The notes under the pieces: generated by a model
What the model was told of the DNA's origin: nothing
What the model saw: the letters and a program-made list of their open reading frames with translations, nothing else
Database searches by the model: none
Part shown: positions 1 to 64,000 of the stretch, piece after piece
Position numbering within the stretch: the first letter of the stretch is position 1
How the letters are laid out: each line of letters begins with the position of its first letter
Assembly (NCBI GenBank): GCA_002742935.1
Contig: PDON01000066.1
Location: 6,185 to 70,184, forward strand
DNA: 64,000 bases
Reading direction: 5' to 3'
Origin: Candidatus Cloacimonadota bacterium
GTDB lineage: Bacteria; UBA4055
Position numbers and translations under genes: made by a program

Positions 1-532
1 ATTGAGAGTACAGAAAAAGTGTAGAGTATAGAGAATTTTTATAAGTAACATAAGCAAGGTATGATTGATCATATAGAGAGGTGGTATCTCTAAAAAATAT
101 ATATCTTTTAGAGGTTTTTCTGTCTGTATAGTAATATCTCTGCTCTCTCAGATACCCTTTTAAGCTTAAATATTTACCATTTATAGTTGAAAAATGACCA
201 AGCTTATCAATATTTTCACTATCCTTTTCACCATCTACATAAGGACCGGGATCTTTAACCTCGTTTCCTATTGAGAGATCGTAGGATATATTTTTTGTAC
301 TATCCAAAATATTATCATTTGGTAAAAAGTAGTTATTTATTTGATTAAAAATAGACCCCCTAAACTCAAAATCTTCAATTTTATACTCTTTAGAGTTGGA
401 AAAAAGTTGATAGGTCCCATCAAGATTATAAAAAGAGAACCTATTTGTTGAAAACTCCCTGTTTGAATAAGCCAAAAGAGAGGCGGTAAAAAGAGTAATA
501 AAAATAGTGTAGAAGTAGTATTTTACAGCCAT
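1..532 (-). CDS. hypothetical secreted protein (partial; C-terminal part lies beyond the window start)
   Basis: Own minus-strand translation: ATG at 532-530 gives MAVKYYFYTIFITLFTASLLAYSNREF... and stays open to position 1. Absent from the ORF track because no stop lies in the window. Signal-peptide-like N-terminus; 10-nt overlap with the upstream ORF end. Confidence 0.45.
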   Translation of the reverse strand, partial: MAVKYYFYTIFITLFTASLLAYSNREFSTNRFSFYNLDGTYQLFSNSKEYKIEDFEFRGSIFNQINNYFLPNDNILDSTKNISYDLSIGNEVKDPGPYVDGEKDSENIDKLGHFSTINGKYLSLKGYLREQRYYYTDRKTSKRYIFFRDTTSLYDQSYLAYVTYKNSLYSTLFLYSQ

Positions 533-1083
533 CTCTTTATCCTGTCACTTAGATTAAAATAGTAGGAAATACCCAAACCCAGGTAGGATCTATTAAGATT
601 AATTCTAGTAAAGACCTTTCTCTTAATAAAGTAAAAACTCAAACCAAAATCTTTAAAAACCCTAGCCTCAAAATCAAAACCATAATCAAAAAAGAACTCC
701 GATTCAGAGCTTCTTGCTTGGTTTCCCTTATAACCTTTCAAAAACATTCTATTATCACCTATAGCTATTGAGGGGGAGATAAGAAATATTTCACTAAACT
801 TAAAAGGTTTACTAATCTTTAATCTAAAATAGATTCCATCATAGTTGTATAAGCCCCTTTTCTTTGAGTAGTAGTGGTGTTCAATCTCAAATGTTGTAGT
901 AAGGTATTTATAGAAAATTGAAACAGCTCCTCCAAAACCATTTTTTTCGCTATAAAAATTATCAAAGCCGTTTTTCTCAACCGAAAAGTTGTAGATAGTT
1001 GAAACAGAGAACTTTTGAGGCATTGCAGAAAACAGATCAAAATTGAACAAGAGTATCATAAGTAGCAAAAGAGTATTTTTCAT
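523..1083 (-). CDS. hypothetical outer-membrane beta-barrel-like protein
   Basis: 186-aa ORF with signal peptide MKNTLLLLMILLFNFDLFSA; Gly/Tyr/Phe-rich alternating pattern. No family recognised. Confidence 0.5.
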   Translation of the reverse strand: MKNTLLLLMILLFNFDLFSAMPQKFSVSTIYNFSVEKNGFDNFYSEKNGFGGAVSIFYKYLTTTFEIEHHYYSKKRGLYNYDGIYFRLKISKPFKFSEIFLISPSIAIGDNRMFLKGYKGNQARSSESEFFFDYGFDFEARVFKDFGLSFYFIKRKVFTRINLNRSYLGLGISYYFNLSDRIKRWL

Positions 1084-1088
1084 AATCC

Positions 1089-1661
1089 TTACCTCTTAAC
1101 AACTTCAATCTCTTTAATTACTAAATCAATCTCCTTAAAAACATCACCTTTAGATGTATCAATGACAAAATCAGATCTATTTTCAAACTTATCAATAAAT
1201 GATTGAGCCTCTAATCTGCCCTTTAAAATCTCAATATCTCTATTCTCCCTGTTTGATAATCTTTTAAGAAGAGTATCTTTGTCAGCTTTCACAAAAATAG
1301 TTCTATCTGTAATAGTATCTATTTTAGCATCAAAAATAATAGCTCCATCAACTACAGTATCCACTCCCTTCTCTTTCATATCAGAAACAAGCTTAAACAG
1401 ACGAGGATAAAATATTTGGTTCAATTTTTCCAGATTCTCTCTCTTCCCAAACACTATTTTAGAAAGAAGATCTTTATCCAAATTCCCGTTTTTATATATG
1501 TTACTACCAAAGGCTGAAATAAGAGCAGATTTTACCTCATTTTGACTGTACATAAGCTTAGCTTCTCTATCAAGGTTAATATGGATAAAACCTTTGGTTG
1601 ACAAATAATCTGATATTGTTGTTTTACCTGAACCGGATTTACCGCAAATTCCTATAACCAA
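1089..1661 (-). CDS. coaE: dephospho-CoA kinase
   Basis: N-terminal P-loop IGICGKSGSGKTT, followed by the LD..A...FG..I...G.LD...VF...LN.I.YP spacing typical of CoaE; 190 aa. Confidence 0.7.
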   Translation of the reverse strand: MVIGICGKSGSGKTTISDYLSTKGFIHINLDREAKLMYSQNEVKSALISAFGSNIYKNGNLDKDLLSKIVFGKRENLEKLNQIFYPRLFKLVSDMKEKGVDTVVDGAIIFDAKIDTITDRTIFVKADKDTLLKRLSNRENRDIEILKGRLEAQSFIDKFENRSDFVIDTSKGDVFKEIDLVIKEIEVVKR

Positions 1662-1862
1662 AACACCTCCAACTAAATAGAGTAAAATTAAAACGATAAT
1701 TTAATAAAAACAGTAACAAAGTTAAAACAAATAATAAGGTACATGGTATAACCATTTAAAAGATAGATATTTTAAAATTGCATAGATTTTAATTGAACTT
1801 TATATTAAAAAGCTATCTATAATTACAGGAGTTAAACTATTGTTTTATAAGAAGAGGAAAGT

Positions 1863-3695
1863 ATGTGTGGAATAGTTGGATATATAGGAAATGATTTCTG
1901 TAAAGATTTCTTAATTGCCGGATTGAAAAGAGTTGAATATAGAGGTTATGATTCTGCGGGTATTGCAATATTCAATAATGGTAAATCAAATATTGTAAAA
2001 AGTGTAGGACCTATTACCGAACTTGAAACAAAATTGAATGGAAAGGTAGATGGGAATATAGGAATAGCTCATACAAGATGGGCAACCCACGGAGAACCTT
2101 CGGAAGAGAACTCGCACCCTCATTATTCAATGAATGAAAAAGTTATTTTAGTACACAACGGTATTATTGAAAACTATCAAACAATAAAAACTAAACTTGA
2201 AGATAAGGGCTATAAATTTTACTCTGAAACAGATACTGAAGTATTGGCAAATCTTATAGACTTTTACCTCGAGGATGATTTAGAAAGTAGCGTAGTAAGA
2301 GCTTTAAAAGATGTTAAAGGAACATACGGTATTGCTGTAGTTAACAACCAAAATCCTGAAGAGATAGTTGTTGCTAAGCTTGGCTCTCCTCTACTTATAG
2401 GTATTGGGGAAAATGAAAACTATTTTGCCAGTGATGCTTCATCAATTTTGAATAAAACAAAAGATGTAATATATCTAAATGATAATGAAATTGCAGTTAT
2501 AAAAAAGGATGGAATTACTCATAAAAGTTTGACAAGAGAAAAAGTTGATACAATTGTAGAGAAAGTAAACTTTGATCTTTCAGAAATAGAAAAGGGTGGA
2601 TTTGATCATTTCATGCATAAAGAGATCTTTGAGCAACCAAAAACCATTATGGATGCTATGAGAGGTAGATTACTGATTGAAGAGGGTACCAGTAAACTTG
2701 GAGGTTTACGAGAGAAACCTAAGGCGTACGAAGCTCTGGTAAATGCAAAAAAGATATACATTGTGGCTTGTGGAACAAGTTGGCATAGTGCCCTAATTGG
2801 CGAATATATGCTAGAGGAATATGCAAAGATACCTGTTGAGGTTGAGTATGGTTCAGAATTTAGATACAGAGATCCTATCATTGAGGAGGGAAATGTAGTT
2901 ATAGCAATATCTCAATCGGGAGAAACAGCAGATACTTTAGCTGCAATAAAAGAAGCTAAGAGAAAAGGAGCCGTAACCATAGGTTTGTGTAATGTTGTTG
3001 GTTCAGCCATTGCAAAAGAGACAGACGCAGGGGTATATCTTCATGCAGGTCCTGAAATTGGTGTTGCATCTACAAAAGCTTTTACCTCCCAAATTATTGT
3101 TTTGGCTCTCATGACTTTGGAAATTGCAAGGAAGAAAAATATGTCCTTTAGAGATGGTTACTCAATTGTAAAGGAGATGACTATTCTTCCTAATTTAGCA
3201 GAGTCAATCCTAAAAAATGAGGAGATTATAAAAGAGATAGCCCAAAGATTTAAAGATGTTTCAAACTTTATATATTTAGGAAGAGGGTACAACTTTCCTG
3301 TAGCACTTGAAGGAGCTCTTAAACTTAAAGAGATCTCATATATCCATGCAGAAGGCTATCCTGCAGCAGAAATGAAACATGGACCTATTGCCTTAATTGA
3401 TGAAAATATGCCTGTAGTTGCATTGGCAACAGAGGATTCAATATATGAAAAAGTTCTAAGCAATATTGAGGAAGTAAAAGCGAGAAAAGGAATAATTATA
3501 TCTATTGCAAATCATGGAGATGATAAGATTGATAAAATATCAGACTATGTAATAAGAGTTCCTCATACATCAAACCTATTAATGCCTATACTTACGGTAA
3601 TTCCTCTTCAACTTCTCTCATATCATATTGCTATTCTTAGGGGTTGTAATGTTGATATGCCTAGAAATTTAGCAAAAAGTGTAACTGTGGAGTAG
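1863..3695 (+). CDS. glmS: glutamine--fructose-6-phosphate aminotransferase
   Basis: 610 aa; MCGIVGYIG nucleophile-Cys N-terminus, two SIS domains, C-terminal LAKSVTVE; GGA-rich RBS upstream. Confidence 0.97.
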   Translation: MCGIVGYIGNDFCKDFLIAGLKRVEYRGYDSAGIAIFNNGKSNIVKSVGPITELETKLNGKVDGNIGIAHTRWATHGEPSEENSHPHYSMNEKVILVHNGIIENYQTIKTKLEDKGYKFYSETDTEVLANLIDFYLEDDLESSVVRALKDVKGTYGIAVVNNQNPEEIVVAKLGSPLLIGIGENENYFASDASSILNKTKDVIYLNDNEIAVIKKDGITHKSLTREKVDTIVEKVNFDLSEIEKGGFDHFMHKEIFEQPKTIMDAMRGRLLIEEGTSKLGGLREKPKAYEALVNAKKIYIVACGTSWHSALIGEYMLEEYAKIPVEVEYGSEFRYRDPIIEEGNVVIAISQSGETADTLAAIKEAKRKGAVTIGLCNVVGSAIAKETDAGVYLHAGPEIGVASTKAFTSQIIVLALMTLEIARKKNMSFRDGYSIVKEMTILPNLAESILKNEEIIKEIAQRFKDVSNFIYLGRGYNFPVALEGALKLKEISYIHAEGYPAAEMKHGPIALIDENMPVVALATEDSIYEKVLSNIEEVKARKGIIISIANHGDDKIDKISDYVIRVPHTSNLLMPILTVIPLQLLSYHIAILRGCNVDMPRNLAKSVTVE

Positions 3696-3703
3696 GTTTT
3701 ATA

Positions 3704-5356
3704 ATGAAGTTTCCTATTGTCCTAATATTAATATTCTCAACACTTCTATACTCAAATGTTTATGAAGTTGTGGATAGCTTCAATAAAAAAAATTATCAAG
3801 GAGTGATAGAAAAAACAATATCGATTCCTGATCCCGGATCAGAAACGGCAGGTTACTACTTCCTCTACAGAGGTATTGCTCTTTATAACTTGGAGAAATA
3901 TAGTTTTTCCATAAAAACATTGGAACAGTTTATCTCTGTTTATGGAGACAGAGCAGATACAGATCTTGCCCTTCAATATTTGGCAATGAGCTATTATAAA
4001 CTTGAGAACAGTGTAAAAGCTGTTGATATACTGGATAAACTAACATATTCAAAGGATAAAAATATAAGTAACACCTCTATGGAGTTGGCAAAAAAGATTA
4101 TTGAAACAAAATCAACCTCTCATGATCTAAAAAAACTTCTCTCCAAGGTAACAAATAAAAAACTGTATAAATCAATAAAAAAAGAGATGAAAAGTTTAGA
4201 TCTACTGGTTGTTCTGCCTCTTTCGGGAGAAAACAGTAGCGGGGGAAATGATCTGCTAAGAGGTATGAATCTCTACATTGAAAAGAACAAAGGCAAATTT
4301 AAGAAGAAGATCAAGCTTGATGTAATAAATAGTGAATCTTCAATGGTTAATATGGTAAAAAAAGTAACCAAGAAGGTTGAAAATGGGAAATATGACCTTG
4401 TAGTTGGAGAGCTTACATCAAAATTTTCAGGAGCATTGGCAGGCATTACATCAGCCTATAAAATACCACTTCTAATTCCTGTAGCATCTCAAAAAATACT
4501 ATCCGAGATCTCGGAGAATATCTACCAATTGAGTAGTTCTTCATACACAATATCTCAAAAAGTTGCCGCTTATGCCATAGATTCACTAAAATATAAAACT
4601 TTTGCAATACTTTCACCTATGAGCTCTGAAGGAAAAGAGGCATCTGACGGTTTTATTACTAAAGTTCAAGAAAAAGGTGGAGATATAATATCTCAGGAGT
4701 GGTATTTTGATTCAACAAAACTAAGTAGACAACTTAAGAGAATAAGAGAGAATGTACTTATTCTAGACTCTCTTGACATTCAAGATTATATGGAAGCTGA
4801 TTCCATAAAAACTATACCTGCAAACGGTATTGATGCCTTTTTCATACCTATCGATTTTGAAGAGATTCAAAATGTAACTTCCCAATTTGCATTCTATAAC
4901 TTTAACTCTAAACTATTAGGAACATTTGGATGGAATGATGAAAGAGAGCTTTATAAGGTAAGAACCTTAATTGACAGCCTGGTTTTTGGGGATGAAAGCA
5001 GTTACTCTACAAACAATTTAGAGTATAGAGAATTTACAGAAGATTATAGGGAAAAGTATGATCTCGCACCAAGTAGATTAGCAATTAAAGGGTATGATAT
5101 ATTGAGGCTTATTCATAGAGAACTACTGAAAAGTGAGGATATAAAATCAGCTCTTAAAGATCTTGAAAGCTACGAAGGTATTAGCGGAAGACTGGAATGG
5201 AACGGTAATAGAACAAATCAAAATGTTGAACTCTTCAAATATTCCAGATCAAAAGGAATCAAAAAGATAGAGTATACTGAAACTCCTTTAGACAGCTTGG
5301 CTCCTTTGGACAGCTTAAATATATTGAATACTGATTCTCTATCTATTCCAAAATAG
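3704..5356 (+). CDS. secreted TPR + type-I periplasmic-binding-fold protein (LpoA-like architecture, tentative)
   Basis: Starts 9 nt after the glmS stop. Signal peptide MKFPIVLILIFSTLLYS, TPR-like N-terminal helices, Leu/Ile/Val-binding-protein-like C-terminal region. Family call by eye only. Confidence 0.45.
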   Translation: MKFPIVLILIFSTLLYSNVYEVVDSFNKKNYQGVIEKTISIPDPGSETAGYYFLYRGIALYNLEKYSFSIKTLEQFISVYGDRADTDLALQYLAMSYYKLENSVKAVDILDKLTYSKDKNISNTSMELAKKIIETKSTSHDLKKLLSKVTNKKLYKSIKKEMKSLDLLVVLPLSGENSSGGNDLLRGMNLYIEKNKGKFKKKIKLDVINSESSMVNMVKKVTKKVENGKYDLVVGELTSKFSGALAGITSAYKIPLLIPVASQKILSEISENIYQLSSSSYTISQKVAAYAIDSLKYKTFAILSPMSSEGKEASDGFITKVQEKGGDIISQEWYFDSTKLSRQLKRIRENVLILDSLDIQDYMEADSIKTIPANGIDAFFIPIDFEEIQNVTSQFAFYNFNSKLLGTFGWNDERELYKVRTLIDSLVFGDESSYSTNNLEYREFTEDYREKYDLAPSRLAIKGYDILRLIHRELLKSEDIKSALKDLESYEGISGRLEWNGNRTNQNVELFKYSRSKGIKKIEYTETPLDSLAPLDSLNILNTDSLSIPK

Positions 5357-5377
5357 CAATCAAGCTACAATAAATTT

Positions 5378-5425
5378 AAGAGTAAAAGGGGTTTTAAGAA
5401 ATTTAAGATCCCTTTTACTCTTTTT
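5378..5425 (+). terminator. rho-independent terminator
   Basis: GAGTAAAAGGG (5380-5390) pairs with CCCTTTTACTC (5410-5420), extendable inward; followed by TTTTT. Confidence 0.6.
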
Positions 5426-5523
5426 ACATAGAGCCTAATTACTTATTTGTTATTTCCATTTTATTATGTTATTCTATAAGTATATAGAAAAATGAAATTA
5501 AACTTTTTTATAAAGGAGTAACC

Positions 5524-6591
5524 ATGTTAAGAATTATGATATTGATATCACTGCTTTTCTCAACAGCTTTTTCAGAGGAATCCGATGTTCTTAAAAAATA
5601 TCTTGAGAATGTTAAAAAGGAGAGAACCGAATATAATGAAAATGTTCTCAAAGAGAGGAAACTCTGGGAAGATTATGTAAAAAAAGAGAGAAAAAAGTGG
5701 AAAGAGATGGTATCTGCAGTTAGGGGAAAATGGGGGGAGTTCTCTCCTACAACAGATAAAATATGGTCTGAATACTCCAAAGATTTCTCTTCCCATTCAA
5801 AAGTTGATTTTGAAAATGATCTTATAGAGGTTGAAGTTGTTATGGATGACGAATCTAATCCAAACAAAAAACTTCAAAAACAGTTTGATAAAATATTAGA
5901 AGAGAAAGATCCTTACACAGGAAAACCTATTATGGAGGATCAAGTAGAGAGCGAAAACCTTATCATAAACAATAATAAAATTAAAGAGAGTGTAGTTATT
6001 GGTGATGATGGAAGAGCAAGAAAGAAGTACACAGTTTCTGTAAAGATGGCTCCAAAATCACTTCAAAAAAGAGCTAAAAGATATATGCCTATGGTAGAGC
6101 AATACTCAAAAAAATATGATTTGGATCCTGCTATGGTTATGGCTCTAATACATACAGAATCTGCCTTTAATCCTAAAGCATACTCCAGAAGACCTGACGG
6201 AACTCCAATGGCATGCGGTTTAATGCAAATAATACCTACTCAAGCCGGAAGAGATGCTCATAAAGCTCTATTTGGAAGTGATAAGATTGTCAGGCCGGAG
6301 TTTTTATTTAAACCGGATAATAATATCAAAATGGGAACTTGGTATATAAAATCTTTGAGAAAATTTTGGAATAGAAGGGATAAAAATTTAAGTTCAGAGA
6401 AAAATAACTATCTAACTATTATATCTTACAATCAAGGTATGGGAACAATTTTAAAAAGATATAAAGCTAATAATCTCTACGGGAAATCAGCCCAAAAGAC
6501 CTACACAACACTAAACACAGATATGAATATAAGTAAAGAGGGTAGAGACTATATTGAAAGAGTTGTAAAAAGAACTGATCTTTATAAATAG
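5524..6591 (+). CDS. lytic murein transglycosylase (MltC-like, SLT domain)
   Basis: Signal peptide; SLT catalytic region ALIHTESAFNPKAYS...ACGLMQIIPTQAGRDA; long N-terminal domain as in MltC. Confidence 0.8.
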   Translation: MLRIMILISLLFSTAFSEESDVLKKYLENVKKERTEYNENVLKERKLWEDYVKKERKKWKEMVSAVRGKWGEFSPTTDKIWSEYSKDFSSHSKVDFENDLIEVEVVMDDESNPNKKLQKQFDKILEEKDPYTGKPIMEDQVESENLIINNNKIKESVVIGDDGRARKKYTVSVKMAPKSLQKRAKRYMPMVEQYSKKYDLDPAMVMALIHTESAFNPKAYSRRPDGTPMACGLMQIIPTQAGRDAHKALFGSDKIVRPEFLFKPDNNIKMGTWYIKSLRKFWNRRDKNLSSEKNNYLTIISYNQGMGTILKRYKANNLYGKSAQKTYTTLNTDMNISKEGRDYIERVVKRTDLYK

Positions 6592-6683
6592 TAAATTTTC
6601 AACATAGTTTATAGAAGTTAACCATAATAAAAGCTTCAAGCTTTACATTTTTTCGGTAGAACCGGGAACTCTACCCAATAGAT

Positions 6684-6730
6684 AAAATAAAAGTTTATAG
6701 GTTTTGGAAAATCTATAAACTTTTATTTTT
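6684..6730 (+). terminator. 17-bp perfect hairpin followed by a T-run
   Basis: AAAATAAAAGTTTATAG (6684-6700) is the exact reverse complement of 6713-6729; 12-nt loop; T-rich tail. Confidence 0.6.
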
Positions 6731-6801
6731 TGGTTTTAACTTGATTTTAAATTCCTTATTTTACTATTGATGATAATACAAAAATTTAGAAGGAAACAAT
6801 T

Positions 6802-7266
6802 ATGAACTATATTACAAAAGAGGGAATGGAAGATCTTGTTAATCAACTTAAAGACCTAAAATTTAATATTAGAGCTGAAGCTACAGAAAGATTAAATGCA
6901 GCAAGAAAACATGGCGATTTAAGAGAGAATGGAGACTATAAAGCGGCAAAAGAAGAGATTGCCCAAATAGATGCTAAAATAGGAGAACTTGAACGCACAA
7001 TATCCAGTTCTCAAATTATTGATAAGAAAGATATTAATATAGAATCCGTACAGATATTAAATCATGTAAAACTTAAAGATCATACAAGAAACAGAACTTT
7101 GGAGTATACCTTAGTTTCACCTTCAGAAGCAGATCCTCTAAATGGAAAGCTTTCAGTAGAAACACCTATAGCAAAAGGAATTTTAGGGCTAAAAGTAGGA
7201 GAAAAAGCTATTGTAAAAATACCTGCGGGGGATATTGAACTTGAAGTGTTGGAAATATCAATTTAA
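6802..7266 (+). CDS. greA: transcription elongation factor GreA
   Basis: 154 aa; N-terminal coiled-coil ...AARKHGDLRENGDYKAAKEE... and C-terminal FKBP-like domain. RBS GAAGGAAAC. Confidence 0.9.
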   Translation: MNYITKEGMEDLVNQLKDLKFNIRAEATERLNAARKHGDLRENGDYKAAKEEIAQIDAKIGELERTISSSQIIDKKDINIESVQILNHVKLKDHTRNRTLEYTLVSPSEADPLNGKLSVETPIAKGILGLKVGEKAIVKIPAGDIELEVLEISI

Positions 7267-7344
7267 TGTTTTACAAAGAATCTGCTAAAAAAGAGATAGA
7301 TTGTATTAGTTTAGTAAGTTATCTAGATTTTAAAAGCTACTACT

Positions 7345-7374
7345 AATGGTCGGGAGATAGAATTCCTGACCATT
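7345..7374 (+). terminator. hairpin after greA
   Basis: AATGGTCGGGA pairs with TCCTGACCATT (11 bp including one G-U), 8-nt loop. The U-tract is weak. Confidence 0.45.
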
Positions 7375-7505
7375 GTACTTTATGGTTTACATTCAAAATA
7401 ATAGAATTTATATTTTATAACTATAGTAGATTAGAGTATTTGAGATGGTAACAGATATGTAAATCTGGGCTATGGAAAAAAGATCATTAGCAGAGTAGGG
7501 AAAAT

Positions 7506-8555
7506 ATGGATCTGAAAATTTTAATCATAAATGATAGTAAAAACACCAATAATCTTTACTCGTTAATGAAAGAAAATCATTTAATTGTAGATCAAACTCT
7601 CAGTATTAATATATTAGGCTCTGTTAACAAGCTTAATCCGGATATTATAATAATAAACTTTAATAGTTATGAAAAACTTTCTGTAATAAAAGAGTTGAAA
7701 GATATGGGTTTTGACCAAAACTCTATTGTAGTAGTTACTAAGATTGATGAACAGGAAAGTATTGAAAAAATTTACTCTGAAGGTATATCCCTATTTTTAA
7801 GAGAACCATTTAGCATATTTGAGATAAAAGCTATTATTTCAAACATGAAAGTTTTAAAAAGAACAGGAAAACGACTTAAAGATGAAATAACAAAGAGATC
7901 AAAGATAGAGTGGAAATTTAGAAAGTTTGTATCTTTTTCAGTATTTGGAATGTTGCTAATTGATAAAGATCTTAACATTTCCCTCTGGAATAAGGGAGCA
8001 GAAAATATTTTTGGCTATAAAAAGAGTGAAGTAATAGGAAAAAATTTTTTAAAATTTATACCCTTAGGTGAAAATAAAATATTAGACTTTGCCTACCAAA
8101 AAGATCGTTTTTTTGAGATTGAATCATACAACAAAAAAGGTGAAAGAATAAACTTGGAGATCAGCTTTACTATTGAGATATTTGAAGATAATAGTAATAT
8201 TGCAATATTTATTAAAGATATCAGTGAACACAAAAAGTATCTAAAGCTCCAAAAAGAGAGTGAAAGGCAGAGAGAAAAATTAAAAGAACTTGAAGCTTTT
8301 AACGCCACTATAATAACCTTAAATCACAATCTAAAACAACCTATATGCTCAATTGTATCAAATATTCAATTGGCGTTAAACAATAAGAATAGAAACAAGG
8401 GAAACGACAAATTCTTAAAAAGAATAGATTCATCAAGCAAAACAATATGTTCTATAGTGGATAAAATAGGAAATATAAAAAATTTAAAATATATAGATTA
8501 TGCGGGTAGGTACAAAATGATAGATTTAAATGAGGATATTGATGAGCATAATTAG
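7506..8555 (+). CDS. pseudo-receiver / PAS / DHp (HisKA-like) signalling protein without ATPase domain
   Basis: REC-like N-terminus with the acceptor Asp position read as Asn (PDIIIINFNSYEK). PAS-like core (SLWNKGAENIFGYKKSEVIGKNF). His box LNHNLKQPICSI. The ORF ends about 60 aa later with no N/G1/G2 boxes. Confidence 0.6.
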   Translation: MDLKILIINDSKNTNNLYSLMKENHLIVDQTLSINILGSVNKLNPDIIIINFNSYEKLSVIKELKDMGFDQNSIVVVTKIDEQESIEKIYSEGISLFLREPFSIFEIKAIISNMKVLKRTGKRLKDEITKRSKIEWKFRKFVSFSVFGMLLIDKDLNISLWNKGAENIFGYKKSEVIGKNFLKFIPLGENKILDFAYQKDRFFEIESYNKKGERINLEISFTIEIFEDNSNIAIFIKDISEHKKYLKLQKESERQREKLKELEAFNATIITLNHNLKQPICSIVSNIQLALNNKNRNKGNDKFLKRIDSSSKTICSIVDKIGNIKNLKYIDYAGRYKMIDLNEDIDEHN

Positions 8556-9633
8556 ATTAATAAAACTAATATTTAAAAACTATCTTCACCCCCAAAGTAA
8601 TTCTATTTTAATAGTATTCCTTATTGCTTTAATTTTAAATATTGTAACAGGTTCCCTATTCTATTACTTTGAAAGCTCTGTACAAGATATAACATATATT
8701 GATTCTATATGGTGGTCAATGGTTACAATGACTACTGTAGGTTATGGTGACTTTTTCCCAAAGACCATTATAGGAAGATTTTTAATAACCTACCCTACAA
8801 TGGTAATAGGTATTGGTCTCATTGGTTATCTTATTGGAGTTGTGGCTGAAAGTATAATTGATTTTGCAGCAAGAAAGAGGAAAGGTCTTATGGAAATAAC
8901 ATTTAGTGATCATATAATTATTTGTAACTATCCAAGCGAGGAAAAAGTATTAAATCTTATTAAAGAGTTAAAGTTTGTTCCTGAACTTAAAAATAAAAGG
9001 ATAGTACTCATAACAGAAGTAATAGATCAACTTCCGGAATCATTTAAAAATGATAAAATAAGGTTTATAAAGGGAGTCCCCACCGATGAAGTAACTCTTT
9101 TAAAAGCAAATATACTCAATTGTAACGGGGTTATTATACTTTCCGAAAGCAACAACTATATTGCTGACGACAGATCCTACACAATAGGTTCCCTGATTGA
9201 GATAATGGAAAAGAACTTTAAAACTCCTATAAAAACAATTACAGAGATAATAAGGGAAAGAAATAAACCCCTCATAGAAAAAGCTGAAGTTGACGGTATT
9301 GTAAGTACAGAAGGGATTTCAGGACAGCTTATTGTTCAGGAGTTTGTTAATCCGGGAATAAACGGAGTTCTAAAACAACTAATGACAAATAGTATAGGGA
9401 GTCAACTCTATTTGTATGAAACAGATCTTGGTGGATATAAAATTACAGATCTTCAACTAAAAGCAATTAAGTATGATAAAGATATTCAAATAATAGGTGT
9501 TTCAAGAGAGGGGAAAGATATATTAAACCCTAAAAAAGGTTTTATTTTGCAGGAGAAAGATAAACTGATAATTATTGCAGAATCAAGAAAAGATATTGTG
9601 GATCTTGAAAAATTATTTGACACTACCTCTTGA
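8530..9633 (+). CDS. potassium channel with C-terminal RCK/TrkA-like domain
   Basis: Selectivity filter TTVGYGD between two TM helices; Rossmann-like IIICNYPSEEKV... afterwards. Overlaps the upstream ORF; the start could be ATG 8542. Confidence 0.85.
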   Translation: MRILMSIIRLIKLIFKNYLHPQSNSILIVFLIALILNIVTGSLFYYFESSVQDITYIDSIWWSMVTMTTVGYGDFFPKTIIGRFLITYPTMVIGIGLIGYLIGVVAESIIDFAARKRKGLMEITFSDHIIICNYPSEEKVLNLIKELKFVPELKNKRIVLITEVIDQLPESFKNDKIRFIKGVPTDEVTLLKANILNCNGVIILSESNNYIADDRSYTIGSLIEIMEKNFKTPIKTITEIIRERNKPLIEKAEVDGIVSTEGISGQLIVQEFVNPGINGVLKQLMTNSIGSQLYLYETDLGGYKITDLQLKAIKYDKDIQIIGVSREGKDILNPKKGFILQEKDKLIIIAESRKDIVDLEKLFDTTS

Positions 9634-9768
9634 CAAATGTTAAAAAATATATTTTAATGTATTAGTAGAGAACTATATTAACTTAACTATTGTAACTTAA
9701 AGTAGACTCTCCGGGTTTTGTATGTCTAAGGTCCTTAGTCGTATACTATTGAAGGGGTTTCATAGAAG

Positions 9769-9809
9769 CTCTTATCCAGTTAGGATCTAAAAAAGATCCT
9801 AAATAAGAG
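9769..9809 (+). terminator. two-tier hairpin (7 bp + 9 bp) followed by TATTTT
   Basis: CTCTTAT/ATAAGAG lower stem and TTAGGATCT/AGATCCTAA upper stem, AAAAA loop. Lies between the channel gene and the psp-like genes. Confidence 0.5.
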
Positions 9810-9862
9810 TATTTTAAAATATATTTTGCAACTGCTTAAAATTAAAAAAGAGGAGATATCTT

Positions 9863-10273
9863 ATGAAAGATATTCAAATTCGCACAGCAAGAGAGATGAA
9901 TCTTTTTGAATTTTTGATTGAGAAAGGTTTTCACATTGAAGAGATTGACAGTAACATCTTTAAAGTTGATAGAGATGGAGAGATACCGGTGTTCATCAAC
10001 CTTAGTAACAACAACATCTTCTTCCTTGTGGATCTTGGAAGTATAAATGATTTTGCAAGTGAGGAGTTATACTTTAAACTTCTGGATATTAACACTGAAA
10101 TCTTACCTGTTAGCGTTGGTGTTGACAGCTCAAACAAAGATGATAAAAGATTGGTGTTAGTTGAAAGTAGAGAGACAAAGAATCTTGATGACAATGAGCT
10201 TTTATCTGTCTTTGATGCTTTAGAGATTGCCGCAGATAAGATAGAGATTTTACTCAGTACATATTTAACTTAA
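9863..10273 (+). CDS. hypothetical acidic cytosolic protein (YjfI/YbjN-like, weak call)
   Basis: 136 aa, RBS AGAGGAG. Its position just upstream of a PspA/IM30 gene recalls the E. coli yjfI-yjfJ pairing. Similarity not verified. Confidence 0.4.
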   Translation: MKDIQIRTAREMNLFEFLIEKGFHIEEIDSNIFKVDRDGEIPVFINLSNNNIFFLVDLGSINDFASEELYFKLLDINTEILPVSVGVDSSNKDDKRLVLVESRETKNLDDNELLSVFDALEIAADKIEILLSTYLT

Positions 10274-10286
10274 ATTCGGGTATAAG

Positions 10287-10823
10287 ATGTCGAAAGAGAA
10301 TAGACAAAAGCTCATAAAAGAGTTTAAAGAGATATCAACTAAAGTGTCAGAACTTGATAAGGAGTTAACAATCCTTGCAGAAGATTTAGCTTACAGGATA
10401 AAACTTTTTATTAGAGAAAGCTCTCTTTCAAGAGAGGATTGGTGTAAAAAGCATGATATAGATATTGAAACATTTGATGAGGATCTTGCCAAAGAGAATA
10501 TATTTTCTCTTAAAAAGTATCTTGATCTGATACTTGGAAATAAACCGGAAGTTAAGTCTCTATTTACATCTATTGATAAATCAAAGTCAATACCGGGTTT
10601 AAGTAGGGTAGTAAAAGCACTAAAGGAAAATGATGCCGAAAAGATTTGGAATGCTATAAGCTACTATATACTAATGAATCATAAAAATATTCAAAAATAT
10701 TGTGAAGATTATTCTAAATCCGGTTTTAATATTAAATACTCAACATTCAGAACGGATAAATACAATAAGGCTTTAAACACAGCAAAGAAGTATGCAAGTA
10801 TGATTGTTGAGAATAATAATTGA
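10287..10823 (+). CDS. hypothetical protein
   Basis: 178-aa ORF 13 nt after the previous stop; no recognisable motif. Confidence 0.5.
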   Translation: MSKENRQKLIKEFKEISTKVSELDKELTILAEDLAYRIKLFIRESSLSREDWCKKHDIDIETFDEDLAKENIFSLKKYLDLILGNKPEVKSLFTSIDKSKSIPGLSRVVKALKENDAEKIWNAISYYILMNHKNIQKYCEDYSKSGFNIKYSTFRTDKYNKALNTAKKYASMIVENNN

Positions 10824-10841
10824 CAAAACTCAACAAAAAGC

Positions 10842-10870
10842 TTGACAAAAAAACAAAAAATACTTATAAT
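10842..10870 (+). promoter_or_regulatory. consensus sigma-70 promoter for the PspA-like gene
   Basis: TTGACA (10842-10847), exactly 17 nt spacer, TATAAT (10865-10870); 37 nt upstream of the ATG. Confidence 0.65.
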
Positions 10871-10907
10871 AGTATTGTAGATAAATTACTAAAACCAGGA
10901 GGGAATT

Positions 10908-11600
10908 ATGGGATTCTTCTCAAGATTGTTTAAAATAGGGGAAGCTAAGGCAAACCAAATAGCTGATTCACTTGAAAAACCGGAACTGATGTTAGATCAA
11001 GCAATCAGAGATAAAGAAAAACAACTTAAAGAAGCTAAAGAAAGTGTCCAAAAAGTTATTGCTGAAGAGAGAAGAATGAAAGCAATGCTTGATAAGGAGC
11101 TGGGACAAAAAGAGATGTGGGAAAGTAAAGCAAACTCTGCATTATCTGCAGGTAAAGAGGATCTTGCCGTTAAAGCTTTACAGAGAAGCGAAGAACATGA
11201 ATCAAATTCAAAAAGTTTAACTTCTCAATGGGAAGGACTAAAAAGCCAAGTTGATGAGTTGAAAAATATTATTAGAAAGAGCCAAGATGAGGTTGCCGAA
11301 ATAAAGAGAAATAAGGAACTTCTTATAGCTCAAAGTAAGGCTTCAGAGGTAAAAAAAGATATTTTTCAAGCTAAAGCAAAAATTGGTCGTAAAAGTGATA
11401 CAGAAGATCTAATTTCAAGAATGAAAGCTAAAGCAGAAAATAGTAAATTTGAAGCTGAAGCAGCTCAAGAGATGGCAGAGGATCTTGATGGTAAGGATAG
11501 TTTGGAAAAAGAGTTTAGTTCTCTTGAAGCTAATAATGATGTAGTATCAGATTCAATACAAGAGAAGCTTGCGGCTATGAAAGCTAAAATAAATAAGTAG
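10908..11600 (+). CDS. PspA/IM30 family protein
   Basis: MGFFSRLFKIGEAKANQIADSLEKPELMLDQAIRD... N-terminus and a long coiled-coil, 230 aa. RBS AGGAGGG. Confidence 0.85.
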   Translation: MGFFSRLFKIGEAKANQIADSLEKPELMLDQAIRDKEKQLKEAKESVQKVIAEERRMKAMLDKELGQKEMWESKANSALSAGKEDLAVKALQRSEEHESNSKSLTSQWEGLKSQVDELKNIIRKSQDEVAEIKRNKELLIAQSKASEVKKDIFQAKAKIGRKSDTEDLISRMKAKAENSKFEAEAAQEMAEDLDGKDSLEKEFSSLEANNDVVSDSIQEKLAAMKAKINK

Positions 11601-11627
11601 ATAATACTTAGCAAATATTAAATAGAG

Positions 11628-11660
11628 AAAGCCATAAAAATTATTTTTATGGCTTTTTTT
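11628..11660. terminator. bidirectional terminator between convergent genes
   Basis: AAAGCCATAAAAA pairs with TTTTTATGGCTTT (13 bp), 3-nt loop. A-run upstream and T-run downstream. Confidence 0.7.
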
Positions 11661-11686
11661 AAATATTTAAATCTATAAGATTAAAT

Positions 11687-12298
11687 TTAAGACTCCCAAA
11701 GTTTTAACCCTGAAAATGTCTCTACAAATTTCTCAAAGCTCTGTTCAATACTTATCCCATATTGGTTACAATATTTATCCCCTATAAGAATAAAACCCAT
11801 ACTTGGAATAAAATGATAGAAAAAATGACGAAGCCTGTAGGTATCAATATCCTTAATAATATAACCACTCTTCTCAACGAGTCTTATCAAACTGTCAAAA
11901 GTAAGATCCAATATATCAAAAATCTTAGGTTTTTTCTTTGAGCTGTTAAGCATCTCATACATAATGATCTTTAAAACATTTTTCTTCTTCTTTAAGTGAG
12001 AAATTATTGTTGTGTAGAAATCAAGAACAAGACCCTTATTTCCCTTTATCACCCGCTCATAGTTACTCTCTAAAGACTCAATAATCTCTTTAGCATTCTC
12101 TTTTAGAAGAGCTTCTAAAAGAAGTTCTTTACTACCAAAATAGTAGTAAATTAAAGCTTTATTGACAGAAGCTTTTTTAGCTATATAGTCAACCCTTGCA
12201 GCATCAAACCCCTTCTCGGCAAAAACCTTTTCGGAAACCCTTAAAATTTTATTCCTGGTTTTATTCCCATTAGTTTTATTTCTCATTATAAACTCCAT
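11687..12298 (-). CDS. TetR/AcrR family transcriptional regulator
   Basis: N-terminal HTH ILRVSEKVFAEKGFDAARVDYIAKKASVNKALIYYYFGSKE; about 200 aa. Confidence 0.85.
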   Translation of the reverse strand: MEFIMRNKTNGNKTRNKILRVSEKVFAEKGFDAARVDYIAKKASVNKALIYYYFGSKELLLEALLKENAKEIIESLESNYERVIKGNKGLVLDFYTTIISHLKKKKNVLKIIMYEMLNSSKKKPKIFDILDLTFDSLIRLVEKSGYIIKDIDTYRLRHFFYHFIPSMGFILIGDKYCNQYGISIEQSFEKFVETFSGLKLWES

Positions 12299-12562
12299 AA
12301 ATCCTTAACTAACTGGTTAATATAAATTGTAAATAATTAGTGTGCAATATTAAAATTTTCAACTTTTTGATTACTCCCAAGAAAATAGGTTTCTATATCT
12401 TACTAATCTTTAATAAATGTATAAACATAAAAGTTACGGTAAAATTAAATTGAGGAGTGGAACCTGCAATAGTAGAAAAATTCTGAAAAGCCGTTCTCAA
12501 AAACAAACACAAAGAGAAAGCTAAACTAAATTTTACCTATACTAACCTTAGTTTGACAGCTG

Positions 12563-13645
12563 CTAAACAGGTTTTAATGAATACAAAGTACCGTTTTTAT
12601 ATACAATACCTTCAAGCTCCATATCAAATAAAATGGAAAGAATATCTGAAAGAGAAAGATTTAATTGTTCCTTAATCTGATCCGGTGAGAGATTATCATT
12701 TTTTAAAAGCTTATAAATTTTCTCTTGATCTTTTGTTAAACTCTTTTCACTCTTTTCAGATTTTGATTTTTCAAAGTTTAAGTATGGGAACTCACTTAAA
12801 ATATCATCAATGGAAGTTACAATTTTTCCGTAATTATCCCTTATAATTTGGTTTGTTCCTGCTACAGATGATGAAAATGCTATATTTGGAACAGCAAAGA
12901 CTTCCCTATTTTGTTCAAGTGCAAATTTTGCCGTAATTAAAGATCCTGATTTCTCTCTTGCCTCTGTAACTAAAACACCTAAAGAAAGACCACTTATTAT
13001 TCTATTTCTCTTGGGGAAATTATATGGAACAGCTATAGTACCGGGCATATAGGGAGATATTATCGCTCCATCATTTGCCAATATTTTTTTTCTTAATTTT
13101 ATATTTGGTAGATTTGAGTTCATATCAATACCACAACCTAATACCCCTATTGTTCTAAAACCATTTTCTACACAATAATTTTGAGCAACAAAGTCAGCTC
13201 CGTAAGCCATTCCGCTTACAATAACAAAACCAGCCTCGCAAAGATCTTTTGTAAGCTTTTCAGTAACATACCTACCATGATTTGAGATCTTTCTGGAACC
13301 AACAACAGCTAAAGAGAATCTATCGGATTCTCTAATCTCACCTTCAACAAAAAGATAGAGTGGAGGATCGGGAATCTCTTTTAACTGCTTAGGATAGCTA
13401 TCTGAAAAATAGTTTAAAACTTTAACCCCTCTATTCTTCTTTAAGAACAGCTCCAAATCTTTAACAAAATCCAGATTAGGTTTATCCTTAATAAAGTATT
13501 GAAGCTCTATATCTGTCAATAGTAGAGAGTAGTTTTCAATTAGATAATCTAAAGAATAGTTATATGAAAGCTCAATAACCCTCTGATTTTTAATATATTT
13601 GATCTGAGATAGATATAAAATTTTTACTAAATATGGATCTAACAA
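12563..13645 (-). CDS. dprA: DNA processing protein DprA (Smf)
   Basis: Rossmann-like core AVVGSRKISNHGRYV...VSGMAYGADFVAQNY...GSLITAKFALEQNREVFAVP and a C-terminal winged-helix-like tail. Confidence 0.9.
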   Translation of the reverse strand: MLDPYLVKILYLSQIKYIKNQRVIELSYNYSLDYLIENYSLLLTDIELQYFIKDKPNLDFVKDLELFLKKNRGVKVLNYFSDSYPKQLKEIPDPPLYLFVEGEIRESDRFSLAVVGSRKISNHGRYVTEKLTKDLCEAGFVIVSGMAYGADFVAQNYCVENGFRTIGVLGCGIDMNSNLPNIKLRKKILANDGAIISPYMPGTIAVPYNFPKRNRIISGLSLGVLVTEAREKSGSLITAKFALEQNREVFAVPNIAFSSSVAGTNQIIRDNYGKIVTSIDDILSEFPYLNFEKSKSEKSEKSLTKDQEKIYKLLKNDNLSPDQIKEQLNLSLSDILSILFDMELEGIVYKNGTLYSLKPV

Positions 13646-16035
13646 TTTTTTAGCTCCTCAAGTCTTATTTTATACAGATACTTTGGAACTTTTTCGTAGA
13701 GAGATTTATAACCTCTAATAGCATTCCTTTTAAGATCGCTGAGGTTGTATGTTAAACGAATCTCCTCTTCCGCATCATTTATCAAAAGATTATAAATTGT
13801 ATAGTAAAGAGCTATCTTATTCTCCTTCTTCTCTTCCGAGTAGATCTTTGCTATCAATAGCTTTATTATATCATCTTGAATTTTTAACACAGATTTAAAT
13901 CTCTTTGAGCGAATAAAATCAAGTTTTTTAACAAAAAGCCAAGAGTCAAAAATAATATCCCCTCTCTCAACATCACAAGCTAACTTATAAGCTTTTTTAC
14001 CCAATTTTTGAGCAGAATCAAGATCTTTTTGTAAAAATAGCAACTCTGCTTTTTCATATATAAAACTACATAAATAATATTTATCATCAATATTTTTAGA
14101 AATTTTTATTGCATAATCATAATATTCTAAAGCAAGCTTATATTTAACAATATTTTTATAAATATCAGCTATATTGGCATAAGCAACAGAAGTTAATTGT
14201 CTGTTACCTGCCTGTTTAGATTTTTCCAACATCATATTAAAATTTATAAGAGCTTTAGAAAAATCACCTTTACTTAAATAAACATTCCCAATATTTGATA
14301 TTGCGGTAATTATTCCATTTAAATTCTCACTCTTAGTTGAAAAACTTAAAAGCTGCTTATAGTTAAACATAGCATTATCAAACTCACCCATTTCATCATA
14401 GATACAACCAATGTTGTTTAAAAGCCTAACCATTTGAGAGTTGTTTGTTATAGTTTTACACAAATTATAAGCTTCTTTATGGTAGTAAAGGGCTTTTTTT
14501 AATTGCATCTTTTTAAAGTATATTACACCAATGTTACCCAATGCTTTAACTTTTGATAGGGTGTACTCCTTTTCTTTAGCATAATGGATAACATTTTTAT
14601 AAAATTTTAAACTTTGTTGATACCTTCCTAAAGCTTCATTTACAACACCCAATACCTGATTTGAGTTAATAATCTCTTGGGTATCTTTAATAGCTTCCGC
14701 AAGTTTAATTGTTTTCTTGGCAAACTCAATACTAGTTTTATAGTTTGCCATCATGTAGTGCTGAACAGCTAAATTTGCATTGAGAAGCATAATATATTTT
14801 TTATTGTCACTCTCTTTGGCTATTTTAAGACCCTCTGAAAAGCTTTTTAAAGCACCTCTCTTATCCCCTATCTTCTGATAGATATATCCAAGCTTATGAT
14901 AGATATTTGTTATAAGATAAGGCTTATTAATAGTTTTTAATAAAATAAGAACTTGATTATAAAAATCTATAGCCTTTCGATTCTCATTATCTTTAGCAGC
15001 GAATTCTCCAACCCTTGAAAGATATTCAACAGCAGGTTCCAATAGCTCTAACGAAAAACTTTTCTCCCAAAAATCTTCAATATTTAAAATATCCTTAAAT
15101 TTTGTTATATAGTTATCCACAATAATTGGAGGTATATTTAAAAGAAGTTTTTTTATCAGTTTTTTAGGAATAAAACCTCTAAAATTATCTGAAGATTCCA
15201 TATCTCTTTTATAGTTATAATGTAAAAGATAAGCGTATGTTTCAATCAAAAGCTGTTTCTCATTTTCAATCTTAAGCTCTGTAAAAGATGATTTCTTCAT
15301 ACTAAAAGACAGAGATCTTATTCTTTTAAGCTTATCTTTATCAATTTTTGTGTAGGAGAGGTTAAACTTATCTTTTATAACCATCTCAATGGGAGTTTTT
15401 TTCTTGGAATAAGCAGAAGAATCATTAAAGTAGAACTTTAGGAAATCTTTATTTAGACCACACTTTATCAATTTGGTTATTATATAATCCACAAATATAG
15501 CTATTGCTATACCGGATCTTTCATAAGAGTAACCAACAAACTCTATTCCGGTCGCTTTACCTTCAACTATAATCTGGTAGTTAGGAAGATGTAACTCCTC
15601 TTGATTACCTAAACTGTTTTTCTTTATAAATATATAAAATTCGGTTAGGGGAACACCTTCATAAATATTCTTAACAACCTCACTTTTTTTGTTAAGCCCC
15701 GCCTCTCTTATCTTTTTATTTATTGCCGTTACCGAGTAGTTGATATTTAAAATATTTTTTATTTTATTAGCACTTAAATTGGTATTGCTTCTCTTCAAAC
15801 TTAGTATACTCTCTTCAATACTTAAAGGCATCTTATCCGGCTGATTCTGATGCTTCTTTGATCTGTTAACTAGAGAAGAATCTCCCCCTTCTTGGTATCT
15901 TTTGAGCCATTTACTTACAGTTTTTCTATTGATATTAAAAAGTTCTGCTGTTTTTGAAATCCCGATTTTTTCAGCAGATTTTATAATCTCCAATCTTCTA
16001 GCTAATTTTTCATCCATAGATACAAAGCTTCTCAA
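13639..16035 (-). CDS. HTH (transposase-type) + TPR-repeat protein
   Basis: N-terminus ISKTAELFNINRKTVSKWLKRYQEGG resembles the IS481/IS630-type HTH. The C-terminal ~450 aa are tandem TPR-like repeats (AL..Y..AL.I.). The stop overlaps the dprA start by 7 nt. The start may be ATG 16017. Confidence 0.7.
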   Translation of the reverse strand: MRSFVSMDEKLARRLEIIKSAEKIGISKTAELFNINRKTVSKWLKRYQEGGDSSLVNRSKKHQNQPDKMPLSIEESILSLKRSNTNLSANKIKNILNINYSVTAINKKIREAGLNKKSEVVKNIYEGVPLTEFYIFIKKNSLGNQEELHLPNYQIIVEGKATGIEFVGYSYERSGIAIAIFVDYIITKLIKCGLNKDFLKFYFNDSSAYSKKKTPIEMVIKDKFNLSYTKIDKDKLKRIRSLSFSMKKSSFTELKIENEKQLLIETYAYLLHYNYKRDMESSDNFRGFIPKKLIKKLLLNIPPIIVDNYITKFKDILNIEDFWEKSFSLELLEPAVEYLSRVGEFAAKDNENRKAIDFYNQVLILLKTINKPYLITNIYHKLGYIYQKIGDKRGALKSFSEGLKIAKESDNKKYIMLLNANLAVQHYMMANYKTSIEFAKKTIKLAEAIKDTQEIINSNQVLGVVNEALGRYQQSLKFYKNVIHYAKEKEYTLSKVKALGNIGVIYFKKMQLKKALYYHKEAYNLCKTITNNSQMVRLLNNIGCIYDEMGEFDNAMFNYKQLLSFSTKSENLNGIITAISNIGNVYLSKGDFSKALINFNMMLEKSKQAGNRQLTSVAYANIADIYKNIVKYKLALEYYDYAIKISKNIDDKYYLCSFIYEKAELLFLQKDLDSAQKLGKKAYKLACDVERGDIIFDSWLFVKKLDFIRSKRFKSVLKIQDDIIKLLIAKIYSEEKKENKIALYYTIYNLLINDAEEEIRLTYNLSDLKRNAIRGYKSLYEKVPKYLYKIRLEELKNC

Positions 16036-16249
16036 TAGTTAGAATTACAATTTCTATATTTTTAATTCCAAATGCAAGATAAATAAAGAAAGGTTCATCT
16101 TAAGATAATTATCCAGAGAAAGTTTCAATTATCAATTTCTATTGTAAAATCCTGTGTTATTACTAGTTCAGAATCTGCTAAAAAGGGTAAAGGAGGATTA
16201 TCTAAATTGATAATTCAAAATTAACTTTCTTGTAACTCGCTAGTATTTA

Positions 16250-16278
16250 TTGCTTTTTCAATAGAACCCTTATATAAG
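16250..16278 (+). promoter_or_regulatory. putative sigma-70 promoter
   Basis: TTGCTT (16250-16255), 17 nt spacer, TATAAG (16273-16278). The spacer carries the recurrent TTTTCAATAGAACC box. Confidence 0.4.
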
Positions 16279-16343
16279 TTTTGAGATTTGGCTTAATAGA
16301 TAAATTTCACTATATTGTTATAGTAAAGGAGCAGGTGATTATT

Positions 16344-16946
16344 ATGGAGATATCTTCTCTTTCAAATACCTACTATAACTTAAAAGATTACAATCGCCAA
16401 AGCTGTAGTTGTGGATCCTGTTATAAATGTAACCCTCTTATGAAGAGTAGAGAGGGTAATGGCAACTCTTTAGAAAAAAAGGATCATCTTTCTGAATCTG
16501 ACAAAAAGATGGTTGAGAAACTTAAAGCCAGAGAAAAAGAGGTTGTAACCCATGAACAGGCTCATGTTGCTGCCGGTGCTTCATCTCCAAGCTATACCTA
16601 TACTATGGGTCCTGATAATAGAAGATATATTACAGGAGGTCATGCTCAAATTGATGTAGGTGAAGAGTCTACACCTGAGAAAACCATATCTAAAATGAGA
16701 ACGGTTATCAGAGCGGCTTTAGCTCCATCAAAACCATCATCTACAGATAGGAATGTTGCCGCAAAAGCACAGAGATTACTGGAGAAAGCTCAGCAAGAGT
16801 TAAATAAAGAGAAAAGTGAAAAAAAAGAAAATACTCAAGAAGATCTAAAAATATCCGAAAAGAGTATAGATGGATTAAGTGGTCATAACAGATCACAATC
16901 TATGGATTCCTTCTATAAGGGAAACTTTTTTGATAGAGTTGGTTAA
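16344..16946 (+). CDS. SprA-related putative metalloprotease family protein
   Basis: ATG 16344 lies behind RBS AAGGAGCAGG; the track start 16281 is an upstream TTG. Motif VVTHEQAHVAAGASSPSYTYTMGPDNRRYITGGHAQID matches my memory of the SprA-related family. Confidence 0.65.
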   Translation: MEISSLSNTYYNLKDYNRQSCSCGSCYKCNPLMKSREGNGNSLEKKDHLSESDKKMVEKLKAREKEVVTHEQAHVAAGASSPSYTYTMGPDNRRYITGGHAQIDVGEESTPEKTISKMRTVIRAALAPSKPSSTDRNVAAKAQRLLEKAQQELNKEKSEKKENTQEDLKISEKSIDGLSGHNRSQSMDSFYKGNFFDRVG

Positions 16947-16965
16947 ATTTTTAATGAGGAGAGAT

Positions 16966-17139
16966 ATGGAAATAGAGATTAAGCAAGCACTTTTTGCTTT
17001 TCAAGCTCAAAAAGAGAAGATGGAAGCAGTAGCAAAGCTCTATCCTTCTCCGGAGAAGTTGAAAATTGAGGAAACTCCTGTTGAGCAAAGCAGAGGAAGG
17101 GATTTAAACCTGGGTAAGAGTTTTGATGTGTATGGGTAG
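16966..17139 (+). CDS. small hypothetical protein (57 aa)
   Basis: ATG 16966 lies 6 nt after AGGAGAG. The longer track ORF (16879) overlaps the previous gene and is unlikely. Confidence 0.35.
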   Translation: MEIEIKQALFAFQAQKEKMEAVAKLYPSPEKLKIEETPVEQSRGRDLNLGKSFDVYG

Positions 17140-17220
17140 GAGTATAATCTAGAATCTTCTAAAAAGTTTGGAAATATACTATTTAATAGTTTGTAAAAAG
17201 ATAGATAAATATTGGTAATT

Positions 17221-17250
17221 AAAAAGAGGGTCAAAATTGACCCTCTTTTA
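17221..17250. terminator. bidirectional terminator
   Basis: AGAGGGTCAA (17225-17234) pairs with TTGACCCTCT (17237-17246). A-run before and T-run after; between convergent genes. Confidence 0.7.
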
Positions 17251-17269
17251 TTTACGATTATACCCCCCT

Positions 17270-18379
17270 CTACTCAACAGGGAAGATGTTTATCCTATCC
17301 CCTCTATTTTCATAGTCGAAATCCTTACCCTTATAAACACTGTTCATAAGAGTATCCCCAATTTCATCAATATAGTCATCAATAGATCCGTTAATCCAAA
17401 TCTTAAACTCTGTTGATGAAACCTTTTTAACCTCTTTTGCAGATGTTCTTAAGATATCTAAAACAGCTTTTTTAACCTTTCTACCCTTAGGAAGTTTGCT
17501 AAATTGAATAACATACATTTTACCTTTATCAAGTTGAAGCTTCCAATAACCTTTTACCTGTTTCATCATTAAAGGCATAAGTTTTGTAACTGCTTGATCT
17601 ATATTTCTATCGTAAGCAGTATTATTACCTCTAACCTCATCACTGTATCCATTTTGGGTACCTAAAAGCTTTGCCGTTGAAGCGTTAAAAATCTTTGCTG
17701 TAGCCTTAGCTTTCTTCTTTCCGTAACCTGTATCCTCTAAAATAATAGATACTGTTACATAAATATCAGACTTCAATTTTTTTGCTAAGATTTCAGCCAT
17801 ATCAACATCTTCGTTTAGAGCAGCTTGTTTCATAGAGATATCATCTTCAATCATAGCATTAAGCTGATCAAGGTCATAAACATCATATCTGTATGTTGTG
17901 AAGTACTGGTTTATTTGGTTGATAGCTTGTTCTGTATATCTCTTATCATATTGAACACCTTTTGGTGCGTAGAAAACAACAATAGAAGGATTGTCTAGTT
18001 GAGACATTAAAACACCCAAAGCTTCAAGATCCGAAAGAAGGATATCTTTAGAGATCCAAGCTTTTATCTTCACTACCCATAAATCCCCTTCATCTTTATA
18101 CTTATCAAGAACCTCATACTTTTTAACAAAAGCTTCAGATTTTGCTAAAATTTTGTCCTTTACGGTCTGGTAGTTATTTATCTCTGTTTCAGCAACTATA
18201 TATGTTCCAACAGCGGTATCAATAGCCATTCTTTGAGCTTGCTCTATAGCTTGAGGAACGGTTTGTCCCATACCCTCAACTGTAACTTCCGTAACATTGT
18301 GATCGTGAGAAAACTCACTTGTTTGACCAAAAGATACCGAAACTAAACCAATGAGAAAAATTATAAATATATTCTTCAT
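17270..18379 (-). CDS. secreted hypothetical protein (LPP20/FlgT-N-like N-terminal domain, tentative)
   Basis: Signal peptide MKNIFIIFLIGLVSVSFGQ, then VTVEGMGQTVPQAIEQAQRMAIDTAVGTYI... RBS GGAGGAG. Confidence 0.55.
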   Translation of the reverse strand: MKNIFIIFLIGLVSVSFGQTSEFSHDHNVTEVTVEGMGQTVPQAIEQAQRMAIDTAVGTYIVAETEINNYQTVKDKILAKSEAFVKKYEVLDKYKDEGDLWVVKIKAWISKDILLSDLEALGVLMSQLDNPSIVVFYAPKGVQYDKRYTEQAINQINQYFTTYRYDVYDLDQLNAMIEDDISMKQAALNEDVDMAEILAKKLKSDIYVTVSIILEDTGYGKKKAKATAKIFNASTAKLLGTQNGYSDEVRGNNTAYDRNIDQAVTKLMPLMMKQVKGYWKLQLDKGKMYVIQFSKLPKGRKVKKAVLDILRTSAKEVKKVSSTEFKIWINGSIDDYIDEIGDTLMNSVYKGKDFDYENRGDRINIFPVE

Positions 18380-18391
18380 TATCTCCTCCTA

Positions 18392-19954
18392 CTATATGTT
18401 ATAACCAATGGATAGTTTTGCAATAAAACCATTTGGAGTGTAAAACTTATCATCATAAAACTTTTTTGAAAATTGATCTCCGGAACTGTCTCCAACTTCA
18501 TTACCGTTACTATTGGTAAGATTGAGCATAAACCTATATCCGGTCATTAGTTGAAGAAAGAGATCTTTAGATATCAAGTATTCATAACCAAGTTCCAACT
18601 TGCCTCCATATGAATAACAATCCTCTGTGAGTGCATTAGGGTTGATATCTGTATCAGGTTCTCCTAGAGATCCAAAATCAACTCCCAATCCAAAATAACT
18701 AAATAGAACTCCGGCTACAAAAGCGGATCTTCTCTTATAAAACTTTTTTCTTAATCCAAGCTCATATGTAAAAGCTGAAAAGGAAAACTCATCCTTTTCA
18801 TTAAAATTATTACGAATTTTAATATCTTGAAGTAGATTGTACTCAATATTAGCTACGGCATAAAGTTCTGAGATGCTCAAATTTCTTCCAAGACCATACT
18901 CACCTGTTAAGCTAAAGGCAGAAACATAGCTATACTCATCATCTTTATCTAAACTATTTATAAAGTAATCCTCACCCCAACCTCTAAAACCGGTTATTCC
19001 AAAAGAAAGAATTGCGTTTAATCCCATTTTAGGATACTCTATAACTTGATCATACTCTGTATAAAGTTCACTCTCATTTTTATCTTTGGGATTAGTTACA
19101 ATTAAAAGTTGAGCTTCAGATTCATCGGAGTTTACCTTTCTAACCTTCATATACCCGGTCTCTACAAATATATCTTTTCCACCCTTTTTCTTTCTGTATC
19201 CAACCAGATAAGAATCATCTATTTTTATTCCTCCAACTTTCATTCCCATATCAAATGTTAGCTTATCATTATTAACATCAGCCTTGGTTAGGATAGCCTT
19301 TATTTTAAACTGATCAAGAGTCTTAAGCTCTTTAACCATCAGTTCAAGCATTGTAAGATAGGCTAGAGAAGAAGCGTCCTTTCTATTTTTTGAACCGCCT
19401 GTTAAAGGGTTATAGTTACTTCCCAATGCCTCAATCTCTTTAATTAGCTTAGGTTCCCAATTTGGATTTTCAGGAGTTCCCTTGTTTATGGCAGAATAGA
19501 CCTTCATCTTCATCTCAAGAGCACAACTATACTCATTCTTATCCTTATCGTAAACCATTGTAAACAGTGTTAATTTAGGGAAAAACAGATAAGTACCGTT
19601 TATAATTTTATCAACATTTTCACCTGAAATAAAGTTTGATCCATAAAAATCATTCTTAATATCCCACTGCCTTTCTGCTCTCTCATCAATCTTTGTTTCG
19701 GTATACTCTTTTACTATCTCAAAAAGTCTTTTAGGATCATTAATACCACTTGGAATTGGATTAAAATCAAATCTTCCTAGAGTTCTTAATCTTTCCATTA
19801 ACTCATATTGTCCCTTCCTAACCTCCTCTAAAGTAACCACTTCTGCAGCTTTATCAGATACAGACATTTTTGTAACTGATATTGACTTTCTATCATATTT
19901 TTCCATACCAAAGATTGAAACAGTCATAATAAGAAACAACAATACTCTATTCAT
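18392..19954 (-). CDS. secreted protein with beta-barrel-like C-terminal half
   Basis: Signal peptide MNRVLLFLIMTVSIFG. The C-terminal ~200 aa are rich in alternating aromatic/Gly strands. 12 nt upstream of the next gene. Confidence 0.55.
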   Translation of the reverse strand: MNRVLLFLIMTVSIFGMEKYDRKSISVTKMSVSDKAAEVVTLEEVRKGQYELMERLRTLGRFDFNPIPSGINDPKRLFEIVKEYTETKIDERAERQWDIKNDFYGSNFISGENVDKIINGTYLFFPKLTLFTMVYDKDKNEYSCALEMKMKVYSAINKGTPENPNWEPKLIKEIEALGSNYNPLTGGSKNRKDASSLAYLTMLELMVKELKTLDQFKIKAILTKADVNNDKLTFDMGMKVGGIKIDDSYLVGYRKKKGGKDIFVETGYMKVRKVNSDESEAQLLIVTNPKDKNESELYTEYDQVIEYPKMGLNAILSFGITGFRGWGEDYFINSLDKDDEYSYVSAFSLTGEYGLGRNLSISELYAVANIEYNLLQDIKIRNNFNEKDEFSFSAFTYELGLRKKFYKRRSAFVAGVLFSYFGLGVDFGSLGEPDTDINPNALTEDCYSYGGKLELGYEYLISKDLFLQLMTGYRFMLNLTNSNGNEVGDSSGDQFSKKFYDDKFYTPNGFIAKLSIGYNI

Positions 19955-20003
19955 AATCTCTCCAAAACCTTTTTATTAAAAAATAACAAATAAAATTTCT
20001 CTT

Positions 20004-20432
20004 CTATAAAATTTTTATCTCCCTAAACTTTTTCACTCTTCTTCTAACAATAGGAGTAAGGTTAATAATCAAAATATAACTAACAACAACTATTAACCAA
20101 ATATAAATATTATTTAATTTAATAAAAAAAACAGATAAAAGAAGAAAGAGAAAAATAGATATATATATAAAAGGAGCTTTCTTTAAAATATTGTTATAAA
20201 ACATATATTTTTTTATCTGAACTCTATATAGACCCAGTGATTGTCTATTTTCCATTTTATCAAAATCGTAAGAGTAGTACAATTTTAGAAGATCTTTAAT
20301 ATCAACAGAAGACCTTCCATCCCATTCAATGAAAAAGCTCTCTCTCCTCTTACTACTATCAAATCTTTTACTGCTTATGATATCACAAATATCTGTGTAG
20401 CTAAGATCTTTCTCTTCTCTGCTTTGATTCAA
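20004..20432 (-). CDS. small membrane protein
   Basis: 142 aa with two hydrophobic helices near the C-terminus (APFIYISIFLFLLLSVFFI, IWLIVVVSYILIINL). First gene of a three-gene minus-strand unit. Confidence 0.5.
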   Translation of the reverse strand: MNQSREEKDLSYTDICDIISSKRFDSSKRRESFFIEWDGRSSVDIKDLLKLYYSYDFDKMENRQSLGLYRVQIKKYMFYNNILKKAPFIYISIFLFLLLSVFFIKLNNIYIWLIVVVSYILIINLTPIVRRRVKKFREIKIL

Positions 20433-20686
20433 CCATACCTCTTAACAATCTCATATTAAAAGAAAAAATCATAAAGTTACCAATAAATAACTTTATGATT
20501 GTAAAAAGGATCTAATAAAAAAGATTGAGAACAAATTACTAAGTATCTATACAGATCTGTTTGAAGCAAAATGCCAAATGCTAGTTTTAATTGTGAAATA
20601 AACTTACCAAATCTATTTTAAGCAACTTTGAAGCTTTGCACTTTTCAATAGACCCTAAACAATATTTTACCGCTAACTAAACGGCT

Positions 20687-21454
20687 TTAAAACTTTCTCT
20701 TATACGTAAACCTAATTATTCTCTCAGACTCTGAAGCTAAGCTCTTATTTCTTAAAAGATCTTTTAAAATAAGATCTAATGAAAACTCCGGAGAAACAAT
20801 CCAAGTTAACCCTGCATTTAGGTAACCTCTCTCTTTAGTTTCACTAAGATCATCAAACTTATCGTTAAAAGCAAAATCATACTCAGCTCTAAAAAGCAAG
20901 CTTTTACCTATATCCTTATCGAGCCCCACAAAAACATTTAGCTTATCATCCTTATCCTTTTTTTCAATAATTGAGTAATTTATACCTCCATGTAAACCAA
21001 GCATACCAAGATTTCCTGCTATATAGAAATTTTTTGTAGCAACGGCAAAAAATCCCGGAGCCTTAAATGTATACCTTTCCTCATTATCATTATCGGTGTC
21101 AGTAATCCACCTACCATAACCTTGACTATCAAAACCAAAAGCTATGTTTGGCATATAGTAATCCTCTTTAAAGGCTAAAATTTTAAGTTTAACACCCGGC
21201 TGACCATTCCAATCAGGCTCAACATTTGAAAAAACTTCAGATGCTCCATAGGAAATACCTATTTCAAGATTTTCAAAAACAGAGGCATTGATACCAATCA
21301 AAAAACCTCCTGCAGTATAAATTCTACCTTCAACTTCAACCTCTCCTTTATTGAGGATTGAGGCCGAAGGTTTATCAATAAGCTTTTTAGATAAACTTTG
21401 CTGAGAAAATAACAAAGTAAAAGAGATTAAAAGTAGTATAGACAAGATTTTCAT
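20687..21454 (-). CDS. outer-membrane beta-barrel-like protein
   Basis: Signal peptide MKILSILLLISFTLLFSQ; ends ...IIRFTYKRKF with a terminal aromatic residue. Confidence 0.6.
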   Translation of the reverse strand: MKILSILLLISFTLLFSQQSLSKKLIDKPSASILNKGEVEVEGRIYTAGGFLIGINASVFENLEIGISYGASEVFSNVEPDWNGQPGVKLKILAFKEDYYMPNIAFGFDSQGYGRWITDTDNDNEERYTFKAPGFFAVATKNFYIAGNLGMLGLHGGINYSIIEKKDKDDKLNVFVGLDKDIGKSLLFRAEYDFAFNDKFDDLSETKERGYLNAGLTWIVSPEFSLDLILKDLLRNKSLASESERIIRFTYKRKF

Positions 21455-21482
21455 CTTTTTACCCTAAATAAGATTTTTTATT

Positions 21483-22607
21483 TTACTTCTCAAGAACCTC
21501 AATATTAGCCCTTGGAATAATCAGATCCTCACCATCTATGGTTACAACCATAACTCTAACCCATGCTCCTGATTCAACTTGATAAAGTTTTGCCGGAAGC
21601 TCCTTAACAACACCAAGTTTTCCAAAATAAGGAGATCTAATAACTCTTATAGAATCACCTATTTGAATACCTGTTTTAGAGTAATCCTTTGAGAGCTTAT
21701 CAACATCTTTATTGTTATGAACAATAATAATTTCCGGTCTCTGAACACCAGCACGAATTTGGGTGGCTCCATTCATGGAAACTTCACTACCATTATATCT
21801 TTTTAGAAGATTGAATGTTCTTTCCGCCATCTTTATTTCACCAAAACCTTCAGTAAGAACAAGGGTTAAACCAATCTTTTCATGACCGGTAATGGCAACT
21901 CCTAAATCTCTACCCAAGATATCTCTAATATCTTGATAGTCAAAGCCACCAACAACAACACCATTAACTCCAATCTCTTTACACTTCATTAGAGCATTTG
22001 ATGTGATCTTTGACCCTCCAACAATAACCTTACCCTTATACTCCGGCTTGATCATATCCTCATCAACAACAGTGTCAGGAGAAGGAACAATAGTAAGAAT
22101 CTCTCCAAATGTTTCACCTCCCAATCCTAAGATACCTTGAATATGAACACCTTTGGTCTCTACGCAAACACCCTCATTAGGGATAACATTTTTAATCTTA
22201 CCATCAACGTAAGCATTTATCTCAACAGGGATAGGATCTTCAGAAAAAACAACTTGACCTGAAAGTTTAGATATTTGATCTAAAGTACCGTTTACAGGAG
22301 ATCTATATTCAGATTTAAACAAACCAAAAAAAGATTTTTTCTCTGCAACAAGCTCCCCTATTTTTACCTTATCTCCAACCTTCTTTAAAATGTATTGAGG
22401 AAGTTCATCTGCTTTATTAAGACCTAACTCTCCCGCAACATTCATAGGATAAACCTTTCCGGGAAGTTCTGTTTTAGCAACTAAATCCGTAGATTTTACA
22501 TCTTCATTCTCTTTTACCAAAACCTCTCCCAAAAGAGGTAATCTCCTAGTCTTCTCTATATCTGTAAACTCTGTAACCTTTAAACCAGGTGTATATGCAT
22601 GAGCCAT
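21483..22607 (-). CDS. conserved hypothetical protein, partner of the GlmL-like ATPase
   Basis: 374-aa ORF starting MAHAYTPGLKV; no family recognised. 85-nt gap to the upstream ATPase gene, same strand. Confidence 0.6.
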   Translation of the reverse strand: MAHAYTPGLKVTEFTDIEKTRRLPLLGEVLVKENEDVKSTDLVAKTELPGKVYPMNVAGELGLNKADELPQYILKKVGDKVKIGELVAEKKSFFGLFKSEYRSPVNGTLDQISKLSGQVVFSEDPIPVEINAYVDGKIKNVIPNEGVCVETKGVHIQGILGLGGETFGEILTIVPSPDTVVDEDMIKPEYKGKVIVGGSKITSNALMKCKEIGVNGVVVGGFDYQDIRDILGRDLGVAITGHEKIGLTLVLTEGFGEIKMAERTFNLLKRYNGSEVSMNGATQIRAGVQRPEIIIVHNNKDVDKLSKDYSKTGIQIGDSIRVIRSPYFGKLGVVKELPAKLYQVESGAWVRVMVVTIDGEDLIIPRANIEVLEK

Positions 22608-22692
22608 AATTTATTCCTTATTTTCCTTTAATAATCAACTCAATTTACCCATATAAAAATATTTGGGAAAAGATCATTAATGAGGGTTAACT

Positions 22693-24606
22693 TTATACCC
22701 CATCTTTTTTAGATTTTGGAACATAATTTTTACTTATATCCCAAGTATTTAACATATTGATTCTGTCTTTAAAATCTTTAGAAAACTTAAAAGGACGACC
22801 TCTTGTATCAATTATTAAACCAACAACTCCACCTCTAAGTTTCTTACTAACCTTCTTACCTTTTCCTCCTCCAACATCAAAACCTTTTGCAGGTTCAATC
22901 TCAAACATAACTTCAGTATCATAATCAAAATCAAATCTCTGAACCTCATTTGCCGTAAACCATCTGTCAAGTTTATTTCCATCAGGTAAAACTGCCTTAA
23001 CTCTAACAACATTCTTACCCTCTTTTACAACACCTATAGGACAAATTGTTTGAGCTAAGTGGATAAGACAATCCTTATCAAACACCTCCATTGCTGCCTG
23101 CTCACAACCCGGTCTGTCAACATCTGAAAGAACACCGAGCTGGGGCATCATGAATATAGAGTCAACAGCAAGAGCAGTTATACCTTCAGGGAGGAAAGCA
23201 TCAAGCATCATATGAGCTGACTGACTACGAAGAGGAGCGTGTGAAAGTACACCACCGGATCCTACCAAAATATCCAGCTCTCTCATCTTTACAATTGAAT
23301 CAGCAGCAGAAGCATCATCAAAAGCATCAGCAATAGATTTCTGTTGCTGAACACCTTTTAAACCAACGGCAAATGCTCTATGCTGAATGAAGGAGAGCCT
23401 CAAAGCCTCCCTACAGATAGCTTGCTCAATAATAAGATCCTCTCTATTTTGAGGAATAGTGGTAGGTCTTATCATCTTATTACCAATTCTATTCCTAAGC
23501 TCATGTTCATCTGTCTCAAAAGGAACCCACCTCATAATATTATCAACACCTGACTCTAACAGAACATTAGAAACAGAGTAGGACATTCCAAGGTTTGCAC
23601 TAACAGTTCTATTAAACTTCTGTTGTTCCATTCCATTTTGATCTTTAAGCTTAAATACAGAGAAAACATCTGTTGTTGCACCACCAATATCAACACCAAC
23701 AACATTTTTATTTTGAATTTTTCCAATCTTTTGAATAATTAGTCCAACAGCTCCCGGCGTAGGCATAATTGGAGCATCTGTCCACTTCATAAGTTTATCG
23801 TAACCCGGAGCCTGTTGCATAACATGCTCCATAAATAGATCATGTATCTTATCGGATGCAGGTCTTAAATTCTCCTCCTCTAAAGAAGGTCTCAAGTTTG
23901 GAACAATATTTAGGGCTGTACTATCCTCTAAAATATCTCTAATCTGATCTTGGGCTCTACTGTTTCCTGCATATATAACAGGGAGAGAGAATCCGGCACC
24001 AAGTCTTGCTGTTGGTCTCGCCGATTTTACAAGCTCTGACATTGATATAACATGCTTTGGTTTTGCACTATCAGTCTCTCCGGCAATAAGGATCATATCC
24101 GGTCTTAAAGCCCTTATTCTTTCTATCTTTTCATGAGGAAGCCTACCGTCATTTATTGCAAGAGTATCCATCACGATAGCACCGGCACCCAAAGCCGCTC
24201 TTTCAGCAGATTCAGCCGTCATACCCTTTACAACTCCAAACACCATCATCTGCAATCCACCACCGGCAGATGATGTTGAAATATATATATCACAACCCTC
24301 TTCAATACCGTTATTATCCCTCTTTGGTCTCAATATTTGCTCATTCTCAATAAACTTTCTAGGTTTATTATAATATTTTGACCCCTTCATCTCATCTCTT
24401 GCATAATATTGAGTAGCAAGCTCCTCAAGTTCCATTACAGCATTTAAAACACCTCTTGTAACATCTTCAAAAGGTGCTTCCACTGTAGTTGGAGCCTCAC
24501 CTCTAACAAGTTGTCTATATTCATCACCAACCTTTTCAATAAGGATAGCTTTTGTTGTGGTAGAACCACAATCAGTTGCAATTATTGTAGTAACCTCTTT
24601 TGACAT
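22693..24606 (-). CDS. GlmL/MutL-EutA-like ASKHA-fold ATPase (mutase-reactivase-like)
   Basis: Phosphate-1 motif IIATDCGSTTTKAILIEK at the N-terminus and a second motif VVGVDIGGATTDVFSV; 637 aa. Confidence 0.65.
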   Translation of the reverse strand: MSKEVTTIIATDCGSTTTKAILIEKVGDEYRQLVRGEAPTTVEAPFEDVTRGVLNAVMELEELATQYYARDEMKGSKYYNKPRKFIENEQILRPKRDNNGIEEGCDIYISTSSAGGGLQMMVFGVVKGMTAESAERAALGAGAIVMDTLAINDGRLPHEKIERIRALRPDMILIAGETDSAKPKHVISMSELVKSARPTARLGAGFSLPVIYAGNSRAQDQIRDILEDSTALNIVPNLRPSLEEENLRPASDKIHDLFMEHVMQQAPGYDKLMKWTDAPIMPTPGAVGLIIQKIGKIQNKNVVGVDIGGATTDVFSVFKLKDQNGMEQQKFNRTVSANLGMSYSVSNVLLESGVDNIMRWVPFETDEHELRNRIGNKMIRPTTIPQNREDLIIEQAICREALRLSFIQHRAFAVGLKGVQQQKSIADAFDDASAADSIVKMRELDILVGSGGVLSHAPLRSQSAHMMLDAFLPEGITALAVDSIFMMPQLGVLSDVDRPGCEQAAMEVFDKDCLIHLAQTICPIGVVKEGKNVVRVKAVLPDGNKLDRWFTANEVQRFDFDYDTEVMFEIEPAKGFDVGGGKGKKVSKKLRGGVVGLIIDTRGRPFKFSKDFKDRINMLNTWDISKNYVPKSKKDGV

Positions 24607-24839
24607 CTAATCTACCTATCTATTTTTATTTTTTATCTTATTACTTTCAAAATTCCTCTTACACGGTAACATAAGCAGCAATCCTTAACAACATATTACA
24701 ATCTACTATAATATAGAGTAAAAGCAATAAAAGAAACCATGAAGGCAAATAAAAAATTCACCCTAAGGATTACACACTAACTTCAAAATACAATAAATAA
24801 TCAACTATAGACCATTTAGATTTGAATATTACAAGAAAA

Positions 24840-24869
24840 AATATATCATTTTTATAAACTTAAAGTCAA
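24840..24869 (-). promoter_or_regulatory. putative promoter with extended -10 (minus strand)
   Basis: Minus strand reads TTGACT (24869-24864), 18 nt spacer ending in TGA, then TATATT (24845-24840). It would give a leader of about 225 nt to ATG 24606. Confidence 0.45.
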
Positions 24870-24907
24870 GCTTGTTTTTTTTTACTTTTACCTCTTTTTA
24901 TATGCTC

Positions 24908-26815
24908 CTATTCCGTAAAAAGGGATCTATAAACAATAGCAGAGGAAACCTCTTTTATTAGCTTAAGCTTGTTTTTATTGTTTGATACAGAATCGCTATA
25001 AATAAAAGTTCCCAAACTATCCACTATAGTTTTGAACTGCCCTCCTCTGTTTAAGATTGTTATAGAGCTGCTATCAATGTAAGATTCACTGGAGCCATCA
25101 ATAGAATAGGCAAAACCGTTGTCCTCAATATTAAACAGATCTCTTCCAAGTGAGCTATGCTTATAATCCCCTCCCAAAACTCCCATTACAGTAGGTAAAA
25201 TATCACTTTGAGATCCGTACTTTAAGACTACTTTATGATCTATAATATTAGGGGCGTAGATCATAAAAGGGACATTAAACCTTACCTTATCATACTTATC
25301 TTTTTTCGCAACCCTTCTACCGTGATCTGCAACAAAGATAAAGATTGTATTTTCAAACTTACCTATACTTTTCAACTCTTCAATAAACCTGTTCAGATAG
25401 TAATCATTGTAAAGAATACAATTTAACGATTTGTAGTCAGAATACTCTTTGCCAAACTTTTTAAATCTTTGATCCGGAAGATCAAAAGGTTCGTGATTAC
25501 TGAGAGTAAACATAGAATAGAAAAATGGTTCTTTGATAGTTTTAATATCTTCAAAAGCTCTGTTAAAAAGAATACTATCCGGAACTCCCCACTTTCCAAA
25601 TCTATCCGATAATGAGAAATCTGAAATACCAATAAAATTATCTACACCATTTACCCTCAAGAAACCTTTCATATTGTCAAATTCAAGATCCCCTCCGTAG
25701 GCAAAGTGGGTAGAGTACCCTCTCTTTTTCAAAATAGATGGGAGAGAAAGAAAAGGTTTTTGTGCCTCCATTCTTTTAATAACAGGCTTTCCACCTTGGG
25801 AAGGGAAACCTGAGAAAGTTGAAAATATCCCCCTGTTTGATCTATATCCGGATGAGTAGAAGTTTTTAAACAGAACTCCATCTTCTGCAAGTTTATCAAA
25901 GTATGGAGTTGCCCCCGGACTATTACCAAGAACTCCAATGTAATGATTCATCCAACTTTCAAGAAGAATTAGAACTACATTATAATCCCTTCTCTCTCTT
26001 CTGCCTTTAGTGATCCTCAATAGCGGATTAGAGGATTCCAATAAACTATCATTAGGTAAAACAAAGATCTTTCTTAACTCACGAATCTCACTTTCTGTAA
26101 TATCTCTCTTTATACCTCTTTTCTTCTCTTTTATATAGTATTCATAAGATTTTACTATATAGAAAATAGGGTTCAAAGAGCCATTGTTGGCAAGATTATT
26201 CTCTGAAAAGTATGCAACTCCCCAGTTAAGAGTACCCTGATCAATCCCGGATCTTGCAGAGATAATCATAACACCTATAAACAGAGTGATGATAAGAGGT
26301 TCACTCTTAATGCTCACTCTCTCCTCAAAAATACTCCAGATCTTTGTCCACTTAAAAAGAAGATGCAATAGATAGAAGATAGAGAAAATAGCTATACCGT
26401 ACAGAATAGGATTATGGTCTGCAATAATGGTTTTATAAACCTCAATACTGGTAATATACTCAAAATCTTTGTATCCCAGATGGGTTCCAAACTTATGAAA
26501 ATACTCAATATCTGCAAATGAAAAGAAGATAACAAAAAATGAGATAGTTTTGTGTATGACTGCCAAAAAAGGTTTAATGTTAATCTTAATTAGCTTAAAA
26601 CCTCCAAAAACTAGAGAAAAAATTATAAACAAAAAAGTTATATAGGATGAAACAGAGCTATCAAAACGAAAACCCACCAAAAAGCTTTTAAGGAGAAGGT
26701 TTGTAGGTATCTCTTCATAGTTTACAAAGAAGAAAACAACCCTTAAAACAAAAAATAGAGATAGAAATATAAGGTAGTGTTTAAGCAGATTTACCACTAA
26801 ACTATTTTTGAACAT
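24908..26815 (-). CDS. LTA-synthase-family sulfatase-domain membrane protein (phosphoglycerol/phosphoethanolamine transferase-like)
   Basis: Five N-terminal TM helices plus an extracytoplasmic sulfatase fold (NVVLILLESW..., FVADHG). Start taken at MFKNSLV (26815), 4 nt after the dtd stop, rather than at 26857. Confidence 0.8.
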   Translation of the reverse strand: MFKNSLVVNLLKHYLIFLSLFFVLRVVFFFVNYEEIPTNLLLKSFLVGFRFDSSVSSYITFLFIIFSLVFGGFKLIKINIKPFLAVIHKTISFFVIFFSFADIEYFHKFGTHLGYKDFEYITSIEVYKTIIADHNPILYGIAIFSIFYLLHLLFKWTKIWSIFEERVSIKSEPLIITLFIGVMIISARSGIDQGTLNWGVAYFSENNLANNGSLNPIFYIVKSYEYYIKEKKRGIKRDITESEIRELRKIFVLPNDSLLESSNPLLRITKGRRERRDYNVVLILLESWMNHYIGVLGNSPGATPYFDKLAEDGVLFKNFYSSGYRSNRGIFSTFSGFPSQGGKPVIKRMEAQKPFLSLPSILKKRGYSTHFAYGGDLEFDNMKGFLRVNGVDNFIGISDFSLSDRFGKWGVPDSILFNRAFEDIKTIKEPFFYSMFTLSNHEPFDLPDQRFKKFGKEYSDYKSLNCILYNDYYLNRFIEELKSIGKFENTIFIFVADHGRRVAKKDKYDKVRFNVPFMIYAPNIIDHKVVLKYGSQSDILPTVMGVLGGDYKHSSLGRDLFNIEDNGFAYSIDGSSESYIDSSSITILNRGGQFKTIVDSLGTFIYSDSVSNNKNKLKLIKEVSSAIVYRSLFTE

Positions 26816-26819
26816 AAAC

Positions 26820-27257
26820 CTAATCCTTTTCAAGCATAAATGTAACAGGACCGTCATTTATTAGTGAGACCTTCATGTCAGCTCCAAATACACCACTCTT
26901 TGTTGGAGCTATTTTAGAGGTTTCATTAACAATATAGTTAAAAAGATTGTTTGCAAAATCAGGTTTTGCAGATCTTTCAAATCCCGGTCTCCTACCTCTT
27001 GATGTATCTCCATAAAGGGTAAATTGAGAAACGAGTAAAATCTCCCCTCCAATATCTTTACAGGAAAGATTCATTTTCCCATTTTCATCCTCAAAAATTC
27101 TAAGGTTGACAAATTTATTTATCAAAAAATCAGCTATCTCTTCTGTATCAGTGTGGGTAATCCCCACCAAGAGAAGCAACCCTTTATCAATTTTTGAATG
27201 TATCTTTCCATCAATTGAAACAGAACCATTTTTTACTCTCTGTAATAGTATTCTCAT
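26820..27257 (-). CDS. dtd: D-aminoacyl-tRNA deacylase
   Basis: MRILLQRVKNGSV...SQFTLYGDTSRGRRPGF. ATG 27257 lies 6 nt after GAGGTG; the track start 27266 is the GTG inside the RBS. Confidence 0.9.
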   Translation of the reverse strand: MRILLQRVKNGSVSIDGKIHSKIDKGLLLLVGITHTDTEEIADFLINKFVNLRIFEDENGKMNLSCKDIGGEILLVSQFTLYGDTSRGRRPGFERSAKPDFANNLFNYIVNETSKIAPTKSGVFGADMKVSLINDGPVTFMLEKD

Positions 27258-27430
27258 AAAATTCACCTCTACAATTCTATTGAAATAAAAATAACAACTT
27301 ATTTGAATTGTAACAATTTTTTAAAAAAATATTGTTTATATTAAAATATTCCAATATTTTGGATATAGATAATTAATTAGACATAAAGTTTGAGAACAAA
27401 ATATTTTAAAGATAAAACCTTTGGAGAGAT

Positions 27431-28168
27431 ATGAGATATATAATTTTTCTAATAGTTATTTCTAATCTTTACGGTAAGTTTGAAAAAATAAGTTATAATA
27501 CAACTTCATACGGAATGGGCTCTTTCTTATCATCTCTTATTAGCAATAAAATCAATAGTAGTTCTATAGAGATAGATATTTTATACCCTTATGAAATTGT
27601 AGAACTCTCTAGAACAAAACTTAATATGCAAAGCTCAATAAAAAATCTTAAATATAGAGTTGAGTTTGAATATTTTGGATTGGATGAGTACAATGAAACA
27701 TCTTTAGGAGTTACAACTCCCTTGAGTATAAACAGTTTAGTGATTTTACCCAAAATAGAGATCCTTTCAAACAAGGTAGAAAATGATCAAAGTTTTTACT
27801 ACGGATTTAGCATAGGATCAATCTACAATAGTAAAAACTACTCTCTAGAGCTGAATTTGGACAGAGTTTTAAGTTTTGAGAATAATCTCTCACCAATCTA
27901 TACATTTGCAGCCCTATTTGATATAAGTAATAATATTTTTGGAGTTATTGAGATTGAAAAAGATGAAGATACAGATCTTATCTATAAAACAGGTATAAAC
28001 TACTCACCATTTAAAAAGTTTTCAATTAGCTTAGGTATCGCTCCGGAACTCTACTCTATCTATTCAGGACTCAGAGTTTCATACAACAACCTAAGTTTCT
28101 CATACTCAGGATCTTATCACAGCTACCTGGGCTATTCACAAATGATAGGTATCTCTTATGGCTTATAA
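27431..28168 (+). CDS. hypothetical outer-membrane protein
   Basis: Signal-like N-terminus MRYIIFLIVISNLYG; Ser/Tyr/Gly-rich strands; ends ...MIGISYGL. Confidence 0.5.
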   Translation: MRYIIFLIVISNLYGKFEKISYNTTSYGMGSFLSSLISNKINSSSIEIDILYPYEIVELSRTKLNMQSSIKNLKYRVEFEYFGLDEYNETSLGVTTPLSINSLVILPKIEILSNKVENDQSFYYGFSIGSIYNSKNYSLELNLDRVLSFENNLSPIYTFAALFDISNNIFGVIEIEKDEDTDLIYKTGINYSPFKKFSISLGIAPELYSIYSGLRVSYNNLSFSYSGSYHSYLGYSQMIGISYGL

Positions 28169-29912
28169 ACTCCTAATCTTTTTAGCACTCTTTAGCTCAC
28201 TGTTTTCCATAGAGATTGAGGATAATAATGAGATTGATGAGATTATTCAAATTATTGAACTTGACCCCATTGATATAAACAGAGGTAGTGAACTTCAGCT
28301 TTTAACTATTCCATATATCTCAAAATCGGATATAGAAGATATTTTAGATTACAGGAAGAGTAAAGGTAAACTTGTTGTAGAGGATCTTGTAAGATTAAAC
28401 ATAGTCTCGTATCAAGAGTATGAAACCATTAAAGATTGTTTTAAAGATAGTAATAGCAACAAACTGTTAAGATTTAGATCTCTGGTAAAGAGACCTTTAT
28501 ACAAAGTAGCAGGAGAGAAAAAAAGAAAATTTTACGGCAATAGATATAAAAACAGATACTCAATATTACTTAAAAATGAAAAAATAGATATTGGAGCTTT
28601 AGGAGAAAAGGATAGCTACGAGCTTCAGAGTAACTATAAATATAATATTAACTACAATGCAGATCTCTTTTCTATAGGATTTGGTAACTTTGTTCTAAAG
28701 GATAGAAACGGAGTAGTAAACGAAGCTTCTCTGTATAACAACCCTTTTGAGTACTCTTCCAATATTTTTGAGCTGAAAAAAGATCTATCGACCCAAGAGT
28801 TTTACGATATGAAAGGGGTGGTAATAAAATCTGATCTTCCCTATATCTCTTTTGAAGCAGGTGTTTTTGAAACCCAATTTTCATCAACTTTAGAAAATGG
28901 AACTATAAAAAGTGTTAAGATTGATGGTATCTATGAAACTGAAAATAGTATTAAGAAAAATTTCAACTCAAAAAATAGAAGAGTTGCCTCCACAGTTTCA
29001 ATATACAATAGAAAACATAGGGTATCATTAGGTTTTATTGGTGATAACTATAATAGAAAATTTTACAAAAGTGAAGATAAAATATTTAACGATTACTCAT
29101 ATCTGTTATCCTATAAAAATAGTATGCTAAAAAATCTTGAAGGTAGCTTTACAGCTCTTTTAAAAGGGGATAAGTTTTTGGGTAAAGTAAACTTAAACCA
29201 TAAAAGTAGTATTGTAACAGATCTGTTTATTCAATATTCAAATATAAAAAAAGCAACACCCTTTTCCAATGATATCATAAATCTAGAGGGTAAAAATGAA
29301 CTCCTTTTTGGAGGAATGATCTCAACTATAAAGTCAAAATGGAGATCTTGGTTTTCCTATACAGCACATATAAACAGTAATGAAAACAAACAGAGTTTTA
29401 AACAATCACTTGAAAGAAAATTTGGAAAAGTAAAATTTAAAATAACAGCTTTAGAAAAAATATACAAAAAGAGAGAAATATTTTTCAACTATAACACAAA
29501 ACTGACACTATCTTATAGCGAAAGAAAAACCTCTGTAGGTTCATCTTTTCAATACTCAAAAAGTGAGGAAAAATTAAGTGAAGGTATCATTTTTAATTCA
29601 TATATCAAAAATAGGCTTGGAAAATATTTTGATATAAAATTTGGATTGGTAAACTTCTACTCAACAAGAGGGAAACACCTCTTCTATAATAGTGGATCTT
29701 ATGAGGGCAAATCAAACTCATTAACATCTCTAAGTGGTAGTGGATATATTGGGTATGGAAAGATTGTATACAACTATTGGGGTTTTAAAATATCTTTGGG
29801 TTACTATAATCAAGCTTCATCTTCAGGAGTTATAGGATCTGGTAACAACGAGATAAATGGAAACAAAGATAGGTTAAGTTTAGGTATTGATTATATATGG
29901 AAAGAAAAGTAG
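28158..29912 (+). CDS. helix-hairpin-helix (ComEA-like) N-terminal domain + large beta-barrel-like protein
   Basis: INRGSELQLLTIPYISKSDIEDILDYRKSKGKL resembles the ComEA HhH motif. The remainder is Tyr/Gly/Ser/Asn-rich. Overlaps both neighbouring genes. Confidence 0.5.
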   Translation: MAYKLLIFLALFSSLFSIEIEDNNEIDEIIQIIELDPIDINRGSELQLLTIPYISKSDIEDILDYRKSKGKLVVEDLVRLNIVSYQEYETIKDCFKDSNSNKLLRFRSLVKRPLYKVAGEKKRKFYGNRYKNRYSILLKNEKIDIGALGEKDSYELQSNYKYNINYNADLFSIGFGNFVLKDRNGVVNEASLYNNPFEYSSNIFELKKDLSTQEFYDMKGVVIKSDLPYISFEAGVFETQFSSTLENGTIKSVKIDGIYETENSIKKNFNSKNRRVASTVSIYNRKHRVSLGFIGDNYNRKFYKSEDKIFNDYSYLLSYKNSMLKNLEGSFTALLKGDKFLGKVNLNHKSSIVTDLFIQYSNIKKATPFSNDIINLEGKNELLFGGMISTIKSKWRSWFSYTAHINSNENKQSFKQSLERKFGKVKFKITALEKIYKKREIFFNYNTKLTLSYSERKTSVGSSFQYSKSEEKLSEGIIFNSYIKNRLGKYFDIKFGLVNFYSTRGKHLFYNSGSYEGKSNSLTSLSGSGYIGYGKIVYNYWGFKISLGYYNQASSSGVIGSGNNEINGNKDRLSLGIDYIWKEK

Positions 29913-30808
29913 AAAAACTATACTATGATTTTAAACAATTTATAGAAAAAAATTATAACTTTGGTAAAATGGGTAAGATTGGGCTGACCTTTAACACTCC
30001 ATGCCCAAACTATCCTCCCTGTAGTTTCTGTAACGCATCATCATTTATACCTCATACAAATAGAGTTATCACACCAATAAAAGAGCAGATAAGTTCCGGT
30101 ATACCCTATCTTAGTAAAAAGTATAAAACAAAAAACTTTATAGGCTATTTCCAAGATAACACTTCAACTTATGGAGATATAGAGGTTCTTAAAAGAGGTT
30201 ACGAAGATGCAACATCATTTGATAAGATTAAGATATTAAATATTTCCACAAGACCCGACTATATTGATAAAGAGATACTAAAAGCTATTACCCTTTCTTC
30301 AAATAGAAAGCCTGTATGGATAGAGCTTGGAATACAAACGTTTAATGAAAACACTTTAAAAAATATTGACAGAGGTCATGATCTTACAACCTTCTACAAA
30401 GCTTATAATCTTATAAGGAAGATGACAAATTTTAAAGTAGGACTCCACCTAATAATAGGTTTACCGGAGGAGAATGAGGATGATTTCTACTCAACAGCCA
30501 GAGAAGTATCAAGAATAAGGCCGGATTATATAAAGATATCTCATCTACAGATTGTAAAGGGCAGTAAGCTTGAAAAAGTGTATCAAAAAGGCGAAATAGA
30601 GGTTTTAGACCTTAATTCATACATTGATATTTTAGGTAACTATTTAGGTTATATTTCAGAAGATATATCTATACATAGAGTTATAGGATCAGCCCACATA
30701 GATCAACTTATAGCCCCATTTTGGAAAGTTAAGCATGGGGATTTTTTTGAGAAACTGTATAGCTCTATGAAAGAGAAGGGTATAAAGCAGGGTAGTTTAC
30801 TCATATAG
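29897..30808 (+). CDS. radical SAM protein (TIGR01212/YhcC-like)
   Basis: Cys cluster CPNYPPCSFCN near the N-terminus, TIM-barrel-like core, IELGIQTFNENTLKNIDRGH motif. Confidence 0.7.
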   Translation: MERKVEKLYYDFKQFIEKNYNFGKMGKIGLTFNTPCPNYPPCSFCNASSFIPHTNRVITPIKEQISSGIPYLSKKYKTKNFIGYFQDNTSTYGDIEVLKRGYEDATSFDKIKILNISTRPDYIDKEILKAITLSSNRKPVWIELGIQTFNENTLKNIDRGHDLTTFYKAYNLIRKMTNFKVGLHLIIGLPEENEDDFYSTAREVSRIRPDYIKISHLQIVKGSKLEKVYQKGEIEVLDLNSYIDILGNYLGYISEDISIHRVIGSAHIDQLIAPFWKVKHGDFFEKLYSSMKEKGIKQGSLLI

Positions 30809-31059
30809 AAACTTTAAATCATAAATCATATAATAATGAAAAATATTCAATAATAAACTATTATTACTTCCCTCAAAATAGGATAACAAATATACTCTAT
30901 CCAAAGCTTAAAATGTTTATTAATAGGCTAAAAATAAAGTTATATTTTCCTTGCTTTATCAACTTTACCTAAATAACTTACTTCTATTGATTGAAATGTG
31001 ATAATTTTCAGCTTGAATTGACTTCATGTTGAGTCGTAGAAAATATTATCGCGTTGTGG

Positions 31060-31091
31060 TAAATATTCCTCTATCACCACAGGAATATTTA
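31060..31091 (+). promoter_or_regulatory. 5'-leader hairpin upstream of the RRM protein gene
   Basis: TAAATATTCCT (31060-31070) pairs with AGGAATATTTA (31081-31091). A competing GTGGT/ACCAC pairing (31056-31060 with 31076-31080) is possible. Confidence 0.35.
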
Positions 31092-31132
31092 TCTTAATTT
31101 GTTTGGTGGTGGTTATTTATTGCGAGGAAATT

Positions 31133-31378
31133 ATGGACATCTATGTTGGAAACATCCCTTATTCTCTTACAGAAGAGGAATTAAGAGAAATCTTTGAAGC
31201 TCACGGCGAGGTTGCTTCGGCAAGAATTATTAAGGATAGAGAAACCGGAAGATCTAAAGGTTTTGGTTTTGTTAACATGCCTGAAAATGATGAAGCAGAA
31301 GTTGCTATCAAAGAGATGAACGGTAATGAGTTCAAGGGTAGACCACTTAGGGTTAACGAGGCTAGAGGAAGAGACTAA
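31133..31378 (+). CDS. RRM-type RNA-binding protein
   Basis: MDIYVGNIPYSL (RNP2) and KGFGFVNM (RNP1). ATG 31133; the track start 31103 is an upstream TTG. Confidence 0.9.
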   Translation: MDIYVGNIPYSLTEEELREIFEAHGEVASARIIKDRETGRSKGFGFVNMPENDEAEVAIKEMNGNEFKGRPLRVNEARGRD

Positions 31379-31405
31379 TATTTTTCATATAGTTCTAATT
31401 CTTTT

Positions 31406-31438
31406 AAGTCCCCACTTTTATAGTAGGGACTTTTTTTT
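31406..31438 (+). terminator. rho-independent terminator
   Basis: AAGTCCC pairs with GGGACTT, with 3 further inner pairs; followed by eight Ts. Confidence 0.75.
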
Positions 31439-31526
31439 ATTAATCAAAAATAGCATCTTTTTAATCTTTTAATAATAACCTGAGTTAGATATAAAAATAA
31501 TACTCTATCTTATACTTGATAAACAG

Positions 31527-32054
31527 TTATAATGAAGAATCAAATAAACCACCACCAGATTCTATCTCCAATAATCTTTTTTTTACTGTAAGCCCTCCCC
31601 CATAACCACCTAAAGTTCCATCTGATTGAATAACCCTGTGGCAAGGAATTATTAAAGCTATAGCATTTGATCCGTTAGCAGAGGCAACTGCCCTAACAGC
31701 TTTTGGGTTATTGATTCTTTTAGCTAAGTCAAGGTAAGAGCATGTTTCTCCGTAAGGTATTTTCATAAGTTCTTTCCAAACGGTTCTTTGAAAATCGGTT
31801 CCAACCATCAAAATAGGAATATCAAAATATTTTCTCTCACCTCTCAGATACTCTTTAACCTGCTCTTTTGTAATTTGTATAACTCTATCCTCTTTCTCTA
31901 AAAAAATAGAATCAAGCCCCCTTTTAACTCTTTTATCAACACTGTCTCTCATCTTCCTATAACGGAAATCCAAAATACAAAGCTTCTCTTGAAAAGAACC
32001 TATAACAAGCTCTCCAATTTCCATTCTATGATAAGAGATATTTATTCTGCTCAT
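31527..32054 (-). CDS. ogt: methylated-DNA--protein-cysteine methyltransferase
   Basis: Active site IIPCHRVI, preceded by TCSYLDLAKRINNPKAVRAVASANGSN. Confidence 0.9.
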   Translation of the reverse strand: MSRINISYHRMEIGELVIGSFQEKLCILDFRYRKMRDSVDKRVKRGLDSIFLEKEDRVIQITKEQVKEYLRGERKYFDIPILMVGTDFQRTVWKELMKIPYGETCSYLDLAKRINNPKAVRAVASANGSNAIALIIPCHRVIQSDGTLGGYGGGLTVKKRLLEIESGGGLFDSSL

Positions 32055-32322
32055 AACACTTCCCCTTTTGTAGAAAGTTAAAGATAGAGGAGAACTAATT
32101 TTTCCCTATGATTAAAATTGTTGTAACATAAAAACTATATAACAGAAAGAGTAAAATAGTTTTAGATTAAATACAAGAGTAACTCCATGATTTATTTAGA
32201 CAATTATATTTTTAAATTTTATATTTAACGAAAGGATTTCACACTTAAAGTTAGTAATCCTATAGTTGTAAGATAAAAATTTTGAGAACCATTTTAATTT
32301 TTGGTAATTGTAGAGGATAAGC

Positions 32323-33639
32323 TTGATAAGAAAGATATTAAATTTAGCTACTCCTGTAATATTGGGACAAATAACCTCCTTAGTTCTACAATTTGTAGAT
32401 AGATTATTTATAGCTAAGCTTGGTATTGATGAAGCAGCAGGATCAAGCCTTTCGGGTAGTTTTATATGGTTGATTATCTCATTAACAGCAATAGTAACAG
32501 GAGGAACTATTGCATTTGTATCCAGAAGAGTTGGAGAAAAAGATTTTGTAAGAGCAAGAAAGGGAGCTGAACAATCAATATTTCTATCTCTAATACTTGG
32601 ATTTATTATATCAATTTTATCATTTATATTTTCAGAAGAGATTGTAAACTTTTATGGTGCAACAGAAAATGTAACAAGGATTGGAATAATATATTTCAAA
32701 ACCCTTATAGGAGGATTTACCTTCCTCTTTTCAGGTATGGCTTTAGCTTCTATTTTTCAATCTTCGGGAGATACAAAAACTCCCATGTATATATTTATGG
32801 GAATGAGCATATTAAACCTAGTTTTGGATCCAATATTTATCTTTGGCTTTGGATTTATACCTAAAATGGGGATTTTTGGTGCCGCTCTTGCAACAGTTAT
32901 ATCTGAAATTACAGCTTTTATAGTGGGTGTAGTTTATCTATTAAAATTTAAGATTTTAAGCCCGAGATTTATCAACTTCTTTATACCGGAAACAACTATA
33001 ATAAAAAGGATATTGAGTATTGGAAAGTGGAGTGGACTCAGCAGTTTTTCAAGACCCCTCTCAGCTATAATGCTTCAAAGAATTATTACCTATCATGGAA
33101 CAAAGGCTGTTGCAGCATTTAGCTTTGGTGTTCAATGGATATCAATATACTTTGTTGTTATGGATGGATTAAAAGTAGCAATATCAACCATGGTTGGTCA
33201 AAAACTTGGAGAATTAAACTATGAAGAAGTTTACAATATAGTAAGATCAGGAATAAAATTTGGTGCATACATTGTGGTAGTTGTTACCATTATAGGAGTT
33301 CCTTTAAGTGATTACGCTATTATGATATTCTCCAATGATATCGAAATTATAACCATGGGAGCTAACTATTTAAAAATTGTTATACTCTCCCTATTTTTTG
33401 AAGTGCCAATGACCATATATACCGCCGCATTTAACGGAGCAGGAGATACAAAACCGCCTATGATAATCTCATTTATATCAAACTGGATAGGAAAAATTCC
33501 TTACGCCTATATAGCTTCATATATACTTGGATTTGGAATCAACTCTGTTTGGGTGGCAATATCTCTATCAATTGTTATGGAAGGTATTGGTATGTGGGTA
33601 TGGTTTAAAAGAGGTAACTGGAAGCTAAAAACAGTTTAA
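32323..33639 (+). CDS. MATE family efflux transporter
   Basis: 12-TM profile with the duplicated MATE pattern (LATPVILGQ..., GDTKTPMY / GDTKPPMI). TTG start 5 nt after GAGGAT. Confidence 0.85.
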   Translation: MIRKILNLATPVILGQITSLVLQFVDRLFIAKLGIDEAAGSSLSGSFIWLIISLTAIVTGGTIAFVSRRVGEKDFVRARKGAEQSIFLSLILGFIISILSFIFSEEIVNFYGATENVTRIGIIYFKTLIGGFTFLFSGMALASIFQSSGDTKTPMYIFMGMSILNLVLDPIFIFGFGFIPKMGIFGAALATVISEITAFIVGVVYLLKFKILSPRFINFFIPETTIIKRILSIGKWSGLSSFSRPLSAIMLQRIITYHGTKAVAAFSFGVQWISIYFVVMDGLKVAISTMVGQKLGELNYEEVYNIVRSGIKFGAYIVVVVTIIGVPLSDYAIMIFSNDIEIITMGANYLKIVILSLFFEVPMTIYTAAFNGAGDTKPPMIISFISNWIGKIPYAYIASYILGFGINSVWVAISLSIVMEGIGMWVWFKRGNWKLKTV

Positions 33640-33731
33640 AAAAAATCTTAAAAGATTAAATAGTAATAAAATTAAATATTTCTTTATTTTTACTAAAAAA
33701 GAAATTTTAAAGCTTCTTTATTGTAAAAAAT

Positions 33732-33760
33732 TTGCAATCAGTCCATAACGGCATTATAAT
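33732..33760 (+). promoter_or_regulatory. sigma-70 promoter for the NSS transporter
   Basis: TTGCAA (33732-33737), 17 nt spacer, TATAAT (33755-33760). Confidence 0.6.
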
Positions 33761-33839
33761 ATAATAAGGTTCATACATTTTTACAACGAAATAGACTCGT
33801 ACCGGTTTGTAATTATCTTAGCATATAGGAGGAGAGTTT

Positions 33840-35375
33840 ATGGCAAAACAGAAAAGAGGTCAATGGGGCTCAAAAATGGGCTTCTTACTAGCTGTAATTG
33901 GTTCAGCTGTCGGTTTAGGAAACATATGGCGTTATCCGTATATGTTGTACAAAAATGGAGGAGGAGCCTTTCTAATACCGTATTTTACAGCTATTCTCGT
34001 AGCAGGAATTCCCGTTCTTATACTGGAATATGGATTTGGACACAAATTCAGAGGTTCCACCCCTATGTCATTTGCAAGAGCTCACAAAGGTCTTGAGTGG
34101 ATAGGATGGATACCAACTTTTGCAGCCTTCGTAATAATGACATTTTACAGTGTAATTTTAGGGTGGGCAGTCAACTATTTTGTATATGCATTTGATTTCT
34201 CATGGGGAGAAAATACAAAAGAGTTCTTCTTTAAAGATTTTCTTAATATCTCAGAAGGAGCTTTTACACTCGGTGGATTTCAATTTGATATAATGGTTAC
34301 AGTAATAGTAGTTTGGCTAATAAATTGGTTTGTTACCTATAAAGGTGTTTCTGGAGGTATTGAAAAGTTGAACAAAGTTCTAATACCTACACTACTAATA
34401 CTTATGGCAGTTGTTGTGGTAAAAGGGGTTACACTTCCGGGAGCTACCAAAGGTCTTAATGTACTATTTACTCCAAAGTGGGAAAGATTAGCTGATATTT
34501 CAGTTTGGAGAGATGCTTTTGGACAGGTATTCTTCTCATTATCACTGGCACTTGCAGCCATAATTACCTATGCCAGTTATCTTCCCAAGAAAACAGATTT
34601 AAACAACTCGGCAATGATTACAGCGTTTGCAAACTGTGGTTTTGAATTTTTTGCAGCTATAGGTATTTTTGGAATCCTTGGTTTTATGGCTACATCACAA
34701 GGAGTTGATGTAACTGAGGTTGCAGGTGGCGGCGTTGGTTTAGCTTTTGTTGTATTCCCTAAAGTATTTTTAACTATGGGAGGTATAGGAAAAGTTCTAG
34801 GTGTTATATTTTTCTTGGCAATTATTACAGCTGGATTAACATCAAGTGTATCTCTACTTGAGGCTTTCTCTTCATCAGTGATTGATAAGACCGGTAAGAG
34901 TAGAAAAAAGATTGTAACTATTACTTCAATAGTATGTCTTTCAATAAGTCTGCTTTATGTAACGGGAGCAGGTCTTTACATACTTGATATAGTAGATCAC
35001 TTCTTAAATTCATATATAGTTATTGGTACAGGTATGCTTGAAGCTATAACTATTGGTTGGATTATTAGAGCTGATATGATAAGAAAACATAATAATGCCA
35101 TTTCAATTGTAAAGGTTGGAAAGTGGTGGAATCTAGTCATCAAATTTATAGCTCCTTTGGTTCTTGGAGGAATCTTGGTTCTATCAATTATAGATGAATT
35201 TAAAGTAAATTATGGAGATTACCCTACCAATGCTCTGCTTATATATGGTGTTGGAACAATAGTAGCGGTATTGGTACTATCATTTATCACAGACAGACTT
35301 CCTTGGAGAAAGGGTGCTATAGAAGGTTTCGCTACACAAGGATCTGATTATAAAGGAGAAAAAGAGGAGGGATAA
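33840..35375 (+). CDS. neurotransmitter:sodium symporter (NSS/SNF) family transporter
   Basis: WGSKMGFLLAVIGSAVGLGNIWRYPY signature; polytopic, 511 aa. Confidence 0.9.
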   Translation: MAKQKRGQWGSKMGFLLAVIGSAVGLGNIWRYPYMLYKNGGGAFLIPYFTAILVAGIPVLILEYGFGHKFRGSTPMSFARAHKGLEWIGWIPTFAAFVIMTFYSVILGWAVNYFVYAFDFSWGENTKEFFFKDFLNISEGAFTLGGFQFDIMVTVIVVWLINWFVTYKGVSGGIEKLNKVLIPTLLILMAVVVVKGVTLPGATKGLNVLFTPKWERLADISVWRDAFGQVFFSLSLALAAIITYASYLPKKTDLNNSAMITAFANCGFEFFAAIGIFGILGFMATSQGVDVTEVAGGGVGLAFVVFPKVFLTMGGIGKVLGVIFFLAIITAGLTSSVSLLEAFSSSVIDKTGKSRKKIVTITSIVCLSISLLYVTGAGLYILDIVDHFLNSYIVIGTGMLEAITIGWIIRADMIRKHNNAISIVKVGKWWNLVIKFIAPLVLGGILVLSIIDEFKVNYGDYPTNALLIYGVGTIVAVLVLSFITDRLPWRKGAIEGFATQGSDYKGEKEEG

Positions 35376-35379
35376 TAAA

Positions 35380-35484
35380 ATGACTGGACAAGCTATACTA
35401 TTCTTGGTTATTGGAGGGGTTTTCCTTTGGGGAGGCTTAGCACAGGCTCTAATAAGAGAATTTAAAAATAATGATTATGAATAA
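35380..35484 (+). CDS. MetS-like small subunit of NSS amino-acid importers (34 aa; not in the ORF track)
   Basis: ATG 4 nt after the NSS stop, behind GAGGAGGG. MTGQAILFLVIGGVFLWGGLAQALIREFKNNDYE is a single TM helix with a WGG motif, as I recall for the methionine/alanine importer small subunit. Confidence 0.55.
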   Translation: MTGQAILFLVIGGVFLWGGLAQALIREFKNNDYE

Positions 35485-35487
35485 TAG

Positions 35488-35518
35488 AAATAGCTCTCCG
35501 ATTGGGAGAGCTATTTTT
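35488..35518 (+). terminator. rho-independent terminator
   Basis: AAATAGCTCTCC pairs with GGAGAGCTATTT (12 bp), 5-nt loop, followed by TTTTT. Confidence 0.8.
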
Positions 35519-35566
35519 ATTCAGTGCTTTGATTTAATAAAAAAGTAAATTACTATTCTCTTAAAC

Positions 35567-35602
35567 AATCTCCATAGTTGCAGTATTGCAACTATGGAGA
35601 TT
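35567..35602. promoter_or_regulatory. 16-bp perfect inverted repeat (candidate activator/operator site)
   Basis: AATCTCCATAGTTGCA gtat TGCAACTATGGAGATT. Centre lies about 130 bp upstream of the sigma-54-like element. No T-run follows. Confidence 0.4.
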
Positions 35603-35699
35603 TCCTATTCGCACATATGCAATAAAAATAAAAACCCGGCCATTCAAAAGAAAACACTATAATGCTTTTATTACAATATTTAAATAAAAGTAAAAGTTA

Positions 35700-35715
35700 T
35701 GGCATTCTAGTTGCA
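35700..35715 (+). promoter_or_regulatory. sigma-54 type -24/-12 promoter element
   Basis: TGGCAT-tctag-TTGCA compared with the consensus TGGCAC-N5-TTGCA; GG and GC are separated by exactly 10 nt. Ends 13 nt before ATG 35729. Confidence 0.45.
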
Positions 35716-35728
35716 ATATATATTAAAC

Positions 35729-36088
35729 ATGAAGAAGATTGTTGCTATATCCATATTCAATCATAGAATTGCCCCGGTTTTTGATGTATCACTTAAAGTA
35801 TTAATTATCGATACAAACTCAGAAGATCAGCTTCCGAAGGAAAAAGAACTACCCAAACAGATAGATGAAAAAATTTTAGCTATAAAAAACTCTGGAGTAG
35901 AGATACTATTATGTGGAGCTATATCAATTCAAGTTTTAGAAAGAATTGAAAGGGCAGGAATAGAGGTTTACCCCTTTGCCAGAGGTTCTATTTGTGAGAT
36001 TCTCTCAAAACTCAAAGAGGGAAAGATTGATAAAATGAGATATACAATGCCAGGGTGTTATAGAAGAGGAAGATGTGTACGAAGATAG
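35729..36088 (+). CDS. NifX/NifB-type (dinitrogenase FeMo-cofactor-binding fold) domain protein
   Basis: MKKIVAISIFNHRIAPVFD...ILLCGAIS...GIEVY pattern of the NifX-like fold; Cys/Arg tail PGCYRRGRCVRR. The track start 35711 is the TTG of the -12 box. Confidence 0.65.
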   Translation: MKKIVAISIFNHRIAPVFDVSLKVLIIDTNSEDQLPKEKELPKQIDEKILAIKNSGVEILLCGAISIQVLERIERAGIEVYPFARGSICEILSKLKEGKIDKMRYTMPGCYRRGRCVRR

Positions 36089-36144
36089 AAATTAAAGTTG
36101 CAAAAATGCGAAAGAATAGATAAAGTAATCTTATATACTATGAG

Positions 36145-37341
36145 GTGAATCAGTTGAATCAAGAGATGATTAAGGAAAATGAAGCAATCGCTAGAACAAA
36201 TGAGAAGATTGCACACAAGATTGTAGTAATGAGTGGAAAAGGCGGAGTAGGAAAATCTACCATATCCACAAATATTGCTTACGGATTAGCACTAAACGGA
36301 TACAGGGTTGGTATTTTAGATGCTGATGTTCATGGTCCTAACATAGCATTAATGTGTGGTGTTGAAGGGAAAAAAGCTGAAAACTTAGAACCTATAGAGG
36401 TACAAACAAACCTAAAAGTTGTATCTCTTGGAATGTTTTTAGAAAAATCAGGAGATCCTATAGTATGGAGAGGTCCTGCAAAAACAAAAATTATTAAGCA
36501 ACTAATTGCTAATGTAAACTGGGGTGAGTTGGATTTTATGGTGGTTGATCTTCCTCCGGGAACCGGTGATGAGGGTTTAACTATTGCACAAAATCTTGGA
36601 AATATTGATGGAGCTATTATTGTTACAACACCTCAAGATGTTGCACTTTTAGATTCAGGAAGATCTGTCAAATTCGCAGAAATGCTAAAGATGCCTGTTT
36701 TAGGAATAGTAGAAAATATGAGTGGTTTCTCTTGCCCTCACTGTGGAGAGAAGATAGATATTTTTGATAATGAAAAGGTTAGTACATACAGAAACAGTAG
36801 TATAGAACTACTAGGTAAAATACCTTTGACTCCCGAGATTGTTAAATCCGGAGATACAGGAAAACCTTTCATATACTTCAATAACGGAGAGAAAGCTGCA
36901 GAACAACTACACAATATTGTTAACAAAGTTCTTGATAAAGTTGAAACTAAAAATATGGAGAATGAGATGGAAAAAGAGAGTATTAAAATTGCACTACCTA
37001 CAAATGACAGAGCTAATGTTGAGGAGCATTTTGGACACTGTAAAGAGTTTGCTTTTTACACTGTTTCAGAAGGAAATGTGCAAGCAATAGATTATTTAAC
37101 AGCACCACCTCACGAACCTGGAGTTTTACCAAAGTTTCTTGGAGAAAAAGGTGCTAACGTAATCATTACAGGCGGAATGGGTGCGAGAGCTATTGCTCTC
37201 TTCAAAGATCAAAATATTGAGGTTATCTTAGGAGCAACAGGAGCTCTCAAAGATAATCTAAATGAATATCTAAAAGGTGATCTTGAATCAAAAGGATCTG
37301 CTTGTTCTCATAACCATGAAGATCATGAATGTTCACACTAA
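36145..37341 (+). CDS. Mrp/NBP35 (ApbC-like) Fe-S cluster carrier ATPase fused to a C-terminal NifX-type domain
   Basis: Deviant Walker A VVMSGKGGVGKST and a CPHCGEKIDIF motif. The C-terminal IKIALPTNDRANVEEHFGHCKEFAFY...IITGGMGARA is NifX-like. Tail CSHNHEDHECSH. The start is uncertain (GTG 36145, TTG 36154 or ATG 36166). Confidence 0.85.
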   Translation: MNQLNQEMIKENEAIARTNEKIAHKIVVMSGKGGVGKSTISTNIAYGLALNGYRVGILDADVHGPNIALMCGVEGKKAENLEPIEVQTNLKVVSLGMFLEKSGDPIVWRGPAKTKIIKQLIANVNWGELDFMVVDLPPGTGDEGLTIAQNLGNIDGAIIVTTPQDVALLDSGRSVKFAEMLKMPVLGIVENMSGFSCPHCGEKIDIFDNEKVSTYRNSSIELLGKIPLTPEIVKSGDTGKPFIYFNNGEKAAEQLHNIVNKVLDKVETKNMENEMEKESIKIALPTNDRANVEEHFGHCKEFAFYTVSEGNVQAIDYLTAPPHEPGVLPKFLGEKGANVIITGGMGARAIALFKDQNIEVILGATGALKDNLNEYLKGDLESKGSACSHNHEDHECSH

Positions 37342-37351
37342 TTAAATAAAA

Positions 37352-37382
37352 GAGAGATCCTTGCTTTTAACAGGGATCTCTC
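37352..37382 (+). other. 12-bp intra-cluster hairpin without a T-run
   Basis: GAGAGATCCTTG pairs with CAGGGATCTCTC (one G-U), 7-nt loop; 10 nt after the stop of the Mrp fusion gene. Confidence 0.5.
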
Positions 37383-37471
37383 ATATTATAAATAAGATAG
37401 CATTATTACAACAAATAGAAAAACCATTTGAAAGTTGTGCTTTTGTCTAATATTTTAAAGGAGAGGCAGTT

Positions 37472-37834
37472 ATGAATATAGCAATATGTACCACAGGAGA
37501 AAGTTTAGATTCCAACCTTGATGAAAGATTTGGAAGATGTGAAAATTTCCTAATATACAATAGTGAAACTGAAAAGTTTACAGTAGTAAAAAATAGAGCA
37601 AAAGATGAAGCTTCGGGAGCAGGTAGAAATGCTGTAAAACAACTTTCTGAAAATGGAGTAGATCTAGTTTTGGCTCCACATATAGGTCCTAAGGGTTTAA
37701 CAGCTCTTGAAGCTATGGAGATAGAAGCTTACGATTTTGGTGATTCAAAAAGTGTGGAAGATGCTATAAATAATTTTAAGGCTGGAATCTTAGAAAAAGT
37801 TACAAATAGAAAAGGTGGGCTGAGAAAAGTATAG
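37472..37834 (+). CDS. NifX/NifB-type domain protein
   Basis: MNIAICTTGESLDSNLDERFGRCENFLIYN...VDLVLAPHIGPKG, the classic stand-alone NifX-like pattern. RBS AGGAGAGG. Confidence 0.8.
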   Translation: MNIAICTTGESLDSNLDERFGRCENFLIYNSETEKFTVVKNRAKDEASGAGRNAVKQLSENGVDLVLAPHIGPKGLTALEAMEIEAYDFGDSKSVEDAINNFKAGILEKVTNRKGGLRKV

Positions 37835-37873
37835 CAATAAACCTATATTCAACCATTTTAGGAGATTCTATTT

Positions 37874-38728
37874 ATGAAAATAACTGTATTAAGTGGAAAA
37901 GGAGGAACAGGAAAAACAACTGTTTCTACGAATCTATTTTATAACAGTGAAAACAGTTCTCTCTTTGATACAGATGTAGAGGAGCCTAACGCTCATCTAT
38001 TCTTTAATCTAAGTAACAGTAGATCTATTGAGGTAGAAAAATCATATCCAAAAATAGATAAAGAGAAATGTACTCTATGTGGAAAGTGTAGCGATTTTTG
38101 TAACTATAATGCACTCTTAACAACAAAAAGGGGAGTTTTAGTTTTTGAAGAAAGTTGTCATGATTGTGGAGGGTGTAAACTTGTTTGTTCATTCAATGCA
38201 ATAGATTATGAAAAAAGATCTATTGGTAAAATACACAGCTGTTCCCATAAAAATAGAAATATCCACTATGGTAAATTAAATCTTGGAGAACTTTCGGGAG
38301 TTCCAATAATAGATAGTGAAAATAAAATGGTTGATAAAGAGGAGTTGTCCATATTTGATGCCCCTCCCGGAACATCTTGTGCAACCTTTGCAGCTTTAGA
38401 AGATAGTGATTATGCTATTATTGTTACAGAACCTACCCCTTTTGGAGTAAGTGATATGAAGATGGTGGTAGAGATGTTACAAAGTATGAAGATACCCTTT
38501 GGTGTTGTTGTAAATAAGAGCGGATTGGGAAACAATGAAATCTATGAGTATTGTAACAAATCAGATATAGAGATCTTAACAGAGATACCATACTCAAAAG
38601 ATATTGCACAATCCTATGCTATAGGAGCTATCTTTAGTGAAAAGCTACCCAGATACAGAGATCTATTTAAAACTCTTCTAAAAAATGTTGTTGAAAAGAT
38701 TCAGAATGAGGAGATTGATAATGATTAG
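37874..38728 (+). CDS. MinD/ParA-superfamily P-loop ATPase with inserted 2x[4Fe-4S] ferredoxin domain
   Basis: ITVLSGKGGTGKTT, then CTLCGKCSDFCNYNAL and CHDCGGCKLVCSFNAI, then the ATPase core resumes (IFDAPPGTSC). Confidence 0.8.
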   Translation: MKITVLSGKGGTGKTTVSTNLFYNSENSSLFDTDVEEPNAHLFFNLSNSRSIEVEKSYPKIDKEKCTLCGKCSDFCNYNALLTTKRGVLVFEESCHDCGGCKLVCSFNAIDYEKRSIGKIHSCSHKNRNIHYGKLNLGELSGVPIIDSENKMVDKEELSIFDAPPGTSCATFAALEDSDYAIIVTEPTPFGVSDMKMVVEMLQSMKIPFGVVVNKSGLGNNEIYEYCNKSDIEILTEIPYSKDIAQSYAIGAIFSEKLPRYRDLFKTLLKNVVEKIQNEEIDND

Positions 38729-39581
38729 AAACGAGATTGTTGTTATCTCCGGAAAAGGGGGAACAGGAAAAACTACTATTGTGTCATCAATAATACCATT
38801 TTTTAAAAATCTTGTTATAGGAGATTGTGATGTTGATGCTCCTGATCTTCATATTATGTTAAACCCTAAACAGAAGAGCAAAGAGGAGTTTATGGGATTA
38901 AAAAAAGCTTCACTTGATGAATCAAAATGTATTAAGTGTGGTAAATGTTATAATCACTGTAAATTTGGAGCAATAACAGAAGATATACTATTTAAGCACA
39001 ATAGATGTGAAGGTTGTGGGGTATGTGAATACCTATGTCCCGTTTGTGCAATTGAGATGAAAGAGGCAAAAACCGGATCAATTTACCATTCCCAAACAGA
39101 TTATGGGGATATGGTTCACGCAAGATTAATTCCTGGAGAGGAAGCTTCGGGAAAGCTTGTTGCAAAGGTTAGAAGAGAAGCAATGAATATTGCAGAAAAA
39201 AAAGGATTTAAAAATATTATTATAGATGGATCTCCCGGTGTTGCCTGTAATGTTATATCATCAATCACCGGTGCGTCAAAGGTAGTAATTGTTGTTGAGC
39301 CATCACTATCGGGACTCCACGATCTTAAAAGGGTTTACCAATTAACACAAAAGTTTAAACTGAAAACAATTGTTGTTATAAATAAATTTGATATATCTCC
39401 AAAAATGTCAAGAGAGATAGAAAACTATTGTGAGAAACTTAACATTACCATTGGTTTAAAGATACCTTTTTCAAGAGATATAGTTAACTCTATAGTAATG
39501 AAAAAGATCCCTTCTATAGAGTGTAACCGGATATTTGAAAACATAGGTTTCAATAATTTTATTCAATTATTAAAGGGATAG
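38721..39581 (+). CDS. MinD/ParA-superfamily P-loop ATPase with inserted 2x[4Fe-4S] ferredoxin domain (paralogue)
   Basis: ATG 38721 overlaps the previous stop (ATGATTAG), behind GAGGAG. VVISGKGGTGKTT, CIKCGKCYNHCKFGAI, CEGCGVCEYLCPVCAI. Confidence 0.8.
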   Translation: MIRNEIVVISGKGGTGKTTIVSSIIPFFKNLVIGDCDVDAPDLHIMLNPKQKSKEEFMGLKKASLDESKCIKCGKCYNHCKFGAITEDILFKHNRCEGCGVCEYLCPVCAIEMKEAKTGSIYHSQTDYGDMVHARLIPGEEASGKLVAKVRREAMNIAEKKGFKNIIIDGSPGVACNVISSITGASKVVIVVEPSLSGLHDLKRVYQLTQKFKLKTIVVINKFDISPKMSREIENYCEKLNITIGLKIPFSRDIVNSIVMKKIPSIECNRIFENIGFNNFIQLLKG

Positions 39582-39886
39582 AAACAAACTAAATATTTAT
39601 GATCTTTTAAAAGTAGATTATATTTAACAAAATGATAAATTTTAGATGTATGGAAACTTTAGCCAACCAGATAAACAGTTTATATAAACTACAAAAAAAT
39701 TATCTTCTAAATTCACACTCTTAAATTTTGATTTTACCCCCAACAAGATATATATTTATAGGTTGTAACATTAATAGTTATAATTTTCAACAAAGATACA
39801 TTATCTATTGAACTTTAACTGTTAAAAAATAAGAAATATAAAAGATCTAATACTTGGTTGATTTGATCTCTTTTTTAGGATACTCT

Positions 39887-42478
39887 ATGTTAAAAAATAT
39901 TATATTTATTCTGGTAACATTCTCTTTACTATTCAGTAGCATAAATATCTACTCTAATCCCGAAAATATAGAAGGATATAAAAAGTTTGGATTGTATCCA
40001 GAAAACCAATATCAAAAAAAATATCTATTGAACAAAAAATGGGAAATAAAGATTGGAGAAAAAGGGAAGTGGATGCCTGTTCACATACCTTCTAGCTTTG
40101 ATAATGGGAACAAAAACGAAACCGTTTACTACAGATCCTCTTTTTCCCTTCCAAACCTAAACAAAAACAAACATTATAAGCTACTTTTTTACGGAATAAA
40201 TAATAGTGCAAATATAAAGATAAACAATAACTTTGTAGAAAGTCATAACTCAGGATTTACAAGTTTTGAGATAGATCTTAACAGAAATATTTTAAACAAT
40301 AACGGATCTAATGAAATTTTAATAGAGGTTAACAATCAACTAACTGCTAAAAGCACTATACCTCTTTTAATGAATGTAAACGGGTTTAAAAACTATGGCG
40401 GTATATACAGAGAGGTGTATCTGGTTGAAACAGGTATAGTTTCGGTATCAGATTCAGATATTAACTATAAATTCACAGATTCATACAAAAAAGCTAAAAT
40501 TGAAATTACCGCTTCCATAAAAGATTATAACTATATAAACATATCTGAACTGGATAGTAGTGAGTATAAAACAGATATATTTTCATTTGTTGAAATAGTT
40601 GATAAATTTGACAAGAGTGTTTATAAATCCGGAGAATCACTGTTTGAGCTTTTGAGACACGGAGAAAAAAATATAAAATTCAAAATTACCCTTAAAAAGC
40701 CAAATCTTTGGTCTCCCGATAACCCTTACTTGTACACGGTAAAAATTTATACGGGTACAATTGAAAAGGGGAAGAGAGATACAACTTCAATCTATCAATA
40801 TAATTTTGGATTAAAATCTCTGGTTACGAGTGGGGGAAAACTATTTCTAAACGGGAAACAACTATTTCTCCAAGGTGTTAGCAGGCATAATGAAAGATTG
40901 GATATGGGGAACTCACTAACATATGAAACTGTTAGATATGAGGTAGAAAAAATTAAAAATATGGGAAGTAATATAATCCATTCAAACTATGTTCCTCCTC
41001 ACCCCTACTATCTGGATCTCTGTGATAAGTATGGTATATTTATTTTACAGGGAATTCCAATAATTGGTATGCCTTCAGATTTTAGTGAAAATAAGCTATT
41101 GAAAGAGCTTGCCCTATCAAATCTTTCAGAGATGATAAATAGAGATAAACATCACCCATCAATTTTTGCTTGGGGATTGGGAAAGCAGTACAACACATTC
41201 TCACTTAAATCTTTGGATTTTATTATGGATCTAAAAGATTTAGCAAAATCACTTACTCCAAATATTTTTACCTATATAGAAACAAAATTAACACCACTAA
41301 TTGAGTACTATAGAGTTACGGATCTAACAATAATAAAACTTCCGGATTTAGGTACAGATGAAACAATAAAAAAGATATCAAATATAGCTAAAGATAATAT
41401 TATTTTGGTTAACAATATTGGAAAGGAGATAAAACCCGGAAACGAAAAAGGTTTTTTAGATCCTCACAGTGAGCCGGCACAAGCCAAACATATAATAAAC
41501 AATATAAAGATGATAAAAAAAGAGGAGAGTATAAATGGTTTTATTGTAGACTCTTTTACGGATAGAATTAGTGATGTACCTCTTCTTATTAAATATAATA
41601 CGGGTAATATTTATGGAATAAACGATGGTTTAGTTGATTTTAAGGAGAAAAATAGAATCTCCTATATTGCTGCAGAATCAATGTTTAAAAACAGAAAAGC
41701 ACCAACACTAAACCAAGGTGAGTATAAACATAAAAAAACAAACTTCTTCTTTATTCTTGGTATAACAGTAACACTTACCTTACTATTTTTGATAAAGAGA
41801 GAACATTATCTAAAAAATAATATTATAAGAACCTTTAAAAACAGCTCTGCTTTCTATATAGATATAAGAGACAGAAGAATAACACAAGATTGGCAATCAT
41901 TTGTAATAGCACTATTTTCTGCCATAGGTATATCATCAACCTTGTCCTCTATGTTTTTTACATACAGATTTTCAAGTAAATTTGATTACTTATTGACTCT
42001 AATATTTAGAAATAATGTAATAAAAGAGTTTGTTATTGAACTCATATGGCGACCTTATCTCTTTGTGATTGTAGGGGTAGTAGCATATTTTATACTTATC
42101 TTCTTAGTTTCAATATATATTAAGTTTTCAGGATATATATTTAAAGCAAAATACTCTATTAGTAATCTGTTTATCTTAATTAGTTGGAGTGGTGCTGTAT
42201 ATCTTATTTTCTTACCTTTTTCAGCTCTTTTTATTAGAATTATAACTCCTGTAACAATTATAATGATAATAATTACCTTTATGATTCTAGCCGTACTTCA
42301 ATGGATTAGAATTATACAGGTAATGGTAGTAATATATAAAACAAGTTTAAGAAAAGTTGTTTTAATAAACTTAGGGTCTGCCATTGTTTTAGCTTTCCTT
42401 TTTATTTACTATCTAAACTATAACTATTCAGCATACAGCTATTTAAAATATTTCTTTAATGTTATTCTAAAAAACTAA
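39887..42478 (+). CDS. GH2-like (sugar-binding + Ig + TIM-barrel) domain fused to a C-terminal polytopic membrane domain
   Basis: Signal/anchor MLKNIIFILVTFSLLFSS. GH2-like YYRSSFSLP..., LFLQGVSRHNE, NRDKHHPSIFAWGLGKQ. The last ~250 aa contain about 7 hydrophobic helices. Confidence 0.7.
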   Translation: MLKNIIFILVTFSLLFSSINIYSNPENIEGYKKFGLYPENQYQKKYLLNKKWEIKIGEKGKWMPVHIPSSFDNGNKNETVYYRSSFSLPNLNKNKHYKLLFYGINNSANIKINNNFVESHNSGFTSFEIDLNRNILNNNGSNEILIEVNNQLTAKSTIPLLMNVNGFKNYGGIYREVYLVETGIVSVSDSDINYKFTDSYKKAKIEITASIKDYNYINISELDSSEYKTDIFSFVEIVDKFDKSVYKSGESLFELLRHGEKNIKFKITLKKPNLWSPDNPYLYTVKIYTGTIEKGKRDTTSIYQYNFGLKSLVTSGGKLFLNGKQLFLQGVSRHNERLDMGNSLTYETVRYEVEKIKNMGSNIIHSNYVPPHPYYLDLCDKYGIFILQGIPIIGMPSDFSENKLLKELALSNLSEMINRDKHHPSIFAWGLGKQYNTFSLKSLDFIMDLKDLAKSLTPNIFTYIETKLTPLIEYYRVTDLTIIKLPDLGTDETIKKISNIAKDNIILVNNIGKEIKPGNEKGFLDPHSEPAQAKHIINNIKMIKKEESINGFIVDSFTDRISDVPLLIKYNTGNIYGINDGLVDFKEKNRISYIAAESMFKNRKAPTLNQGEYKHKKTNFFFILGITVTLTLLFLIKREHYLKNNIIRTFKNSSAFYIDIRDRRITQDWQSFVIALFSAIGISSTLSSMFFTYRFSSKFDYLLTLIFRNNVIKEFVIELIWRPYLFVIVGVVAYFILIFLVSIYIKFSGYIFKAKYSISNLFILISWSGAVYLIFLPFSALFIRIITPVTIIMIIITFMILAVLQWIRIIQVMVVIYKTSLRKVVLINLGSAIVLAFLFIYYLNYNYSAYSYLKYFFNVILKN

Positions 42479-42510
42479 AAACTACTCTCTATTAAAGGAT
42501 TGAGGTAAAA

Positions 42511-43161
42511 ATGGATATTGAAGATTTAATTAACAAACTTCCCAATAATGATCTTTTTATTGATATGGAGGAATATTACAAGTCAGCAGTTCTTATACCC
42601 TTGATTGATATTGATGGAGAGATAAATATACTGTTTGAGAAACGAGCTGAAAATATTAGACAAGGTGGAGAGGTTTGCTTCCCCGGTGGAGGAATAGACA
42701 TTGGGGAAAATAGTAAAGAAACAGTAATAAGAGAGTTGTTTGAAGAGCTTGGAATAGAGTCTAAAGATATTACTCTAATTAGAGAGTTTGAGAAAATTAT
42801 AAACCCAATGGCAAGAGTTTATGTTGAAACATGGTTCGGGAAAATAACAATCTCAGGTTATCAAAATATAAAGATAAATTCAAGTGAAGTATCAAAAATA
42901 TTTCTAGTCCCACTAAAATATTTTATAGAAAATAAACCCGAGGTGTATAAGGTAGCTACAATGAGTACACCATTTGCCGATGAGAACAGAGAAGAGCCAA
43001 CTTTTCCTGCAAAACAGCTAGGGTTACCTGAAAGATACCATAAACCATGGGCAAGAAAAACCCACAATGTATATCTTTGGAAAAATGAGGAGATAATTTG
43101 GGGTTTAACAGCAAAAATATTAAAAAAATTTGTAGATTATTTAGGAGAAATATCTGTATAG
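42511..43161 (+). CDS. NUDIX hydrolase (CoA pyrophosphatase-like)
   Basis: Nudix box GGEVCFPGGGIDIGENSKETVIRELFEELGI. Confidence 0.8.
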   Translation: MDIEDLINKLPNNDLFIDMEEYYKSAVLIPLIDIDGEINILFEKRAENIRQGGEVCFPGGGIDIGENSKETVIRELFEELGIESKDITLIREFEKIINPMARVYVETWFGKITISGYQNIKINSSEVSKIFLVPLKYFIENKPEVYKVATMSTPFADENREEPTFPAKQLGLPERYHKPWARKTHNVYLWKNEEIIWGLTAKILKKFVDYLGEISV

Positions 43162-43183
43162 AAATTAGTTTGTTTTAGAAAAA

Positions 43184-43213
43184 GCTAGAGACAGGTTAAA
43201 ACCTATCTCTAGC
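43184..43213 (-). terminator. hairpin, probable arcC terminator
   Basis: GCTAGAGACAGG pairs with CCTATCTCTAGC (11 of 12 bp). Five As on the plus-strand 5' side give a U-run on the minus strand. Confidence 0.5.
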
Positions 43214-43314
43214 ACTACTTCAATGAAATCTTATGAATCTTTTAAAAGCGGAACTTACAATAGGGTAATTAACTCTTATTAAAAGATTAAACACCCTTTA
43301 AACAGAGTTTAAGC

Positions 43315-44259
43315 TTAAACTGTTATACTTGTTCCATTCTTACCTTCAATAGCGTCTACAAGCTTATCAATAGCAGTAATAATAACCCTCTTACCCCCAT
43401 TGTTTAAGAATTCAATAGCAGCTTCTACTTTAGGACCCATGCTTCCTGCCGGAAACTGACCTTCATCCAGATATTTTTGAAGCTCTGAAACAGTTACATT
43501 TAAAAGATCTTCTTGATTTGGTTTCCCAAAATTGATGGCAACTTTATCAACAGCCGTTAATATATAAAGCTCATCTGCACCAATCTGATTTGCAACCTTA
43601 GCAGAAGCAAAATCTTTATCAATAACAGCATCAACACCCTCTAAATTTCCATTTTCGTCAAGGAAACAAGGAACCCCACCGCCACCGGTAGCAATTACAA
43701 TATTATCACTATTTAGAAGCTTTTCAATAATCTTAAAGTTTTGAACATTCACAGGCTTAGGAGAACCCACTACTCTTCTCCATCCTCTGTTAGCATCTTT
43801 TTTTATAATCCAACCATACTCCTCTTCAAGCTTTTTAGCTTCCTCTTCCGTATAAAAACTGCCAACAAATTTAGTAGGGTCTTTTAGCTTAGGATCATTC
43901 TTATCAACTACAACTTGAGTTACCAAAGTTGCAACATCAATATCAATATTTTCTTTCCTTAGTGAATTCACTAGACTCTGTTCAATCATATATCCTAAAC
44001 TACCTTGAGTATCAGCAACCAAAACCCCTAAAGGTACCTCAGGTAAAAAAGATTTTGTTTCATCTACCCTTCTAAGAGCAACACCAACCTGAGGGCCGTT
44101 ACCGTGAGTTATAACCATTTTATAGTTATCTTTAATCAAAGGTATAATTGAATCAACAGTAGTACGAGCATTTTTGAATTGAGATGATATCCAGTTGTTA
44201 TCATCTGTTGGTGTAAGGGAATTACCTCCAATAGCCACAACAATTTTCTTATTATACAT
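43315..44259 (-). CDS. arcC: carbamate kinase
   Basis: KIVVAIGGNSL...ITHGNGPQVG...VIATGGGGVP; 314 aa. Confidence 0.9.
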   Translation of the reverse strand: MYNKKIVVAIGGNSLTPTDDNNWISSQFKNARTTVDSIIPLIKDNYKMVITHGNGPQVGVALRRVDETKSFLPEVPLGVLVADTQGSLGYMIEQSLVNSLRKENIDIDVATLVTQVVVDKNDPKLKDPTKFVGSFYTEEEAKKLEEEYGWIIKKDANRGWRRVVGSPKPVNVQNFKIIEKLLNSDNIVIATGGGGVPCFLDENGNLEGVDAVIDKDFASAKVANQIGADELYILTAVDKVAINFGKPNQEDLLNVTVSELQKYLDEGQFPAGSMGPKVEAAIEFLNNGGKRVIITAIDKLVDAIEGKNGTSITV

Positions 44260-44453
44260 AGAGCACTCCTCATATTCTATTTTAAAATCATTTAAAGCAA
44301 AAACAAAAAAGCTTTAATAGATAAATTTCTAAAACAATAGTTACAAAAAAGCAACCTATTCTCAAGCTGAAAACTATTCAACTTTGAGAAAGATCTTAAT
44401 ATATAATTTTAAAATAAAGTGGCAAGAAAAAAAAAGAAAAAAATATATACTAA

Positions 44454-44480
44454 AAAAGGGGTAAAACTCTACCCCTTTTT
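44454..44480. terminator. bidirectional terminator
   Basis: AAAAGGGGTA pairs with TACCCCTTTT, 6-nt loop; 25 nt beyond the stop of the PorV-like gene. Confidence 0.65.
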
Positions 44481-44504
44481 ATAAACTGTATATTAAAATA
44501 GATA

Positions 44505-45515
44505 CTACAATTGGTAAGCAATATTAAACATGTTTATACTACCTAATCTACCATAACTTTCCCATGAATAGTCAAATCTAACATTCATAAATTTGAAACC
44601 AACACCTAAAGATGTACCTGAAAGATTAAAACCATCACCATCATAGTCTACAGGAGTACCGTCTGCATCATCATCAAATTTAACATAGTTTGTCTCATCA
44701 AAAAGCCAGTTTTCTTGATCATCAATCTTTCTACCAACTCTTACAAAGAACATATCCTCAAATGAGTACTCGCAACCAAGAGTTAAATACTCGGCATTAT
44801 CTGAAGGGTGAGCAGCTTCAACAGCAACATCAATCTTATTAATACCATCATTAAAAGGTGTAAAATTGATACCAAAGATAAACATCATAGGAAGGTCAGC
44901 ACCCTCGTTAAGATATTTAACCTCGCCACCAAAGTTTCTCATTGACATACCGAAAACTAAAGATTTCCACTTAGTATCATAGAAAGTACCCATATCTACA
45001 GCAAAAGTAGACGCACTCTCATCTGCCAAATTTTCGTGGATAAATTTAAGAGTACCACCTACATAAAATTTAGTTGTAAGCATCTGTGCATAAGAGAGAC
45101 CTACAACCATATCACTGGCAGTAAAGGTTCTTCCTGTTCCGGTTGGGTTTGAAGGAGTAGTTTCATCCATATCTCCAACATTCAAGTAACCAAACTGAAC
45201 ACCCATTGCCGCATTAAATTGTTTAAGCGGATATGTAGCTCCTGCCCATGTGTAGTTGATATCGTCAATGTACATTGTATGGTTTACAATATAATCACCT
45301 CCGTCAATCTTAATGATACTTGCAGGATTGTAAAAAAGAGATGCTGCATCATCACCAAGTCCAATGTATGAACCACCTAATGCATTTGCTCTTGCACTAA
45401 CATCCAATTTTAAGAATGTCATCGCTGCTGTACCGGTTTTAGCCTGAGCGAAGATCATTCCAGGAACTAAAAGGGCAATTAAAAGTATAAAACTTTTAAA
45501 ATTCTTTATCATCAT
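44505..45515 (-). CDS. PorV/PorQ-family outer-membrane beta-barrel protein
   Basis: Start taken at MMIKNFKSF (45515; GAGGT lies 4 nt upstream) rather than 45632. GTAAMTFLKLDVSARANALGGSYIGLGDDAASLFYNPASI matches the PorV-family N-terminal signature as I recall it. Confidence 0.65.
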   Translation of the reverse strand: MMIKNFKSFILLIALLVPGMIFAQAKTGTAAMTFLKLDVSARANALGGSYIGLGDDAASLFYNPASIIKIDGGDYIVNHTMYIDDINYTWAGATYPLKQFNAAMGVQFGYLNVGDMDETTPSNPTGTGRTFTASDMVVGLSYAQMLTTKFYVGGTLKFIHENLADESASTFAVDMGTFYDTKWKSLVFGMSMRNFGGEVKYLNEGADLPMMFIFGINFTPFNDGINKIDVAVEAAHPSDNAEYLTLGCEYSFEDMFFVRVGRKIDDQENWLFDETNYVKFDDDADGTPVDYDGDGFNLSGTSLGVGFKFMNVRFDYSWESYGRLGSINMFNIAYQL

Positions 45516-45704
45516 ACTACCTCGTTCATTTATTTCCATTTTTACCTTTCCTTTACATGGATTTCTTATAATAACAATTATTATACCTATCCACAATAAA
45601 AAAAAACAGAAAAAAGTTAATCTTAGCCTCAATTAAGATCTGCTGAAAAAGTTATAAACACCAGAACAGTTACGGCAAAGGAAATCTAAACTATAAGAGC
45701 TTAC

Positions 45705-45726
45705 AACAAAAACTCTTTTTTCAAGA
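45705..45726 (-). terminator. weak terminator (5-bp stem + T-run on the minus strand)
   Basis: Minus strand reads CTCTT gaaa AAGAG followed by TTTTTG, just after the DUF523 gene stop. Confidence 0.35.
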
Positions 45727-45736
45727 GATCTCCAAG

Positions 45737-46141
45737 CTAAACAGAGATAACCTCTATTCCGTTTTTAAGTAAAATTTCCGCAGTTATACCATTCCCTTCA
45801 ATCTTTTTACCTGTAAAAGTTCCATCGTAAACAGTTCCACAACCACATGAAGGGCTATTAGATTTTAGATAACACTTTTCTATATTAAAAATTTTACAGA
45901 GTTCAAGGGTCAGATTCCCGCCTTTTACAAAATTTTCGGTAAGATCCTCCCCCTCAATGTTAAAAACTCTTCCCTCCCTTATTTCACAAGGTTTTCTGGG
46001 AGTGGAAAGCCCTCCTGCCGTTTCAGGACATACAGCAACAGCTTCTCCTGATTCAACCATTGAGGCAAACTCTTCATTTTTACTATTTTTACCATCATAT
46101 CTACAATTTATACCAACGAGACAGCTACTAACCAAAACCAT
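45737..46141 (-). CDS. DUF523-family protein (2-thiouracil desulfurase-like)
   Basis: VLVSSCLVGINCRYDG...AVCPE..GGL..PR...SPSCG pattern; 134 aa. Confidence 0.7.
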   Translation of the reverse strand: MVLVSSCLVGINCRYDGKNSKNEEFASMVESGEAVAVCPETAGGLSTPRKPCEIREGRVFNIEGEDLTENFVKGGNLTLELCKIFNIEKCYLKSNSPSCGCGTVYDGTFTGKKIEGNGITAEILLKNGIEVISV

Positions 46142-46209
46142 AAACTTCCCTCCATGAAAGGAAAAACTCCCTAAATTGGGAGTTTTTCCTTATGATAACT
46201 AAATAGTTT

Positions 46210-47217
46210 TTACTCAGTGTAAGGACAAGCTGAAAAGTGTCCGTTTCCAAAATCCTTATAGTTAGGAACTGCTTTGGCACACTCAGGTTTAGCCAGAGGG
46301 CATCTGGTTCTAAATCCACATCCTGAAGGTTTAGCCAAAGGAGAAGGAATATCTCCTTGAAGAACCTGTCTCTTCTTATCTTTTCTTGTAGGATCCGGAA
46401 GAGGAACAGCAGAAAGCAACGACCTACTGTAAGGGTGTTTTGCGTTTCTGTAAACATCTTGACCATCACCATACTCTAATATATTACCCAAGTACATTAC
46501 GGCAATTCTGTTTGAAAGGTGTTCTACAACAGAAAGGTCGTGAGCAATAAAGATAAATGTTAGATTAAACTCCTCTTGAAGATCTTGCATTAGATTGATA
46601 ACCTGAGCTTGAATACTAACATCAAGAGCGGAAACAGGCTCATCGGCAATGATTAACTTAGGGTTTGTAGCCAAAGATCTTGCAATACCAATTCTCTGTC
46701 TCTGTCCACCGGAAAACTCATGAGGATATCTGTTACTCTGCTCTCCTGAAAGACCAACCTTCTCTAAAAGCCAGAAAACTTTCTCCTGCTTCTCTTTTTC
46801 ACTCATATTAGGCTCATGAATATCAAGAGGTTCTTTAATAATACTACTAACAGTCATTCTTGGGTTCAATGATGAGTATGGATCTTGGAAGATCATCTGA
46901 ATATCTCTTCTGAAAGGTAACAAATCTTTTCTATTAAGACCTAAAAGCTCCTTCATTTCACCATCTTGTCTTATTTTAATGGAACCTTCAACCTCTACAT
47001 CAGGTGCTGTAATTTTTAATACATTTAAAATAGCCTTACCAATGGTGGATTTTCCGGAACCGGACTCACCAACCAAACCTAAGGTTTCACCCTCTTTAAT
47101 ATCAAAACTTACACCGTCAACTGCTCTAACCTCAGCAACCTTTCTCATAAAAATTCCGGCAAATATAGGGAATTTTACTTTGAGATCTCTTACTTCTAGA
47201 ATATTTTCTTTACTCAT
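46210..47217 (-). CDS. oligopeptide/dipeptide ABC transporter ATP-binding protein (OppF/DppF-like)
   Basis: Walker A GESGSGKST, signature FSGGQRQR, Walker B LIIADEP, C-terminal Cys-containing oligopeptide extension. Confidence 0.9.
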   Translation of the reverse strand: MSKENILEVRDLKVKFPIFAGIFMRKVAEVRAVDGVSFDIKEGETLGLVGESGSGKSTIGKAILNVLKITAPDVEVEGSIKIRQDGEMKELLGLNRKDLLPFRRDIQMIFQDPYSSLNPRMTVSSIIKEPLDIHEPNMSEKEKQEKVFWLLEKVGLSGEQSNRYPHEFSGGQRQRIGIARSLATNPKLIIADEPVSALDVSIQAQVINLMQDLQEEFNLTFIFIAHDLSVVEHLSNRIAVMYLGNILEYGDGQDVYRNAKHPYSRSLLSAVPLPDPTRKDKKRQVLQGDIPSPLAKPSGCGFRTRCPLAKPECAKAVPNYKDFGNGHFSACPYTE

Positions 47218-47228
47218 AAATAATACCC

Positions 47229-48218
47229 CTATTTATTTTTTTTACCGTAAAGGTGGCACCTAACAAAGTGTCCCGGTTTCACCTCGGCTAGTTCAGGTTC
47301 AACTGTATCACAAATATCAAGTTTCTCATCACATCTGGTACAGAATTTACAACCTTTTGGCATATTCATAATAGGAGGTACCATACCTCTGATAGCCTGC
47401 AACCTCTTCTGCTTCTCTCTATCCGGTCTAGGGATTGAGCTTAAAAGGCCTCTTGTGTATGGGTGCATTGGATAAGCAAAAAGTTCATTAACTTCAGCTT
47501 GCTCCTGAATCTTACCACCATACATTACAATAACCCTTTCACAGGTTTCGGCAACAACAGCCAGGTCATGGGTAATAAGCATAATTGCAGCTTCTTTTCT
47601 CTCCTTCTTCATCTCAAGCATAAGCTCTAATATTTGGGCCTGAATAGTTACATCAAGTGCAGTTGTAGGCTCATCTGCAATAAGAAGAGCAGGATTGTTT
47701 AAAAGTGCCATTGCAATCATAACACGCTGTCTCATACCACCGGAGTATTGATGAGGATAATCCTTCATACGATTTGCCGGATCAGGAATACCAACCTTTT
47801 CCAACATAGCTATAGATCTCTTTTCTGCCTCCTCTTTAGAAACATCAAAGTGTCTCAAAATAACCTCTGTCATCTGAAAACCAATTGTAAAAACAGGGTT
47901 TAAAGAGGTCATTGGCTCCTGAAAGATCATTGCAATATCTTTACCTCTATAATCTCTCATCTCTTTGTATGAAAGTTTTAGAAGATCTTTACCCTTGTAT
48001 AAAACCTCACCACCGGCATTAAATCCCGGAGGGCTAGGTATAAGTCTATTGATTGAAAGAGATGTAACCGATTTACCTGAACCGGACTCCCCTACAATTC
48101 CTAAAACCTCACCTTCATATACATCAAAAGACACCCCGTCAACAGCTTTAGCTATACCGGCTTCTGTTTTGAAGTAGGTTTTAAGTTCTTTTATTTCAAA
48201 TAGTTTCTTTCTTTCCAT
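47229..48218 (-). CDS. oligopeptide/dipeptide ABC transporter ATP-binding protein (OppD/DppD-like)
   Basis: GESGSGKSV, YSGGMRQR, LLIADEPTTALD, C-terminal CKFCTRC motif. Confidence 0.9.
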   Translation of the reverse strand: MERKKLFEIKELKTYFKTEAGIAKAVDGVSFDVYEGEVLGIVGESGSGKSVTSLSINRLIPSPPGFNAGGEVLYKGKDLLKLSYKEMRDYRGKDIAMIFQEPMTSLNPVFTIGFQMTEVILRHFDVSKEEAEKRSIAMLEKVGIPDPANRMKDYPHQYSGGMRQRVMIAMALLNNPALLIADEPTTALDVTIQAQILELMLEMKKERKEAAIMLITHDLAVVAETCERVIVMYGGKIQEQAEVNELFAYPMHPYTRGLLSSIPRPDREKQKRLQAIRGMVPPIMNMPKGCKFCTRCDEKLDICDTVEPELAEVKPGHFVRCHLYGKKNK

Positions 48219-48240
48219 TATTATTCCTGTTTTAGCGTTA

Positions 48241-49296
48241 TTATCTCAACCTACTGTGAACTTTTGGATCAAAAGCCTCTCTCACACCCTCACCTATAAA
48301 AGTAATAGTAAGAAGTGTTAAGAATATGGCACCTAGAGGAGCAGAGATTAGCCACCAGTAGGTAACATCCTCTTTTCCTTGAGTTAAAAGTTCTCCCCAA
48401 CTTGGAGTAGGAGGAGCCAAACCAAAACCCAGATAATCTAATGAAACTAGTGAAAATATATAACCAACAATTGCAAATGGAGCAAAAGTTATTATCGGAG
48501 TTAATGAGTTTGGTAATATATGTTTGAACATCACCCTTCTGTTTGTAGCTCCCATAGAGATTGCGGCAGCAACATAATCCTTAGCTTTCTCTCTGTAGAA
48601 CTCTCCCCTTACATAGTAGGTCATACCTATCCATCCAAAAATTATAAGCAAAAATGCCAATAAGAAGAAAGAAGGATTTATAATAGTTGTAATAATCATA
48701 ATTGCATATAGGAAAGGAACTCCAGCAGTCATCTCAATAAGTCTCTGACCCAAGATATCAACTTTACCACCATAGTAACCCAAGATTCCTCCCACAATAA
48801 TACCTATTACATATGAGAAAAATGCAACAACAAGAGCAAAAGATATAGATATATTGAATCCGTAAAGCAATCTTGCAAAAACATCTCTACCTCTGTTATC
48901 AGTACCAAACCAATGCTTTGAATCAGGAGGGGTTGGTGGTTCACCCTCAATCTCACCCAATAAGTTTTCAGTTGGTGAGTATGGGTAGAAAGGCATCAAA
49001 ACCCAATTACCATTATCATCTTTTTCAAACTTTTTCTGAAGAGCCCTATAGTTAGCCTCTCCATATCCATCCATCTCAAAATACTTAGCTGTATAGTAAC
49101 CTCCAAATATAGGGAAATGGAGCTCACCCTTATAGCTTACAATAAGAGCACTATTGTTTATAAAGAGAGGAAAAGCAAAAGATAAAATATAAAAGATTAT
49201 TAACCCTATGAAAGAGTAATATCCCCTTTTAAGGGTCTTAAATTTTTTCCACCTCTTCTGAAACAGTGACTCAGATTTTTTTATATTCTTAGACAT
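48241..49296 (-). CDS. ABC transporter permease (OppC/YejE-like)
   Basis: Polytopic; N-terminal anchor plus periplasmic segment ...HWFGTDNRGRDVFARL; EAA-like loop AAISMGATNRRVMFKHILPN. Confidence 0.85.
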   Translation of the reverse strand: MSKNIKKSESLFQKRWKKFKTLKRGYYSFIGLIIFYILSFAFPLFINNSALIVSYKGELHFPIFGGYYTAKYFEMDGYGEANYRALQKKFEKDDNGNWVLMPFYPYSPTENLLGEIEGEPPTPPDSKHWFGTDNRGRDVFARLLYGFNISISFALVVAFFSYVIGIIVGGILGYYGGKVDILGQRLIEMTAGVPFLYAIMIITTIINPSFFLLAFLLIIFGWIGMTYYVRGEFYREKAKDYVAAAISMGATNRRVMFKHILPNSLTPIITFAPFAIVGYIFSLVSLDYLGFGLAPPTPSWGELLTQGKEDVTYWWLISAPLGAIFLTLLTITFIGEGVREAFDPKVHSRLR

Positions 49297-49316
49297 TTAA
49301 TAAATCCTCTAATAAA

Positions 49317-50654
49317 TTACTTAAATCTAATTCTTGGGTCAATTGCAGCATAACACATATCTGAAATTAGGTTACCAATAAGTTTAATAACAGAACCTAC
49401 AACAAGGAAACCAAGAGAAATCGGATAATCCCTATTTATCAGTGCATTAAAACCAAGAAGTCCTATACCGTCAATATTGAATGTTTTTTCAATTAGGTAG
49501 GAACCAGCAAAGATAACACCAATAATACCACCAATACCGGTAGCAAGAGGTATAAGTGAGTTTCTAACAGCATGAATGAAGATAACTCTTCTTTCAGATA
49601 AACCCTTAGAAAAGGCTGTTCTAACATAATCAGATCCAAGGTTTTCCAAAAGGGAATTTTTCATCAACACTGTTAATGTTGCAAAAGATCCTATAGACCA
49701 AGAGATAATAGGAAGAATAGTGTGGGAAATTTGATCATAAACCTTTCCCATAAAATCCATCTCTTCAAAGTTTGGTGATCTAAAATCTCCCAGAGGGAAA
49801 ACATCCCAGAAACTTCCACCACCAAAGAACATAAGTAATAGAATACCAAGAGCAAAACCCGGTATTGAGTAACCCACAAACACAATAACAGAGGTTGCTG
49901 CATCAAAAAATGAGTTATGCTTGATAGCTTTATAGATACCAAGCGGAATACAGATAAGATAGGATAGGAACATACCTACAATACCAAAGTAAGCGGATAT
50001 ATGTAACCTTTCCATTACAAGATCCACTACAGGCTCTCTAAAAGTGTAAGATTCTCCAAGATTACCCGTAAATATACCAGAGAGCCTAGTTTTATAAACC
50101 CTTACTGAATCTTGATTAGCTCCAATACGATCAGTATTCCAAGAAGAAACCGGATACCAATCCTCAATCTCAGTGTAATCAGGAAGCTCAGGATAATCTT
50201 GGAAGGCAAAATCGGCTCCTATACCGGATTCAAAAACCTCCAACTCTCCATTTTGATCCTCAACCTTAATCCACTTTTGAAGTTCGTAAAGGTCATTACC
50301 ATCCTTAACATACTCAACATTAAATCTGTAAGGTTCACCAATGGAAACCTCTTTTTCATCAATATCTCTTGGCCAAACACCTAGCCAAAGAAGATATCTC
50401 ACAATAATTGGTTTATCGAAACCATAGAACTTTTTCATCTTTTCCATAGCTTCAGGGGAGATCTCAATCTCTCCTTCCATTGAGCTTCCAGATGCTCCGG
50501 CTTCACCACTTTGCATCTGTGCTTGCTTCAATTTAAGAATCTCCTGTTCCAAAGGTCCACCCGGAACAATCTGTAGGATAAAGAAGAACATGATTGTAAT
50601 CCCAATAAATGTTGGAATCATCAATAAAATTCTTCTAATGATGTAACTGAACAT
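49317..50654 (-). CDS. ABC transporter permease (OppB/YejB-like) with enlarged first periplasmic loop
   Basis: MFSYIIRRILLMIPTFIGITIM start, EAA-like loop VRTAFSKGLSERRVIFIHAVRN. About 180 aa lie between TM1 and TM2. Confidence 0.85.
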   Translation of the reverse strand: MFSYIIRRILLMIPTFIGITIMFFFILQIVPGGPLEQEILKLKQAQMQSGEAGASGSSMEGEIEISPEAMEKMKKFYGFDKPIIVRYLLWLGVWPRDIDEKEVSIGEPYRFNVEYVKDGNDLYELQKWIKVEDQNGELEVFESGIGADFAFQDYPELPDYTEIEDWYPVSSWNTDRIGANQDSVRVYKTRLSGIFTGNLGESYTFREPVVDLVMERLHISAYFGIVGMFLSYLICIPLGIYKAIKHNSFFDAATSVIVFVGYSIPGFALGILLLMFFGGGSFWDVFPLGDFRSPNFEEMDFMGKVYDQISHTILPIISWSIGSFATLTVLMKNSLLENLGSDYVRTAFSKGLSERRVIFIHAVRNSLIPLATGIGGIIGVIFAGSYLIEKTFNIDGIGLLGFNALINRDYPISLGFLVVGSVIKLIGNLISDMCYAAIDPRIRFK

Positions 50655-50723
50655 TCACTCTCCTGTTATCTTTTATAAAGTCTGACTATCATCACAAAAC
50701 TATCAATCTTTAACTCGAATCTG

Positions 50724-50752
50724 ATAATAAATTGATTTTGCAACAATGTCAA
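50724..50752 (-). promoter_or_regulatory. sigma-70 promoter of the ABC importer operon
   Basis: Minus strand reads TTGACA (50752-50747), 17 nt spacer, TATTAT (50729-50724). Confidence 0.55.
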
Positions 50753-50821
50753 GCAAAAATATTACAAATTAAATAGAATTACTTTCACACAACTAAAATC
50801 TATTATTGCATTTAAAACTTT

Positions 50822-50845
50822 AAAAGACCGAACATGCGGTCTTTT
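50822..50845 (-). terminator. terminator after the membrane-protein gene
   Basis: AAAAGACCG pairs with CGGTCTTTT, 6-nt loop, flanked by A/T runs. Confidence 0.6.
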
Positions 50846-50876
50846 AAAAAAAACAATTAAATATATTTTTGAGTAA

Positions 50877-52010
50877 TTAACCAAAACTTACAAAAAGAAG
50901 ATACAAATAGTGAGCAGAAGTTCCGGCAACAATACCGCCAATTGTATGAGAAATTAAAGCTCTTGACGTAAGCTCTCTACTTTTCAAAGCGTCAAGCATT
51001 GCAGTATGGGTAGAAAGATAACCACTCCAACACATTCCCATTGCAGTAAAAACAGCAACCTCATTTCCTCCTGCAATACCTCTGGTAAAAAACTCTTTAG
51101 CTATGGAAAGAGCAGCACCAACAGCTCCCAAAGATGTTATAGGGAAAGCAATAAGTTCAGGATATTCAAATCCAAAGAGAGCAGAGAAGAACCAATCAAA
51201 GTATCCTGCCAGTTGAGGAAGTAATGGAACACCTTCATAAGCACCACCTGTATAACCTGAAGGATCATGAACCCCAAATGTAACAATCATTATCATAGAT
51301 GAGATGATAATTACCCCGGGAATAATAGCAAGACCAAGATCAACACCCTGCTTACCACCATCTAAAATAGAGTTTAAGAATCTTAGGAAAAGGTTACCTT
51401 CCGATTTAAAGCTTATATTTTCATTATCCCCTTCACAACTATTGTTACACTTTTCTGAATCGGCAAGATCTTTTCTTATAAGGGCTTGCATCAGTCTTGT
51501 AGAAACACCAGCACCAATAATTGCACCGGCAAATCCTAGAAAAGCTTCTGCAAAATACCCTTTTCCAAACATAAAAGTTAAAACAATAAGACCCATTCCA
51601 AAAGCAGTACCAAAGTTTGTAAGAGAGATAAGCTCATATTTTTTAAAGTAGTTTTTGAAGTTTCTATCATGAGCAAGGCTAATAATTGCGGGGTTATCTG
51701 AAAAAAATGTCATCAAAGCTCCCAAAGAAGCTACTCCCGGAAGATTAAATATAGGTCTCATAAAAGGGGCTAACATAGCCTCAAGAAGCCTCACAACTCC
51801 AAACTCAATCATAAGCTTACCCAAAGCTCCTGCAAGAACAGTTATACCCATAATATAGAACACCGTATTCATAAGAAGGTCGTGGGCAGTTTTCATTAGA
51901 GTATTCAACATATTTGCCAATCCCATAATAGATGCCAGATATCCGAAAAAGCCAAGAAAAACAGCTAAAAATATAAACGCCTCTAATTTCCTTCCTGCAA
52001 GTCTTTTCAT
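50877..52010 (-). CDS. polytopic membrane protein (nucleoside-recognition/Gate-domain-like, tentative)
   Basis: 377 aa, about 10 hydrophobic helices. ...LPGVASLGALMTFFSDNPAIISL... is reminiscent of YjiH/SpmA-type Gate domains. By-eye call. Confidence 0.5.
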   Translation of the reverse strand: MKRLAGRKLEAFIFLAVFLGFFGYLASIMGLANMLNTLMKTAHDLLMNTVFYIMGITVLAGALGKLMIEFGVVRLLEAMLAPFMRPIFNLPGVASLGALMTFFSDNPAIISLAHDRNFKNYFKKYELISLTNFGTAFGMGLIVLTFMFGKGYFAEAFLGFAGAIIGAGVSTRLMQALIRKDLADSEKCNNSCEGDNENISFKSEGNLFLRFLNSILDGGKQGVDLGLAIIPGVIIISSMIMIVTFGVHDPSGYTGGAYEGVPLLPQLAGYFDWFFSALFGFEYPELIAFPITSLGAVGAALSIAKEFFTRGIAGGNEVAVFTAMGMCWSGYLSTHTAMLDALKSRELTSRALISHTIGGIVAGTSAHYLYLLFVSFG

Positions 52011-52165
52011 TCAAATACTCCAAAAATTTAAGTTCGGCAGAATATATGGATATAGGGGTAAGTAGTCAATAGTTAATTTAGATAAAATAGTATAGTATAG
52101 AATCAGCTTTCAAAAAGCCATAAATAGCAGTTCAATTCAAGCCCATTTTACATAACTTAGAAGTT

Positions 52166-52195
52166 TTGCTATTTTTAAGTAGAACCTACTATAAT
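52166..52195 (+). promoter_or_regulatory. putative sigma-70 promoter embedded in a conserved 43-nt box
   Basis: TTGCTA (52166-52171), 18 nt spacer, TATAAT (52190-52195); 64 nt upstream of ATG 52259. Confidence 0.45.
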
Positions 52196-52258
52196 CATAC
52201 TATTGTTTCTTTATATTGGTATAATTCTACACAGGAAAAGAAAGTCAAAGGTTGATAA

Positions 52259-53482
52259 ATGAAAAAGATTTTGCACATACTTGCCCAAAGACCAGGAATG
52301 ACCGGAAGTGGAATATTTATTCAGTCTCTTGTGAGGGAAGCCCATAAAAAGGGGTATAACCAATCAGTAATTTATGGAACAACACCCAAAAGTGAAGATA
52401 GTAAGCTAATACCACTAATACCTGAAGAATTAAAGTTTCCCGTAAACTTTGAAACAGAAGAACTCCCTTTTCCGGTTGTGGGAATGAGTGATATAATGCC
52501 ATACAATAACAGAACCTACTCAAGCATGGATAATCACTCTTTACAATTATGGAAGAGCAGCTTTAAAAAGGTTTTATTAAAAGCAGTAGAAGAGTTTAAA
52601 CCGGATATAGTAATTTCTCACCACCTTTGGCTCCTTACCTCATATGTTAAGGAATTATTCCCAAATATTAGGGTTGTAGGAGTATCCCACGGAACAGGGC
52701 TCAGACAACTTACACTCGCTAAACAGTTTTCCGAGTATGTAAAAAAGGGGATATCCAAAATAGATATAATATTAGCCTTAAATGAGTATCAAAAGAATGA
52801 GATATCAAAAAGCTACAATATCCCCAAATGTAAAATTAAAATTACAGGAACTGGATATAACTCATCAGCTTTCTTTCCTCCTTTAGAGAAGAAGAGGAAT
52901 AAAAAAGCAAGAGTAATTTATGCGGGGAAAATGAGTAAAGCTAAGGGTGTTGAACAGCTTATCAATAGCTTTAATAGCCTACCATTTAAGAAAGAGGAGA
53001 TTGAGCTGCTTATGTTTTCTGCAGGATCAGGAAAAGAGGCAGAGTATTTATCAAAAATGGTAGAAGATAGCAGTAATATTGTAAATATGGGTATGGTTAG
53101 TAACAGTGAGTTGGGGGAGCATTTTAGAGAAGCAGATATATTTATATTACCATCACTGTATGAAGGGGTTCCTTTGGTTATTTTAGAAGCTCTTGCCTCA
53201 GGTTTAAAGGTTATAACAACAGATCTCCCGGGTCTAAAATCTTGGGTAGGGGAAGATATAAACAGATCAGGAATAATTACTTATATAGATCTTCCACCGC
53301 TAAAAAATAGGGATTGTATAGAATCAGGAGAAAAAGAGTTTGAAAATAGGATAAAAAAAGCTCTAGAACTGTCCATAAATGGTGTGATTGATAATAGGAA
53401 ATACAATACAGAGAATATAAATAAATTAGTTGAAAAAAGATCTTGGGAAGCTCTGTTTGAAAAGATTGAGACATACTTCTAG
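52259..53482 (+). CDS. glycosyltransferase family 4 (GT-B fold)
   Basis: MKKILHILAQRPGMTGSGIF N-terminus and C-terminal EGVPLVILEALASGLKVITTD (E-x7-E region). Confidence 0.85.
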   Translation: MKKILHILAQRPGMTGSGIFIQSLVREAHKKGYNQSVIYGTTPKSEDSKLIPLIPEELKFPVNFETEELPFPVVGMSDIMPYNNRTYSSMDNHSLQLWKSSFKKVLLKAVEEFKPDIVISHHLWLLTSYVKELFPNIRVVGVSHGTGLRQLTLAKQFSEYVKKGISKIDIILALNEYQKNEISKSYNIPKCKIKITGTGYNSSAFFPPLEKKRNKKARVIYAGKMSKAKGVEQLINSFNSLPFKKEEIELLMFSAGSGKEAEYLSKMVEDSSNIVNMGMVSNSELGEHFREADIFILPSLYEGVPLVILEALASGLKVITTDLPGLKSWVGEDINRSGIITYIDLPPLKNRDCIESGEKEFENRIKKALELSINGVIDNRKYNTENINKLVEKRSWEALFEKIETYF

Positions 53483-53609
53483 TTATACTACCGAAAACTC
53501 AATTGTACTACAATTATACTAAGTATGACTTTTACTATATATTCTATGAATCTTTTCATGCTATCTTCTTTCTAGTAGAATATTATTTTTAAAATTTGGA
53601 GATTAAAAA

Positions 53610-53948
53610 ATGATTACTGTAACCGAAAGTGCAACTGTCGAGGTAAAAAAAGTTCTCGACCAACAAGAAGATAAAGATCTCTGCATTAGAGTTTATATTG
53701 AAGGTGTTGGTTGAAGTGGTCCAAGGCTAGGTCTAGCTATGGATAAGGAAAAAGATGGAGATCTTGTTCTAAAGCTTAATGATATTAACTATGTTGTAGA
53801 TAGCAAAAGTTCAGATATGATTAAAAAAAGTGGAAATGTAACTTTAGATTACATTGATGGAGACGGATATGGTTCAGGCTTTACCGTAAACTTTGGATTG
53901 ACTCCGGAAGAAAATTGTGGAGACAGCTGTGGTGGATGTGGGCACTAA
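53610..53948 (+). CDS. HesB/IscA-like selenoprotein (in-frame UGA at 53712-53714 read as Sec)
   Basis: ATG 53610 lies 7 nt after GGAGA. MITVTESATVEVKKVLDQQEDKDLCIRVYIEGVG-U-SGPRLGLAMDKEK... is in frame with track ORF 53739..53948. The UGA replaces the Cys of the GCxG motif. C-terminal CGGCGH. Confidence 0.7.
53719..53744 (+). promoter_or_regulatory. SECIS-like hairpin
   Basis: 5 bp, an A-A mismatch, then 5 bp, closing a GGUC apical loop (53730-53733) that begins 16 nt after the UGA. This resembles the GGUC-loop hairpin of E. coli fdhF. Confidence 0.5.
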
Positions 53949-53975
53949 TCATTCATACATTACACTTTAATAATG

Positions 53976-54008
53976 AAAAGGTGAGTTTTAAACCTCACCT
54001 TTTTTTTA
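53976..54008 (+). terminator. rho-independent terminator
   Basis: AAAGGTGAG pairs with CTCACCTTT, followed by a run of Ts. Confidence 0.7.
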
Positions 54009-54041
54009 TTTTATATTATAGATGGAGTTAGAACGAGGCTG

Positions 54042-54176
54042 CCTTAAAAAGTCAGACTGGCTAGAAACGAGTAGTACAAGGAATTGATTTTTATGCGATT
54101 TGAGCCTAGAGATACTAGGTGATCCATTGCAAAAAAAATTGATGACGCAGTAATGCGAAGTTGACAGGAAGTCTGG
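54042..54176. repeat. intergenic repeat family, copy A (with hairpin module)
   Basis: Hand alignment to 59641-59753 gives roughly 80% identity outside a ~24-nt insert (GCCTAGAGATACTAGGT hairpin) that is shared with copy C. Confidence 0.75.
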
Positions 54177-54322
54177 AACGGAGTGGTTTCAATAAACAGC
54201 TTTGAAAGTATAAACCAAAATTGATAAATTATGAACAGAACAATCAATAAAAAGTAAAAAACAGGAGATACTTACAATAAAGGTAATCTTTTGATGAATA
54301 ATTTACAAAAAATCAAATCAGA

Positions 54323-54351
54323 TTGACTATTAAAAGTAAAGAGAGTATTAT
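54323..54351 (+). promoter_or_regulatory. sigma-70 promoter
   Basis: TTGACT (54323-54328), 17 nt spacer, TATTAT (54346-54351). Confidence 0.55.
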
Positions 54352-54379
54352 ATACTATTACTAAATTTTAGGAAGATAT

Positions 54380-55363
54380 ATGAAAAAAAAGTTGATACCA
54401 ATACTTATAATAACATTAACAAATCTCTTAATATCCAATAGTTCATACAAACTTTTTGAATATGAGCTTGATCCTGTATCAACATCTATGAGAAACGGTA
54501 ATATTTCACACACACCCTCAATAACATCAGCACTTATAAATCCCGCAGGTATGAATCTAATAAAAAATAATGGTATAAATTTGAGCTATCTTAAAGGTTT
54601 TACGGAAACCTATAACATAAATATTAGAGCAAACTATAATTTGGATTCATTAAGCTCTCTTTTTATTACAAACATATTCCAAAATTATGGAGATTTTAAA
54701 AGAGTTGATAAAAGTAGCTATCAATCATATGAAAACATATTTTCGGTAGGGTATTCAAGAAAAGTTTTTAACAATTTATACGGAGGAGGAAATCTAAAAT
54801 ATTACTATGGCTCTATAGATGATTACTCCTCATCTGTTTTGGCAGTTGATCTAAACATTTTTTACAGATTATTAAACAGGAAACTATCTCTTTCACTAGG
54901 TATGTTTAATCTTGGTACTCAACTATCAGAATTTAACGGTGTTTCTGAAAAGCTACCTACAGCTTTAAAGATTGGTGCATCAAATAAGCTGGATAGGCTA
55001 CCCCTTGAAATTAGCTTTCAGTACAACAGATTCTTTGAAGATGAGGAAAATGAATACATTTTATCGGCAGAGTTTATACCTAATGAGAATTTGGAGATTA
55101 GAGCAGGATATAATTTTTCAATGAATAATTATGAATTGGGAACAGGCGAAAAAATAGAACAATTTTCAGGACTTTCACTTGGCTTAGGAATAAATATTGC
55201 GGAATTTGAGTTTGATATAGCTTATCCAATAAACGGATATTTAGAAAATCAAATAAATATGGGATTAACATACAACTTTGGCAAAACTGTAGGATCTTTC
55301 TTTGGCAAAAAGGGAAAAAAAACTAAAAAGAAAATAAATAAGAGAAAGCATAGAAGAAAATAG
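54380..55363 (+). CDS. PorQ/PorV-like outer-membrane beta-barrel protein with polybasic C-terminal tail
   Basis: Signal peptide, ...TSALINPAGM... motif, strand pattern ending MGLTYNF, then GKTVGSFFGKKGKKTKKKINKRKHRRK. Confidence 0.5.
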   Translation: MKKKLIPILIITLTNLLISNSSYKLFEYELDPVSTSMRNGNISHTPSITSALINPAGMNLIKNNGINLSYLKGFTETYNINIRANYNLDSLSSLFITNIFQNYGDFKRVDKSSYQSYENIFSVGYSRKVFNNLYGGGNLKYYYGSIDDYSSSVLAVDLNIFYRLLNRKLSLSLGMFNLGTQLSEFNGVSEKLPTALKIGASNKLDRLPLEISFQYNRFFEDEENEYILSAEFIPNENLEIRAGYNFSMNNYELGTGEKIEQFSGLSLGLGINIAEFEFDIAYPINGYLENQINMGLTYNFGKTVGSFFGKKGKKTKKKINKRKHRRK

Positions 55364-55450
55364 ATTAGAAGGATTTTTAACTTGATATTGGCTTTATAAT
55401 AGCTATATTTATTATATGATGAGTGTTATAAATATTTATTGGAGATGATT

Positions 55451-55894
55451 ATGGCAAGTTTGAACAAGGTAATTTTAATCGGAAATTTAGGTAAGGATCC
55501 AGAGGTTAAATATCTTCCTTCCGGTATTAAATTAGCTAAATTCTCAATAGCAACTTCTGAAAGATATAAAAAGGGTGAGAATTGGGAAGAAAAAACAGAA
55601 TGGCATAATATTGTTTCATTCGGAAAAATTGCCGAAAGAGCGGGAGATATTTTAAAGAAAGGTACAAGTGTTTATCTTGAGGGAAGAATTTCTACCAATG
55701 CATGGGAAACGGAAACAGGTGAAAAGAGACATAGAACAGAGATTATAGCTAGCAACTTAATGGCTCTGGCAAACAGAAAAGAGTTCCAACAGGAAACATC
55801 TGGAAATGAGATGTCTCAACCGCCAATGCAACAAACAGTTTCAGAACCTCCTGTAGATTCCGTTAACGATATTGATGATGATTTACCGTTCTAA
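55451..55894 (+). CDS. ssb: single-stranded DNA-binding protein
   Basis: MASLNKVILIGNLGKDPEVKYLPSG OB-fold start and acidic tail DIDDDLPF. ATG 55451 lies 5 nt after GGAGA. Confidence 0.92.
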   Translation: MASLNKVILIGNLGKDPEVKYLPSGIKLAKFSIATSERYKKGENWEEKTEWHNIVSFGKIAERAGDILKKGTSVYLEGRISTNAWETETGEKRHRTEIIASNLMALANRKEFQQETSGNEMSQPPMQQTVSEPPVDSVNDIDDDLPF

Positions 55895-55911
55895 ACTGAA
55901 AAACATGGTAT

Positions 55912-55946
55912 AAAAAAAAGCCTCTTAACTTTAAGAGGCTTTTTTT
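55912..55946. terminator. bidirectional terminator
   Basis: AAGCCTCTTA pairs with TAAGAGGCTT (10 bp), 4-nt loop. A-run before and T-run after; between convergent genes. Confidence 0.8.
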
Positions 55947-55958
55947 ATTAAACTTGTA

Positions 55959-57290
55959 TTATTTTATAAGTAACATTTTATTAGTAACAATACCTTTGGA
56001 AGTTTTAAGAGTATAGTAATAAGCTCCTGAGTTAAGGTGTGAAGCGTCAAATTCTACTTTGTGAAGACCTTCTTTTTGAAACTCATTAACAAGTTTTTCT
56101 ACTAATTGACCCTTTGAGTTGTAGATAGATAAAGATATATTACCACTTTCAGGTATTAGATAGTTAATAGTGGTTGTAGGATTAAAAGGGTTTGGGTAGT
56201 TTTCCATTAAAACAGATGTAGAAGGAAGAGTAGTTTCCTCTGTAATATCTACAACATCCTCCGGAACAAGAGATGGATATCCATTATTAATATTTTCATC
56301 GAAATACCATATGTTTTCAAAATCCCAACCAACATAAGTAGCTTCCTCTTTCATCTCGGCAGTAGTCTTACCTTCCCCCGCTCCTGATTCAGTTTGTCCT
56401 GAAGTTTCAACATCCCAATAACAAGAAGTGAAATTTCCATAAGTAGTAATTCCAACAAAACCACCAACGGCACCAACACCATTAACATTTCCTACAGAAT
56501 AGTTGTTTTCAAAAGTACCACTTTCAATATTTCCGGCAAAACCTCCAACAAAGTTATAACCAATAACATTTCCGGTAGCATAAGAGTTAGTAACCAAAGC
56601 TTCCGGTCCACCACTGAAACCAACAAAACCACCTACTGTATTATGCTCATTTTCGAGAGTAACATTTCCGGTAGCACAAGATTTTGATATTTCACAATCT
56701 TGTAGCCAACCAACAAAACCACCAATACCAAGAGATCCATAAACAGAAGCTGAAGTAGAGCAGTTTTCGACTAAACCATTCTCACAATCACCAATGAATC
56801 CGGAAACATACACAGCTCCTGTAACTATACCACTGGCAGAACAATTTAACACCTCTCCATCTTGAAGCCATCCGGCTAAACTACCAACAGCATCTCTACC
56901 AATAATATTAACATTCTCTAATGTTAGGTTGGAAATCTTTCCCCCATCAATATAGCCAAACAAACCAACCTTATCTCCGTTTACCATATCTATTTTAAGA
57001 TTAGAGATTTTTTTATGGTTTCCCATGTAAGATCCTGAAAAAGCAGTTCCTCCGTTATTAGGAACTGTTCCAATAGGAGTAATCCCTGCTGTTTGAGATT
57101 CAATGTCAATATCCTCTATCTGAATAAAATATTTATTCCAATCATTTTTAGTTGACATCAACTCTTTCAAATCAGAAACATTAGCAATCTGATAAGGATC
57201 AGATTCCAAACCCGCTCCACCACTATAAGCATTCAAACTAACTACTGTCAGAAGAACCATTAAACTGTTTAGTAACTTAAACATAATCAC
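55959..57290 (-). CDS. GLUG-repeat surface protein with T9SS C-terminal sorting domain
   Basis: Signal peptide; repeated VGGFVG/GGFAG (GLUG-like) units. C-terminal NYPNPFNPTTTINYLIPESGNISLSIYNSKGQLV...YYYTLKT is typical of type A T9SS sorting domains. Confidence 0.8.
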   Translation of the reverse strand: MIMFKLLNSLMVLLTVVSLNAYSGGAGLESDPYQIANVSDLKELMSTKNDWNKYFIQIEDIDIESQTAGITPIGTVPNNGGTAFSGSYMGNHKKISNLKIDMVNGDKVGLFGYIDGGKISNLTLENVNIIGRDAVGSLAGWLQDGEVLNCSASGIVTGAVYVSGFIGDCENGLVENCSTSASVYGSLGIGGFVGWLQDCEISKSCATGNVTLENEHNTVGGFVGFSGGPEALVTNSYATGNVIGYNFVGGFAGNIESGTFENNYSVGNVNGVGAVGGFVGITTYGNFTSCYWDVETSGQTESGAGEGKTTAEMKEEATYVGWDFENIWYFDENINNGYPSLVPEDVVDITEETTLPSTSVLMENYPNPFNPTTTINYLIPESGNISLSIYNSKGQLVEKLVNEFQKEGLHKVEFDASHLNSGAYYYTLKTSKGIVTNKMLLIK

Positions 57291-57540
57291 TACCCTTTAT
57301 TTTTGTTTAAAATTAAATACTAATTAACACCAACAAAACTTCCGAATTAAACATTGAGAACAATACAAATATGATATTGTGTCTCATTACTCCCAACGAT
57401 ACAAATACTGAAAATAAAGTCAAGAAGATATTTTACTCATTTTACATTAAAATTTTAAGATATTTCATCTTAAATCAATGGTTTATAAATCAACCTAAGT
57501 CCCGGATAAAAACAATAAGCTATCTTATACAGTAACTATG

Positions 57541-57715
57541 GATTGTAGGAGGTGGAAGACGGGAGACCTAAGACGGAAGGTGTATCATTCGAGTAGCCTC
57601 AGGGTAGGGAGTGCCGATAATAGTAAAATTATTCATATCAGTTAACTCTGTCGAAACAGAAAGAATCTTCCCGCCAAAGAAGGAGCTAAAGGAAACCTCC
57701 ACCATCAATAATGGT
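57541..57715. other. GC-rich, purine-skewed non-coding island of unknown nature
   Basis: Runs GGAGGTGGAAGACGGGAGACC, GACGGAAGGTG and CAGGGTAGGGAGTGCCG sit inside a 655-nt AT-rich gap. Possible closing helix 57551-57559 with 57666-57675, and GGAGGT (57548-57553) with ACCTCC (57695-57700). Confidence 0.3.
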
Positions 57716-57945
57716 AAGCAACTCAGGTTAAACTAAAAATCTTTATCAAGTTATTCAGCAATCTATCTAGACACTTTTGAAGCTATTTTGCCATAAATTA
57801 GAAGCTTTCTATTTTTAAGCAGACCATAATTTATTAGGAAAACTCATACAGTTGGAAAATAATACTTTTTATTACTCATTAATTCACTATATTTATCTCT
57901 ATAAATAAAGTTAAAAAACAAAATTTTAATAAAAAGTAGAGATTC

Positions 57946-59562
57946 ATGAAAACATTAGAAAAATTTGAAAGTTTGGGTATCAGTAGAGAAACAGTTAAAA
58001 ACTTGATAAAAAAAGGGTTTGAAGAACCAACCTCAATTCAAGAGGAAATTATACCTTTAATCCTAAACGAAAGAAGAGACCTTGTTGGTCAAGCTCAAAC
58101 AGGAACAGGTAAAACAGCCGCTTTTGGAATTCCGATTGTTGAAACAATTAAAGAAAAGGCTAAAAGAACACAGGCTTTAATTCTGGCTCCTACAAGAGAA
58201 CTTGCTGTGCAGGTTTCTGAAGAGATAAGCTCATTCAAAGGTTCAAAAAAAATAAGTATTGCTCCAATATACGGAGGGCAATCCATAGAACAACAGCTTA
58301 AAAAATTGAAGAGAGGTATTGATGTAATTGTAGGAACACCCGGTAGAATTTTAGATCATATATCAAGAAAAAGTATTGATCTTTCAAAGATAGAGTTTTT
58401 GATACTTGATGAAGCAGATGAGATGTTAAATATGGGATTCCTTGATGATGTGGATGAGATTATTAGAAATAGTAATCCTGAAAGAACAACTCTTCTATTT
58501 TCAGCAACAATGCCAACTGAAATTAGAGCAATTGCCGAAAAGTATATGAAAAACTATGAGCTTATCAAAGCTACAAAACAGGAGATCAATCTTGATCTCA
58601 CAGAACAGATCTATTTTGAGGTTGCTCACAGAGATAAATTTGAAGCATTAACAAGAATCATTGATATTGAGGATGAATTTTACGGAATGGTATTTTGTAG
58701 AACAAAGGTTGATGTTGGCGAAATTTCCAATAGGTTAATTGATAGAGGATACTTTGCTGAAGGTTTACATGGAGATATTTCTCAATCTCAGAGAGAATCT
58801 ATACTAAGTAAGATGAAGCGTAAAAAGATAAATATCTTAGTTGCTACAGATGTTGCCGCAAGAGGTATTGATATACAAAACCTTACACATGTAATAAACT
58901 ATACCATACCTCAAGATCCCTCATCTTATGTACATAGAATAGGTAGAACCGGAAGGGCAGGAAAAGAGGGAACTGCAATAACTTTTATAACTCCGGAAGA
59001 GTATAGAAAACTAATCTATATCCAAAGGGTTGCTAAAACAGATATTAGAAAAAAGAAAGTACCAAAAGTAGATCAGATTATTGAATCTAAGAAAAATAAA
59101 ATAAAGAGCGATATAGTTGAAAATCTTAACCGTGAGATAAATAAAGATTACCTCTCTATTGCTAAAGAGATTTTGTCGGAAGTTGAAAATCCTGAAAATG
59201 TTGTTGCTTCAATACTTCAAATGTTTCACAGAAATGAACTTGATCCTACAAACTACAATGAGATTAGAGATACATTTCCTCAGATTAAGGGTAAAACAAG
59301 ACTTTTTGTTGCAAAGGGTAAGAAAGATAATATGTCCAAAAGAGATCTTGTTGAGTTTATCAAAAAGAAAACAGATATTGAAGATAGAAAAATTGAAGAT
59401 GTTAGAGTTTACGAATCATTCTCCTTTATCACTGTACCTTTCATGGAAGCAGAGCTTATTATTTCTATATTTAAAAAGGGTAACAGAGGCAGAAGGCCTA
59501 TGGTTGAAAAAGCCAAAGAAAGTAAAGGTGGAAAAACTAAAAGAAGGGTATCAAAATCCTAA
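57946..59562 (+). CDS. DEAD-box ATP-dependent RNA helicase with DbpA/DeaD-type C-terminal RNA-binding domain
   Basis: Q motif, AQTGTGKT, PTRELA, DEAD, SAT, HRIGRTGRAG. C-terminal RRM-like domain and a Lys/Arg tail. Confidence 0.92.
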   Translation: MKTLEKFESLGISRETVKNLIKKGFEEPTSIQEEIIPLILNERRDLVGQAQTGTGKTAAFGIPIVETIKEKAKRTQALILAPTRELAVQVSEEISSFKGSKKISIAPIYGGQSIEQQLKKLKRGIDVIVGTPGRILDHISRKSIDLSKIEFLILDEADEMLNMGFLDDVDEIIRNSNPERTTLLFSATMPTEIRAIAEKYMKNYELIKATKQEINLDLTEQIYFEVAHRDKFEALTRIIDIEDEFYGMVFCRTKVDVGEISNRLIDRGYFAEGLHGDISQSQRESILSKMKRKKINILVATDVAARGIDIQNLTHVINYTIPQDPSSYVHRIGRTGRAGKEGTAITFITPEEYRKLIYIQRVAKTDIRKKKVPKVDQIIESKKNKIKSDIVENLNREINKDYLSIAKEILSEVENPENVVASILQMFHRNELDPTNYNEIRDTFPQIKGKTRLFVAKGKKDNMSKRDLVEFIKKKTDIEDRKIEDVRVYESFSFITVPFMEAELIISIFKKGNRGRRPMVEKAKESKGGKTKRRVSKS

Positions 59563-59603
59563 CAGAACTGCTTTGAACATAAATTTTATAAAAGTTACTA
59601 TTA

Positions 59604-59634
59604 AAAAAAGCCCTGTTTTACACAGGGCTTTTTG
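59604..59634. terminator. rho-independent terminator (bidirectional shape)
   Basis: AAGCCCTGT pairs with ACAGGGCTT, 5-nt loop. As before and Ts after. Confidence 0.8.
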
Positions 59635-59640
59635 AAGTTA

Positions 59641-59753
59641 CCTTAAAAGATCAGACCGGCTATAAACGAGCAGTACAAAGTACTAAACTTTTATGCAATC
59701 CATCGCAGAAAAAATCGATGAAGAAGTAATGCGAAATTGGTAGAACAGTCTGA
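59641..59753. repeat. intergenic repeat family, copy B (lacks hairpin module)
   Basis: See copy A. Begins 7 nt after the helicase terminator and ends 20 nt before the stop of the minus-strand ferritin-like gene. Confidence 0.75.
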
Positions 59754-59772
59754 ATTATATTTTAAAAAATTT

Positions 59773-60276
59773 CTAGAAAGCCCAGAAACTATTATCATTC
59801 CAAACCTTGTTCTTTAGTTCCTCACTAATATCTTCAAGATCTTTTAAGTGATCACCTTCCCAATTTGCAAGATAGGTATAGAACTCCTTCTCTTTCTCAT
59901 CTTCACATTCAGCAGCTCTTTTTGAGTATAGCTCTATAGCCTTCTTCTCAAAATTTATAGCAGCGTCTATTGCAGCAGATTCAAAGCTTGCAGCTTCAAT
60001 TTTACCAATCATATCTTCATCAAGAACATGATCTGCAATCTCTGTTGTTTTAGCTCTTTCCAAAACAGATGAATCAAACTCACCGGTTTTACTTAAACTG
60101 TTGTAGAGATCAGTCAAAAATTTTAAGTGGACAACCTCTTCCTCTGCCATTTCATTAAAGAACTCTTTAACCTTTGGATCTTTTACTTGACATGCAATTG
60201 TTCTAAAAAACTCCATGCCTCTCTTCTCTAATAGAATCCCCTGTTTAAGGGTTATTAAAGTCTTACTCTCTTCCAT
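59773..60276 (-). CDS. ferritin-like / rubrerythrin-type diiron four-helix-bundle protein
   Basis: Two E...ExxH pairs (EKRGMEFF...EEEVVHL and FEKKAIELY...WEGDHL); 167 aa. Confidence 0.7.
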   Translation of the reverse strand: MEESKTLITLKQGILLEKRGMEFFRTIACQVKDPKVKEFFNEMAEEEVVHLKFLTDLYNSLSKTGEFDSSVLERAKTTEIADHVLDEDMIGKIEAASFESAAIDAAINFEKKAIELYSKRAAECEDEKEKEFYTYLANWEGDHLKDLEDISEELKNKVWNDNSFWAF

Positions 60277-60325
60277 CTTCTCTCCAATAAGTTTAATTTG
60301 TAAAATATAGCTTACAGCTATCTAT

Positions 60326-60334
60326 ATTATATCA
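60326..60334 (-). promoter_or_regulatory. extended -10 promoter element (TGATATAAT on the minus strand)
   Basis: Minus strand reads TGATATAAT about 50 nt upstream of ATG 60276. No good -35 element. Confidence 0.4.
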
Positions 60335-60548
60335 ATAAATTTGGACTCTTACCCACACTCAAATATAATAAAAACTATCAATCAAAGCAAATCTTATTCA
60401 GAAGCAAAAAATCTCGTAAAAACGGCGAAATAAATACCTTTGAGTAAAAAATGAGTATCAAATAATTGTAAATTACAGTTTTTTTCTATATTTTATATTT
60501 TTAGAAAACAGAGAGGGGAAAATCATAAAGTTTCTATTTCTTATACTA

Positions 60549-61220
60549 TTGTTAGTTTCTACTGCAATATACCCAAAATCATTAAAATCACTGGGTAAAA
60601 AAGTTGTTATTGTTGATAATAATAAAATTATAAGCAACGAAAAGAACCTTATTGAAAAAATTGTAGATTTTGGATCTGATATTGTTGATTTTGTTGAAAC
60701 TAGAAGGTCTATTTACTTTTTGGATAACTACAACAGAAAAATCATAAAAACCGATAAAAATCTTAACACTATTGCAACTATAAAAATCCCTAAAAAATTG
60801 ACTTTTACTAAAGATTTTTACGGAAACGAGAAAACCTTATATTTTATGGAAAAAGAAAACAACACAATTTTTACACTTAAAAACGGAAAATTTTCAGAAC
60901 TATTAAAACTCAATAGCTTTGATAAAATTATAAATTGGGAAGTTTTGGAAAAAAGAGTATATGTTTACACTAAAGATAAGATCACTCTTTTTGATACAAA
61001 TGGAATATTTATAAAAAAAATAGATAGTGAAAATAGAGTTATCAAACTTAGAGAGTTGGATGATTTTAAGATAAAACAGGATATAGATGGAGTATCTGTT
61101 TGGGAAGGTGGGATTAAAATAAGAGAGTTTAAAGATTGTTTGGATTATGAAATTTTGGACAAAAAATTATATATTCTTTTAAAAAATGGAGATATTATTG
61201 GAGAAAAACTATATAGATAA
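60549..61220 (+). CDS. hypothetical secreted protein (true start probably upstream at a non-AUG codon)
   Basis: The frame is open upstream: ...IIKFLFLILLLVSTAIYP reads as a signal peptide, and GAGAGGGG (60511-60518) lies 3-6 nt before ATC/ATA (60522/60525). Confidence 0.5.
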   Translation: MLVSTAIYPKSLKSLGKKVVIVDNNKIISNEKNLIEKIVDFGSDIVDFVETRRSIYFLDNYNRKIIKTDKNLNTIATIKIPKKLTFTKDFYGNEKTLYFMEKENNTIFTLKNGKFSELLKLNSFDKIINWEVLEKRVYVYTKDKITLFDTNGIFIKKIDSENRVIKLRELDDFKIKQDIDGVSVWEGGIKIREFKDCLDYEILDKKLYILLKNGDIIGEKLYR

Positions 61221-62142
61221 AGGCTTAGTTTTGTACGGAAACGGCGTAGAGTACAAAGTAAAGGTTGGAGAGGTTGAAATTGATGCCAAGTTAAGAGGTA
61301 AGCTTCTTCACATAACTAAGAGATCACATCATCCTGTTTGTGCCGGTGATTATGTTAGGCTCTTAAAGCAGAAGGAAGGTTCATACTTTATTGATAAAAT
61401 CTTACCCCGAAGAAACAAGATCTCCAGACCGGCAAACCTACACATAAGAAAAGAACAGGTATTAAGTGCAAATATAGATCTTCTTTTTATAGTAAGTTCT
61501 GTCTCTTCACCATCTTTGAACCCTGCATTCATTGATAGACTTTTGGTCTTTAGTGAAAATCAAGATATTGATACATACCTAATCATAAACAAATGTGATC
61601 TGGATATAAGTAATGAGGAGGAAAACTTTATTTCCGAATATAAGAGAATTGGAGTAAAGGTTATAAAAACCTCTGCTGTAGATGATACAAATATTGAGAA
61701 ATTAAGAGATCTCTGTAATGGTAAAATAACATCATTTATTGGTAAATCAGGAGTGGGTAAATCATCTATCTTGAACAGAATTGACGGTAGTTTTCTTCAA
61801 AAGGTAGGAGATATTTCAGACTACTCCTCTAAGGGTAAGCATACCACAAAACAGGCAAGACTATTTCCCCTAAAATTTGGAGGTTATATTATTGACACTC
61901 CGGGAATAAAGGAGTTTGGACTTTGGCAGATGAAACCTGAAGAGTTAAAAAGATATTTTCCTGAAATACACAACTTGAGTGATAGATGTAAGTATAGTAA
62001 TTGTAACCATATCAATGAGCCTAATTGTGCTGTTCAAGACGCTTACAAAGAGGGGATTATACCTGATTTTAGGTATGACAACTATTTAAAAATTTATGAA
62101 AGTTTAAAGGAATGGAATACAATTTACTTTAAAAAAGATTAA
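61186..62142 (+). CDS. rsgA: ribosome small-subunit-dependent GTPase A
   Basis: Circularly permuted GTPase: NKCDL (G4) precedes GKSGVGKSSILN (G1). C-terminal zinc knuckle CKYSNCNHINEPNCAV. Confidence 0.9.
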   Translation: MEILLEKNYIDKGLVLYGNGVEYKVKVGEVEIDAKLRGKLLHITKRSHHPVCAGDYVRLLKQKEGSYFIDKILPRRNKISRPANLHIRKEQVLSANIDLLFIVSSVSSPSLNPAFIDRLLVFSENQDIDTYLIINKCDLDISNEEENFISEYKRIGVKVIKTSAVDDTNIEKLRDLCNGKITSFIGKSGVGKSSILNRIDGSFLQKVGDISDYSSKGKHTTKQARLFPLKFGGYIIDTPGIKEFGLWQMKPEELKRYFPEIHNLSDRCKYSNCNHINEPNCAVQDAYKEGIIPDFRYDNYLKIYESLKEWNTIYFKKD

Positions 62143-62179
62143 TACTTAGTAACTATAAGACAAAATTAGACAATAAATC

Positions 62180-62208
62180 TTGATTTTTTTCTAATTTTAC
62201 CATATATT
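62180..62208 (+). promoter_or_regulatory. sigma-70 promoter for rpmB
   Basis: TTGATT (62180-62185), 17 nt spacer, TATATT (62203-62208). Confidence 0.5.
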
Positions 62209-62261
62209 TGCAGATCTCTATGGAGGAGAAAAATTTGAAATAAATTGTACGAGGTATCAGA

Positions 62262-62495
62262 ATGTCTAAAATATGCGACATATGTGGAAAAGCCCCTTTA
62301 TTTGGTGGATCTGTATCAAGAAAAGGTATGGCTAAGAAAAAAGGTGGTGTAGGTATCAATATTACTGGTACATCTAAAAGAGTTTTCATGCCAAACATTC
62401 AATCTGTAAGAATAAAGGTTGATGGTGGTTCTTTGAAGATTAAAGCATGTACAAGATGTATTAAAGCCGGAAAAACTATTGTAGTTAACAACTAG
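62262..62495 (+). CDS. rpmB: 50S ribosomal protein L28
   Basis: MSKICDICGKAPLFGGSVS...; 77 aa, basic. Confidence 0.92.
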   Translation: MSKICDICGKAPLFGGSVSRKGMAKKKGGVGINITGTSKRVFMPNIQSVRIKVDGGSLKIKACTRCIKAGKTIVVNN

Positions 62496-62526
62496 TAATT
62501 TTATAATTATTTAGTTTTATAGTTTT

Positions 62527-62552
62527 AGGTTCGATTTTTTCGAACCTTTTTT
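62527..62552 (+). terminator. rho-independent terminator
   Basis: AGGTTCGA ttttt TCGAACCT followed by TTTTT. Confidence 0.8.
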
Positions 62553-62710
62553 ATTTTGTATAATCTGTATAAATTTAAAACAACCTGAATTCGACATAAC
62601 TATTTATCCAGCATTTAGCTTAATAAATATAATATTACATACAATTGTATTGATCAGCTTGGGAAAGGTTTTAAGATTTTTTTAAAATCTATAAACTTTT
62701 TTGGGCACTT

Positions 62711-62832
62711 CTTTTGTAGTCAAAAGAAGCAAATAGTACAAGAAACTGTTTTTTATATGATCCATAGCCTAGAATTACTAGGTAACTTGAATATAAAAGT
62801 GATGATGCAGTAATGCAAAGTTTATTGACAGT
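62711..62832. repeat. intergenic repeat family, copy C (with hairpin module; overlaps a gene's stop codon)
   Basis: Shares TAGTACAAGAAACTGTTTTTTAT, GCCTAGAATTACTAGGT and GATGATGCAGTAATGCAAAGTT with copy A. Its right end covers the last codons and stop (62822-62824) of the minus-strand gene. Confidence 0.6.
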
Positions 62833-64000
62833 GTAATCTTAGCTCATCTAAACCCACAATTATAAAATCATCTACATTTCTATCCTTTTTATCAAAGGCT
62901 ATACCCATGCAGAAAACCTCTCTTTTATCGGATAAGTATGGCTCGTAATACTTTTTCTCTTTAATCTGTTTTATAGCAGATGAGGCACTACTCATCTTAA
63001 ACTCCATAATGTAAACAAAATCCTTTGTTTCAACTACGGCATCAATTATACCATTATTTGTTTTTTGTTCAACCTTAATATTTGTTCCAATAAACATTAA
63101 AGCTAAATAGATAACAGTATGGTAATAACTCTCATATTTTCCACTAACTAAATTGTTCGGTATAGAAGCAAAAATTGATCTCAAAGTATCAATAAATATT
63201 TCCATATTATTTGAATCTAAGGAGTTTAATAAGCTCTGTGCTTTTTGAGAATATAATCCACTCTGAATATCCGAAAATTCAGCACCTAAAAGTAGATATA
63301 AAGATTGTCTTATCTCTAAATTAGGGTATCCTAAATTGTAGGATAGAGAGAAATTATGGGGATTTATTATCTTTTCTTTAATAGTTAAATATCCTGCTTG
63401 GAATAGTAGAACGGTTATATCAATATTATTGATTTCGTAAGAGTCTAAGGCTGTTTCGGGAACATTTATAAAAGTATCATAATCCTTAATATTTAAATCT
63501 TTTTCTCTTATCTGCTTAACTAAAAATGTAGCAGTACCAGATTTAAACCAAAAATTTTTAAACTCTCTATCATTTAAAAAACTTATTACAGAGTATGGAT
63601 TATAAACAAAGGTTTTACCGTCCCAAGAGTATCCATTGTACCATAGTTTAATAAGTTCCATTAAACCTTTTCTATCGAGATTAAACTCATCCTCAATCTC
63701 TCTTAAATACTCTCCATAATTGTCTTCAATCTCTTTTTCGCTATATCCTGTAATATCCGCATATTGTTTTTTTATTGTTATATCCGTTAAATTATTCAGC
63801 TCGCTAAAAAACGATACTCTACTAAACTTTGAAACACCTGTTATAAAGAGAAGTTTTATATGTTTATCCAAATCCTTAACAACAGAGTAGAATTTTTTTA
63901 ATACTTCCCTATTTATTTCAGCTGTTTCTATATCAGTTATATAATCAATAATTGGTTTATCATACTCATCTATCAAAATAGCAACGGGGTTTTTCTCGCC
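62822..64000 (-). CDS. AAA-ATPase-like + PD-(D/E)XK nuclease-family protein (partial; N-terminus beyond the window end)
   Basis: The frame stays open past 63976 to the window edge (...GEKNPVAILIDEYDKPI...). The C-terminal IIDAVVETKDFVYIMEFK resembles a PD-(D/E)XK core. Confidence 0.7.
   Translation of the reverse strand, partial: GEKNPVAILIDEYDKPIIDYITDIETAEINREVLKKFYSVVKDLDKHIKLLFITGVSKFSRVSFFSELNNLTDITIKKQYADITGYSEKEIEDNYGEYLREIEDEFNLDRKGLMELIKLWYNGYSWDGKTFVYNPYSVISFLNDREFKNFWFKSGTATFLVKQIREKDLNIKDYDTFINVPETALDSYEINNIDITVLLFQAGYLTIKEKIINPHNFSLSYNLGYPNLEIRQSLYLLLGAEFSDIQSGLYSQKAQSLLNSLDSNNMEIFIDTLRSIFASIPNNLVSGKYESYYHTVIYLALMFIGTNIKVEQKTNNGIIDAVVETKDFVYIMEFKMSSASSAIKQIKEKKYYEPYLSDKREVFCMGIAFDKKDRNVDDFIIVGLDELRLHCQ

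Follow-up and report, generated by a model that had tools for sequence, protein, structure and literature searches.

Five co-directional genes occupy a compact stretch of the window, by which we mean the whole 64-kb piece of DNA analysed, itself part of a 71.7-kb contig. Between them they encode two MinD-type ATPases that each carry an inserted di-[4Fe-4S] ferredoxin, a single Mrp/NBP35 ATPase, and three NifX-like (Di-Nase) domains. The gene order is gene 1-Mrp-ORP-MinD-MinD. Spacers of 57, 130 and 39 nt separate successive genes, and the last two genes overlap (ATGATTAG, verified). An earlier note, made from the DNA letters, had named these domains, and Pfam supports each call: NifX-type, Mrp/ParA, CbiA/MinD, and Fer4. 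The sequence details that it listed likewise are present: the gene 1 tail; the Walker A, CPHC and His/Cys tail motifs of gene 2; and the overlap and ferredoxin motifs of genes 4 and 5.

Features of the five-gene locus and its flanks (coordinates within the window)
Feature	Coordinates	Strand	Basis
Intrinsic terminator of the upstream SNF-transporter unit	35483..35521	+	17-nt arms, 94% complementary, then T-run
Perfect inverted repeat AATCTCCATAGTTGCA-gtat-TGCAACTATGGAGATT	35567..35602	.	16-nt arms, 100% complementary
Predicted sigma-54 (-24/-12) promoter TGGCATtctagTTGCA	35700..35715	+	10/11 specified positions match
Five genes	35729-39581	+	All ORFs confirmed
Gene 1, Di-Nase (NifX-like), 2-Cys "LLCGAIS ... 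MPGC + Arg-rich tail" subfamily	35729..36088	+	Pfam PF02579
Gene 2, MrpORP (Orp9 homolog): Mrp/NBP35 P-loop ATPase fused to Di-Nase	36145..37341	+	NF041136
Stem-loop, gene 2-gene 3 spacer	37352..37382	+	12-bp stem
Gene 3, stand-alone Di-Nase, orange protein (ORP/Orp8)/MTH1175/TM1290 type	37472..37834	+	PF02579, PDB matches
Gene 4, MinD/CbiA-type P-loop ATPase with inserted 2x[4Fe-4S] ferredoxin (Orp3/Orp4 type)	37874..38728	+	Pfam CbiA, ParA, Fer4
Gene 5, gene 4 paralog (Orp3/Orp4 type), 8-nt overlap with gene 4	38721..39581	+	Pfam CbiA, Fer4

The terminator of the preceding transporter unit marks the upstream boundary. Within the unit, the stem-loop between genes 2 and 3 (RNA fold z = -2.8) has no U-tract, and its sole Rfam match lies far under the gathering score; it is a possible processing or attenuation element. 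Neither the window, as the earlier note had stated, nor the rest of the contig encodes an obvious client enzyme such as a nitrogenase or hydrogenase. The organism is an uncultured anaerobe whose lineage has low GC (31%) and T9SS-type genes.

The gene 1 product matches Pfam Nitro_FeMo-Co at 32.6 bits (cutoff 26.3), and ends with the tail ...MPGCYRRGRCVRR. Its AlphaFold (AF2) model has a pLDDT of 82, and all Foldseek matches at E <= 1e-3 are Di-Nase/NifX-family structures. The subfamily, with at least 1954 relatives, carries invariant residues C62 and C110 and a conserved Arg-rich tail; gene 1 has two further cysteines, including C116. This is a large subfamily, annotated only generically and distinguished by its "MPGC" cationic tail, and its description is an addition of the present analysis.

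Gene 2 probably starts at a TTG codon at position 36154. Its product contains ParA/NUBPL (PF10609, 307 bits) and Nitro_FeMo-Co (74 bits) domains, with the motifs GKGGVGKST, CPHC, and the carboxyl-terminal CSHNHEDHECSH. Residues 20-379 of 398 score 456.6 bits with the NCBIfam MrpORP equivalog NF041136, only slightly more than its cutoff of 450. Homologs in several phyla carry the NCBI name MrpORP. Across 21 homologs, GKGGVGK, C197-x2-C200 (CPHC), HFGHC, and C387-S-H389 are invariant or nearly so. Gene 2 lacks the amino-terminal Cys motif of the Desulfovibrio MrpORP, as well as the first Cys of CxHFGHCE. Its amino-terminal domain shares a deviant Walker A and a CxxC bridging-cluster motif with the Mrp/NBP35/ApbC carriers (Nbp35-Cfd1, ApbC); unlike these, it is fused to a carboxyl-terminal Di-Nase domain with HFGHC and C-x-H motifs. 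As an ApbC equivalog it was rejected (200 bits, below the 348-bit cutoff).

Gene 3 encodes the orange-protein type (Nitro_FeMo-Co, 83 bits). Its PDB matches are 1rdu (TM1290; 1.6e-14), D. gigas ORP (2wfb; 2e-11), and MTH1175 (2e-9), so that by score it is nearer TM1290 than D. gigas ORP. Among the window's Di-Nase proteins, only this one is matched by D. gigas ORP. Gene 3 aligns along its whole length with D. gigas ORP and with TM1290 (1RDU); in common with these and with MTH1175 (1EO1), the other COG1433 relative, it consists of one domain, some 120 residues long, that has no Cys ligands. It is just 34% identical to D. gigas ORP, and the likeness is one of sequence, whereas the Mo-Cu-S cluster is known from the Desulfovibrio Orp8. 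Across the locus, assignments as nifX (TIGR02663, 17-25 bits vs 112) or nifB (TIGR01290, 17-26 bits vs 344) were rejected.

Genes 4 and 5 encode paralogs with 30% mutual identity, each with two CxxCxxCxxxC motifs (eight Cys) following the Walker A. They are of the Orp3/Orp4 type, matched to DVU2103/2104 by domain content. Comparison of 77 MinD-ferredoxin family members shows a ninth conserved cysteine, another addition of the present analysis: along with the eight ferredoxin residues, C169 is conserved within D-x-x-P-G-x-x-C. Identification as the MinD septum-site ATPase was rejected (TIGR01968, 28 and 41 bits vs 213; TIGR01969, 42-49 bits vs 202).

The predicted sigma-54 promoter is the only such site in 64 kb, although by itself the match is not significant (0.65 expected by chance in 64 kb). 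The present analysis adds that it abuts the gene 1 start codon. Conservation extends beyond the window. The same element lies ahead of the leading Di-Nase gene in some 14 related loci; of 31 strong sigma-54 sites in 1.29 Mb, about 14 head the module in this way. The perfect inverted repeat, present as a single copy in the window, is centred 115 nt upstream of the -24 element and could serve an OrpR-type sigma-54 activator as upstream activating sequence. Other orp-like loci carry palindromes with TGCA/TGCG cores 80-140 nt upstream of their sigma-54 promoters, including loci that adjoin an OrpR-type enhancer-binding protein (EBP). Promoter and palindrome are conserved in position among relatives, and the closest relative (L086) has the same promoter spacing and gene 1 type as the window, together with an inverted repeat related to the one described here.

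Searches by motif, HMM and Pfam found no OrpR-type activator in the window or the rest of the contig, and rpoN was not found on the contig, so sigma-54 control is read here from the DNA motifs alone. In related loci, EBPs adjoining the module have the C-x8-C-x3-C triad of OrpR, and 11 of 14 have the GAFTDA variant; both features are described for OrpR (PMC4641369, PMC8359166). In OrpR the Cys triad sits in a PAS domain and GAFTDA in an AAA+ domain, alongside an HTH domain. The comparative set includes OrpR-type activators outside the deltaproteobacteria.

What is this locus? The earlier note ranked the five genes as its best candidate for an uncharacterised system, with no biochemical role assigned to the combination. 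The set is not uncharacterised, because its composition is that of the Desulfovibrio vulgaris ORP complex, whose parts are Orp3/Orp4, Orp5, Orp8, and Orp9/MrpORP (Fievet 2011, Pardoux 2019, OrpR paper 2021). Orp3 and Orp4 resemble MinD and each carry a pair of [4Fe-4S] motifs; Orp8 is a Di-Nase orange protein; Orp9 joins Mrp and Di-Nase domains; and Orp5 is a small Fe-S protein (PMC6345978). With a probability of roughly 85%, the five genes are an orp locus, a single-operon homolog of the D. vulgaris ORP genes (DVU2103-2109). The set is thus already published in kind, as the previously described ORP metalloprotein complex of anaerobes, here in a compact single operon. The claim of novelty fails because the genes themselves are the named ORP system, down to the curated MrpORP family of gene 2. 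A characterised pathway always lying beside the genes, which the earlier note would have taken as a refutation, is not exactly what is seen, as no separate client accompanies them. The ORP identification is based on homology, on the curated family to which gene 2 belongs, and on the conservation of synteny, promoter and palindrome.

The locus of D. vulgaris Hildenborough (DVU2103-DVU2109: Orp3, Orp4, Orp5, OrpR, Orp7, Orp8, Orp9/MrpORP) encodes the same five kinds of protein. Both hosts are anaerobes, neither locus adjoins a client enzyme, and each is headed by a sigma-54 promoter that has a palindrome upstream. There are differences. The window has one co-directional operon, whereas D. vulgaris has two divergent operons. 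Unlike the D. vulgaris locus, that in the window lacks an orp7-like gene and has no orpR among its genes or close by, and its MrpORP lacks the amino-terminal Cys motif noted above. The palindrome core is TTGCA-N4-TGCAA, compared with GGGCGYRTTTTGCGCCC in D. vulgaris. The hosts also differ, a low-GC lineage on one side and a deltaproteobacterium on the other. Gene 1 may be the Orp5 counterpart, but this is a guess, made from the description of Orp5: it is small, contains cysteines, and comes first after the sigma-54 promoter, as orp5 does in Desulfovibrio.

The earlier note had proposed asking whether the genes travel together. Of 83 loci sampled from bacterial and archaeal anaerobes, 38 combine Mrp with one or more free Di-Nase genes and two or more MinD-ferredoxin genes. 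In 16 loci, Mrp has a Di-Nase gene fused to it or directly after it and the flanks reach 6 kb or more each way; 13 of these have the MinD-ferredoxin pair. One Victivallaceae locus (L074) has a gene order identical to that in the window. Chance does not explain the clustering: many unrelated genomes have this combination. The genes that recur nearby are not catalytic clients but IscU/NifU_N, DUF364 ("heavy-metal chelation"), MBL-fold, radical SAM, DUF134, DUF5320, and ARMT1-like genes; some related loci encode Di-Nase-DUF5320 fusions with (GMGR)n tails. The comparative set points to cluster handling over service to one specific enzyme.

Storage of inorganic clusters in the manner of Pyrococcus furiosus IssA, which stores thioferrate, offers one alternative. 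Here, Di-Nase proteins would nucleate and hold anionic metal-sulfide polymers or clusters with help from cationic tails, and the ATPases would load or unload them. IssA, whose clade includes MTH1175 (PMC5524996), has the Di-Nase domain as well, and gene 3 matches MTH1175. Gene 1, like the DUF5320 fusions with their (GMGR)n tails, follows the IssA plan of a Di-Nase domain and then a cationic, predicted disordered tail, and the Arg-rich tail is conserved; the IscU/NifU_N, DUF364, MBL-fold and radical SAM neighbours also fit. However, at about 12 residues the tail of gene 1 is short, and it is Cys-rich, with C116 in addition to the conserved C62/C110 pair, whereas IssA has a single Cys and a Gly/aromatic/cationic tail of about 70 residues (PMC5524996). 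Moreover, gene 3 has no tail, and the window has no DUF5320 gene. We consider this explanation doubtful; it overlaps the ORP identification and does not exclude it.

There are two other alternatives. One, the hypothesis first put forward for the Desulfovibrio ORP complex, is a MinD/ParA-type device for positioning or cell division whose metal clusters act purely as redox sensors; in Desulfovibrio, an orpR mutant has morphological defects and MrpORP localizes to a cell pole (PMC6345978, PMC8359166). Genes 4 and 5 do belong to the MinD/ParA superfamily, but score far under the MinD equivalog cutoff (28-41 bits vs 213). No MinC, MinE or Par partner is found among annotated neighbours in the window or in related loci, accessory genes relate to metal clusters, and the system also occurs in archaea with different division machinery. 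This makes a division device unlikely, somewhat more so than IssA-like storage. Maturation of a FeMo-co-like cofactor, for a nitrogenase or nitrogenase-like enzyme encoded elsewhere, draws on the fold common to NifX, NafY and the NifB carboxyl-terminal domain, and on the distant NifH/SIMIBI relationship of the ATPases. It is highly improbable, given that no nifHDKEN or nitrogenase-like genes occur in the window, the contig, or the 38 full-module loci, and that the Desulfovibrio work drew no nitrogenase link.

On the ORP identification, we infer cluster binding and transfer, complex formation, and redox-gated expression from experiments with Desulfovibrio, in which the five proteins form a complex (PMC6345978). 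There, Orp3/Orp4 receive Fe-S clusters that MrpORP has bound, Orp8 carries a Mo-Cu-S cluster, and the orp operons depend on sigma-54 and OrpR (PMC6345978, PMC8359166, PMC3897727). By analogy, an OrpR-type activator, encoded elsewhere in the genome, would bind the upstream palindrome at very low redox potential, and the sigma-54 promoter would transcribe the operon. [quoted passage not shown] Fe-S clusters would then pass to the MinD-ferredoxin ATPases, probably a heterodimer. The small Di-Nase proteins may bind inorganic metal-sulfide species: gene 3 as the orange-protein type, and gene 1 as the 2-Cys type with a cationic tail. Finally, the five proteins would join in one complex. The ATP-driven Fe-S or heterometal machine, possibly under sigma-54 control, envisaged in the earlier note largely stands, since its mechanism agrees with the Desulfovibrio ORP biochemistry; its novelty does not. 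For the physiological output in Desulfovibrio, proposals include cell division or positioning, and cluster storage and trafficking.

A broader hypothesis would make the operon the minimal ORP core, with gene 1 as a distinct cluster-binding subunit. The whole would be a redox-gated, ATP-driven store or shuttle for inorganic Fe-S or thiometallate species, general to anaerobic bacteria and archaea and not a division device, with an unusual sigma-54 promoter and a leaderless mRNA. As a package, this is a speculative proposal and quite unlikely to hold in full.

Few multi-protein systems have been described as both conserved among anaerobes and confined to them; the ORP complex is one, and its metalloprotein biochemistry is documented. 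Its occurrence as a minimal single operon in a distant lineage helps to delimit the parts that are indispensable: MrpORP, the two MinD-ferredoxin ATPases, and two Di-Nase proteins, one of the orange-protein type and one of the 2-Cys type.

The five genes form a compact new representative of the ORP (orange protein) system, which is already known. The ORP complex of Desulfovibrio vulgaris comprises five proteins (Pardoux et al. 2019, PMC6345978): the paralogs Orp3 and Orp4, with two [4Fe-4S] ferredoxin motifs apiece; Orp5, a homolog of a small [2Fe-2S] protein; Orp8, a homolog of the orange protein, which binds a non-covalent S2MoS2CuS2MoS2 cluster; and Orp9/MrpORP, in which an Mrp/NBP35 domain is joined to a NifX-like Di-Nase domain. 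The five-part combination in the window is the composition of this published complex. An earlier note had held that no role was assigned to the combination; that claim to novelty is unsupported, because the genes belong to a known system. Its guess at a machine for Fe-S or heterometal clusters, judged from the homologous Desulfovibrio system, was broadly right. What the present analysis shows is homology, family membership, synteny, and promoter architecture.

All five open reading frames lie on one strand, as had been described, and their translations contain all the motifs listed earlier: GKGGVGKST, CPHC, CSHNHEDHECSH, PGCYRRGRC, and two CxxCxxCxxxC motifs in each MinD paralog. Genes 4 and 5 indeed overlap, at ATGATTAG (8 nt); the preceding gaps are 57, 130, and 39 nt. 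Pfam profiles support every domain call. The NCBIfam equivalog model for "iron-sulfur cluster carrier protein MrpORP" (NF041136) has a curated cutoff of 450 bits, which gene 2 passes with 456.6. Among the window's three Di-Nase domains, gene 3 alone is matched by the Desulfovibrio gigas orange protein (2WFB; E = 2e-11 by phmmer, 34% identity by BLASTP). Genes 4 and 5, which have 30% mutual identity, are built like Orp3 and Orp4. (For gene 2 the likelier start codon is TTG 36154, which follows GAGGTG and gives 395 aa, the length of its database representative P0001; GTG 36145 is the alternative.)

Features of the locus, with short-leader promoter sites from related loci
Feature	Position	Strand	Description
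Gene 1 (Di-Nase)	35729-36088	+	Pfam Nitro_FeMo-Co, 32.6 bits (cutoff 26.3)
Gene 2 (MrpORP)	36145-37341	+	Pfam ParA/NUBPL, 307 bits; Nitro_FeMo-Co, 74 bits
Gene 3 (Di-Nase)	37472-37834	+	Pfam Nitro_FeMo-Co, 83 bits
Gene 4 (MinD-ferredoxin)	37874-38728	+	Pfam CbiA/ParA, several Fer4 families
Gene 5 (MinD-ferredoxin)	38721-39581	+	Pfam CbiA/ParA, several Fer4 families
Ninth Cys, gene 4 C169	38378-38380		in D-x-x-P-G-x-x-C
Ninth Cys, gene 5 C188	39282-39284		in D-x-x-P-G-x-x-C
Sigma-54 -24/-12 element	35700-35715		TGGCATtctagTTGCA; directly 5' of gene 1; sole strong match in window
Perfect inverted repeat	35567-35602		16-nt arms; centre 115 nt 5' of -24 element; single copy in window
Short-leader site, window	35700-35731		
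Short-leader site, L086	2323-2353		
Short-leader site, L028	6448-6478		
Short-leader site, L055	8134-8165		
Short-leader site, L058	6785-6817		
Stem-loop, 12 bp	37352-37382		gene 2-gene 3 spacer (130 nt); fold z = -2.8; U-tract absent
Hydrophobic ORF, 34 codons	35380-35484		MTGQAILFLVIGGVFLWGGLAQALIREFKNNDYE; 4 nt after SNF-family transporter gene, before terminator
Terminator	35483-35521		

Gene 1 was modelled because its domain call is the weakest of the five. The model, built from a subfamily alignment (pLDDT 82, pTM 0.75), has 13 PDB matches at E <= 1e-3, and all 13 are Di-Nase/NifX-family structures (among them PH0822, MJ0327, TM1816, D. gigas ORP, TM1290, NifX, NafY, and MTH1175). The Cys/Arg tail (residues 106-119) is predicted to be disordered. 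By alignment, gene 1 falls in a well-defined subfamily of the Di-Nase proteins: C62 in "LLCGAIS" is invariant, as is C110 within a nearly invariant "MPGC", and an Arg/Gly-rich tail is common to members. A profile search found at least 1954 members at E <= 1e-5, all generically named, with no Desulfovibrio entry among the best 120. This gene type is present in at least 12 sampled loci, where it usually comes first behind the sigma-54 promoter. On its position and Cys content, gene 1 is a candidate Orp5 equivalent. (Literature searches for Dde_3197, Orp5, and DUF5320 gave nothing further, and no functional work on the ORP complex after 2021 was found in the literature searched.)

Many homologs of gene 2 share its two-domain architecture. 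The most similar, at 55-65% identity, include those of the Fusobacteriota Ilyobacter, Propionigenium, and Hypnocyclicus; at about 45% identity they extend to many anaerobic phyla, and several already are named MrpORP. Pfam-annotated neighbourhoods show the same parts clustered in Propionigenium, a Myxococcota MAG, and a 5.7-Mb genome. A scan of one genome per species then gave at least 80 loci (L-numbers), a sample rather than a census, all annotated with HMMs from the window proteins and from accessory genes seen earlier. In 38 of 83 sampled loci, Mrp is accompanied by one or more free Di-Nase genes and by two or more MinD-ferredoxin genes. Sixteen loci have at least 6 kb of flank on both sides and an Mrp gene that is fused to a Di-Nase domain or directly followed by a Di-Nase gene; a free Di-Nase gene is always present in them (16/16), and the MinD-ferredoxin pair is found in 13: 7 of 9 with a fused Mrp-Di-Nase gene, and 6 of 7 with a Di-Nase gene directly 3' of the Mrp gene. 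Gene order in the Victivallaceae locus L074 is that of the window.

Hosts include Myxococcota, Syntrophia, Desulfobacterota, Verrucomicrobiota, Planctomycetota, Cloacimonadota, Armatimonadota, Synergistota, and Fusobacteriota among bacteria, and ANME-1, Methanobacterium, Bathyarchaeota, Methanolinea, Methanocellaceae, and Methanolobus among archaea. This range fits the literature, which calls the system anaerobe-specific and suggests an archaeal origin. Mrp and Di-Nase are separate, adjacent, same-frame genes in seven loci (L008, L012, L016, L018, L022, L044, and L048). Selenocysteine recoding there was ruled out: an ordinary TAA, TAG, or TGA stop and then a new ATG separate the domains, so these are ordinary split genes, and fusion versus splitting is evolutionarily labile.

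Desulfovibrio orp genes form divergent sigma-54-dependent operons, orp5-orp4-orp3 and orp7-orp8-orp9, flanking orpR, whose product is an enhancer-binding protein (EBP) of the PAS-[4Fe-4S] kind that senses redox state (PMC8359166, PMC3897727). The window's -24/-12 element is not significant alone (0.65 matches expected per window; at least one in 45 of 100 shuffles), and gains weight from its position and conservation. Equally strong sites precede the module's first Di-Nase gene in about 14 related loci, from a total of just 31 strong sites in 1.29 Mb, and the closest relative, L086, has the element at the same spacing. In the window, 13 nt separate the -12 element from the gene 1 ATG, a spacing that would give a leader about 3 nt long, without a Shine-Dalgarno sequence. 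With the -12 element so near the ATG, the gene 1 mRNA is predicted to be essentially leaderless. The same spacing (12-14 nt; predicted leader 2-4 nt) recurs in L086, L028, L055, and L058, from different phyla; predicted leaders in other loci are 24-85 nt.

The inverted repeat also has counterparts. Palindromes with a TGCA/TGCG core lie 80-140 nt 5' of sigma-54 promoters in other orp-like loci, including AGTATTGCA-ttt-TGCAATACT in L004, beside an OrpR-type gene; the Desulfovibrio OrpR site likewise is palindromic, at -88 and -131. Unlike in Desulfovibrio, no canonical IHF site (WATCARNNNNTTR) lies between palindrome and promoter. Around the operon, the search for a riboswitch or known RNA gave a single match, far under the gathering score, on the gene 2-gene 3 hairpin. 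(In L086 the corresponding spacer holds two small genes, one for a Cys-rich protein of 73 aa and one for a DUF5320 protein of 71 aa.)

OrpR carries a C-x8-C-x3-C triad and an unusual GAFTDA motif (PMC4641369). EBPs adjoining orp modules all have the triad, and 11 of 14 have GAFTDA. Examples come from L014, L015, L017, L020, L028, and L074 (PAS domain with the triad in all, GAFTDA in most), and the taxa are Verrucomicrobiota, UBP1, Eisenbacteria, Planctomycetia, and Victivallaceae. Thus OrpR-type activators occur well outside the deltaproteobacteria, against the impression that the regulator is restricted to that group (PMC8359166). No EBP was found in the window or the rest of the contig by six-frame motif searches (GAFTGA, then GAFTDA/GAYTDA), an EBP HMM, or Pfam; under the orp model, the activator gene would be unlinked in this genome. 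A PAS protein at 7506-8555 lacks both the Cys triad and an AAA+ domain and does not belong to the EBPs. (The gene for this 349-aa protein runs into the beginning of a K+-channel-like gene, Ion_trans_2/RCK, the two spanning 7506-9633.)

Across 77 MinD-ferredoxin proteins, the eight ferredoxin cysteines are 98-100% conserved, and a ninth, in a switch II-like motif, 97%. NifH-type ATPases have dimer-bridging ligands; by analogy, the ninth Cys might be a metal or cluster ligand at the dimer interface.

Immediate neighbours of the operon encode an SNF-family transporter, a MatE exporter, a GH2 glycosidase, and a NUDIX hydrolase. The product of the 34-codon ORF may serve the transporter as a small membrane subunit. 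The GH2 protein (39854-42478) has a long C-terminal region resembling multiple transmembrane segments, unusual for GH2. PorV, a Por_Secre_tail (T9SS-sorted) GLUG-repeat protein, and rubrerythrin were noted at 44505-45632, 55959-57290, and 59773-60276; the first two suggest an FCB-superphylum-like host, and rubrerythrin fits an anaerobic one. Every protein tested forms an unnamed singleton cluster at 90% identity.

What might such a system do? Maturation of a nitrogenase cofactor is effectively excluded by model scores and by gene context. Pfam annotation reveals neither a nitrogenase nor a hydrogenase, nor any other obvious client, in the window, as the earlier note had said, or in the remainder of the 71.7-kb source contig (PDTR01000156.1 of GCA_002748965.1). 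Clustering of all other neighbouring ORFs in the 38 full-module loci likewise found no catalytic client among recurrent families, which are MBL-fold hydrolase (13 loci), radical SAM (10), DUF134 (8), NifU_N/IscU (6), ABC ATPase (4), and DUF364 "heavy-metal chelation" (3); genes for DUF5320 and ARMT1-like proteins are also found repeatedly. The window has no member of these accessory families and therefore represents a minimal core.

The accessory genes, together with cationic tails, lend some support to storage resembling that by IssA, a thioferrate storage protein. Di-Nase-DUF5320 fusions (L019 10880-11497, L022 4607-5257, and L059 9060-9767; one in an ANME-1 archaeon) have long Gly/Arg-rich (GMGR)n linkers, which recall the IssA tail, and a coiled-coil-like C-terminal end. 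MinD-like positioning draws solely on Desulfovibrio phenotypes. For the ORP reading, all biochemistry is carried over from Desulfovibrio. By that analogy, MrpORP would supply the MinD-ferredoxin pair with Fe-S clusters; inorganic metal-sulfide species would be bound by the small Di-Nase proteins; and all five proteins would form one complex, whose expression would be confined to very low redox potential. To this known system the locus and its relatives add minor new features: the gene 1 subfamily, the ninth Cys, the promoter-ATG spacing, and the range of OrpR-type EBPs.

Follow-up and report, generated by a model that had tools for sequence, protein, structure and literature searches.

A MITE-like mobile repeat family in a Candidatus Cloacimonadota lineage, probably homing to stem-loops

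Bacterial MITEs are poorly studied. To our knowledge, a single precedent, IS1630, reported in 1999, has been described for insertion that targets stem-loops and copies them in full, and its mechanism is not known to have been worked out. IS1630 is an IS30-family element of Mycoplasma fermentans that inserts at variable inverted repeats or terminator-like stem-loops and duplicates the whole repeat, which is 16-26 bp long; the duplication is kept by some copies only, and the terminal repeats are heterogeneous (PMC3317919; Calcutt 1999, PMC94219). The repeat family described here is similar in that it targets variable inverted repeats and duplicates three different stem-loops whole. On the other hand, IS1630 is autonomous, ~1.2-1.4 kb long and equipped with an IS30-type transposase, while the present element measures 142 bp, is non-coding and has no transposase in the examined loci. 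There is no sequence similarity between the two, and the hosts belong to different phyla. By comparison of these features, IS1630 appears to be the closest precedent, and it is the only described parallel that was found.

Two further groups of small repeats resemble the element in other respects. ERIC (IRU) of Enterobacteria and Correia (CREE) of Neisseria are imperfect palindromes of ~120-200 bp with intergenic or 3' positions that form a long stem-loop when transcribed; they have internal indel variants and may contain sites for IHF as well as targets of RNase III or RNase E (PMC10969869). The present element is like them in its size, its rod-shaped fold, its intergenic or 3' placement and its internal-deletion variants, but it has no sequence homology to them and differs in its marked polarity and in a left repeat that is subterminal. 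Correia elements make a TA duplication, and we know of no description of long hairpin duplications for ERIC. BOX, RUP and SPRITE of Streptococcus pneumoniae are small repeats that cluster and insert into one another, as the present element does, although they are unrelated to it in sequence and host. SPRITE resembles a rho-independent terminator, whereas the present element is not itself a compact terminator and instead adjoins and copies terminators.

Three copies of the element, A, B and C, are found in the window, i.e., the whole stretch of 64,000 nt of Candidatus Cloacimonadota DNA that was analysed. The copies and the stem-loops to their left are as follows.

53975-54004, plus strand: intrinsic terminator of the HesB-like gene (terminator scan), 30 nt left of copy A
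54035-54176, plus strand: copy A, 142 nt, nearly intact; 88.7% identity to the consensus of young copies; covariance score 153 bits, E 3e-34
59603-59633, plus strand: stem-loop of terminator type (A-run, GCCCTGT/ACAGGGC, T-run), flush with the left end of copy B; left flank -16.3 kcal/mol
59634-59753, plus strand: copy B, 120 nt, older, without the apical CCTAG cassette and with a degraded inner helix; 92.9 bits, 82.7% identity to the consensus
62663-62701, plus strand: AT-rich stem-loop abutting the left end of copy C; left flank -9.3 kcal/mol, beyond the 5th percentile of control 40-mers
62703-62836, plus strand: copy C, the oldest of the three in the window, with 6 nt missing from its 5' arm; 91.6 bits, 76.7% identity to the consensus

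The limits of the copies are those of a covariance model and reach slightly beyond the earlier ones (54042-54176, 59641-59753 and 62711-62832). An earlier reading of the letters alone, termed here the sequence-only reading, had described three related repeats in the same orientation, and this is confirmed by the covariance model and by motif counts. The window has three occurrences of the 3' block TGATGANGNAGTAATGCNAANTT, always on the plus strand, against 0.02 expected, and three of the 5' block AGTACAA...TTTTAT, against 0.03 expected. A repeat finder run on the window lists the same family as D2. Copies A and B had been judged roughly 80% identical, a fair estimate given the measured 77% (88/114 aligned columns); A and C share 67% and B and C 59%. 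The three copies diverge from the young consensus by 11-23%, and comparison of their flanks gives no recognisable target duplication at A, B or C.

The genetic context is also as it had been described. According to the list of open reading frames and the terminator scan, the copies lie near plus-strand terminators (of the HesB-like gene, the helicase and rpmB), with B and C beyond minus-strand genes. Copy B is directly 3' of the minus-strand rubrerythrin gene (59773-60276). Copy C lies downstream of rpmB and its terminator at 62527-62547 and directly 3' of a minus-strand PD-(D/E)XK gene (62822-63976), and the TAA stop (62822-62824) of this PD-(D/E)XK/AAA-ATPase-like gene sits in the right arm of copy C. 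A Logan contig (L034, run SRR6011892) that is 100% identical to the window breaks at 54094 and 62713, within copies A and C, since a multi-copy repeat breaks the assembly graph.

Copy number beyond the window, to which the sequence-only reading had pointed as a check, was followed up with a pattern scan, a covariance model (R1) and nhmmer. These give 14 full-length copies and at least five fragments, at no fewer than eight loci, in ~162 kb of DNA from one organism. Eleven of the full-length copies and at least five fragments are on contigs other than that of the window, and all of the additional copies come from the same organism. Their sources are the Candidatus Cloacimonadota MAG GCA_002748965.1, to which the window belongs (contig PDTR01000156.1), and the metagenomes from which that MAG was built; the copies are named below after their loci (L043, L061a and so on). 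In metagenome contigs the strict 3' motif finds seven true copies, all in PDWJ01, and the other 42 matches are coding or due to chance. At least one of the copy-bearing PDWJ01 contigs is also present in the window's own MAG, and another comes from the same samples, outside the bin. Scans with the 3' motif of 185,579 species genomes (22 matches) and of viral contigs (10 matches) yielded coding or chance matches throughout, and no blastn match to the element was obtained in plasmid and phage collections. The length of the element ranges from 119 to 143 bp across copies. The covariance model scores the copies at 75-166 bits on the forward strand and at no more than 41 bits on the reverse strand, which makes the element polar. 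No reading frame is conserved across the 14 copies, the best being one minus-strand frame that is open in 5/14, so that a peptide-coding reading was rejected.

The element is built of a variable left extension of 16-17 nt that ends in an A-run, followed by a core of 125 nt. The parts of copy A are listed here.

54035-54051, plus strand: left extension, variable (GAGGCTGCCTTAAAAAG); in alignments it looks like a second direct copy of the left arm plus the A-run
54052-54064, plus strand: left arm of the basal helix (TCAGACTGGCTAG), 17 nt inside the left end; helix 1, pairs with 54163-54176
54077-54089 (element positions 43-55), minus strand: AATCAATTCCTTG, after an A-tract; matches the E. coli IHF consensus WATCAANNNNTTR; most conserved block
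54105-54120, plus strand: apical hairpin cassette CCTAG-AGATA-CTAGG; at ~62768-62783 in copy C, deleted in copy B
54163-54176, plus strand: right arm of the basal helix (GACAGGAAGTCTGG), right terminus of the element

The left module is of the GAGATTGCC type, and the left extension is absent or replaced in L046 and L061b. The ends had been expected to pair, and they do so over up to 12 bp in intact copies. At the right, this 12-bp inverted repeat, TCAGACTGCCTA/TAGGCAGTCTGA, reaches the terminus of the element, whereas at the left most copies have 16-17 nt outside it. The sequence of the true left terminus differs between copies, the right end is conserved, and the interior of the element is better conserved than its ends. 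The absence of the apical cassette from B, L081 and L061b fits exactly a deletion between the GAT.. direct repeats flanking the CCTAG hairpin; an interpretation of the cassette as an optional RNA stem was rejected in favour of such a deletion between short direct repeats. In 9/14 copies the same element position matches the IHF consensus of E. coli. The motif is expected by chance ~11 times per 64 kb, or ~0.02 times per element, and it was noticed post hoc, and this IHF-like match would be only a lead. At 54046-54051 of the window (copy A), the minus strand reads the basal helix and then CUUUUU, an arrangement present in 11/14 copies. A stem followed by CUUUUU has the layout of a terminator, and here it faces convergent genes (rubrerythrin at copy B; holA, RF3, CoaBC and others elsewhere).

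Long direct duplications flank the three most intact copies. In L043 the duplication is a perfect one of 23 nt (AGGGTAGTATTTTTACTACCCTT) and comprises a whole stem-loop. L061a has a perfect duplication of 19 nt (GGCATAAGATTTTATGCCT), found also in a second metagenome assembly, PDWI01, and L051/L091 has one of 29 nt with three differences, located 33 nt downstream of tRNA-Lys. Each of these long duplicated stretches is a different stem-loop. The duplications begin directly at the ends of the element, on the right just after GTCTGA. Clean long duplications are confined to these copies (3/14); L081 has an 8-nt flanking repeat (TTTAAATG), and the young copy L050 shows at best a degenerate duplication. 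In addition, L067b is nested in an older 5' fragment of the element, and L046 and L061b adjoin partial copies. Based on the stem-loop duplications at the youngest copies and on the copies that insert into or beside one another, the repeat family is a mobile, MITE-like element. The sequence-only reading had named a MITE-like element as one of its two options, and this option is supported by the extra copies, the target duplications and the nested or adjacent copies.

Strong hairpins are enriched in the left flanks of the copies, 6/14 of which reach or pass the 5th percentile of controls (Mann-Whitney p=0.0025). In 10/14 copies the left neighbour is a co-oriented gene or tRNA whose 3' end faces the element. 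No empty orthologous site was found; relatives of the flanking helicase reach 67% identity at most, and the loci of two relatives are non-syntenic and without a copy. Insertion polymorphism was likewise absent among three assemblies, the second and third assemblies of the same population carrying the same filled sites. Between PDWJ01 and PDWI01, an unrelated 27-nt indel (TTTGAGATCTCTAAATCACTATTAAAC) just after a PTS EIIC gene (L093 5092-5118 versus L094) is the sole difference over 5.4 kb. The ~162 kb of examined loci contain no transposase domain and no additional match to the end motifs of the element. Around the copies the GC skew has no consistent pattern; it follows the strand of the genes, with no tie to the direction of replication.

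Several other repeats and rearrangements were observed near the copies. The two copies at L089 7767 and 9142 share ~90 nt of right flank and a DUF5128 paralogue, which indicates that the pair arose by segmental duplication and not by transposition. Here, L089 6569-9283 is a tandem duplication of a unit made of the element, a leader of ~90 nt and a DUF5128 gene, with one copy of the element ~75-80 nt upstream of the start codon of each paralogue, and in both copies the basal helix is of the rare CAGAG/CUCUG type. A near-perfect palindrome of 36 nt (AATTGTAGAGCCGTTGCnnGCAACGGCTCTACAATT) is present at L046 621-656 and at L061 2934-2969 and 5971-6000, and in weaker form at L089 4618-4654; it abuts an end of the element in three places. 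In L046 the element seems to lie inside the right arm of this palindrome; here it lacks the left extension, and the duplication is 2 nt long. At L081 7526-7528 the first bases of the element complete the TGA stop of an upstream 215-aa ORF, which would be ~21 codons longer without the insert. An intergenic G-rich module with GGAAGAC(C/G)-like repeats (GTGGAAGACCGAAGACGGAAGACCGAAGGTG) was seen at 57552-57582 of the window, at L046 534-564 and at L061 5379-5406. It is near copies of the element in L046 and L061, and in the window it overlaps a purine-rich island upstream of the helicase gene. Two 43-nt boxes in the window (52144-52186 and 57783-57825, containing ..TTAGAAGCTTTCTATTTTTAAGCAGACC..), upstream of the GT4 glycosyltransferase and helicase genes, loosely resemble the left extension and the start of the left arm; as relatives of the element they go unreported by nhmmer at E<1.

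RNAalifold folds the whole core into a single rod, formed by the basal helix, a middle helix of 11-15 bp rich in A and U, and the apical CCTAG hairpin. Pairing in the rod holds in 94.7% of cells (12 copies), compared with 33-47% when the partners are slid. Changes on both sides were observed at seven pairs, a number reached by 3/500 shuffles, and the covariation score was reached by 0/500 shuffles, in an alignment that was fitted to the model and so somewhat favours structure. Clear double changes are, for the inner helix, UGC/GCA to UAC/GUA and to UGU/ACA; the basal helix has CAGAC.../...GUCUG replaced by CAGAG.../...CUCUG. Helix 6, the apical cassette, is paired in 9/9 of the copies that bear it. 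Based on the conserved rod and its compensatory changes, it is suggested that movement requires the element to fold, or its two halves to stay complementary. The sequence-only reading had proposed a GNRA-type hairpin, GCA-GUAA-UGC, with one compensatory change and a break in copy B. This hairpin does pair in 91.7% of cells, with one double change, and is broken in B, but it is not the best-supported pairing. A rival pairing of GAGYAGUAC with GUAAUGC holds in 97.2% of cells and survives in B and L067b, where the GNRA hairpin is broken. The same reading had held that a lack of covariation together with transposon-like ends would leave a plain MITE. Hallmarks of a transposon are indeed present, but the covariation is real, so that the element may still have an RNA or single-stranded form.

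Known classes of RNA and of recombination site were also compared with the copies. The repeats had not been recognised as a named RNA family, in agreement with an Rfam search that gave no match at gathering in the window and, at E<=10, nothing near the copies except terminator-driven noise. A riboswitch was rejected for want of an Rfam match at gathering. The motif UGAUGA...CUGA raised the possibilities of a hammerhead, a k-turn or a C/D box, all of which were rejected; the core misfits a hammerhead by eye, and the best Rfam match on a young copy, to archaeal C/D sR2, scores 14.9 bits against a threshold of 42. An independent sRNA gene was rejected because the flanks are wholly different between copies and the databases searched contain no syntenic relatives. 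Integron attC sites were dismissed on account of the ends, which are TCAGAC/GTCTGA and not RYYYAAC...GTTRRRY, of the neighbours, which are housekeeping genes on both strands, and of the duplications, which would be unexpected. A PATE derived from IS200/IS605 does not agree with the long duplications, the varying left-flank bases (..CTT, ..CCT, ..ATT, ..AAC) or the presence of one rod instead of two end hairpins.

The explanation that we favour, with a probability of about 0.72, treats A, B and C as old copies, probably no longer able to move, of a ~142-bp mobile element (MITE) that is specific to this lineage, non-coding and non-autonomous and that homes to stem-loops and duplicates the whole hairpin. 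The element is placed directly 3' of a stem-loop that was there before it, usually the terminator of a co-oriented gene or tRNA, with a preferred polarity, and the youngest copies have the whole stem-loop of 19-29 bp on both sides. For the insertion step we infer a transposase supplied in trans that would attack both strands on either side of the palindrome. In the simplest form, an ordinary short stagger would be made across the base of an extruded cruciform, and gap repair would then copy the entire hairpin. After insertion the copies would decay. Copy A would have kept its structure, and slippage between direct repeats would have removed the apical hairpin from B; C would have lost part of its 5' arm and been co-opted to end the neighbouring gene. 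Some observations count against this explanation. Neither a full-length parent element nor a transposase with these ends was found in the ~162 kb. The small number of copies with clean long duplications and the failure to find an empty site or an insertion polymorphism also speak against it. In a typical MITE the conserved part is the termini bound by the transposase, while here the left terminus is variable, the left repeat is subterminal and the interior is more conserved than the ends. Also, the strong strand asymmetry of the fold is not predicted by a mechanism that acts on terminal repeats in duplex DNA.

In a different and improbable reading, movement or selection is single-stranded. The plus strand, as ssDNA or RNA, would fold into the rod and be joined to extruded hairpins by a structure-specific enzyme (HUH, a tyrosine-type recombinase or an RT-linked pathway) and not by a DDE transposase. 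The mean folding energy is -37.0 kcal/mol for the plus strand and -24.8 kcal/mol for the minus strand, an average advantage of 12 kcal/mol for the plus strand, which is favoured in 12/14 copies (Wilcoxon p=0.0019). G-U oppositions occupy 45 cells and A-C oppositions 11, but counted as independent events the G-U columns are few (13 against 9 for A-C), and strand-biased C-to-T mutation could mimic the asymmetry. These values hint that a single-stranded plus form matters, although inheritance of wobble pairs or a strand bias of mutation could account for them as well. The compensatory changes are not limited to the terminal repeats and occur in the internal helices too, the polarity is fixed relative to the hairpin and T-run, the left junction varies next to a conserved right end, and the interior is conserved above the termini, all of which would agree with a single-stranded substrate. 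On the other hand, long direct target duplications are the mark of staggered cuts in duplex DNA, and known ssDNA transposons (IS200/IS605) and attC recombination leave no target duplications. A conserved left target tetranucleotide is missing, the GC skew has no link to the direction of replication, and a candidate enzyme was not seen in the examined loci. We regard it as unlikely that the family is a strand-specific folded unit that is read as a structure and joined to extruded hairpins (terminators, palindromes and its own copies) by a mechanism undescribed for miniature elements, one which would copy the target hairpin and leave a variable left junction.

An equally improbable alternative is that the host keeps the repeats as a functional RNA or DNA module whose mobility is secondary or past. 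Such a module might be a rod in the 3' UTR to which RNase III or RNase E is recruited, a terminator serving convergent genes (minus-strand rod plus CUUUUU) or a binding site for a protein of the IHF/HU type. The structure is conserved with covariation, as would be expected of such a module, and ERIC and Correia alter mRNA processing (PMC10969869). The core has invariant blocks, one of which is the block matching WATCAANNNNTTR in 9/14 copies, but the chance level of ~2% and the post hoc choice of that motif weaken the argument. An A-run beside the basal helix in 11/14 copies places a minus-strand stem and U5 downstream of convergent genes at B, L043, L046, L050 and L051. Against such a module, the neighbours share no gene class (helicase, rubrerythrin, rpmB, holA, RF3, CoaBC, PNPOx, tRNA-Lys, DUF5128) and no promoter is conserved across copies. 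Pairing and the IHF-like motif are gone from the older copies, B and C among them, which is what the absence of host selection would predict. The sequence-only reading had further suggested that copy A is transcribed into a minus-strand sRNA of ~200 nt from its own promoter at 54199-54227, ending at the 53976-54008 hairpin, and this we consider very improbable. A sigma-70-like TTCATA-17-TATACT is indeed present (minus strand 54235-54207, 9/12), and the terminator at 53975-54004 is symmetric enough to serve both directions. However, the window contains 48 promoter-like matches against 48.1 from shuffles, which deprives the match at copy A of weight, and the site lies in unique flanking DNA with no counterpart at the other 13 copies. 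The strand asymmetry also argues against a minus-strand RNA, as the minus strand folds far worse than the plus strand and scores at most 41 bits in the covariance model against 75-166 bits for the plus strand.

The family is new and restricted to its lineage; it represents an already known kind of selfish DNA, and a minus-strand sRNA gene with its own promoter is not supported. It adds a miniature, structured example to a rare mode of insertion. As a multi-copy element of 142 bp with clear polarity and a covarying fold, it offers a compact substrate for studying how transposition reads the shape of DNA and not its sequence. In the genomes of this uncultured lineage, the repeats break assemblies, as in the Logan contig that ends in copies A and C, remodel the ends of genes, as with the stop codons at C and L081, and double terminators. 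For the annotation of Cloacimonadota MAGs this means that the repeats should be masked, and that sRNAs or small ORFs should not be called there.
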